From Pecten maximus (Eukaryota): a DNA stretch of 64,000 bases. The position numbers were made by a program, and so were the translations under genes. Below are positions 1 to 64,000 of this stretch, one piece after another. Where the stretch lies: the NCBI RefSeq assembly GCF_902652985.1, contig NC_047015.1, forward strand, positions 43,028,001 through 43,092,000, read 5' to 3'. The notes beneath the pieces are model-generated. The model was not told the DNA's origin. It ran no database searches and saw only the letters and a list, made by a program, of their open reading frames with translations. How positions within the stretch are numbered: position 1 is the stretch's first letter; each line of letters opens with the position of its first letter.

Positions 1-13100: not shown

Positions 13101-14995
13101 TAGTAGGTTCCATTCACGTGTACTGATAAACGTTTGATTTTGTTTTTATGTAATGTTTTTTTTTTTTTGCTGCAACATTAAAGACACAGTTCACACTTTC
13201 AATAAATAATTATTCTCTAATTGTGTGGAACTGCCCTTCACTTAACTGATAAGATTGTTATTGTGATTTTACACATACATTGATGTTAATTATTGTGTGG
13301 GAGAATCTCTTTGTTTTAGACAAACTTGTTGATAGTGTAACATCTTCTGTTTGATTGTCTGTTATACTTCATCAGATGTATATTTTGTGATGCTGTTGAT
13401 GAAGTAAGAAATCAGAAGTTAAATCTCAAATGATGTATCAATATACTCTCCTCTATTATATATATATTTGCTCTGCATCCCCCTCTACAATATTTACAGA
13501 ATACCGTACTTGACGTAAAATTATAACAGCATTTGGCCACTGTTGTGATGTTTGAAATCTCGTTGACTAGCGCTGATATTGTATGATAAACAAAACTCCC
13601 CATCTATATATTGCTGAAGCTTTGTACTATTTTCCACAGTTGCAGAATGCTATGCTTTTATTTGCAGGGCTTTAGTGCATAGCAGACTGCATATTTCCAT
13701 TTTATATATGCCATGTAAATATATGGCAGTTTTGAAAGTAAAATGAAAACATTATCATGAAACTGTTTGTCAGCTTAATTTATAAAATTTTCAAATTGAA
13801 GAAAACTGATCAGTCTTCACATAATATATTGCTACATGTTTTTATTAAGCATATATTATATATATTTTTTTTTTCTCTCATTTTACCATGTGTGTATGCA
13901 TGACTATTGCACAAAACACAGACAAACTTTTTCCAACTTTGGTTGCTATGGTTATGATTTTCATTAATACAACAATAGAGTGATTACAAAGCCACTACAG
14001 ATTTGTTGACAATATGATGATTTTTGTCAGGGGTGGTACAGCAAGCCTGTATTAGTATTGAATAGCAGTGAATTGGATGGCTTGGCATCTTGTCCAACTG
14101 AGATTATAAGAGACAGACCATGTAAATGTATACAGCATCCCAGTTCTCATCTCAATCTAGACCAGATGGTAGTCAGGCCAAACAAAACTGTAGGTGGTGT
14201 TTCCTGTCTCGGGTCCAAAAATTAAGGTTATGTTGGGACTAACAGTTTGATTTAGTACATTAGTTTTTATTTGATGATAGAAATTTAATTTTCTTATAGT
14301 GTGTACAGTAATGAAATTGGGTAGCTTTGATACCTTTTATACAGTATATGAATATGAAAATTCAGATTCTTCCAATACCAAGAGACAGGATTAGTAATGA
14401 ACTGATGTTTTGTTCAGCCTGAATTGGTCGTTCATAGACATGTCAAAGATTTCAGGAACACATTTGGTTTGGGCATCATTTCTGCTATTCTGCATGAGCT
14501 TCCCTTTTGTTTTTCCAGCAATGAAGAATTACAAATGTCCAAAGTTTTGTGTTTAATATGTAGTTTCATTAAAATATACATACATAATTGTTTTTAGTTA
14601 GAATGTGTGTTTTTCCTTTTTGAAATCCAACAGAAATGTACATTGATAGTATAAACATTTCCTTTTTCTGTAGGTTGGTGTGTTTTATTAGAATTTTTTT
14701 TTTTTTTTTTTTGAAGGCTTTTTATTTTTGTTCAGTCCTATATAGCCTCTTCTTTTTTGTATTTAAAGATATTCATACACATATCTGTAACAGCAAAAGT
14801 TTTGACGGTTATGATTAAAATTTATTACTGTTACTGATTTAGCTGATATTAATAGCCTTAATCTTCCTTACAGAGTCACAGCCCTATCAGGAGGTAGAAC
14901 AAGGTGCTATGGGTGGTGATGGCTCCCCGGGTCTTGGTCAACTTCGGCTGGATGATGACAACGAGTTCCCACCAATGACACATAAGAATGACTGA
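4176..14995 (+). CDS. WIPI2: WD repeat phosphoinositide-interacting protein 2 (Atg18 family), 11 coding exons, ~440 aa
   Basis: Hand-spliced GT-AG exons: 4176-4246, 4377-4459, 6288-6454, 6695-6889, 7285-7377, 7749-7819, 8473-8580, 8927-9091, 9546-9653, 11301-11440, 14874-14995. Total 1323 nt with consistent phases. Translation includes [71 protein letters not shown] (PI3P-binding FRRG), [12 protein letters not shown], and C-terminal [17 protein letters not shown], which resembles the WIPI2 tail. Confidence 0.95.
5335..6201 (+). mobile_element. Non-autonomous Helentron-like element (HINE) in WIPI2 intron 2
   Basis: 5' TTAGCTCACCTGGTCC, a (GTCC)-like microsatellite, ~5 internal ~160-bp repeats (GTGAACATGATAAC..CAAGTTTGATGAAAC), then 3' CCAGGTGAGCGAT and hairpin CAGGCCTTCTTTGCCTCTTG, with T-rich flanks. 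Confidence 0.8.
10050..11254 (-). mobile_element. 5'-truncated L1/Tx1-like LINE with 15-bp TSD in WIPI2 intron 9
   Basis: Direct repeat AAAGTGACTTGTGTT at 10035-10049 and 11255-11269. An A-rich tail (poly-T on +) starts at 10050. The minus strand at 11254-10887 encodes [41 protein letters not shown], the typical ORF2 C-terminal Cys/His region. The element spans the N gap. Confidence 0.8.
10597..10750. other. Assembly gap (N)
   Basis: Run of 154 N. Confidence 1.
11441..11637 (+). CDS. WIPI2: Alternative in-frame extension of WIPI2 exon 10 (second donor after 11626, or read-through to TGA at 11635-11637)
   Basis: The frame stays open and GC-rich for 62 codons past the first donor (CAG|GTAAG at 11440/11441). 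A second same-phase donor CAG|GTAAC lies exactly 186 nt downstream. Confidence 0.6.
12079..12273. repeat. ~95-bp direct duplication in WIPI2 intron 10
   Basis: TAACATC(T)AAAGTATA..ATAAATAAACTA..AGCAGGATAGCATACCACTAACATCTAAAG occurs twice in tandem. Confidence 0.7.
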
Positions 14996-17883
14996 ACCTG
15001 CTTCTTTGCTGGTGCACCATTAAAACTACGAGCCACGGAAAAGGAATCTTAGCATATATTTAGTTCAGCCACTGCCAAGCTTATGAATGCAGAACTAAAT
15101 GATCTCTGGTAGAAGTCAGAAACCCCAGCATAATTTATACTGGTGATTTTGTGGAGGGAAGGGGGATATTAACTAACTGAAAAAAAAACCATTTAAGAGG
15201 GAAAAAAATATGAAAATGGTACAAAAAAGATTTATTACCAGCACATCCTTCTTTATTATAACAATTTTTTAAATCATGAAAATGTTCATTTTACAACTGT
15301 ACAGTGTTTATGTGTAGAAGGAATGGTGATTAATAAATTTACTAGCTACAACATTCCCAGCCTTGTCCAGAGGGAAGCCGGATAAGCACTTCTTCATCTG
15401 TTGTTGTCTTACAATCTTTTCACAGTGTTCAACAGCATTGATTTTTTTTCATAACAATCTTCTCTCTTTATTTGAAACGACACAGTATCTATATTCAGAG
15501 AACAAGATTGCTTGGATGATATTTGGAAAGTTACAGCAAATATAAGGCTATTGACATATCAAATAGTAAGTTACTTTGACTGACTTAAACTGATAGTCGC
15601 ATCTGCAAATTTTGAATTCAGCTGGCTTGAAAGTTCCATCAAAATAAGTCCATTAGCTTTGTTGGTATTTTTGTATATAAACTTATGTCTTCTAATTAAT
15701 TTTATCAAATACATGCATGTTAAAGTGATTGTGGTTTAAATAAATTTTGTGAAATATGTGAAATAGTCTAAATGTAAAATGCTATAAAAAGTTATTGTGA
15801 TTTGAGCTGAGGTCTGGCTCTCTGTCTTCCTACTTGTAATAGTTAAGCACCACAAATGCACCAACTATCTGCTCTTTAAATTATATCAACCAAAAATTTC
15901 CTCATCAATGATTTTATTTGTTTCCCATAATGATCACTGTACTTGTGATATGTGCTCGAGCTGTTTGCCCCTGCTACAAGTGTGTTATTGTCCCCTGTGT
16001 CAAATACTCTGCTATGCAGCACTGTTGTTGATAGTGTTAATTGTAGGAAGTACTATTTTAATAGACAGTACTTCTATTTTCTTATTGATAAATTGTTGTA
16101 CGAAATAAGTAACCAACATTTATGTGTATATAAAAAAAAAACAAAAAAACTTAACAACAAACTTTCTGGCGCTTTCACATCTCTTGCTACTCTTCAGGAA
16201 AGTTTATTTTTGAAAGGACAACTTGACATCACAAATAACGTGACATCACAATGTACATTTGTTCACAAAACAAGTTTATAAAGTTGTGCTATCGATGGAA
16301 GCCAACATACTTGCTATTTCGTCGTCTGTATCCATTGTGATATATAAAAACTTGTCCATTCTAATGTCGTCGTAACCTCCACATGTATTTATATATATAG
16401 GATATAGTCTAGTCTAGTGATCCTCATTCAGTTAAACATTGAAAAAAAAATAATAAAATGGTATTATTTTCAGATATGAAATGATAAAGAATGTAAGAAT
16501 ATCTCCTTGAATACAGGTAAACTCTATAGGATATACAGACAGCTACAGTTGTTACAGTAGACTTATGGGGAAGCCAAGGAACTTCAGTGGTTGATGCTAA
16601 TGGCAAAACTTAATGTGATATATGATGATTTCAGTTAGAGGGATAGAGGAAAAGTAGACAGCATGCTTGTGCAAGGTTGGGAGGTGGATAGGAAAACATG
16701 CCTCATTATATACCATAGAAATATAATGTTCAGGGTAAGGCTATCTAATTTGTAAAATGATTTATAGCATAACTTTGGATTGGAGGTTAGTAGTCACCTT
16801 ATACCTTGTCTACTGGTATGAAAATCTGTTGTTTAATGCATCATTTCTGACAAGTCTTCAGAACCTTTGTACTAGATTTCCATGTTATTTGTGACATAGA
16901 AATCATCGAGTCACTGACAAACTTATGCTTGACGAGAATGTAAATAACGACAAAAAAGAGACGTATTTTACTTAAGTAATGACTCAACCCTGGAGAGAAA
17001 CCTTGTTCAAATGTTACCACAGAAATGTTCAGTCTATCAGCAATATTGGGTAGGATGTGTGCCCTGTCATTAGTAATACAGGTAAGGAGCATGCAGACTT
17101 CAGTATAGATTACGTATGTTACAGTTATAGGATGTAGACGTAAGACTCCTGTGTAATTAGTACACTGTTATATTGTTTTTGGTGCAATTGACTAAGAGGA
17201 CAGTTTCTAGTCAAGTTTTCCAGGTAGACAAAACAAAAACAACAACTGGTCAGTCATTAGGACATCTGTAATAAATTTTATTCTTGTGTGAAATCAATAT
17301 GGTCAATAATCAATAACATAAATAATATACTTTTGTATTTTTTTTCTAATTCATCTCGTTCTGTATTGATGTATCTGTTAACTTTGATTATAGATTTTGT
17401 GATAAACTTGGCTATGTGAGGATGGATGGGTGACGATTAAATGTGTATACTTTTGACTGCTCATTTTGTTAATGGATGCGTACGTGACACTCCAAAACTG
17501 CTTCCTGCGTACCAGCAGGAACCGGTATCGTTACCGGGACAATATGTCGGATGTAATCAATGTTTAGTCATGGTTATGATTAAAACATCATATTTAAAGA
17601 GACTAACACCTGTGATTATACAGGGCTGTAGTACATCTTTGTGAGGAAGTATTATTTCAAAGAATGTTAATAAATATTTCTTATGACGCCATTAACTGCC
17701 ATTTTCTTGTTTTACTTTTGTCATTTTCAGTTATCCCTATAGCACTCCTATCACTTATAAATGCCAATAGAAACCAACATATTGTAAATATCATCTGTGT
17801 GTCAACAAAAGATATTCATTGGCTTGCTTCAAAATGGAGTAGTTGCTTTTCAAAAGAGTTCTTGTACATGTATATAACATTAT

Positions 17884-19641
17884 TAGCTCACCTGGTCCGA
17901 AGGACCAAGGTGAGCTTATGCCATACCGTGGTGTCCGTCGTCCGTCCGTCCGTCAACAATTGACTTCTTCTTCATAACTACTGATCAGAATTTGACCAAA
18001 TTTGGTCAGAAGCATCCCTATGGGGTGGGGACTCAAAATTGTACAAATGGTGGGGCTGACCCCCCAGGGGTCTGAGGGGCGGGGCCAAAAGGGGTCAATT
18101 TGGCTCTGTTAATATAAACGACTTCTTCTCTGAAACCAAGCAAAGGATATTGCTCCTATTTGCCTGGTAACATCACTATGGGGTGAGGATTCAAAATTGT
18201 ACAAATAGTGGGGCTGACCCCCTAGGGGCCTGAGGGGTGGGGCCAAAATGGGTCAAAATAGCTATATTGATATTAACAACTTCTTCTCTGAATCCGTGCA
18301 ATGGATATTGCTCATATTTGCCTGGTAGCATCACTATTGGGTGGGGATTCAAAATTGTACAAATGATGGGGCTGACCTCCCAGGGGCCTGAGGGAAGGGG
18401 CCGAATGTGGTCAATCCGGCTATATTGATATAAACGACTTCTTCTCTGAAATCGAGCAATAGCTGTCGCTCATATTTGCCTGGTAGCATCACTATGGGGT
18501 GGGGATTCAAAATTGTACAAATGATGGGGCTGACCCCCCAGGGGCCTGAGGGGCGGGGCCAAATGTGGTCAATTGGGCTATATTGATATAAACGACTTCT
18601 CTGAATCCGAGCAATGGATATTGGTCATATTTGCCTGGTAGCATCACTATTGGGTGGGGATTCAAATTTGTACAAATGATGGGACTGACCCCCCAGGGGC
18701 CTGAGGGGTGGGGCCGAATGTGATCAATTCGGCTATATTGATATAAACGACTTCTTCTCTGAAATCGAGCAATGGCTGTCGCTCATATTTGCCTGGTAGC
18801 ATCACTATGGGGTGGGGATTCAAAATTGTACAAATGATGGGGCTGACCCCCCAGGGGCCTGAGGGGCACGGGGCCAAATGTGTTCAATCGGGCTATATTC
18901 ATATAATTGACTTCTCCTCTGGAACCAAGCAATGGATATATCTCATATTTTACTGGTAGCATCACCTTGGGGTAGGAATTTGAAATTGTACAAATGACGG
19001 TGCCGACCCCCCCGGGGGGGCTGAGGGGCGGAGCCAAAAGGGGTCAGTTTTGCAGAATTGATATAAACGACTTCTGCTATGAAACTAAGTAATGTATATC
19101 GCTCATATTTGCCTGGTAGCATGGTTATGGGGTGGGAATTCAAAATTGTACAAATGGTGGGGCCGACCCGAGGCGCCAGGGGGCTGAGGGGTGGGGCCAA
19201 AAGGGGTCAATTTGGCTAAATTGATTTAAACAACTTATTCTCTGAAACTTAGCAATGGTTTGACTGGTAGCATCCAATTGGATTGGAGTAGGGATTCAAA
19301 ATTGTATAAAGGAAGGAGCTGACCCCCCAGGGGGCAGAGCGCAGGGTCAAACGGGGTCAATTGGTCTAAACAAGTTTTCCTCTGAAACTAAGCAATGGAT
19401 ATCACTCACATTTGTGTGGTAGCATCCCTATGGGTCGCGCCAAAAGTCAATTTCATTTCATGGATTAATGCACTTTGTGGCATTTTTAGTATTCAAATAA
19501 AATCAATGTACATGTACCCATATGCTTATGATATATATTGACATACAATGTAGCAATACCAGCAACAAGTATACTCAAGCATCATTCTTGTTTCATATCT
19601 CATGAAACCAGGTGAGCGATACAGGCCCTCTGGGCCTCTTG
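17884..19641 (+). mobile_element. Non-autonomous Helentron-like element (HINE) with ~9 internal ~157-bp tandem repeats
   Basis: 5' TTAGCTCACCTGGTCCGAAGGACCAAGGTGAGCT (subterminal inverted repeat and hairpin) and a GTCC microsatellite. CAAAATTGTACAAAT recurs at ~18034, 18192, 18350, 18507, 18663, 18821, 18982, 19141 and 19297. The 3' end is CCAGGTGAGCGATACAGGCCCTCTGGGCCTCTTG|TT. Confidence 0.9.
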
Positions 19642-19689
19642 TTATTTGCCTACTGGTGAACATCAAATGAACATCTATAAATTTCGAAA

Positions 19690-20146
19690 GGTGGCCATCT
19701 TGGGTTTTGATGATTGAAGTTTGATGTCGCTATTTCTCAAAAATGTACTGAAGGGATTGTTCTCAAATTTCATATGTAGGTTCCCCTTGGTCTCTTGTGC
19801 ATATTCCTGTATAGGACCAACTTGGCATGGCCAACAGGCAGCCATCTTGGATTTTGACAATTGAAACTTCAGTACTAAATGGCTATTATTTGACTCCTCT
19901 TGATCTCCAGTTAGCACGCAAGTCTGATTGAAAGAACTAAATGGATGACAAAGGGTACTAATAGTATATATGGTCATCTTCGATTTTGACAATTGCAGGT
20001 TGCTCCTGCCATATAATGTTATATAAAGTTATTAAATGCTTTGAAGGAAGAGTGAAAGAAGTGGAAAGAAGAGAAAAGACCAGTCTTTCATTTGACAGAT
20101 ATGGATCATTCAATGGTGAGCGCCAAGGTCTCTCTGGGATCTCTTG
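19690..20146 (+). mobile_element. 3' fragment of a second HINE family
   Basis: Degenerate GGCCATCTTGGATTTTGAC repeats ending in GGTGAGCGCCAAGGTCTCTCTGGGATCTCTTG|TTTT. Confidence 0.65.
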
Positions 20147-20571
20147 TTTTTTAAGCAAGAGAGTTGGGGCAATGTTATTTGGCGATGGGTATGCTGGAAG
20201 AGGGCTACAGAATAAATGTGTAAACTATCTAGATCAACTTTTAAGCGGGTTTCTTGGACCTCTTGGTTTTCTTTGAGCTCTTGAAGAAATATTTCGGTCC
20301 ACTATGAGAAGGTCTTGACATTCGAACCTTACAACTCACCCTTGCTGCGGAAAGATAGCTTTAATGAGAGACGTTTGTGTGTGTGAATTCTAACGTACAG
20401 CAAAGTATCTTTTATATGTTTAAGGCGTTTACATAGTCTGGATTTATTTAGATATTACCGAATTTGATGACAGTAATTATGAAAGTCATAAACAGAAGAT
20501 TAGTACTTTCCCCCATCGGAATTCTCTTGTTAATATATAACTTTGTGTACCAAAAAGATTCGTCAATGTAT

Positions 20572-20990
20572 TACGGCAAACCAAGTCATTTATTCGCGGA
20601 GCAATATTGATCCAGTATTTTACCAAATTATTTAAGATATCTTTTACAATAGGGGTCGAGTGGTTAAAGTGTCCCGACACTTTATCACTAGCCCACCATT
20701 GGGTTGCGAGTTCGAAACCTACGTGGGGCAGTTGCCAGGTACTGACCGTAGGCCGGTGGTTTTTCTCCGGGTACTCTGGCTTTCCTCCACCTCCAAAACC
20801 TGGCACGTCCTTAAATGACCCTGGCTGTTAATAGGACGTTAAACAAAAACAAACCAAACCAAACCAAACTTTTACAATAATGATTATATAAGATATGAGA
20901 TATTTCATTAAATTTTCTTTATAAGATATCTTATATAATTTGGTAAAACCCTAGATTTACGTTTCTCCGTGACTAAATGACAACCTGGCC
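20572..20990. mobile_element. TIR MITE (AGATATCT-rich), interrupted by a SINE
   Basis: The left end GGCAAACCAAGTCATTTATTCGCGGAGCAATATTGATCCAGTATTTTACCAAATTA is inverse-complementary to TAATTTGGTAAAACCCTAGATTTACGTTTCTCCGTGACTAAATGACAACCTGGC at ~20935-20989. Confidence 0.7.
20652..20868 (+). mobile_element. tRNA-derived V-type SINE with 11-bp TSD
   Basis: A/B-box-like head (GAGTGGTTAAAG..GAGTTCGAAACC), V-core GGTTTTTCTCCGGGTACTCTGGCTTTCCTCCAC, and tail GCTGTTAATAGGACGTTAAAC(AAACC)n. TSD CTTTTACAATA at 20641-20651 and 20869-20879. Confidence 0.88.
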
Positions 20991-21429
20991 TATTAATTCG
21001 TTATGACGTATCATTGAGCAGTATATTGTAAGGAGGAAGGACTCTCTGCTTTGTCATGGCTAGCCAATGTCATTAGCACGCTAATTACAATGGCACAACG
21101 TGTTATGATCTAATGGGACGATGTGGACGTGGCCTGCATGCTCATGAGGATTACAGGTCGAGAAGGTTGTTTATCAGGAAAGATGTAAGCCTAACCTTTA
21201 GAAACCAAGTGTATACTGTTAGAAAGATATTTAAATGATAGAACATGGGTTAATTCTATTGAACCAAGCAGAATGCGTGTATTTTTTTTGTGACGCACTA
21301 AACACACTAACTACATTGGGTACTGTTTAATACACAGAAAGGGAACTAAATTATATATCACGTCATTCCTGCTACGCTAGCAAACAAAGTGTGACTGACC
21401 TTTTACACTTTAATTTTTGCCACTGAACT

Positions 21430-21469
<40 letters not shown>

Positions 21470-21480
21470 AATCAGTCAAA

Positions 21481-21895
21481 TATGGCAAGCCAAGTTGTCA
21501 TTTATTCGCGGGGCAATGTTGATCCAGTATTTTACCAAATTATATAAGATATCTTAAATGTTGATAAGATAAAATCTGAAAGTTCGAGAATAACTGCTCT
21601 TTCTGTAAGGTAAATTGCGTTTTGTTGGAAGGCACGCGGAACAAACACAATCAACCCTCTGTCGCGACCACGATCGACTAGGCACGGAGCAGATGTCGTG
21701 TTCGAACAAACATGAATATATGGCAATTATAAATCTGTTCAAACCATTATATTTAGTTTCAACTTCGTCTCGGCTCCTTCATCGAGTGGAGGACAGTTCA
21801 TTATCTCAAATTCAAATCTCGTTCTTTATAAGATATCTTATAATCGAATTATGTATATCTTATATAATTTCCTTTATAATATATCTTATATAATA
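21481..21895 (+). mobile_element. Second copy or fragment of the AGATATCT-rich MITE family
   Basis: Same left end TATGGCAAGCCAAGTTGTCATTTATTCGCGGGGCAATGTTGATCCAG as at 20572 and 26777. Confidence 0.6.
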
Positions 21896-22059
21896 TCAAA
21901 TGGAGTGTCCGACTCTTTATAATACTGGATTCATCGAAAAGGTTATCGAAATTTAGATTACGAAGATTGCCCAACTCAATCAATTTCACTTAAAAATAGC
22001 AAATGTATATTGATCGTGTTATGCTGTGTGTCTTACTACACCTAAAATATTAACAAAAT

Positions 22060-22633
22060 GGCGCTGTTGACGGAGAAGTAATGTTTTCGGCGCTGTTGAC
22101 GGAGAAGTAATGTGCTCGGCACTGTTGACGGAGAAGTAATGTTCTCGGCGCTGTTGACGTAGAAGTAATGTTCTCGGCGCTGTTGACGGAGAAGTAGTGT
22201 TCTCGGCACTGTTGACGTAGAAGTAATATTCTCGGCGCTATTGGCGGAGAAGTAATGTTCTCGGCACTGTTGACGGAGAAGTAATGTTCTCGGCGCTGTT
22301 GACGGAGAAGTAATGTTCTCGGCGCTGTTGACGGAGAAGTAATGTTCTCGGCGCTGTTGACGGAGAAGTAATGTTCTCGGCACTGTTGACGGAGAAGTAG
22401 TGTTCTCGGCACTGTTGACGGAGAAGTGATGTTCTCGACGCTGTTGACGGAGAAGTAGTGTTCTCGGCACTGTTGACGGAGAAGTGATGTTCTCGGCACT
22501 GTTGACGGAGAAGTAATGTTCTCGGCACTGTTGACGGAGAAGTGATGTTCTCGGCGCTGTTGACGGAGAAGTAATGTTCTCGGCGCTGTTGACGGAGAAG
22601 TAATGTTCTCGGCGCTGTTGACGGAGAAGTAAT
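22060..22633. repeat. 29-bp minisatellite, ~20 copies
   Basis: Unit GGCGCTGTTGACGGAGAAGTAATGTTCTC, head to tail, with no spacers. Confidence 0.95.
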
Positions 22634-23003
22634 GCGCCCATCCTTTTGAAGCACTTGGTTTTATTCTCATCTTACATTTTTTTTTGGGGGGGGGGGGGGG
22701 GGGGGGGGTGTCTCAAAAACCCAGGATTCCGTTTATCTTCTTTATTCCAATTCAAGTTCTTTTCCGTTGTATACTATGGTTACACTGATGAAATATTTAA
22801 GACTGTATAAAATGTACAAACAATTGTTCGAATCAGAAAGGGAAACCAATTTCCCCCTTAGCCACAGTGGGACAACAGGAAAAGAATACCGAAATGTAAA
22901 CGGAATTGTAATTTTCATTCAAAATCAGCAAAGCGATGACAAAATAACTGATTGACTGAGCCCAAGACAAGGTGTACCGGCATGGTAAACGTCTTATACA
23001 TTA

Positions 23004-24360
23004 TCGACGACACTCACCATACAAATCTAGGTGACGACGACACTCACCATACAAATCTAGGTGACGACGACACTCACCATACAAATCTAGGCCACGACGA
23101 CACTCACCATACAAATCTAGGTCAAATCGACGGCACTCACCATACAAATCTAGGTCACGACGACACTCACCATACAAATCTAGGTCACAATGGCACTAAC
23201 CATACAAATCTAGGTCACGACGGCACTCACCCTACAAATCTAGGTCACGACGGCACTCACCATCCAAATCTAGATCACGACGACACTCACCATACAATCT
23301 AGGTCAAATCGACGACACTCGCCATACAAATCTAGGTCAAATCGACGAAACTCACAATACAAATCTAGGTCACGACGACACTCACCATACACATCTAGGT
23401 CAAATGGACGATACTCGCCATACAAATTAGGTTAAATCGACGACACTCACCATCCAAATCTAGGTTCCGACAACACTCACCATACAAATCTAGGTCACGG
23501 CCACATTCACCATACAAATCTAGGTCACGACGACACTCACCATACAAATCTAGGTCACGACGACGCTCACCATACAAATCTAGGTCACGACGACACTCAC
23601 CATACAAATCTAGGTCACGACGACACTCACCATACAAATCTAGGTCACGACGACACTCACCATACAAATCTAGGTCAAATCGACGGCACTCACCATACAA
23701 ATCTAAGTCACGACGACACTCACCATACAAATCTAGGTCACAATGGCACTAACCATACAAATCTAGGTCACGACGGCACTCACCCTACAAATCTAGGTCA
23801 CGACGGCACTCACCCTACAAATCTAGATCACGACGACACTCACCATACAATCTAGGTCAAATCGACGACACTCACCATACAAATCTAGGTCAAATCGACG
23901 AAACTCACAATACAAATCTAGGTCACGACGACACTCACCATACACATCTAGGTCAAATCGACGATACTCGCCATACAAATTAGGTTAAATCGACGACACT
24001 CACCATCCAAATCTAGGTCCCGACAACACTCACCATACAAATCTAGGTCACGGCGACATTCACCATACAAATCTAGGTCACGACGACACTCACCATACAA
24101 ATCTAGGTCACGACGACACTCACCATACAAATCTAGGTCACGACGACACTCACCATACAAATCTAGGTCACGACGACACTCACATACAAATCTAGGTCAC
24201 GACGACACTCACCATACAAATCTAGGTCACGACGACGCTCACCATACAAATCTAGGTCACGACGACACTCACCGTACAAATCTAGGTCACGACGACACTC
24301 ACCATACAAATCAAGGTCACGACGACACTCACCATGCAAATTTAGGTCACGACGATACTC
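23004..24360. repeat. 30-bp minisatellite (~45 copies) with a 553-bp higher-order duplication
   Basis: Unit CACGACGACACTCACCATACAAATCTAGGT. The rare variant CACAATGGCACTAAC recurs at 23186 and 23739. Confidence 0.95.
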
Positions 24361-26776
24361 TTTTAAAAATCAGATTATATGTTGTGAAAAATCTACATAT
24401 CTACCCTTACTTTGATATAAATACTTTATTTTTATGGAAAACCCGAGTCAAGTAGTTAATTCATCAACAGAAAGCATTTATATACTAGTATACAACCAGT
24501 ATGATTTGGTGAAACAATCGTCGTATTAAAGGAAATCAAAGGGTATGACCTTTAGTGGTAGTGACGCTCCGTTTAGGTGCCATATCAACGGCTGTAAGGG
24601 CTTTATAATTATTATCGGAGACGAAAGGTTAATTATTTTTTATGATAATATGGACTTTTCATAAATCTATATTATATATTCCGGTATTTCACCATTTCTT
24701 TGTATTGTTTTGTTAATTACACTTTAATTATAATTTTTTTACCTCGCCTATTGACCTATCTTCGTCTTATTATCAAAGACCTAAAATTTGTCAAATCTTG
24801 ATTTAGGGTTCATTCATAATTAAAGGAAACATCACGGGTACGTCATCTTACACCAGAACACCATTTAGTCATCAACCGTCTCGTGAGCTCGTTAGCGCGT
24901 CATAGTACGGTAACCTATCAGGTAACATTGCATCAGTAACTACACGTGTATATATGTAGGTATTGGTCCCCTAAGGTAAGTACAGGTAGGACGACCAGTA
25001 CCACAGAACACGGACTTTATACCACACAGGTATGTAAACTTCCTTGTCTACCAATACTTATTGATATATATATTATAGATCTTTAATGGGGAAAAAAATC
25101 ATCATGGAACTTTTTCTTCCAATTTTATTCTTAAATATAATTTTTTGGATATACCAGTTTATTAATCTGTTAAACTATGTGCTCAGGAATCATAATTGGA
25201 AATACAAATAAGATATGAAGTAACCTGTAGAAATCATATTACTTATTCATATTTAAATGTGATATTAAATATACATATATCAATGATTTGTAAACATTTT
25301 TGCATCGACAATTTGCAACCATTTTAAGTTTTTCTATCAACCTGAAAATAAGCATAATTAAGTCTGCACACATGGGAACGCTCTTTTAACGTCCCAGACA
25401 TGCGTCTCGACAAGTTAACACTTTACCACACCAATACACGTCAATGTTATATGACAAGGGAGCATATTTATTGTACATATTTCAATATGACATTTGTTGT
25501 TATCTACTCATATGCTTTACTCCTGTTTATGAGAAATCGTCAAATATAATTATATGTACTTAATAACTTACGTCTAGCACAGATATATACTAAAAACAAG
25601 TCAAATGTAATTTACACTTGGAATAATTCGTGTTACTAGTATATTAACAATTCTATATACTCAATTTGCTCGTAAACCAACGTGTTTCTAGACTATCTAA
25701 TATTAACTGATGGCATTGTCTTTACAAAGGAACACGAGCAATAGCTTCAAATTCAAATCACCTGTTCAATTAAACCATATCGATAGTTTTAATTGTTCTC
25801 TGTATATTTTCAACACACGTTTTCGGTAATTCTATATTTCATGTTGTGACTTTAAGTCAATGCTATACACGGCATGCACTAAACGGTTTGGTCATCAGTA
25901 TCAACCCAGCTCATCTCCAATGTATAGATCTGCCAATGATGAAAAGTGTACTTTTGTAAGGCAATCATAAACTTTTGGCAATAAAAATGTGAAATGAAGC
26001 TCTTCGCGCACATTACGTTGAACTAACTACACTGTAAGGAATACTAAGGATAAAATAAACAAAACACACTAGGACGGCCCAAAGGAGATAATGGTCAGTT
26101 AAAAAACCAAGAAATAAAAACCCTGTCATGCCATGAGTAAGTTCACCTCATATTTCATTTTTAAGGCATTCGTTCAGGTCGATTATAAACTATTTTCTTA
26201 ATTATGGTGTCGGTGAAGCAGAAGACGCTTATCCTTACGGAATCCGTGGTCTTATTCTCTCTGTACTTTTTTGTGAGCTCCTTGTAAATAAATTCTTTGT
26301 TTGTAATGTGTCCTCGTTTGATCGACTTTAAAGTATAGAATATAAACAATGTTTTCTTGGCATTGTAAGCTATACGCGCGTGATAGATACTATATATGTT
26401 TTAACAGTAGCGTATTGCATTTCTTAATGAAGTCATTTGAGTCTAAATACAAACCAATTAGGGAAAAACTTATAAATCGTATAAAGCACACGAAATCTAA
26501 TCAAATGCATTATGCAGGAAGAATTAGAATTATTTCTCAAAATGTTTGTCTCAAAATAATGACATGTGAGATGCTCTAACCGGTGGTATTACCTTAATAA
26601 CAATAACAATGTATAAAAGAACTATTTATTTTGCAACTTCCATGAAGTAATCTTTAAAACAATTATGTAACACTGACAATCAATCATTAGATCTTCATCT
26701 CATAACCTATAAGAGATTTTATGATATTCAAAAGTATTTAAAGGTATTCAGTTATGTCCGGAAAAAGAGCGAAATC

Positions 26777-27150
26777 TATGGCAAGCCAGGTTGTCATTTA
26801 TTCACGGAGCAACGTTGATCCAGGATTTTACAAAATTATATAAGATATCTTATAAACTTTATAAGATATCTTATATAATAAATGAGATATCTTATATACT
26901 AATCTTATATTATATATAAGATATTTCATAAAATATATCAGATATCTTATATAAGATATCTCATAAACAATACAAGATATCTTATAAAGAAAATTAAATA
27001 CGATATCTAATATATTTTATAAGATATTCCACAAAAGATATCAGATATCTTATGTAATATATAAGATATATCATAAAAGATATAAGATATCTTATAAAGA
27101 AAATTAAATAAGATATCTAATATATTATAGAAGATATCTTATAAAGGAAA
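26777..27150 (+). mobile_element. Third copy of the AGATATCT-rich MITE family with an expanded ATAAGATATCTT array
   Basis: Left end TATGGCAAGCCAGGTTGTCATTTATTCACGGAGCAACGTTGATCCAG, followed by many AGATATCT palindromes. Confidence 0.65.
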
Positions 27151-28456
27151 ATATATAGTAGTATGCTTTTGGTGGAACATGGTATATAGGTGTACCGTAA
27201 AACAATTGATAAAAACTGAAGTTTCATAACCGGAAATCTAGTCATGATGACTATAAACCCAGAAAACTATTAATACTGACATTTCGTGATCTGTCTTCAC
27301 CTTTATCATTCCCCTTTCCACGTTCAAACGTTCCACAATTATGATTTAATTCCTTTACTAATTGGAATACTTGACCTTTAACAGCACGACATTAACTTTT
27401 CATCTTTACACCTGTATATCCAGGTAGGATAGATTAATATCAAATGTCATGCGTAATTATGATTAAGGTCGTAATTGCTATTCACATGATCAACGACTAA
27501 AGCATTTAACTTAGTAAAAAAAACATAGATATGCGTGAGCGTGTGTGTGGTTTTCGATAGTTATGATTTATCCTTGGTATGAAATAGTCTGCATATCCTA
27601 TTCAATAACTCATGCAGCACACGTATACAGTCCAGAGGACGAAGGGTGTCGAGATAAAATTTACTACCAGAAAAGAACATGATGGATAAATCTATGTCCA
27701 TTTTTTTTATAAACAAGCGACTAGTACAACATAATGATTGTAGACAGGAAATAAAACGAGACAAAGAGTTATGGAATTTCGTGTATACTTATGAGTATTG
27801 TCAACCTGATTTACCGTACAAAATTGTTTGATGTCGCGACCCCCATTAGAGTTCACATAATTGTACACTACATGCTATGTGTATAAAATCCTTGATGATA
27901 CTCTGAATAAAAATGTTGATGGTGTCACGACCATCACGATAGTTCAAGTTTAAGCCGTCAAAAATCTGTGCTGTATATTTTATATATTGTATACAAATAT
28001 TAATGCATGCAAGTATGAATGCGTTATGTTGATGTAGATGGCTGAATGCATCTGTGTAAAGGTTGTAAAGGTGTATAGAGTTTATGCATTCGTTTATTTT
28101 GTTGTAATAACACATGCCATATTTTTTCTCTTTCCTCCTTTTTTTTTGCTGTGCAGTGAGTGTAATGTTTTCAGGTAGATATGACAGTGTATATACTGTA
28201 TTCGCCTTAACTTAGCTAGTACTTTTATTCTCTGAAGCATTGACATTTTTAAAGTGTCCTGACGATTTTTGATTATTCTATACAAATAGTACTAGGAATA
28301 TGGATGTCTCTTTGTAACAACAGACCAATATATTGAGTTCACAAAAAATATTATTTTGCGCTTTGCGTGCTAAATATGGCGGATACTGTATTATACAGTG
28401 GATATATTTTATTATGTATTTTGCTATTAGCGTATCATATAATTATTGATAATCAA

Positions 28457-28646
28457 ATTTTCCTTTTCAGTGTTTGTCCTTTTCGTTTCTTTCTTCCTAT
28501 TAAAGTAAATGTGCCGTCTATTTTTTTTTTATTATATATATATTGTGCTATTTGTGTATTATATAACTATTTTCCTTTTCCGTGTTTGTCCTTTTCGTTT
28601 CTTTCTTCCTAGTAAAGTAAATGTGCCGTCTATTTTTTTTTATTAT
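28457..28646. repeat. Direct duplication with ~112-bp period
   Basis: TTTTCCTTTTC(A/C)GTGTTTGTCCTTTTCGTTTCTTTCTTCCTA..AAATGTGCCGTCTATTTTTTTTT occurs twice. Confidence 0.8.
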
Positions 28647-30273
28647 GGTTTCTTATTGGTGATACAGCATTTGCACACTTACATTGTTACACATTATAGT
28701 CTCCCTTTTTGAGAGTTTTTAGGAAATAATATTTATCCTTAAATAAGTCAAAAGCTATGTAGCTCTTCTCATGAATGTGTGCAAATGTAGCTCCCTCTTT
28801 GCTTTGTTGTGAAAATAATATAAATATATATACATGTAAACTGTATGAATGAGTCTGTAGAATGAATGTTTCTTCTTTTTTTTTATATATATAAAACGGG
28901 TAAATGGGACGAAATGAAATTGAACGTTTGAAAGATGTGAAAGAGACCTCCTGTGAGAGGCTTCATGTTGTAACAGGGGTGAACCCCTGGTCCCAACCCT
29001 GTCTTCCCAACTTTGCTGGGATAATGAAATTCAATTTGAAACCGAAAAAGACCTGAAGTCTAGAGGTGCGGGCTGGCAAAAAAGAGCACAGGATATTTAT
29101 TTTCCATCCCAATCGGGCTAGATTATTTATTTTCAGTCAAAGCAAGGTCAAGATATTTATTTTCATATTGCTTTGATAAAACCAGTATTAAAGTGATATA
29201 TTTTCCCCAAATTGTGACTGAAATAGTTTCCTCGTGTGTGATTGAATACAGCTCCGGGACCTGCTGTAGGATTATGACAACAGGTTTTGGGTTTCAATTA
29301 CATGTACTACCAAATCGGCAGAGAGAAATTACATATTATAGTGTGACTAAAGGTGGGGTCAACATATGAACTATAATCACATAAATGACTAGTTATTATC
29401 AATTCTGATTGTGTTAGTGGAATCCCTGCATAACCCCAAGTTGAGTGAAGGGGGTACCCTAATAAAATGATAAAAAAATTTAACAGGCTAAATTCTTTTT
29501 TTTTTTTTTAATCAATTGCAATACTTAACACTGTATGCAAAATTTCACAAAAATTTTAATGTATACAACCTTGCCAACTAGAATGATTGTAGTTGTAATC
29601 ACAGTCTACATTTTATACTTCTAAAATCCATATATATGTACTTTCTACAAAATTAATTTAAGAAATTTCAAAACCGGAAAATTACTTTTTAGCATGTCAA
29701 ACATGTCACTTATTATAGTGAAGGAAAGATATTAAACAGCGTTATCACAATTGGACCAGTACTGTATTCACTGTATAGCGAAATGCATTATCATTTGAAA
29801 ATAAAATGTAGCTTTGAATTAAATAAAAATGTATTGCATCAATACTACACAAAAGAATAGGACGCAAGTTATCACAACTTATTAATGTCCTCTCCACAAT
29901 ACAATTATACATGTGTAAAACTTAGCAATGGCCTGCACCATGCCGTACAAATTTCATATAGCATAAATAAAGCAGAACAGGAAAGAAGCAAAGGAGTAAA
30001 AGAAAGAAAGAGAAGCAAAGGGATAAAAGAAAGAAAGAAAGAAATATGCTGATAAATTAAATAGGAAACAGGAAACTTTTACTGACCATAATGTTCTTTT
30101 CATTGAAATCAAAAACGACAACCATAATATATTGAAACAGTTGTAAAACTTAAAAAAAAACTCTCTATAAGGGTTAAATGAACAAAGTATTACAGTGATT
30201 GGCACACTGCAGAAACAACAAGTTATGTAACGTACATAACAGATTGTACATTTTCACATTACAGATTTTCGCC

Positions 30274-33200
30274 ATGTCCATCGTTACCTGCTTGTGTTTG
30301 TGTGGTTTCCTGGGAGTTCTGGTGTCAGCTTTACCGGTACAACAACAGTCTGTCGCGGACTGGGTAGATCCAGGTAAACTATTATCATGTTTTATAAAAT
30401 ACTTTCTTAGTAGCTGAAACACAACTGAGATACTACCGATTGATCAGTACAATTATATGCATACTTAGAATTACTAATTTTCATGTTTTTTTCTGAGTTT
30501 TTAAAAAAAAATTTTTTTTTTTTTTTTTTTTTTTTTGTCATGATGCCATTGAAAGAACTCATCAATGAACCATAGCCCTATTAGACTGAACCTTACAATG
30601 TGCTTAATTCCTGCAATATTATCGTGTTATCGAAAATAAACACAAAAATCCATGGTATGCACTTTTTGAAAAAGAAACCCGACATTTTAAAATATATGTG
30701 AGGGCATACTATGAATTCGCAGTTTATATCGTTATGGCTTTTTTTAATGAAAGAAAAAAGTAAAACAATCAATTTTAACGAAGTACAAACGTTGCTTCCT
30801 TATACGATATTGACGTGCCCTTTGATTTGACCGTTTATGACCTCATTAGCAGTGAAGTAACACACAAGGAAGCGAGCATAATTGATTACCTAATAAATCA
30901 ATAAGTCAAAATGACATTAATTATTGGCAAAATCTTGCTCATTTTATTATTTATATTATAGAATAGACTGTGAACAGCTTCTAACACTGAATCACATGTT
31001 TATGGGACGGAGTGAATGAACTTTGACATCAAGCACACGTCAGTCCCGCACGTGTTCTATGTAGATTGTATTCGGTGTGTTATTTATCACCGGTTATATC
31101 ATCCTCCAATTAAAAAAAAACTTACGTACTAATGTTTACTTAAAAAATAATTAAGTAAATACCCGTCAATAACTGTTACAATGACGTTTACCACCCCCCC
31201 CCCCCCCCCCCCCCCCCCCCTCAAACAAACAAACAAAACAGAAAGAAAACCGAAGATATATAAAATAAGACTTTATGTAGACTATGTGAACTTACCTGCT
31301 AATTTCCCGATAATCGCCCTGTCTGTTTCTCGCTGTCATCCTGATACATTGCAAGGTGTGTGTGATAACTTCTGATGGAATATACACTGTGGGATACTAG
31401 GCTTATGCTGTATATTATTAGAAAATTTTCGTCATAATGTGCGCGGTACCCATTTCTACATGACCCTCTTCAACAGGGTCCTTTGAGGGACACCTTGTAT
31501 ATACATGTATATAAAAGTCTATTAATATTTCTGGGGTGCCATTATGAGATGTTCTTTGAGATATCCTGTTTTCATTTCAGTTGCTGAGGCACCAGGCCAG
31601 AGCTTCATTCCCAAACCAGATGGACAGCAAAATCAAAACCGCGTGTCACAAGCAACTTCAGTTGGGAAAAGAAATCTGAGACGCATTGGTTTCCAAAACA
31701 GTAACAATATCTTTTTCCGTGATCAACCAATGTCTGTACTTGGATCAGATGGTCAAATGTACTACGTCGGTAGCCAGCTTAGTCCAGCTAAGACTTCTCA
31801 ACAAGCCTCGTCTGACGGATATGCTATCTCTGCCACAGATAATTCAGTCCCACAGCCAACACTCGGATTCGGAACCCAGCCAGAATCCGCGCTCTCACTC
31901 TCAGGACAGCCGAGTCACGCAGAATCTAGTCCATCCCAGGCCAAGTTAGAAGCCGAGATACAGGCCATGAGGGCCGATCTTCTTGTAGATCCAACACTGC
32001 CCAATATCTTACCAACTGACTCCGTTCTTACAATGAATACCGATGTAACAAATAGTGAAGACAATTATAATGATGATTCAGATAACGAAGATGATGACGA
32101 TGAAAATGATGAAGATGACGACGAAAGTGACGAAGATGATGACGGAAATGATGGAGAGGATGACGATACAAATGATGAAGATGATGACGATACAAATAAC
32201 GAAGTTGATGATGATGTAAACAATGACGATGATGACGATACAAATGATGACAATGATGACGATACAAATAACGAAGTTGATGATGATGTAAACAATGACG
32301 ATGATGACGATACAAATGATGACGATGATGACGATACAAATAACGAAGTTGATGATGATGTAAACAATGACGATGATGACGATACAAATGATGACGATAC
32401 AAATGATGAAGATGATGACGATACAAATAACGAAGTTGATGATGTAAACAATGACGATGATGACGATACAAATGATGACGATACAAATGATGAAGATGAT
32501 GACGATACAAATAACGAAGTTGATGATGTAAACAATGACGATGATGACGATACAAATGATGACGATACAAATGATGAAGATGATGACGATACAAATAACG
32601 AAGTTGATGATGATGTAAACAATGACGATGATGACGATACAAATGATGATACTGATGGCGCAAATGATGAAGATGGCGACGATGTAGACGACAATGATGA
32701 CAATGCAGCTGATGACGTTGATAACGAGGACAGTTTCAATACAAATGATGAAGATGATGAAGACGTCAATGATAATGCCGATGACTTTAACGGTGACAAC
32801 GATGTTGAAGATGGTGACGATTTAGCTGAAGACGTAGATGATAATAATGCAAATGATGAGGACGAAAATGATGTAACTGATGATGAGGATGAAAATGATC
32901 AAAACAATGACGACATAGAAAACGAAGATGATGATGATGCAACTGACAATGGTGATATAGATAACGGTGACGAAGACGATTCAGACAACAATCAATACGA
33001 CGATATCGAAGAAGCTGATACTGATGCCGATAATGACAATGAACATGACGACAATGATGGAGATGGAGAGGAAATAGAACCTTTTGATGATAAAGATGAA
33101 GAGAATGAAGAGGATGAAGAGGAGGTTGAAGATGATATCGACGACTCTATAGAAAATGACATTGATGGCGAATCAATGACAGATGACAGTGCTGAAGAAA

Positions 33201-33584
33201 ACACCGCTTTTGTTGACGATAGCATAGACGACAGTAATTATGATGACGGTTTAATTTCTATGGAACAAGAGAGCGAAGACGACGATAATGAAAATCAATC
33301 GAATGAAATCTCTGTGAACGGTGTCGAAGATGAAGATTTACAATCAAATGAGTTAAATGAATTAGACGACGCGGACGCGGACGCGGACGCGGACGTAGAT
33401 GATGGCACCACAAGTGCGGAATTAATACCAGAGGATACCGACGACAACGATGATGACGATATATCAGAGGATACCGACGACAATGACGCTGACGATGATG
33501 ATATACCAGAGGATACCGTTGATGACGACGATGATGATGACGATGATGATATGCCAGAGGATACCGTTGATGACGACGACGATA

Positions 33585-33634
<50 letters not shown>

Positions 33635-33674
33635 GAAGAAGACGACGACGACGACAATTTACCATTAAATACAT
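30274..33674 (+). CDS. Secreted, extremely Asp/Glu/Asn-rich protein (candidate Aspein/Asprich-type acidic shell-matrix protein); 3' end lost in the gap
   Basis: Exon 30274-30373 encodes MSIVTCLCLCGFLGVLVSA/LPVQQQSVADWVDP (hydrophobic signal peptide) and ends at CAG|GTAAAC, phase 1. The acceptor TTTCAG ending at 31580 joins in frame to a >2 kb open exon 31581-33674. An acidic domain of ~540 residues contains only one Lys and one His. Confidence 0.85.
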
Positions 33675-34174
33675 NNNNNNNNNNNNNNNNNNNNNNNNNN
33701 NNNNNNNNNNNNNNNNNNNNNNNNNNNNNNNNNNNNNNNNNNNNNNNNNNNNNNNNNNNNNNNNNNNNNNNNNNNNNNNNNNNNNNNNNNNNNNNNNNNN
33801 NNNNNNNNNNNNNNNNNNNNNNNNNNNNNNNNNNNNNNNNNNNNNNNNNNNNNNNNNNNNNNNNNNNNNNNNNNNNNNNNNNNNNNNNNNNNNNNNNNNN
33901 NNNNNNNNNNNNNNNNNNNNNNNNNNNNNNNNNNNNNNNNNNNNNNNNNNNNNNNNNNNNNNNNNNNNNNNNNNNNNNNNNNNNNNNNNNNNNNNNNNNN
34001 NNNNNNNNNNNNNNNNNNNNNNNNNNNNNNNNNNNNNNNNNNNNNNNNNNNNNNNNNNNNNNNNNNNNNNNNNNNNNNNNNNNNNNNNNNNNNNNNNNNN
34101 NNNNNNNNNNNNNNNNNNNNNNNNNNNNNNNNNNNNNNNNNNNNNNNNNNNNNNNNNNNNNNNNNNNNNNNNNN
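33675..34174. other. Assembly gap (500 N, probably a placeholder size)
   Basis: Run of N. It must hide the end of the Asp-rich gene and the first LRRC45 exons. Confidence 1.
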
Positions 34175-34385
34175 ACAGCCTCAGTAGACCCTTGACAGTA
34201 TAGGTATACAGGACATTCAGTAGACCCTTGACAGTATAGGTATACAGGACATTCAGTAGACCCTTGACAGTATAGGTATACAGGGCATTCAGTAGACCCT
34301 TGACAGTATAGGTATACAGGTCATTCAGTAGACCCTTGACAGTATGGATATACAGGGCATTCAGTAGACCCTTGAGAGTATGTTT
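34175..34385. repeat. 36-bp tandem repeat (~5-6 copies) next to the gap
   Basis: Unit CATTCAGTAGACCCTTGACAGTATAGGTATACAGG(A/G). Confidence 0.9.
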
Positions 34386-34677
34386 TTGACTTCCATCGTC
34401 AGATTTGACCCTTGGGATGGAAGGAACTTGTCTATATTGCCATATTTATCGACCCTTCAGATTTCTGAGAATTAGATATTTGACTTCTAATATTGCTAAA
34501 AACTAAGGGTCAACTGGACGCCCTTAGTGTAGATTTTCACTATCAGATATACACTGTAGTTATTCATTTATCACACACACTCCTTTCAAGGGAATATGGA
34601 CAAGAATTGTTTAACTAGCTCATAAAGTCATACTTATCTAGTACCCAAAACATGTAACTACTTCCTTTACATTCTAG

Positions 34678-37600
34678 GGAAACAACATCCGAGGAACAGG
34701 TGTGGACTTCCTGGGAAAGATGTTACGACATAATCATACTCTTCTTAGGTATGGACAATGACTACAACGCCTTCTTCTTCCCACATTAAAATGGTGCATT
34801 GGTCGAAGTATAGGTGAACTTGGTACAGTCCAAACTTTTATAATTGAATTAGATAACTGTACATGATAACATTGCACATGATGTTAGATGTCATGTAGTA
34901 TACAGTGTTTATTGTATGTTTGACTAATTAACTGGTCAAGTGTTGTTTTCTGTACACAGCTTGTGTCTGGAATGGAATGCTCTGGGGATGTTGGATGACT
35001 CCTTTGCTCTGTTTTGTGAGGGAGTAGGTTCCAATGATTGTCTCCAGGCTCTAGACATTAGGAACAACCAGATCAACCACGACGGAGCTGCAGAACTGGC
35101 TGCGGGACTCAAGAGGAACAGTACACTGAGATCTCTAGGTAAGGTCACATGACCTATGTGTATGTATTTCTGTGTAATTTTGTAAATTTATTATCTAGTT
35201 GGAATTTTATGTAATAATCAAGCAGGAACTTGTCAGTTTACTTTAATTTCTTGAGGTCAGTATTAATTTTATTTCAATGATTTGTGTACAAACGATTATT
35301 TTTTGTCTCTGGACTTTGACCATCAACAGATTCTTTACAGATTTATAAAATGGAGTGTGTTCAATTAAATACATGTATATACACAACTGAATAACTACTG
35401 TATGTTAAGGCATGTTATAAATACCATACTCGACCTAGTGATTTGATTGGCTATTTCATTATATATTATTATTTTAAAATCTGTTTTGAATTACACAAGC
35501 TGTACTTAATTTGTTATATGTGTAGTTTATCAATTAGTGTAAATTTGTGATTCAGATTTACGATGGAACAGTATCGGACTGCTGGGAGGTCGTGCTCTAC
35601 TGGAAATGTTACAGACCAACAAAACATTATGTAGGATGGAGCTAGCCGGCAACAATATTCCTGTGGATATCTTAAAGTCTATTGGTAAGGTACCACTCCA
35701 GGTCAGAACAGTGACAGGATGAGGTCATTTACAGCTAACAGATCATAATAAAATCACTTAAAAAAGGAGTAGTGCAGTTAAAGAAATTATAGAATCTGAA
35801 GATCAAACAAAATGATCTGCTTTTTCCTGATTTTACAGATTTTACAACTCTGATATTTTCTTTGGTTTCTTCATTTTCCTATCAACATTCTAGGTTAATT
35901 ACTGATATTCCAAGTGTGTTGTGTTACAGAGACGGCCATTAGTCAGAACGAGGACCGTGCCCTAGTAACAGGAGAGTACAGTAAGAAGATTACACTCATG
36001 TCTAAACACATGAAACAGATGGAGCATGATAAGTCGTTACAGGTAGGAAAACAGCCATCTTTAGGCAGGTAAAAACATGTACCAGGTATTAAAGACAACA
36101 TTATCGCAAGTTAATACAGGTAAAAACATGTACAAGGCATTAAAGATAACATTATCGCAAGTTAATACAGGTAAATGTATGACCCAATAACATTTGATCT
36201 TGGAGAATAACTTATGTAAAAGCACATACTAAAATAGTTACATGTAATTGTTTTAGGAAAAATGCGACAAATCCACCATGAAAAACATGATGTTTTTTCG
36301 AGGGGAAAGAAAAAATGCGTTGTTCATGTAGCTTACCATCTGTTATTATTAGAAATTATTTTGAATCAAATTTGTTCAATTTCATAAACCCCAAATCCTC
36401 TTTTTTCCCCTTGTTGTCTCAGATGGGTGACCTTATGGATACCATAGACAAACAAGAAGAACTGCTGCGCCGATCCAAAAGGTAAAACAAAAATGATACC
36501 CAGTTACTCTGGTAGGTTACATACCAGTAAACAGCCTACCAGTGCATGCCTACCTATTCTATAAATCAAACCAGATTGCCTCAATAGACCAGTACAAGTA
36601 TGGATATTTATGAAATTTGTTATTTTGTACATTAATTTGTGTTCTCATAACAATAAATGTAGTATATAAGTGGAAAACCGTAAAAATGGAAAAATTCTCA
36701 GCTGGTTACATAGTACATGTACGTTGTTTGTACTGTATACAGATATATAAAAGAAACTAAAATGTATCTAACAAATTATTAAGAATTTATATATTTTGTA
36801 AATTAGTTTCTTTTACATATATATTGGGTTTAGATTACCAGTAGGTTTGTGATGACTGAAACAAGTACACAGCATGTCTATTTGGTGTTTAACACTAAAC
36901 AGAGGTGTATACTATATATTGATGAGGTGACCGAAATATATAAAATTCTTATGTTAATGAGAAAAACCCACACAAGGTAAAACATATTGAAATCATGATT
37001 TAAAATATTAGAAATGATCTATGCTATATTTGTAAAGTTAATTGGTTTTGTTAAACAGGTCAGCTACTGATAAAATCACCAATCTACAAGGAGCTCTGGA
37101 AGAGAGGAAGTCTTCCTTTAACTCTGTAGCTTCTAAGTAAGTACTAAAATATACCACACTTCCACTGATACTATACTTTGACCTTACTGTACAGTAGTGT
37201 ATTGTATTATACTATCCTTTCACTATACATGTCAAACCGCAGCCTCCCAAAACACACATACGCACTCACAACACGCATGCATGTCGCACGCACAGGAGGC
37301 CGTCCTTAAATGACCTTAGCTGTTAATAGGACGTTAAACAAAATAAACCACTATACATGTATATTGTATATATATGTTCACTTATCCCATACTTCCATTT
37401 ATAATATACTTTCACATATAGCATACTTCTAATTTTACAATTTTGCTATACTTCCCCTGCTATTCTACTTTCACTTGATAAAAAAGGGTATAATTTACTG
37501 AAGTAGCACTTTTAAACTGATAATATTCTACTGTTTATATACCCGGGTACTTACAATTATCATGTTTTATTTACACCTACTTGTAAATATGATTATAATT

Positions 37601-40600
37601 AATGAATTAATATTCTGGTACTTCAATCGACAAATTGAGCTACATCAAAAATGATTTTACAATTACTATACTTAACTCATAATTGATATTCTGTATCTTA
37701 CCTATATAATGTATACCATACTCTAAAAAAAATACACTCTATTTAATAATTTTACATTGATTACTCTGGCTGAAAATGTCAATTTAATATTCCATTAGTT
37801 TGCCTGAAAAAGAACATCCTTTCATACTCTACCACTGTATTCATAGGAACTTAACAAAAATTCCCCACTTGTGGTCCATATACCTGTTATTTATACCTAT
37901 AATAATAGATATATGAGTTTGGGCTTGGAATGAGTGTCTGTTACTCTGTCAGCAGTTTGGATTACCAGCTCTATTACCTATATTGTATGGAGGCTTTCCA
38001 TCATATTGAACCAGATAATTTTTTTGTATGTAAATTGTTTTTATTTCTATGAATATGTTTTTCTATAAATGTGTTTATCAGAATCAGAATGTTGTCACTT
38101 AAACCTTGTATCATGGCGCTTCTCTGTTGATTTCAGACTTGCTATGACAGAGTCAGAACTCGCCCTCACAGAGCAGAAATGTAATGATTACTCGATGCTC
38201 ATCACCAAGCTAAAACAGGAGTTGTCCAACAAGGTGGGCGGCCATCAGGAGGATCTACGCAGATACCAGGAGGTATGTATATAAAATATAAACTATAATT
38301 ATTTTACGACAATTGCAAAGCTGGTTATGTCATCTTTTAACTATTAAATTCTCTTTGTCCAAGAGGTGTTACTTTGGAAGGAAATCGGATTAACCATAGA
38401 GATCCCACATGGTCAGGCAGATTACACTCATACCTTCTCCCATACAATTGGGGAATTGAACCTAGGTCACCTAGGTGGAAGGCGAGTGTATTATCACTGT
38501 GCCACCCGGCCACCCAATGAATGACTGATATTTGATTGTTTCAGGATCGTGCAGTAACTGAGGCAAAACTATACAAAGAAGTGTCAGTAGCACATGACAA
38601 AAATATCCAGTTGGAGACAAAGGTAAATATTTAATTGTTTACACTTTTATTATAAACTTTAAATATAAACAAGTCACAAATAAAACAGGAAATACCATTG
38701 ATTTCCTAATCGTGAAAGTCAAGAGAGTGAGAGTGTTAGATGAAGTGTCCAGAAAGTGAAAGTAGGATTGTTTGTTTGCAGAGTGAAGTGTCGAGAAAGT
38801 GAAAGTAGAATTGTTTGTTTGCTGAGTGAAGTGTCCAAACAATGAAAGTAGGATTGTTTGTTTGCAGAGTGAAGTGTCCAGACAGTGAAAATATTTGTAT
38901 TTATAAATCTCCCACGACTTTATTTTAGTTGGAGGATGCAGAAAGGAAATGTCGACTACAGCAGGACCAAATATTTGAGTTGAGAGAACAGACCACACAC
39001 TTATCGGCTGAAATAAAACTTAAAGGAACACATTTTGATGGTAAATATTACATATTGATAGTATAATAAAACAATGAAGAAGAAAAAAAATCACATTTGT
39101 CATGGAAGTATGTAGATATGCTGCAATGATATGTCTCTATTTTGAAAGAACTTTTTGTACCTCCAGTTACAAGTAAAGTTTTGTACCTTTAGTTACAAGG
39201 ACATTTTTGTACAAGGTCTGTGGATGGAAGATTGTCTAGTTAATGCTGCCCAACTTCTTAACCAGTTTAGTACTGAGCTTCCTGACCATTACAGTATTAG
39301 TAAAACATTGATGATCAGTGACCCAGATTTTTTGTGATTTTGTATGGTCCCATATTTCTGCACTTGGAATAATATAAAGAAGATACTGACATAGATTTAT
39401 GGTACTGTCATGGTTTCTGAGATATAGAAAAAAACATCATCACATTTGTAGGTATTTTGATTTTCCATTGTGTTCTTTTGATTGCACCTTTATGGGAATC
39501 ATTTCATTGATTTGATGACTTTTTTTGTAACTTTTTTTTGTAACTTTTTTATAATATTTGAGTATGTTGGTAATGTTTTACAGAACGACTTCAACAGGAA
39601 CGAATAAGACATAAAGATGACTTGAGAGATGCAGAGCAGATCAGACAAAAGGAGGTATACTGTCAGAAGAGCATGTTTTCATATCAGATATGTCCTTATA
39701 ATGATTTTTTCAAATCTGTTTGAATTTTGTACAATTGATAATCAGAAATGGTGAAAAAATCGTTCATCTATCCAAATTAAGTATGTGTGAAATAATTATG
39801 ACCTCTCTACAGTGTTGTCTGATTGAGGACATGGAACCCAAAGAAGGCTGGAGTGTATAAAAATTTAGGGAGAGTTTATCAAGTGTCAATATGCTGGAGA
39901 AAACAACATGAAATATGGTTTGAACTCCAGGCCGATATAAATTTATTAAGATATTTTATGAATTTATTCCTCAATGATGAATTTTGTATTTACTTTATTA
40001 ATATTTCAGCACTACTTAAGTCTGTAGGTATTGTACTTATCAGAATGTGGGAGATGACATTGATGATGTTTACTTTTGTAGGTAGCGCGAGTACGACAAG
40101 AAGCTGAGGAGACGGAGAGTGCCCTGCGTGAGAGGATTCAGAAGCTGGAGATGACACGACTGTCGTTAGAGGAGGAAATCAGTAAACATAAAAATGCAAA
40201 CATGAACAACAAACTTCATCACGAAGAACAGCTCAGTCTCGCTAAACAGAAACTCATGAGTGAGGAGGTATGATATTTCAAATTATACCAACACACAGAA
40301 TTATGTAAACAGATGCCAATTATTGAATATGTAATTGGGGTAATAACGAACAATTGGACCTCTTTTGGAATTAAAAAAAGACAGTTATTATGAAACAGTA
40401 GCATCAATATACAAATGTAGCTCATAGTTATCTTGATATACCACAGAATAAGTCAATGGCTTATCATATTCTAATAAAAGATTTTCATGGGAAGGGAGGG
40501 AACTCTGTATGAACTATACATTGATGAAAACCTATGTTGATTCTGTAATTGAAGGAGCTGCGTCAGCAACATGTGGAGGAGAAACTGAAGCTGGAGATGC

Positions 40601-41796
40601 ACCTGAAGGATGAGCTCCAGTCTCGGTGTAACCAGATGTCAGGTCAGGCGTCAGAACTACAGTCCAAGAACAGCTCACTCACCATGGAGCTGGAACTAAT
40701 GAAGAGGCGTGTTGAAGAGCTTCACCAGGTCAGCCATTTTATCATATCTTAAAGTGTCTTCCATGTCCTGTATATGAGTATTCTGGAACTCTGTAGTCTG
40801 ATTGACTATAGTCTATGTTGATGAGATTTCAATGTATATACATATCAACATTTAGAGGATGAGAGAATCACATTTTACTAAGAATCCTCTCCTGTCACTG
40901 TAGCAGGGTACTAGATATACAAAGAAATAAAACTTGATATGTTCTCCAATCCACAGGAGCTGTCTGATAAGAACAGTATGACACTATCTGAAGTGGGCAA
41001 GGTGAAGATCGACCTAAATCAGACAATCACCAAGCTTGATGGGGAGAGGAAAATCCAGGCTGAACTTCGGGAACAACTTGGGGAGGCTGATAGAAAGATG
41101 TCAGGTAGGAGTTGAGGTCGAATCAGGAATACTGATGTTTAATATGTATAAAGAAAATTAAATTGTTTAGGTCATTAATGATGTAAATACAAGGTTGCAA
41201 GATGGTAGAATATTTTAAAATGATCAAGCTACAAACAATTTCTATACCATCTATGGCTTCCTATTTCACATGTGTTTGTCAAGTTTCTGTATTTTGGGAA
41301 GGTGGTGTGTTGCACACTGGTTCTAAAATTAGGTCCCACATCAATCTTTATTAAACTGATGTCCATTTTACTAAGAAATTACAATTAATGAGGCCTTACC
41401 TGTACGTAAAGTTTCTTTAAAAGAAAAGGTCAGATTCGAGCACCTTGACCAAGAGAAATATAGACTGCTTCAGAAGTTAATGGTTAACTGATCTAAGATA
41501 AATTCAGTAAATTTTATTGTTACCTTACACATTACAGTCGTGAAAGTACAATTCAATTTACTGTTAGAACAAGTGTTTGAAGGATTTTGTTGCTAAAACT
41601 TCAATATCTACTTTCAGAACAACTTCTTAGACACCGACAGTTACTGGAGGAAAAGGATTTAGAGACGGAGGATCTGAAAAGGAGATTGAAATCAAGAGAG
41701 GCAGAACTGAACGGAATACGGGAGGAGGAGAGCCAACGAGCACAAGTGTTACAAAACGCTATAATGAACTATGTCAACAAAGTACCTCCTCACTGA
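34678..41796 (+). CDS. LRRC45: Leucine-rich repeat-containing protein 45 (LRR + coiled coil), 5'-partial, 14 exons visible
   Basis: Exons 34678-34748, 34960-35138, 35556-35684, 35930-36042, 36423-36481, 37059-37136, 38137-38272, 38545-38622, 38929-39040, 39584-39654, 40082-40267, 40555-40728, 40957-41104, 41618-41796 (1713 nt, in phase). Peptides [69 protein letters not shown] match the LRRC45 LRRs. A long coiled coil follows, ending [17 protein letters not shown]. Confidence 0.92.
37233..37348 (+). mobile_element. 5'-truncated SINE (3' tail only) with 12-bp TSD in an LRRC45 intron
   Basis: TSD CACTATACATGT at 37221-37232 and 37349-37360. The body is the reverse complement of 54260-54372. 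Confidence 0.85.
38360..38512 (-). mobile_element. Degenerate tRNA-derived SINE
   Basis: The minus strand reads GGCCGGGTGGCACAGTG..GGTTCAATTCCCC (A/B boxes), followed by a decayed V-like core. Confidence 0.55.
38740..38890. repeat. ~45-bp tandem repeat (3-4 copies) upstream of an LRRC45 acceptor
   Basis: GTGAAGTGTCCAGAAAGTGAAAGTAGGATTGTTTGTTTGCAGA repeated. Confidence 0.8.
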
Positions 41797-44080
41797 CCAG
41801 TCTAGTTAACATTACAGTTATCAAGGAGATCTTTCAGTGGCCATGTGGAAAATGTCTTATATACTATCTTTGACTTGCGCACATTGATAGAGTACAATGA
41901 GGTAGTGCCTAAGCCCATTTTGGTGGATCTCTGATGTTTGGGACTAAACATACTATAATAGCCTGTTGTTTTTCATCAAAATACTCCCATGATGGGTAGA
42001 GAACTAGGTGCTTTCTTAGTTCAGTTGCAAACAACATTAGGGAGTTCCATAACATGCTATCCTAATTGCTCATAATATTATGTGACAAGCCTCCTGTATG
42101 TTGTTAGTGAGGTAGCCACCAGCTACTACAAGACCCCACCTCAAAATGACCCATGCCGTTCATGGGATGAAAAACTTGACAAACAAATAGTTTCGATATT
42201 TGTGAGATAGTTGTGAATTGTATGGCAGTTTTCTTGTGAAAGACAAAAATGACTTGGATGCAGTGTGATTCATCAAATGGCATCAAGTTGAAATGTGAAA
42301 CAACGAAGACAGCTCTATACTAGTATATTAAAGCAATGTATGTTCTATATTATGTCTGTGTGTTCAAGGTACACATGTGGTAGACTTGTAAATGTCTTTG
42401 ACCGTCCGTGTATAGATCTGACATAAGGCTGTGATATAATGAATGATTATGACTGTAGAGTAATGAGAGCTTTTCATATTTAATAATACTTAGTCAAAGT
42501 AGTCATATTTTAAAATAATTGTATAAACTTTTCTACTACACATTTGTAACTAATCGTTCTTGAAAATGTCTCCAGTTCTTCTTTACAGTATTTATTACAA
42601 CACTAGTACTATATAGTTACCTTGTTTTGGTCACTTTAAGTCTGTTATCAATTAATCACAATGGAGAAATTAATCCAGACAAATTATGATTTAATGTTGT
42701 ATAAAAATCAAATACAAAATTTTCATATCATACATGTACATGTATTACAAATTGATGGCAGGTCTTAATGAAAATGCCAGTCGCTCATACATATATTATC
42801 AGATCAGTAAGTTTCAGTGTTATACTTCTTTATGTAATTTGGCCAGTACTTTTACACACCACCTTTCTTTCTTTACAGATATTTTTCTTTAGAGAAGAAC
42901 CAATACACTATAACAACACCACATACAATGTCTCACCACTTACAATACAAATGTATATGATAATATTTAAATTTATTCAGAAAACAATATAACACATAAT
43001 AAGTCACTGGCAGTCAGTATTATTACATGTCTTTATAGAACATCATATGTAGAACATGAGAGATAACCAGATGTGTATATCTGTAACGAATGTTGTACGA
43101 GACCGGAGATATTGGTATGCTATTTTTTTTTATTAAATAAATACAATATTGTTATAACTTTGTAAGATATTTGTCCTCCAAGATAAATGTTCAATCTCGA
43201 AAACTTGGACTGAGTATAGACAGACTAAACAATATTAGTAAAATACAAGTGTCCTGTAGTTCTTTGACACATTTGTATTGTAGCCAGGAACTCTCTTTAG
43301 GGTTCGGTTCATGTGCTCTTATAATCGTACCAGCTATTTTCAAATTTGATGTTTAGATGAAGTTCATATACTAGTAAGCAGGTATCTGATAAATACTTCA
43401 ATTATTTTTAGAAATACTGACATACACAAATTCACCAATTAACCTTACCAAAAATGTATGTACTGAAAACTTTGAAAATGATACTTTAATGAATTTGAGT
43501 TTGTATTATACACTGCCATTTCCTGATGGTGAATGACTCATCCTTACTGAGGTATATACACTGTTAATCACATCTATGATTTTTATTGTCATCAGTGTGT
43601 ATGAAGTACATTATTTCATTATTAATCAAGTCAACTATTGATGTCGAATTGAAAACATTATGTTTTATTTACATATTTGATGAATTCATTTGATTTATTT
43701 TAGTTAAAAGATAAAACAAAGTAGGTAGCTCTTTGCAAATTTTTATTAATAATATCAAATATATATATATACATGTATATGTACATAAATATTGAAACAC
43801 ATGTATGGAATTTGCATTGGTATGTAAACTGTATAAAAATGAAAATAAATATGAACGTTAAAATATCTATTGCTATTTTGTCAGTACATAACTGATCAGA
43901 CTTGTATCAAGTTTCTTAGTAATTTAAGAGGTTCAATTCCCATTTACAAAGCACGTACATGTACATATCAAAATAATCATTTTTAATCCCAGGACATTTG
44001 ATCTAATGAGGGTGGGAATATAAGAGAAATCAGATCACAAGATACACCAGATCTAAAGTGGATAAAAAGAGGATAAAAAA

Positions 44081-44820
44081 AACAAGGCTTAGAGGGCCTG
44101 TATCACTTACATGATATACCAGATTTAACATGTACATGTTGGTGAATAAAAACCAAATGCCTGAAGAGCATGTTTATTTACTTGCTTCACCAGATCTATA
44201 ATATAGATACACAAGATGCTTGGATGGCCTGTATACAGTAACATGTATGTGGATATAAAACAAGGGGCTCAGAGGGCCTGTATATATTATCTGATACACC
44301 AGATCTAGCATGGTGTTGGATGTAGAACAAGAGGACCAGAAGCACTCAACTGGATATGGCAGTGAGTATTGGAAACACTCTACATTTCTACATTAGAAGA
44401 ATTTTGAAGTGTTTGCTTTATTTCCCATATTTGGCCCCAACCCTGCAGGGGAACCAATTTTGTATTACCATTTATACAAAATTGGTTCCCCTTCACCCAA
44501 GGATACTTCAGACCAAATGCTTTCATTCATACAGAAGAAGGATTTCAACCAATTTAGTGCACATTTCCCCTGTTTAGCCCTTCAGGCCCCTCCTTTATAC
44601 AAAACTGCTTATTCTTCACCCAAGGGTGCTCCACAACAAATTTGGTTGAAAACTGCTCAGTGGTTTATGACCAGTAGTGTAAAGTGGACGGACGGACTAG
44701 GGATGCTGCACATCGGTTCTTCGGACCAGGTGGGCTAACAAGAGGTTCAGGAGGCCTGTACCACTCAATACAATGTAAAACAAGACGTCCATAGAACCTT
44801 TATTCACTCACCTAGATATT
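44081..44820 (-). mobile_element. Minus-strand HINE (44327-44738) embedded in tandemly repeated HINE 3'-end hairpins
   Basis: CGGTTCTTCGGACCAGGTGGGCTAA is the reverse complement of the HINE 5' end. AACAAG..AGAGGGCCTGTA-like ends occur at ~44081, 44210, 44259, 44326, 44737 and 44779. Confidence 0.6.
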
Positions 44821-45307
44821 GAAATATTCATAGCAATACTTTGTTGATGGCATGCATCAATTGTCGACTTTCACCTCTTGCCTGTATTCAAATTTAACTT
44901 CATATAGGTTTACCAGTGTGCAGACAAACATCGTTTTCTAGTTCATGTACATTTGATGTTACATACATTTGATGTTACATACAGAAGTATGGGAAAAGGC
45001 TTGCTAAAAGTTTAATTTCTAACATCTTGACCTTTTAACATGACCTTTCAAATAATTGATAAATACTATTTGATTTACACCAATTAAGACAGGCTCCATG
45101 ATCATGTGTTACTGGTATTGTTGTTGGCTGGTTGGTACTGTAGCATGCAGGTCTTTATATGGGAGGAAAATGCATGGCGTTCATGCAAAAGATTGGGTAA
45201 CATTTCATATCTATAAAGGAAATGAATTCCAGCCCTCATAATGAAAGGCAAGTCCATCACACGACCCACCTATATTTTTTAGTCCATTGTATATACATTA
45301 CTTCTCA

Positions 45308-48300
45308 TCATAGTCCATTGTACATACTGTAACACTGTGGGTGGTACTTGTGTGGCCCAGTGTCCTGTAAAACACCAGAGGGCGAACAGATCCAGGGGTC
45401 AAAGGTTATATTCTGCCACATATTTAACTGGTGCTGCAGCTGATGATAAACCTTTGCGTGACTTGGATCATAAGCTAGATTTTGGAGTTCTTTCGGGTCA
45501 TTCACTATGTTAAAAAGCTCCCACTGGTCTCTGTAGTAATAGTTATGAAGAGTTTTATACCAGTGTGTGTCTTCTCCTCGCCGTGTTCTGTTCAGTAGGT
45601 CCTGGAATGTTCTTGAAATGAAAAAATCTTGATCTATTGAAAACGGCATTTGAAAGTTAATGTTCTGGATGAGTTTATATTGTTTGTTTCTCACCACCCT
45701 CATTGGGTAATACATTGTTACCTCATGAAGACTATGGCTGGCGTACACAGTATCCCATGATTCCTTTGGTTCTTCCTCTAGCAACGGAAGTAAAGATTTT
45801 CCGGTTAAGGTCACATGATTTCTGAGGATCTTGTAGTGAGGATATTTGACACCAAACCAGTCAAGCACTGTCGGCAGAATGTCCACATGACTCAACATAG
45901 CATCACTTCTCTGAAATCACAAAATTATTTTCAAATGTATCCATACAAAAAAAAAATATTTCAATTAAAATCTCCCGATTGCCCCCAATTAGTGAAATTA
46001 TTTAGTCTGCAGGAGAAATGTTTAAAATTGTTCACCCACCTGTCCCCAGCGCTTGCTATGGTACGGTGAAGACAAGATGAACGGTTCAGCCAAACCGGAG
46101 TCGTACAAGTTGGTACGGCCATTTGGGAAAGGAATGCCGTTGTCAGAGGAGTACATGACCAGGGTGTCATCTGCGTGGCCTGCTAACTCCAGCTCCTTCA
46201 GTATAAGGCCTATACCTTAAAGTACAACATAGAAACAAAGAATGATATGTTTGGAATATATGTACAGTACTTTTTTTCATGGACATTATAACTTATACCT
46301 GTTGTAACTCATATTCTGCTATGTTGTATATATGGAGTTTTAACAGATGTGCTGTTGTCCTATAATCATGGAGTCTTAACTGATAAAGTATTATTCTATG
46401 ACTATCCTCATTGTTTACCTTGGTCCATACGATTGATAGTGGTATACTGGGCAGCTATGTCCAGTCTGGCCGCCGGAGTGTCCTGCACAAAATAGGGAAC
46501 TACCACAGATGCTGGGTCAAATATTACAGGCTTCCAATCGGGCATAGTCCCATCAGCGCCAAACTTCTCACAGAACTGTCCGTACTGGGGATGAGTGTGG
46601 CCACATCGATGGGGATCATGGAATGCCACATACAGAAAAAATGGACTGGAATATATAGATTTTGGATTAGTTAATTTATAAAAAATTAATGGGAAACAAA
46701 GCATCAAAATTGATACAAATCCCCTCCCTCCCACTTAAACCACCTGATCAAAAGGAGACAGGCATTTATGTAAACAAAACAGATTTTGAGCTTGACACTA
46801 AAAATCTGAAAATCAAACTAAAATGAATTAATACTCTATATTTCTCTAATGTTCAACAAAATCAGAAATCATGACAGTGTGTGACTTAAATTGCTTTCAA
46901 TAGTAATGATGACCTTGACCCTGATTAATCACAGAACCTCCATCAATAACCAGTTATACAGTATACATATAGATTAAATAGAGCAAGGAAATTCAGGTAA
47001 TTTTCATTTTATGATATTTGTTTGTTATATAAGGAAACTTTCACCTGGAAGAATTCTGCTGCAGGAATTCACGGACATGTTGTCGAATAAAGGTGATATT
47101 TCTTCCTGTTTGTAGAATACTGTGGCCATCAAGTTCAGTGACAGAGTAATCAAATGGGTATACCGACTCTGGCCCAATATTCTTCTTACCAATGATACCT
47201 GTCAATTATAACAAATGTCAATATTGTTCTATATCAAAAGCAAGTAATACTGAGGTGGCTGTGTTTTGACATTTGTCTATAATCATTTTTGTACTGACAC
47301 CTGTCTCTTGTCTTACCTGTTCTGACACCTGTCTCATGATTCCTGTCTCCTTTCTTACCTGTTCTGACACCTGTCTCCTGATCTACCTATTCTGACACCT
47401 GTCTCCTGATCTACCTATTCTGACACCTGTCTCCTGATCTACCTGTTCTGACACCTGTCTCCTGATCTACCTATTCTGACACCTGTCTCCTGATCTACCT
47501 ATTCTGACACCTGTCTCCTGATCTACATATTCTGACACCTGTCTCCTGATCTACTTTTTTTTGACACCTGTCTCCTGATCTACCTATTCTGACACCTGTC
47601 TCCTGATCTACCTTTTCTGACACCTGTCTCCTGATCTACCTGTTCTGACACCTGTCTCCTGATCTACATATTCTGACACCTGTCTTCCGATCTACCTATT
47701 CTGACATCCGTCTCCTGATCTAATTATTCTGACACTGTCTCCTAGCGGTCCTTCTTTTTTGACACCAGTCTCTCGATCTACCTTTTCTGACACCTGTCTC
47801 CTGATCCACCTACATTTATGTATTCGGACACGGTCTCTTGATCTGCATTTTCTGACACCTATATCCTGATCTACCTATTCTGACACCTGTCTCCTGATCT
47901 ACATATTCTGACACCTGTCTCCTGATCTACCTATTCCGACACTGCCTCCTAGATGTCTTACCATTTTTGACATCTGTCTCCTGATCTACCTGTTCTGACA
48001 CCTGTCTCCTGATCTACCTGTTCGGACACCTGTCTCCTGATCTACCTATTCTGACACCTGTCTCTTAGCTGATGTCTTACCTTTTTTGACACATGTCTTA
48101 CGATTCCTGTCCTATTTGTCTTACCTGTTCGGACACCTGCCCCCTGACGATTCCTGTCCTATATGTCTTACCTGTTCGGACACCTGCCCCCTGACGATTC
48201 CTGTCCTATATGTCTTACCTGTTCGGACACCTGCCCCCTATATGTCTTACCTGTTCGGACACCTGCCCCCTGAGGATTCCTGTCCTATATGTCTTACCTG

Positions 48301-50275
48301 TTCGGACACCTGCCCCCTATTTGTCTTACCTGTTCGGACACCTGCCCCCTGAGGATTCCTGTCCTATTTGTCTTACCTGTTCGGACACCTGCCCCCTGAC
48401 GATTCCTGTCCTATATGTCTTACCTGTTCGGACACCTGCCCCCTGACGATTCCTGTCCTATATATCTTACCTGTTCGGACACCTGCCCCCTATTTGTCTT
48501 ACCTGTTCGGACACCTGCCCCCTGAGGATTCCTGTCCTATATGTCTTACCTGTTCGGACCCCTGCCCCCTATTTGTCTTACCTGTTCGGACACCTGCCCC
48601 CTGAGGATTCCTGTCCTATTTGTCTTACCTGTTCGGACACCTGCCCCCTTCAGCAGCGATGGTAGACTTGTGACCTCTTCAAATGACTGAAAGTGGTGGT
48701 AGCCATTGAACAGTCCATACATTCCATTTTGGTGCTGTGGTAACCCTGACAACACAACTGACCTGGAAACATCATATAAGGCTATTTACACATGATAACT
48801 AGAATCAACCTGAATGTTGTGAGAGTGGATATCCTACCCGAAGACTAAAGGAGAATTCCTGCTAGCCTGGTATTGGAACCATCATACCTAATTGTGTGAA
48901 AACTGAATATTGATTACAATTAAAGAATTAATAACAAGGTTTTATAAAATATGAGATAGGTTTCAGACACAAACATCAGGTGATAATTAACCTCTCGAGT
49001 AGGATTTAAATAACACCAGATACTTTGATGTCTAATAATATGTATGATACAATAACATCATGTACAAAATTTAATGTGCAATATACCTGCTAGGGGAACA
49101 ACTGCTCACTGATGTAAATGCATTGTTGAAAACCAAGCTCCTCTGTGCTAACTTGTTCAGGTTTGGTGTCTTACAAATGTCATTGTTGTACACCTGTGTT
49201 TCAAATCCAGCATCATCCCCTAAAACAGAATGAATAACTAGAAAATGTCTGTAAGACATCAATGTCCCATTCCCACTTGACACTCTAAAACACAGTTTGG
49301 TGAGGATCGCCTCAGCAGTTCCTGATATTAGCTAGTTACATACAATGGGGACGGAACGGGACGTCATTTCATGGCAGGGGCATAAAAATATCAAATACAT
49401 GCACAGCTGTTCATGTGTAATAGGAAGGAGTAATCAAAAATAGCCTGCCTGTGGTGGGGCTTGAACTAGCGACCCTTTCCTCTCAAGGCAACTCAAGGCA
49501 AAATATGTGTTGAAACATCTTAATTACCACTAGGTTAAACGGAAATTATCACTAGCCTGAGCTAATAAGGTGACATTATACTCTCAATTTTTACACTACT
49601 CCCTCCTTCACAAAGTCTTCGCACCAAAACCCAGGGTTCATTTGCTCAAAGGAAGCCTTTCAATCTCCATAGCTTTCCCTTGAAGTGGTTTAAGGGAAAT
49701 TAATATTTAGTAATCTGAGCTAGTAAGGTGGCCTATACCCTTAACTTATACATATGTACAACCCCCTCCCCAAATGTTTATTCACAGTCTCACTGACCCT
49801 CCAATCCAAGCTTTTAAAATATGTTTCACACCGTTTGGACCAAATCCATGGCAGTTATTCTTCAATCTTACAAAAAATGCAGATTTTATAGAATTGCTTT
49901 GTTTCTTTTAAGTTACTTACAAATTACTTACCTTTTTCAACTGTATGAACACTATGTAAATACTAAAGGCAACGAATGGACACACTGTTGACTGATTTAT
50001 TAATTCATATACTTATGATAATCTGGGAAGTCAAAGTGAAACTGAAACCTGATGAAAAACATCAAGAACCGGATATCGATTTTGACGATAACTAGTGACA
50101 TCCTAGCCTATACAGGTACGTTTTTAGAAAACACAGGACAGAATGGCAACTTACCAAGTATTAGCAGGACGTTCCTAGGTTGTGCTGGGTATATTAATGT
50201 ACTTATACCGAGAAAAACTGTGAAAATGACATTTGCAAACATTTCTGGACTGATATGTCTTGTGATCAAAACCAT
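45308..50275 (-). CDS. SGSH: N-sulphoglucosamine sulphohydrolase (sulfamidase), 7 coding exons, ~515 aa
   Basis: Exons (-): 50275-50155, 49219-49087, 48762-48629, 47198-47045, 46645-46419, 46215-46040, 45910-45308 (1548 nt). There is a signal-like N-terminus, then [26 protein letters not shown] (formylglycine motif), [57 protein letters not shown] and FPFSIDQDF-like. A possible second start ATG lies at 50242. Confidence 0.96.
47294..48649. repeat. Composite minisatellite filling SGSH intron 3: 47/32-bp units near exon 3 grading into 28-bp units
   Basis: Units CCTGTTCGGACACCTGCCCCCTGAGGATTCCTGTCCTATTTGTCTTA (47 bp), CCTGTTCGGACACCTGCCCCCTATTTGTCTTA (32 bp) and TCTGACACCTGTCTCCTGATCTACCTAT (28 bp). 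The first unit overlaps the coding end of exon 3. Confidence 0.95.
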
Positions 50276-50332
50276 AGAGGAGTTCAAAATAGATTTTCGA
50301 GACCTTTCGTGTTTTTTCCTAGACTTATTATA

Positions 50333-50380
50333 ACTTCCTGTTTACATCACGTGACGGTTGGAGTCCCCTTCACACGTGAT
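50333..50380. promoter_or_regulatory. SGSH proximal promoter: two CACGTG E-boxes (CLEAR-like) and an ETS-like site
   Basis: ATCACGTGAC at 50346-50355 (GTCACGTGAT on the SGSH strand), CACGTGAT at 50373-50380 and ACTTCCTG at 50333-50340, all 60-105 nt upstream of the SGSH ATG. Confidence 0.6.
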
Positions 50381-52725
50381 GCGTGCTACCTGCATCTGTC
50401 AGAGAGCGAGACTGATGATTGTGTCAATGCATGTACGGGTAAGTATTGATACTGCTGATAGTGTGAACGTTGTCATTACTTTCAAGGTTAAACAGCTGTC
50501 AACACGAGTTTGACACCACTTCACGTTTGAATTAATATTTTCAAGTTGGAACCAGTGTCAAGACATCATGACCATGATCATGAGTGAAGCTTAATAGAAG
50601 CTTTATTTGTTTGTTACTTGTAGTACGACCCGTTACTGACAATCATTAGGCTGGCTAAATGAAGTATAAGAACACACTGTAGGGGCGGATTGGCACTGTT
50701 CCTGATAATTATGAGTTTAAACATTCACATTTTAAATGTAAATGACGTTGTATAATCTATGTTTATATTGATACATGTAAGTACTTTATACAGTATGTAT
50801 ACATGTATGTATTATTGAGTGTGTGCTAATTAAGTACATACATAAGCTTTGATTGTTAAAGTAGCAGAGTTGGCATTCACTGTTCATGTAGGTTCCCTAT
50901 TTTTTAATTGCATGATGTGACTTATTAATTTTTTTAACATACATGTACACTGTACTGTCTACATACATCTGTAGCTTCACAATGTTGAGAAAACAGTTAC
51001 AACTGGGATTTAAACCAAGAATGGTGTAACCATTTGAGCTACCAGAGCCCCACTAGATTTCTACTCTTCTCCTTCTAAAATATATCTTCCGGTCACTCGA
51101 TTTGTAGCTCTTCTGCTTCTGGAAGATCATCTACCTCTTTACGTCTCGAAGCTGGAGGATTTATCTTCCAAGATGGCGGCGACCATATTTTAAGTGTACT
51201 GCGAGTGATGAGTTTCACTAGAGAAGGATATATTTTGTATATGACACATACATACATGTGTTTGTGTCATAGTGTTTGAGAAAACTTTAAAAAATGTTTA
51301 TTTTGGGTTATAATCTCCCGGTTTACTCGATTTACATATAACGGAATGCGATCTAATTCTTAGAAGGCTTCTCTTCTGAGAAGAGTGCAAATCGAGTGGG
51401 GCTCTATAGCTCTAGTCACTGGCGGTCACTTAGTCAAGTCTAATTCTGCTACACATGCATGCATTAAATGTGTATGGGATGTCAGTTCAAAGGAAGGGGT
51501 TGTTAAGGTTGTTCAAATTAATGGCCACATGTATAACATATCTGAATATCGAAGATGCAGGCTTAATTGCTAAGTAGGGTATATGATATATATCATTATG
51601 TAATTTTAAGATTTAGTGACAATGTTGATATTCATCAGAGGAAGCTAAGATTAGCTCACAAGGATGTCTACAACCATGGACCATGGAATGATCGATGGAG
51701 TATTCAGTTTGGGATTCCATCACTTATATAAAATCTGGTAAAGTTTTCTGTTCATGAAGCTGAAATACAATAAAATCTTCTGGGGAAAAAAAAGACAATC
51801 CATTTTGAAATTTTCAAATTTAGATAATAGGTGACAATTATATATGTCATTTGTTATAACATGTATATTTCAAACTTCTGAAGCAAACAGCATACAGTAT
51901 TTTCTTTTGAGTTTGCCTGAAAGAGAATATATGCATTGCCAACATCGGATTGCATGACTGTTTCTTGCAAAAAAAAAGAAAAAAAAAAAGAGAAAAAACT
52001 GTTTGAAACTGCATTCAGTGACATATTGATATAGCAGAAATCTTTCAGGATTTATGATAAGATGATCCAATCAAAGCAGATGTATTTTTTTTCTCAAAGC
52101 ATGTTGTGTATCAGACAATTTCATAAATCATCCTGTTTTTTGCAGAGTTACTTCCCTTTATGCACATTGAACATAACAGAAACAATTCTGACCAGCTTGT
52201 CTCTTTGTTGAATTCCCCTCTCTTTGGTTTTTGGTTTGGCGTTTTATCACCATTTGTAGGTGTAATGATTGTGATTATAATCTGACTATCCGTGAAACAT
52301 GCATACACTTCGATTGTTTTTTAGATGTAATTTTGTATCAAACATGTTAAGATGATTTTTTTTCTGAATTGATTGTCACCTTCTCATACTTTGACTATTA
52401 TCGACTTGTCTGCATCAATCAACTCAAAGTCACAGGGGCTTGGGTTCAATTTACATACACTTTCCATACATTGTTTTCATTGGGTTCATCCCCATGATGA
52501 CATTCATAAAATATCCAATAATTTGATATGGTAATCATCAATAAGAATTGTTCTAACCATATCTATGTAACTACAAGTGCAACATGGATAATACTTGCAT
52601 TATGATGCAGATCCAGTTGATTGCGTATGAATGCAAATCCTACAGTTGCTGTAGATATACCTAGTACACTATGTAACATCAGTGATTTGATGAAGAAGAA
52701 ATGATCTTTTTATAGGTTACTATTT

Positions 52726-52980
52726 ATTAGTCCCCTATCAGTGAAACCAGGGGGGAGGGGGGGGGGGGGGGGGGGGGGCACTCAATAGTAATAGGTTTAC
52801 TCATCTTCTGTCTTTCTCTCCATCCGTCCATCTGTCAGTCCTTCCACTCTGTTTTCCGCACTTTTCTTAGCCATGCTTCAGGGTATGTTGGTGAAAGTTG
52901 GTATGTAACTTCAGTATGATTAGCTACAGATCAAGTTAGAGTTTCAGGGTTTTTGTGTCAAGGTCAAGGTCACTGTTTTT
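52726..52980 (+). mobile_element. HINE-like 5' fragment
   Basis: TTATTAGTCCCCTATCAGTGAAACCAGGGGG.., a GTCC/CATCC microsatellite and GTCAAGGTCAAGGTCAC. Confidence 0.5.
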
Positions 52981-54253
52981 GTAAATGTCATTTGATTTTA
53001 GTGATTGTTATAGGGATAAATGTTATTACTTAATGCTAGCAGTTAGAATTTTGTGTATATAAAATAAGATAATTATGTATTGTAACTGGCCATCACATCA
53101 CATACATCTTGTGATCTGGACAGTGTACTGATATAACACTAATCTCATTGGTCATTATCTTAAGTCTATCAAGTTTAGGTCAGTTATTCAAACAATAGAT
53201 AATTATATCTTCAATAAGTTGCTATGCTTTCTTGGTAAGTACCTCTGGTAATATGAAAAAAAAAATCCCAAAATGTATTGATGTACCCTCGTACATATTA
53301 CATCTTCATGCACTCTTGCAAAAACATGTTTTGATCAAATTCATCTTTAAACTAAAATCTTGTATTTGACTAATCATACGATTATGTAATTCTTGCTTGT
53401 TTTTTGTAAATTTATAGTGTTGAGTTATTTTTATAATTCCATATTGACTATTTGACCTTTTCCCAGAAAAGGGATGGCTGTAAAATTTTGTATATAAACT
53501 CTATTTATCATTGTCTGCCTGAAACAATCAACCACAGTGAACATCTCATTATCAACTACAAGAACTTTTGTTATGATATATAAATTTTAAGGAGGAGAAA
53601 GGAGCCAACGTCAGCTGGAAATCAGTGGGTTTTCTCAGTGTGGTACTTTGCGTTGAGTCTGGATACCTTATAGGTATGCCGGGCAGTTAGAGTAAATAAT
53701 TAAATATAAGTAAATATTGAGGATGTTGCAGTTATTACTTCCTACTTATATATAAATTTGAATACGAGGCCAATTTCAAATATGTTGGACTGTCAGTTGG
53801 TGAAATTGTAAATTGATGATGATGATGATGATGATGCATGATGATGATGATGATGATGAATAGGATTAATTGATAAATATCTACAGAAATATTTTTAGTA
53901 ATAGAATAGACACCAATAAAACCATTGAATATCTCATCGGTACCGTAATTATATCTTAGAAGGTGGCAGGGCAACTTTTACCCAACCTGGGTATGCTTTC
54001 CCAATCAAACTTGAATATTTTCGGGTTTAACTGCTGATCATCTTGGATTTTCTCCTTGCGTGCTTCTATCCAGGCCAACAAGAGCAATTTAAATTAAGAT
54101 AACTTGTTTAGAAATTGTTGTAAGATAGATGAAATTTAAAATTTATTGAACTTTTTATTGTTAAACATGATTAGTACATGTAGTTAACGGAACCACAACA
54201 GTTGATATCCTACCATGGTACACATTAATGTAAGATAGAGAATAGATAAAATT

Positions 54254-54770
54254 GGTTAGGTTTATTTTGTTTAACGTCCTATTAACAGCTAAGGTCATTT
54301 AAGGACAGCCTCCTGTGCATGCGACATGCATGCGTGTGGTGAGTGCGTATGTGTATTTTGGGAGGCTGCGGTATGTACAGGTTAAGTCTCCTTGTGATAG
54401 GCTGAAACTTTTGCCGATTTATAGTGCTACTTCACTGAAGCATGCTGCTGAAGACACCCAGCAGGACACCCCACCCGGTCACATTATACTGACAACAGGC
54501 CAACCAGTCGTCGCACTCCCAAAATGCTGAGCGCTAAGCAGGAGTAGCAACTACCATTTTAATGACTCTGGTATGTCTCGGCCAGGGGACAGAACCCAAA
54601 GCCTTCCTCACAAGGGCGAACGCTCAACTGAAGACCAAAAGTGAGGCATTGTCAAGGGAGACATTAGGAAGAAGAAAGTTGTTAAGAAAGAAGAGAAAAG
54701 TTAAGATCCCAAATTTAGTCGCCTCTTACGATCATGCAATGGGGGCAACAGGTACAATTCTTACGTGGGC
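54254..54770 (-). mobile_element. tRNA-derived Meta-type SINE with a 5' extension
   Basis: On the minus strand: a tRNA-like head (~54650-54575), a Meta-like core (TGCTTAGCGCTCAGCATTTTGGGAGT..ACTGGTTGG..CAGTATAATGTGACCGGGTGG) and the same GCTGTTAATAGGACGTTAAACAAA tail as the 20652 SINE. Confidence 0.75.
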
Positions 54771-54774
54771 AGGA

Positions 54775-54996
54775 ATAATTTCCTTATGCAATACCACACA
54801 GTAAACCATGACCCACATAGCAGACATACTAATAATTGACATTACAGTGACATATGTATATATTACGCTTATCATTATCGAATAGATAAAATTTGATAAT
54901 GATAAGCGGAATATATACTGTGACTATAATGTCAATTATCAGAATGTTTGCTATCTGGGTCTTCGTTTACTGTGTGGTATTGCATAAGGAAATTAT
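54775..54996. repeat. Long imperfect inverted repeat (~105-bp arms, 15-nt loop)
   Basis: ATAATTTCCTTATGCAATACCACACAGTAAAC..CGCTTATCATTATC pairs with GATAATGATAAGCG..GTTTACTGTGTGGTATTGCATAAGGAAATTAT. Confidence 0.85.
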
Positions 54997-55344
54997 AGGA
55001 AGTATTTAACACTGTTACAGTGTAATGTGGTCTGCAGGTGTACACCTGTGTATACAGGACATATCTTAACGACCAGGTAACATTGTCATTTTAAGCAATG
55101 TAAAGACACTTTTTTAGATATGTGCATTTCAATCTGCTAATCTAAATCCAGTTAGGATGTTATATAACCTCAATCCAGATAACAGATACATCAAAGGTTC
55201 ACAATTAAATTATGTATTTAGGATATTTTATATAACCTACATCTAGGTATATCAGAGAATCAAATCTGAAATGGAGAAATTTTATATCATTTTGTTCAGA
55301 TACATGTACATCAAAGGTTTACCGTTAAATTCTGCATAAGTAGG

Positions 55345-55363
55345 TTGTTAATCCCCCACTGGG

Positions 55364-55397
<34 letters not shown>

Positions 55398-55850
55398 AGG
55401 GGCTATATTATTGCGATATGTCCACTTATCCTTTTGTCTGTCCCTCCTTTTGTGTCTGTCCTTGCATCCATCCTTAGTATATCTTGTCCAGGCTCTATTT
55501 TCTTCACTAAAAGTCTCCGGAACTTCATACTTAGGCAATGTGTCATGTATGAAAAGTAGGTCACTCTGCCCTACATTTTGGCCTTTGACCTACACCAACG
55601 AAAAATACCAATTACTGGTAAACACGGGCGTGGATAATGACGTACATTCACATTCCACTAATCACTGGAACTTCATACTTGGGTTATGGGTTCATCTTGG
55701 TTAGACAGTGTGCCATATTGTATCAAAAGTAGGTCGCTCTGACCTATATTTTGACCTTTGACCTACATCAAAGAAAAAGTTTGTCCAGGCTCTATCCCTT
55801 GCACTACTAGTCACTAGAGCTTTCATACTTGGGGTAAAGGTTCTCCTTAT
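55345..55850 (+). mobile_element. Degenerate HINE-like element
   Basis: TAATCCCCC..GGGG head, GTCC/CTGT microsatellite-like tract, and repeated TGTCCAGGCTCTA / GTAGGTCACTCTG / TTTGACCTAC motifs. Confidence 0.5.
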
Positions 55851-57162
55851 TTCTTATGAAATCATCATCTGTGTGTGCATTCCTGGAATATAATTTCACA
55901 TATGGAGGGAGACTGTATTTTACCAGATGCATGGTTTTGTTTTTATATAATCCAAATCCAGATACATCAACTGTTCACAATCAAATTCTGTATTTAGGAT
56001 ATTTTATATACATTTGATTTAAACCAGTTCAATATTTTATCACATCTGATATTTGTTAGTCCATAGTTACTTACTAATGCTGTAAGTACAAACACATTAT
56101 TCAACTTCATTCTAAGCTTGTTATTCAGATAGACCTACATTCATCAAAATACACCTGTAAGATAAAGGAGTTTCACGAACAGAATTGACAAGAACATTGA
56201 CTCAAACAAGACTGCGATCATGTACAAATCAAAGTATACTCGGAATACTTAACATTGCCTCTTATCATCTAACAGTCCCAATTGATTAAATCATGGTACC
56301 AGGAATTAACTGAAAGCTAATTATGTTTAAGATAATTGATATAACCTTAATGTTGTTTTATCATGTGACATTTGGTTGTATTCATGCCATTACCATCATT
56401 TAGCTCAGGTTAATGTTTTTAATCAGATCTGAATATGAAAATTTTGTAAAATAGTATTATTTGATTTCGATAAACCTGTTCGACTTATATCTGAGCAAAA
56501 GACTTTAATTGGCTCTTGCAAGGAGAACCTTTGTCTATTATCCTTTTTGCGTTGTGTCTCAGATTTTTCATAGTTTTCTCTGAAACAAGCAGATTTTTCT
56601 ACCAAGTATGGTTTGAAGCATCAAAAGGATAACGAGGCTTGAAGTTCCCTAAGTACACGTTAGTTAAACCTGCCTTAGGGACCCACTATATCCAGCTACT
56701 TCCTGTCTTACCTGACCTATTCAGAGCCCACCCCGACGATTTTATTGACTGTCTGTACCTGTATTTAGCGACTCCCTGTGAACAGGACTAACAGCCTTTA
56801 TGCCCTTTGAGTATTTAAACCTTTCTTTGATGATTTTCATGGTATTTTCTATCCATTTCACTCATAGACTTTCATTGGGATTGATTCCATAGGGTTGAAG
56901 AAATTCTTGATGTGTCAGCATTAAGCGTTCCATTCGATGCCAACATCCATGTGATCGAGACTTCCCTGAAAAAACGGGACTTTCCATAGACTGCTAGCTT
57001 GCTAACAAGTGACATCCCCTTAACGACTATTAGAAGGCATACATAATGAAAAATGATTCTGACGAATTGCATTAGAAACGAAACCGGTTAGGTTATATTC
57101 AGTGGACCAACACGGTACCCTCACAATAGGGACCACGGCAGAGTCCTTTCTCTCAGTCATTA

Positions 57163-58051
57163 TTAGGTCACCTGAGACTTAGTCTCAGTTAACCTATTGC
57201 GATCGCCTTTTGTCCGGCGGCATCCGTCGTCCATCGTAAACAATTTACATTTTTAACTTCTTCTCAAAACCCAGCTGGCCCAGAGACCTGATATTAGGTG
57301 CGTAGCATGCTGGGATGAAGGGCTAACAAGTTTGTTCAAATGGATGACCTCGACCTTCATTTAAGGTCACAGGGGTCAAATATGCTAAAATCTTTAAACA
57401 ACTTCTTCTTGATAACCAAAAGGCCCAGAACCAATATTAGGTTTGTACCAAAAGGCCGAGAGACCCAATATTAGGTTTGTAGCATGCTGGGATGAAGGGC
57501 TACCAAGTTTGTTCAAATGGATGACCTTGACTTTCATGCAAGGTCACAGGGGTCAAATATGATAAAATATTTAAATGACTTCTTCTTGTTAACCAAAAGG
57601 CCCAGAGACCCAATATTAGGTCTGTAGCATGCTGGGATGAAGGGCTACCAAGTTTGTTCAAATGGATGACCTTGACCTTCATTCAAGGTCACAGGGGTCA
57701 AATTTGCTAACATCTTTAAACATCTTCTTCTTGATAACGAAAAGGCCTAGAGACCCAATATTAGGTCTGTAACATGCTGGTATGAAGATCTACCAAGTTT
57801 GTTCAAATGGATGACCTTGACCTTCATTTAAGGTCACAGGGATCGAACATGCTACAATCTTTTTATAACAACTTCTTCTTGATATTACCAAGTGGCCCAG
57901 AGACCCAATATTGGGTTTGTAACATGCTATGATGAAGGGCTACCAAGTTTGTTCAGATGGATGACCTTGACCTTCATTCTAGGTCACAGGGGTCAAATAT
58001 GCTGAAATATATCATAACTCAACTGACCGTTAAGTCACATGGGCCTCTTGT
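57163..58051 (+). mobile_element. HINE with ~5 internal ~150-bp repeats
   Basis: 5' TTAGGTCACCTGAGACTTAGTCTCAG(T)TAACCTA and a GTCC-like tract. Repeats CAAGTTTGTTCAAATGGATGACCTTGACC..AGGTCACAGGGGTCAAAT. The 3' end is ..TGACCGTTAAGTCACATGGGCCTCTTG|TTT. Confidence 0.85.
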
Positions 58052-60281
58052 TTATTAGTAGGATGATCGAGGCATACAGTATATATATCACATGTACACA
58101 GCACTTATTTATATGATTTAACATCCATATCTCTTGAAAGATTCATTGATAAGTTAGTTCACGATCTGATATTGCATTTCTGCTAAGGTTTTATGTGCTA
58201 TTTATAGACTTATCTTCGTTACCAGTAAAGTCACTATTAACTCGGAACATCAATGCAATGACAGGTTTAATCATACTGATTGCCTACATCATGTAAAAAT
58301 AAAACATGTAACAGAATAATAAATAGATATAATTATCAAATATTAAATCAGTTATATAAATCAATAAGTTGATTTACCATCAAACACAGTCTGAAAATGC
58401 TGATATGTAAAAACAATACATTTTTATGAAGTGTTCCTGTGTCTATTGTCTATGTCTAATTCTACATTCCATAAATTCAGATAATTTCCCTTAATTTTTT
58501 GGTCATTTGCATCTAATCATTTTTTTGATGAAATATATCAATAAAAAAAATAATTTAATTTTGAAATACCAATAAATTTATCTTTTTTGGATAAATAAAC
58601 TTTAAAAAAATGCCTATATCTTTGAAGGATCATTTAAGAAATGTAACAAAGCATATCTCATGAAGATAACACCATTAAGAGACCCACTGTCTTATGTGAC
58701 TAGTTCATCTGTTCCCTTAAAAAGTCACATAAGATCGGTTTGACTGGATGTACCTCTACCCAAAATGAGGCCTTTTTTTTGTCTCTTGTAGAAGGATGGA
58801 ACAGCTGTAGGATACAATTTAATTAAAATTAACTTTACTTTCTCTAACTCTTAATTTGTTCTGAATTATGCTAATACCTAGCGTATCTTTTTTACAATCC
58901 TTTCATTTGGTCACCCCTAAAGTGCTTCTTGTAGAAGAGTATTGGATATTTATGAACCAACTTATACCCTATTTACGTTACCCTATACCAGTATCTGTCT
59001 GGTAGCCCGAGAGGCTAGTGTAGATCTGAACTTGTCCCTGAAAATGACCATGGACCTATCTGAAGCCCAGACATTCTCCCAAATATTTCACTCTACTGGT
59101 CACCTAATGACATGCTGACCAGTCTCATGAGTAGTACATGATCGTCTAGCTGACCCCATCATTGATAATGGTATATATACCATATACTGACCCGTGACCC
59201 GTTATGACCCTGCCCGTGCAGAGGACATTAAACCCTTAGAAAAGCAAACATTGATTGTTACCCTTACATGAGGAGGCATCTTTTGAATATACCGATTTAA
59301 TCTTTATGTTCAAACAATCATTATCTCTTTAAGTTTTAATTCGAATGATGTATGAGAATCCTGAAATATTCGCACTTTGAAAGGAAGTTTTGTAGATTGC
59401 CTGTGTCAATGTGATCTCAATTTTGGGCACTCCTTTATGTATTTGCATTTTGGTTTTAACATTTTATCTATCACTGAAAGTCAAACTAATACAAACTACA
59501 AATCGTATGGTAGCTATTTGACCTGTATCATTTATTTACTTTACAAACACATCTACTGAGGGTTTTACTTAATGGATGTGCTGGTGGACAGTGCCTTTGG
59601 TTCACAGCTACTCAGACATTTCTAGAGTTCACTCTTTCTGCAAATGAAATATGCTGTGTAAATAAATGTGAGATGTTTACTTACCCTATAATATTATCTA
59701 ATGCAGATTTAGTTTGGGTTTCCAGGTTATGATCTACAGTGAAGGCTAGTTGTCATATGAATTCTGTGTTGTGACATGCCAATGTCTTACTTTTATGCCC
59801 TTAGTTGACCTTTGCCCTATGGGGAGCATAATGTTAATCGTATCCATCCCCTCCCGATTCAATGTCACCATTTTAGTGTTTTCCTTCAGGGATTATAGGG
59901 AAGTTCAGGGTCGAGATCGCTGTTACTGATTATAGAATCTCCAACCCATTCACTGATATCACTCTATCAAGTTCAATTTTATGAGGAAATTTGATCAAAC
60001 TTTATATAAATGTTATTCATGCGATTGTCTAAGAGAAATTCATGTTTCAGGATGAGGTCATGGTCAAGGTCACCATTAAAACAATGCAAAATCATCAACT
60101 AGTTCAGATACATCACAGGAAAAAAGAGAGCAGGGCAATTCATGTCTTATACACATTTCTACCTTTCTCCATATAGTGGTAGCCTCTTCAATTACAGGGA
60201 AACAGGGTCCCTTAAAAGGACCCATTACCCTAAAAAAATCTTGTGAAAATTCCAAATTTGCCACTGAAAAATTCCACATTT

Positions 60282-63200
60282 TGATGTATGCCTGTGATGT
60301 ACAGGTTATATAGAGTGTGATGTATGCCTGTGATGTACAGGTTATATACAGTGTGATGTATCTCTGTGATGTACAGGTTATATAGAGTGTGATGTATGCC
60401 TGTGATGTACAGGTTATATAGAGTGTGATGTATCCCTGTGATGTACAGGTTATATAGAGTGTGATGTATCCCTGTGATGTATCCCTGTGATGTACAGGTT
60501 ATATAGAGTGTGATGTATCCCTGTGATGTACAGGTTATATACAGTGTGATGTATCCCTGTGATGTACAGGTTATATAGAGTGTGATGTATCCCTGTGATG
60601 TATCCCTGAGATGTACAGGTTATATAGAGTGTGATGTATCCCTGTGGTGTATCCCTGTGATGTACAGGTTATATAGAGTGTGATGTATCCCTGTGATGTA
60701 CAGGTTATATAGAGTGTGATGTATCCCTGTGATGTACAGGTTATATAGAGTGTGATGTATCCCTGTGATGTATGCCTGTGATGTACAGGTTATATAGAGT
60801 GTGATGTATCCCTGTGATGTACAGGTTATATAGAGTGTGATGTATCCCTGTGATGTAACAGGTTATATAGAGTGTGATGTATCCCTGTGATGTAACAGGT
60901 TATATAGAGTGTGATGTATCCCTGTGATGTACAGGTTATATACAGTGTGATGTATCCATGTGATGTACAGGTTATATAGAGTGTGATGTATCCCTGTGAT
61001 GTACAGGTTATATACAGTGTGATGTATCTCTGTGATGTACAGGTTATATAGAGTGTGATGTATGCCTGTGATGTACAGGTTATATAGAGTGTGATGTATC
61101 CCCTGTGATGTACAGGTTATATAGAGTGTGATGTATCCCTGTGATGTATCCCTGTGATGTACAGGTATATAGAGTGTGATGTATCCCTGTGATGTACAGG
61201 TTAGATACAGTGTGATGTATCCCTGTGATGTACAGGTTATATAGATGTGTGGATGTATCCCTGTGATGTATCCCTGAGATGTACAGGTTATATTAGAGTG
61301 TGATGTATCCCTGTGGTGTATCCCTGTGGATGTACAGGTTATATAGGAGTGTGATGTATCCCTGGTGATGTACAGGTTATATAGAGTGTGATGTATCCCT
61401 GTGATGTACAGGTTATATAGAGTGTGATGTAGTCCCTGTGATGTATGCCCTGTGATGTACAGGTTATATAGAGTGTGATGTATCCCTGTGATGTACAGGT
61501 TATATAGAGTGTGATGTATCCCTGTGATGTAACAGGTTATATAGAGTGTGATGTATCCCTGTGATGTAACAGGTTATATAGAGTGTGATGTATCCCTGTG
61601 ATGTACAGGTTATATACAGTGTGATGTATCCATGTGATGTACAGGTTATATAGAGTGTGATGTATCCCTGTGATGTACAGGTTATATAGAGTGTGATGTA
61701 TCCCTGTGATGTACAGGTTATATAGAGTGTGATGTATCCCTGTGATGTACAGGTTATATAGAGTGTGATGTATCCCTGTGATGTACAGGTTATATAGAGT
61801 GTGATGTATCCCTGTGATGTACAGGTTATATAGAGTGTGATGTATCCCTGTGATGTACAGGTTATATAGAGTGTGATGTATCCCTGTGATGTACAGGTTA
61901 TATACAGTGTGATGTATCCCTGTGATGTACAGGTTATATAAAGTGTGATGTATCCCTGTGATGTATCACTGTGATGTACAGGTTATATAAAGTGTGATGT
62001 ATCCTTCTTGTGTACAGGTTATATAGAGTGTGATGTATCCCTGTGATGTATCACTGTGATGTACAGGTTATATAGAGTGTGATGTATCCCTGTGATGTAC
62101 AGGTTATATAGAGTGTGATGTATCCCTGTGATGTACAGGTTATATAGAGTGTGATGTATCCCTGTGATGTATCCCTGTGATGTATTCCTGTGATGTATCC
62201 CTGTGATGTACAGGTTATATAGAGTGTGATGTATCCCTGTGATTTACAGGTTATATAGAGTGTGATGTATCCCTGTGATGTAACAGGTTATATAGAGTGT
62301 GATGTATGCCTGTGATGTACAGGTTATATAGAGTGTGATGTATGCCTGTGATGTACAGGTTATATAGAGTGTGATGTATCCCTGTGATGTACAGGTTATA
62401 TAGAGTGTGATGTATCCCTGTGATGTATCCCTGTGATGTAACTGGTTATATAGAGTGTGATGTATCCCTGTGATGTATCCCTGTGATGTATCCCTGTGAT
62501 GTATCCCTGTGATGTAGAGTGTGATGTATCCCTGTGATGTACAGGTTATATAGAGTGTGATGTATCCCTGTGCTGTATCCCTGTGATGTATCCCTGTGAT
62601 GTACAGGTTATATAGAGTGTGATGTATCCCTGTGATGTACAGGTTATATAGAGTGTGATGTATCCCTGTGATGTACAGGTTATATAGAGTGTGATGTATC
62701 CCTGTGATGTACAGGTTATATAGAGTGTGATGTATCCCTGTGGTGTATGCCTGTGATGTATCCCTGTGATGTATCCCTGTGATGTACAGGTTATATAGAG
62801 TGTGATGTATCCCTGTGATGTATCCCTGTGATGTACAGGTTATATAGAGTGTGATGTATCCCTGTGATGTATCCCTGTGATGTATTCCTGTGATGTAACT
62901 GGTTATATAGAGTGTGATGTATCCCTATGATGTACAGGTTATATAGAGTGTGATGTATCCCTGTGATGTACAGGTTATATAGAGTGTGATGTATGCCTGT
63001 GATGTACAGGTTATATAGAGTGTGATGTATCCCTGTGATGTACAGGTTATATAGAGTGTGATGTATCCCTGTGATGTACAGGTTATATAGAGTGTGATGT
63101 ATCCCTGTGATGTACAGGTTATATAGAGTGTGATGTATCCCTGTGATGTATCCCTGTGATGTATCCCTGTGATGTACATGTTATATAGAGTGTGATGTAT

Positions 63201-64000
63201 CCCTGTGATGTACAGGTTATATAGAGTGTGATGTATCCCTGTGATGTACAGGTTATATAGAGTGTGATGTATCCCTGTGATGTATCCCTGTGATGTATCC
63301 CTGTGATGTACAGGTTATATAGAGTGTGATGTATCCCTGTGATGTATCCCTGTGATGTATCCCTGTGATGTATCCCTGTGATGTACAGGTTATATAGAGT
63401 GTGATGTATCCCTGTGATGTACAGGTTATACAGAGTGTGATGTATCCCTGTGAATGTATCCCTGTGATGTACAGGTTATATAGAGTGTGATGTATCCCTG
63501 TGATGTACAGGTTATATAGAGTGTGATGTATCCCTGTGATGTACAGGTTATATAGAGTGTGATGTATCCCTGTGATGTATCCCTGTGATGTATCCCTGTG
63601 ATGTACAGGTTATATAGAGTGTGATGTATCCCTGTGATGTATCCCTGTGATGTACAGGTTATATAGAGTGTGATGTATCCCTGTGATGTATCCCTGTGAT
63701 GTATCCCTGTGATGTATCCCTGTGATGTACAGGTTATATAGAGTGTGATGTATCCCTGTGATGTACAGGTTATATAGAGTGTGATGTATCCCTGTGATGT
63801 ATCCCTGTGATGTACAGGTTATATAGAGTGTGATGTATCCCTGTGATGTACAGGTTATATAGAGTGTGATGTATCCCTGTGATGTACAGGTTATATAGAG
63901 TGTGATGTATCCCTGTGATGTACAGGTTATATAGAGTGTGATGTATCCCTGTGATGTAACAGGTTATATAGAGTGTGATGTATCCCTGTGATGTACAGGT
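60282..64000. repeat. 36-bp satellite with variable 13-bp subunit expansions, running off the end of the window
   Basis: Unit GTGTGATGTATCCCTGTGATGTACAGGTTATATAGA. The subunit TGTGATGTATCCC occurs 1-4 times per unit. Confidence 0.97.

What the first reader, a model, noticed from the sequence alone, without database searches (positions are those of the whole stretch)
30274..33674. Secreted hyper-acidic (Asp/Asn/Glu) protein: candidate lineage-specific shell-matrix protein
Seen: a signal-peptide exon ending ..VSA/LPV splices in phase to a large exon. That exon encodes ~150 non-acidic residues (with GKRNLRR, a possible convertase site), then ~540 residues dominated by D, E, N and T with one K, one H and no R or C. 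The acidic part is modular: six DDDTNNEVDDDVNN blocks spaced 72, 72, 87, 84 and 84 nt apart (all multiples of 3), a DADADADAD run, four (I/M)PEDT-poly-D blocks and a final poly-D. Mixed GAT/GAC codons and frame-preserving repeat lengths indicate selection at the protein level. Known: signal peptide plus poly-Asp describes the bivalve calcite-associated Aspein/Asprich proteins, whose repeats are D/S/G-type rather than D/T/N/V-type. Inference: a new Ca2+-binding biomineralisation protein sitting between conserved housekeeping genes. The ORF track misses its true N-terminus.
Basis: partly seen in the sequence, partly recalled or inferred. Interest (0 to 1): 0.8.

Follow-up and report, generated by a model that had tools for sequence, protein, structure and literature searches.

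The report
Scallop-only secreted hyper-acidic protein gene
This is a real two-exon king-scallop gene, with a known relative only in the Yesso scallop, for a secreted, unstructured protein whose tail is nearly half aspartate and was recently enlarged by in-frame tandem duplication. It looks like a calcium- or shell-mineral-binding protein, but that role could not be tested here.

Summary
Exon 1 (30274-30373) encodes a signal peptide and joins in phase, across a canonical 1207-nt intron, to exon 2 (from 31581). Exon 2 is open for 697 codons: 157 non-acidic residues, then 540 residues with D 46%, N 15%, E 12%, one K, one H and no R or C.

The C-terminus and stop codon are therefore unknown.

The gene model is supported from outside this genome. 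The only true relative among 1.8 billion protein representatives is an uncharacterised 194-aa Yesso scallop protein, OWF52091.1. It carries the same signal peptide, the same exon junction, a conserved 42-residue core and two shared islands in the tail. Searched back against the 918-Mb genome, it hits only these two exons.

The gene is single-copy, has no Pfam or PDB match, and its N-part is predicted to be mostly disordered. The six repeat blocks are identical at DNA level, so they are a young coding minisatellite rather than evidence of codon-level selection.

A shell-matrix role is plausible by analogy with Aspein-type proteins, at roughly 0.4.

The scan has no earlier follow-up of this stretch.

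The parts
30166..30171 (+). TATAAG, a TATA-box-like element 108 nt upstream of the ATG (candidate core promoter)
   Evidence: Read directly from the sequence. Its function is inferred. A possible acceptor (..cattacag|) at 30264 means a non-coding upstream exon cannot be excluded.
30274..30373 (+). Coding exon 1: start codon in a GCCATGT context, a 20-residue signal peptide (30274-30333, predicted cleavage VSA|LPV), and the first 13 mature residues. It ends in phase 1 at an AG|GTAAAC donor.
   Evidence: It is 70% identical (E 9e-14) to residues 1-33 of Yesso scallop OWF52091.1. It is the only place in the 918-Mb genome that matches those residues. It is the only signal-peptide-plus-donor ORF in the window.
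30374..31580 (+). Intron of 1207 nt, GT..AG, with a pyrimidine tract before the acceptor. It contains poly-T and poly-C runs.
   Evidence: The junction DWVDP|V is contiguous in the ortholog's protein.
31581..32053 (+). Exon 2, non-acidic N-part: 157 residues, S/Q/P/A-rich, no Cys.
   Evidence: No Pfam match and no PDB match. The AlphaFold2 single-sequence model has mean pLDDT 54. Only a hairpin at residues 50-62 and a helix at 117-133 are predicted.
31667..31792 (+). Conserved core: exon-2 residues 29-70, from K-R-N-L-R-R-I-G-F to Q-L-S-P-A-K, including the conserved dibasic RR.
   Evidence: 31 of these 42 positions are invariant between king and Yesso scallop (invariant-column list). phmmer E 1.3e-15.
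32054..33674 (+). Exon 2, hyper-acidic part: 540 residues, cut off by the assembly gap. Calculated net charge for exon 2 is about -317 at pH 7.5 and calculated pI is about 2.3.
   Evidence: No significant protein relative.
32183..32653 (+). Coding minisatellite: six units of 72-87 nt, each beginning DDDTNNEVDD.
   Evidence: TRF reports period 84 with 97% matches. The units are identical at DNA level except for 3-nt and 15-nt indels and their ends.
33335..33466 (+). Tail islands shared with the ortholog: D-L-Q-S-N-E-L-N, the DADADADAD run (33368-33394), and A-D-V-D-..-T-S-A-E-L-I-P-E-D-T.
   Evidence: BLASTP against P0001 gives 14 of 24 identities (E 5e-5) and 7 of 8 identities.
33425..33674 (+). 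Four (I/M)(P/S)EDT-plus-poly-D blocks, a 15-residue Asp run, and the last readable residues before the gap.
33675..34174 (.). 500-N assembly gap that hides the 3' end of the gene.

Best explanation
Shown:
- This is a genuine, single-copy, two-exon gene of the king scallop, with its one known ortholog in the Yesso scallop.
- It encodes a protein with an N-terminal signal peptide, a short conserved N-terminal module and a very long polyanionic tail. The module comprises the mature N-terminus LPVQQQSVxDWVDPV and a 42-residue core around a conserved RR.
- The tail is at least 540 residues, 46% Asp, with essentially no basic residues and no Cys.
- The tail is much longer than in the Yesso scallop model. 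Part of it is a young in-frame minisatellite, so it grows by tandem duplication.

Inferred:
- The protein enters the secretory pathway and is released as an intrinsically disordered polyanion.
- Its carboxylate-dense tail binds Ca2+ with high capacity and low affinity, or adsorbs to CaCO3.
- The conserved N-module provides a specific contact or a processing site.
- The most likely site of action is the extrapallial space and the calcitic shell matrix. There it would concentrate Ca2+ or stabilise amorphous precursors and modulate calcite growth, as proposed for Aspein.
For: Gene reality and model:
- The frame is open for 697 codons, against 44 or more stops in every dinucleotide shuffle.
- Splice sites are canonical and in phase.
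- This is the only signal-peptide-plus-donor ORF in 128 kb of scanned sequence.
- The ortholog P0001 = OWF52091.1 matches exon 1 at 70% identity (E 9e-14). The alignment of exon 2 with it shows the conserved core (46% identity to the query).
- The reciprocal search of the whole genome returns only these two exons.

Secretion:
- The hydrophobic core has a best 12-residue Kyte-Doolittle mean of 2.76, followed by V-S-A. It is conserved in the ortholog.
- No ER-retention motif is seen at the end of the ortholog model.

Disorder and polyanion:
- Composition and charge, no domain match, and pLDDT 54.

Expansion:
- Repeat units are identical at DNA level.
- Tail islands that are adjacent to the N-part in the 194-aa ortholog lie about 450 residues further downstream here.

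Analogy:
- Aspein is a secreted, Asp-dominated, disordered protein of a calcitic layer that selects calcite in vitro (bioRxiv 10.64898/2026.06.03.729799, read).
- Scallop shells are mainly foliated calcite (my own knowledge).
Against: - There is no expression, tissue or proteomic evidence of any kind.
- The protein, its ortholog's accessions and its tryptic peptides appear in no searched paper or held supplement.
- The C-terminus lies in a gap, so a retention signal, a membrane anchor or further domains cannot be excluded.
- The composition is D/N/E/T/V. That differs from Aspein (D/S/G) and from the known scallop acidic protein MSP-1 (S/G/D).
- The signal peptide was judged by simple rules, not by a trained predictor. 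The ortholog's -1 residue (Thr) is less typical.
- The ortholog is itself only a genome-annotation model.
Confidence: 0.42

Rival explanations
1. The protein acts inside the secretory pathway. It would be a granin-like or calsequestrin-like luminal Ca2+ buffer, or a precursor cleaved at the conserved RR to release a conserved N-terminal or core peptide, with the acidic tail serving as spacer or sorting domain. It would not be built into the shell.
For: It combines a signal peptide with a conserved dibasic RR immediately before the most conserved segment. The mature N-terminus is highly conserved. Acidic, Cys-free, disordered proteins with dibasic sites describe granins and prohormone spacers (my own knowledge).
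Against: The G-K-R amidation-type site of king scallop is H-K-N in Yesso scallop. Only one dibasic site is conserved. The ortholog's peptides are absent from the text and held supplements of the Yesso scallop neuropeptide inventory PMC5996578. A spacer of 540 or more residues would be unusually long. No thioredoxin-like calsequestrin domains were found.
Confidence: 0.2
2. It is a secreted polyanion with another extracellular role, such as a component of mucus, byssus or adhesive, egg or sperm coat, hinge ligament or statolith, or metal chelation. The acidic tail would act as a hydrated or cation-binding polymer unrelated to shell calcite.
For: The same structural evidence applies: signal peptide, disorder and charge. 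Nothing ties the gene to the mantle. The rapid change in tail length between genera is typical of many secreted low-complexity proteins.
Against: No positive evidence exists for any of these tissues. Among bivalve secreted proteins, Asp-dominated Cys-free sequences are mostly known from shell matrices (literature read, and my own knowledge).
Confidence: 0.25
3. It is not a secreted protein gene. Either translation starts at the internal ATG at 31544 and gives a cytosolic or nuclear acidic protein, or the open frame is a by-product of a GAT-rich microsatellite.
For: GAT-type microsatellites that read as poly-Asp are common in this genome: 59 DNA-level matches, of which the sampled ones are plain poly-D runs. 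An ATG lies at 31544.
Against: Those microsatellite loci have open frames of only 80-300 codons, with no gene-like flanks. Here 697 codons are open, including 157 non-repetitive residues conserved in another genus. Exon 1 and the exon junction are conserved in the ortholog. The sequence before 31581 is a typical pyrimidine tract plus AG.
Confidence: 0.06

Closest known systems
OWF52091.1 / A0A210QTL9, hypothetical protein KP79_PYT06239 of Mizuhopecten yessoensis (194 aa, uncharacterised)
   Same: A true ortholog. It shares the signal peptide, the mature N-terminus, the exon junction, the 42-residue core with RR, and two tail islands.
   Different: Its acidic tail is about 60 residues, against at least 540 here. 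It lacks about 65 residues of the S/Q/P-rich segment and the predicted helix of the king scallop N-part. It has HKN where king scallop has GKR. It may be a truncated model.
Aspein (Pinctada fucata), an unusually acidic shell matrix protein of the calcitic prismatic layer
   Same: Signal peptide, Asp-dominated low-complexity sequence, extreme calculated pI, expected intrinsic disorder, and lineage restriction. This matches how the protein would work if it is a shell protein.
   Different: Aspein is 60.4% Asp, 1.5% Glu, 13.2% Ser and 16.0% Gly. This tail is 46% Asp, 12% Glu, 15% Asn, 3% Ser and 2.6% Gly. No significant sequence similarity to any protein of 383-1220 aa was found. This protein has a conserved non-acidic N-module of about 170 residues. 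Aspein's mantle-edge expression and in-vitro activity are demonstrated, and neither is known here.
Asprich family (Atrina rigida), Asp-rich prismatic-layer proteins
   Same: Secreted, Asp/Glu-rich and modular acidic domains, including DA-type repeats. A DADADADAD run occurs here too.
   Different: No homology was tested directly, because Asprich lengths lie outside the searched length range. The composition and the N-module differ. This comparison rests on my own knowledge of the family.
MSP-1, the acidic glycoprotein of scallop foliated calcite (Sarashina and Endo; from my own knowledge)
   Same: Same animal group and a secreted acidic matrix protein with tandem modules.
   Different: MSP-1 is Ser/Gly/Asp-rich with SG, D and K domains. 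Here Ser and Gly are each about 3%, and basic residues are virtually absent. No paralog of this gene exists in the genome.
Coral acid-rich proteins (CARPs/SAARPs), and vertebrate phosphophoryn and calsequestrin, as functional analogues (from my own knowledge)
   Same: High-capacity, low-affinity Ca2+ binding by dense carboxylates. A non-acidic conserved part is joined to Asp-rich stretches.
   Different: These are unrelated sequences. Calsequestrin's thioredoxin-like domains are absent. Phosphophoryn depends on phospho-Ser, which is scarce here.

Membership tests
OWF52091.1-like scallop orphan family (defined here from the two known members) | N-terminal signal peptide followed by LPVQQQSVxDWVDPV, with the intron after DWVDP | tested here: met
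   Exon 1 is 70% identical over 33 residues, E 9e-14. The reciprocal genome search finds only this exon.
OWF52091.1-like scallop orphan family (defined here from the two known members) | Conserved core from NLRRIGF to QLSPAK | tested here: met
   phmmer E 1.3e-15. The invariant columns are listed.
OWF52091.1-like scallop orphan family (defined here from the two known members) | Acidic tail carrying the SAEL(I/L)PExT and D(L/V)QSNELN islands | tested here: met
Aspein/Asprich-type unusually acidic shell matrix proteins | Signal peptide | tested here: met
   A rule-based reading (hydrophobic core, V-S-A cleavage motif) and conservation. No trained predictor was available, and the joined protein was not sent to any tool.
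Aspein/Asprich-type unusually acidic shell matrix proteins | Asp-dominated sequence with Ser/Gly (Aspein) or Asp/Glu/Ala (Asprich) repeat chemistry | tested here: not met
   The tail is Asp-dominated at 46%, but the partners are Asn, Glu, Thr and Val. Ser is 3% and Gly is 2.6% (against the Aspein figures).
Aspein/Asprich-type unusually acidic shell matrix proteins | Sequence homology to family members | tested here: inconclusive
   No protein of 383-1220 aa scored E <= 0.001 against the acidic part. Only the 8000 candidates sharing most words were scored, and I did not verify that Aspein was among them. Asprich lengths fall outside the range.
Aspein/Asprich-type unusually acidic shell matrix proteins | Expression in shell-secreting mantle epithelium and presence in the calcitic shell layer | not testable with these tools
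No shell-proteome supplement was held as text.
MSP-1-type scallop acidic glycoproteins | Ser/Gly/Asp-rich tandem SG-D-K domain modules | tested here: not met
   The composition does not fit: S 17, G 14 and K 1 out of 540 residues. The family definition is from my own knowledge.
Neuropeptide or prohormone precursors | Conserved mono- or dibasic cleavage sites flanking conserved peptides, often with a Gly amidation donor | tested here: inconclusive
   The RR is conserved, but G-K-R is not (H-K-N in the ortholog). The protein is absent from the Yesso scallop neuropeptide paper and its held supplements.
Calsequestrin-type luminal Ca2+ buffers | Thioredoxin-like domains plus an acidic C-terminal tail | tested here: not met
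   No Pfam domain was found at E <= 1. The N-part is predicted to be disordered.

The most novel reading that the evidence does not exclude
This is a scallop-specific counterpart of Aspein, evolved independently. A conserved N-terminal module would dock, or be processed, in the extrapallial matrix. A polyanionic Asp/Asn tail would control foliated-calcite formation. The tail's length would be set by an unstable coding minisatellite, so it would differ between species and possibly between individuals. That would make tail length a heritable, rapidly evolving tuning knob for shell mineralisation.
Probability: 0.2. Interest if true: 0.65.

Novelty: new member of a known kind. Interest (0 to 1): 0.48.

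Why it matters
Unusually acidic, Asp-rich secreted proteins are thought to be the key controllers of calcite formation in bivalve shells. Molecularly they are known mainly from pearl oysters and pen shells. For scallops, which build foliated calcite, the known acidic protein (MSP-1) is of a different chemical type.

A scallop-restricted protein with a calculated net charge near -317 and a conserved non-acidic handle would be a concrete, testable candidate for that role. Its tryptic N-part makes it detectable by ordinary proteomics.

It also shows how such proteins arise and grow. GAT-type microsatellites are common in this genome, and a coding minisatellite inside this gene has recently multiplied in frame.

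On the practical side, the locus ends in an assembly gap. No matching king scallop protein appeared in the collections searched, so it may be unannotated and may need a corrected gene model.

Tried and rejected
- **Joined protein.** The exons were searched separately by reference. The join was made only in a local script, to check phase and length. No signal-peptide predictor was run on the joined sequence.
- **Word search, N-part** (length range 383-1220 aa): nothing, not even a king scallop self-hit.
- **Word search with P0001** (107-340 aa): only itself.
- **Word search, acidic part**: nothing.
- **Bacterial hits P0002 and P0003** from the exhaustive search. I rejected them as pseudo-replication. 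Each near-identical bacterial repeat gives only about 30 bits (35% identity over 62 residues), and the scores add up over 10-20 copies.
- **Domain and structure searches.** Pfam, PDB sequences and the ESM Atlas gave nothing. AlphaFold2 gave no fold worth searching.
- **Ortholog contig.** The look-up of encoding contigs had no record for P0001, so synteny in the Yesso scallop could not be checked.
- **Literature.** There were no hits for the accessions, the locus tag or five diagnostic peptides. Nothing was found in the Yesso neuropeptide paper. No usable supplement was held for the king scallop shell-proteome papers. One search found no paper, and searches listed none on an Asp-rich scallop shell protein.
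- **CK2-type sites.** 22 of the 30 tail Thr residues have Asp or Glu at +3. With 58% Asp+Glu this is close to what composition alone predicts, so I make no phosphorylation claim.
- **Minus-strand genes.** Ser-rich and His-rich frames exist on the minus strand, but they are broken by 11-21 stops, so I rejected them.
Full report
**What is in the sequence**

The window is a 36% GC animal sequence. Earlier notes of this scan name the genome as the king scallop. It is placed at C1:43,028,001-43,092,000 of a 918-Mb assembly.

At 30274 an ATG in a GCCATGT context opens a 100-nt coding exon. The exon ends at a canonical AG|GTAAAC donor at 30373/30374. After 1207 nt, a pyrimidine tract and an AG lead into a second exon at 31581. 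The split codon (G + TT) reads Val, so the two exons join in phase. Exon 1 encodes 20 residues with a 15-residue uncharged hydrophobic core followed by V-S-A, then 13 further residues.

Counted from its first full codon at 31583, exon 2 is open for 697 codons.
- The first 157 residues are S/Q/P/A-rich and non-acidic.
- The next 540 residues contain D 249, N 80, E 65, T 30, K 1, H 1, R 0 and C 0.

There are two small corrections: two of the six blocks have one Asp fewer, and one of the four xPEDT blocks is ISEDT. The calculated net charge of exon 2 at pH 7.5 is about -317, and its calculated pI is about 2.3.

The stop codon and C-terminus are therefore unknown. The protein has at least 731 residues.

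**Is it more than chance?**

The coding frame has no stop in 697 codons. In 300 dinucleotide-preserving shuffles the mean was 66 stops and the minimum 44. The other two + frames have 29 and 202 stops, and the three minus frames have 11-21.

I also scanned the whole window on both strands for ATG-started ORFs that combine a signal-peptide-like hydrophobic core with an AG|GTRA donor. That scan returns exactly one ORF, the one at 30274.

**Is the gene model right?**

I did not resend it. The support therefore comes from comparison with another species.

An exhaustive HMMER search of 1.84 billion protein representatives with the 157-residue N-part found three proteins. Two are giant bacterial repeat proteins. 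Each of their near-identical repeats scores only about 30 bits, and the totals merely add up over 10-20 copies. I reject these as spurious.

The third, P0001, is OWF52091.1 / A0A210QTL9, a 194-aa 'hypothetical protein KP79_PYT06239' of the Yesso scallop, *Mizuhopecten yessoensis*.
- Its first 33 residues match exon 1 at 70% identity (E 9e-14), including the whole mature N-terminus LPVQQQSVxDWVDP.
- Its residue 34 is the Val of the split codon.
- The protein then continues into the equivalent of exon 2.

The reverse search of P0001 against the entire king scallop genome returns only two places. One is 31598-31885 (E 8e-18). The other is 30274-30375, matching query residues 1-34 (E 1.1e-5). Exon 1, the junction and exon 2 therefore belong together, and the internal ATG at 31544 offered by the ORF list is not the start.

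A TATAAG sits 108 nt upstream of the ATG. A possible acceptor just before the ATG leaves room for an upstream non-coding exon.

The exons were searched separately by reference, and the joined step, including any signal-peptide predictor, was left out.

**What kind of protein is it?**

The N-part has no Pfam family, no PDB relative and no usable ESM Atlas neighbour. A single-sequence AlphaFold2 model is mostly disordered, with mean pLDDT 54. It shows only a short hairpin (residues 50-62, block pLDDT 84) and one helix (117-133).

Conservation with the Yesso scallop is concentrated in three places.
- The mature N-terminus.
- A 42-residue core from K-R-N-L-R-R-I-G-F to Q-L-S-P-A-K. The hairpin lies inside it, and 31 of its 42 positions are invariant.
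- Two islands in the tail, SAEL(I/L)PExT and D(L/V)QSNELN.

The 'GKRNLRR' convertase idea is only half supported. The RR is conserved, but GKR is HKN in the ortholog.

The acidic part has no significant relative in the PDB, among proteins of 383-1220 aa, or elsewhere in the same genome at protein level. The N-part is also single-copy.

**How the tail was built**

The six DDDTNNEVDD units are identical at the DNA level. They differ only by one 3-nt indel, one 15-nt indel and their last few bases. They are a young coding minisatellite. Their GAT/GAC mixture has simply been copied, so it is not independent evidence of selection on the protein. What does argue for protein-level constraint is this:
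- Every indel is a multiple of three.
- About 240 residues of non-repetitive tail (32651-33367) keep the same acidic, base-free composition.
- The tail islands are conserved across genera.

In the Yesso scallop model the tail islands follow the N-part closely. Here they lie about 450 residues further downstream. Either the king scallop tail expanded or the Yesso model is truncated.

At DNA level the array matches 59 places in the genome at 64-100% identity, several of them at this locus itself. In the 14 other loci I fetched, the acid-rich frames are plain (GAT)n-type microsatellites. Their open frames are 80-300 codons, with no gene-like flanks, and the rest show no acidic frame at all. They are not paralogs. 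They do show that raw material for poly-Asp coding sequence is abundant in this genome, and that a poly-Asp frame alone would not prove a gene.

**Most likely mechanism**

The shown steps are these: a conserved signal peptide, a conserved short N-module, a very long disordered polyanionic tail, single-copy status, restriction to scallops as far as the databases reach, and tail growth by in-frame duplication.

The rest is inferred. The protein would be exported, and its dense carboxylates would bind Ca2+ with high capacity or adsorb to CaCO3. The N-module would supply a specific contact or a cleavage site.

Among bivalve proteins the best functional analogue is Aspein. It is a secreted, Asp-dominated, presumably disordered protein of a calcitic layer that favours calcite in vitro (bioRxiv 10.64898/2026.06.03.729799). 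Scallop shells are largely foliated calcite (my own knowledge). The high Asp:Glu ratio here, about 3.8:1, fits the Asp bias that paper associates with calcitic layers.

I put the shell-matrix or extrapallial reading at about 0.4. The rivals are:
- a luminal Ca2+ buffer, granin-like protein or RR-processed precursor (0.2);
- another extracellular polyanion role, such as mucus, adhesive or gamete coat (0.25);
- a non-secreted protein or an artefact (0.06).

**Comparison with the known**

By sequence, the gene belongs only to the two-member family defined by OWF52091.1. All three defining features of that family were tested and met.

It is not a member of the Aspein/Asprich family. The repeat chemistry differs (Asn/Glu/Thr/Val partners instead of Ser/Gly), and no homology was detected, although that test was not exhaustive. 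It is not MSP-1-like in composition. It lacks calsequestrin's domains.

It 'works like' an unusually acidic matrix protein only by inference.

**Novelty and verdict**

Lineage-specific, repetitive, acidic secreted proteins are a well-known kind in biomineralising animals, and the ortholog is already deposited as an uncharacterised protein. I therefore rate this a new member of a known kind.

No king scallop protein matching the N-part appeared in either protein collection. This may mean the gene is unannotated, or that records of this genome are withheld. I cannot tell which.

Interest is moderate. It is a concrete and experimentally tractable candidate for the missing Asp-rich calcite protein of scallops, with an unusual conserved handle and an unstable coding minisatellite. 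There is no functional evidence yet.

Noticed in passing
window 34678-36483 (+): A gene with RNI-type leucine-rich repeats followed by coiled-coil exons (LRRC45-like, by my recollection) starts in mid-protein right after the gap. Its first roughly 95 residues were not found anywhere upstream in the window. Its 5' exons may be hidden in the 500-N gap, or the scaffold join may be incomplete. If so, more than the acidic gene's 3' end is missing there.
   Followed up: partly
window 34181-34381: A 36-bp satellite (5.6 copies, 96% matches) abuts the downstream edge of the gap. The upstream edge of the gap is the poly-GAT run of the acidic gene. Both contig ends are repeats, which probably explains the assembly break.
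   Followed up: no
G000, e.g. L004 (C7:41500500-41505500), L005, L006, L008, L009: (GAT)n-type microsatellites that read as 80-300 codons of nearly pure poly-Asp are scattered over many chromosomes. The DNA search gave 59 matches (several at the query locus itself), which the tool describes as a lower bound. They have no gene-like flanks. They are a possible source of acidic coding tails and a trap for ORF-based readers.
   Followed up: partly
window 22060-22634 and 23005-24360: There are two large minisatellites: 29 bp x 19.8 copies (93% matches) and 30 bp x 44 copies (88% matches). They create long spurious open frames on both strands.
   Followed up: no
window 45311-46734 (-): Exons of an N-sulphoglucosamine sulphohydrolase gene (Pfam SGSH_C, E 5e-16) lie on the minus strand. 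This confirms one of the 'housekeeping' neighbours. Another first-stage note concerns its intron at 47294-48649.
   Followed up: partly
window 10597-10750: A second, 154-N gap lies in the window.
   Followed up: no
window 30490-30537 and 31193-31222: The intron of the acidic gene contains a roughly 30-nt poly-T run and a roughly 29-nt poly-C run.
   Followed up: no
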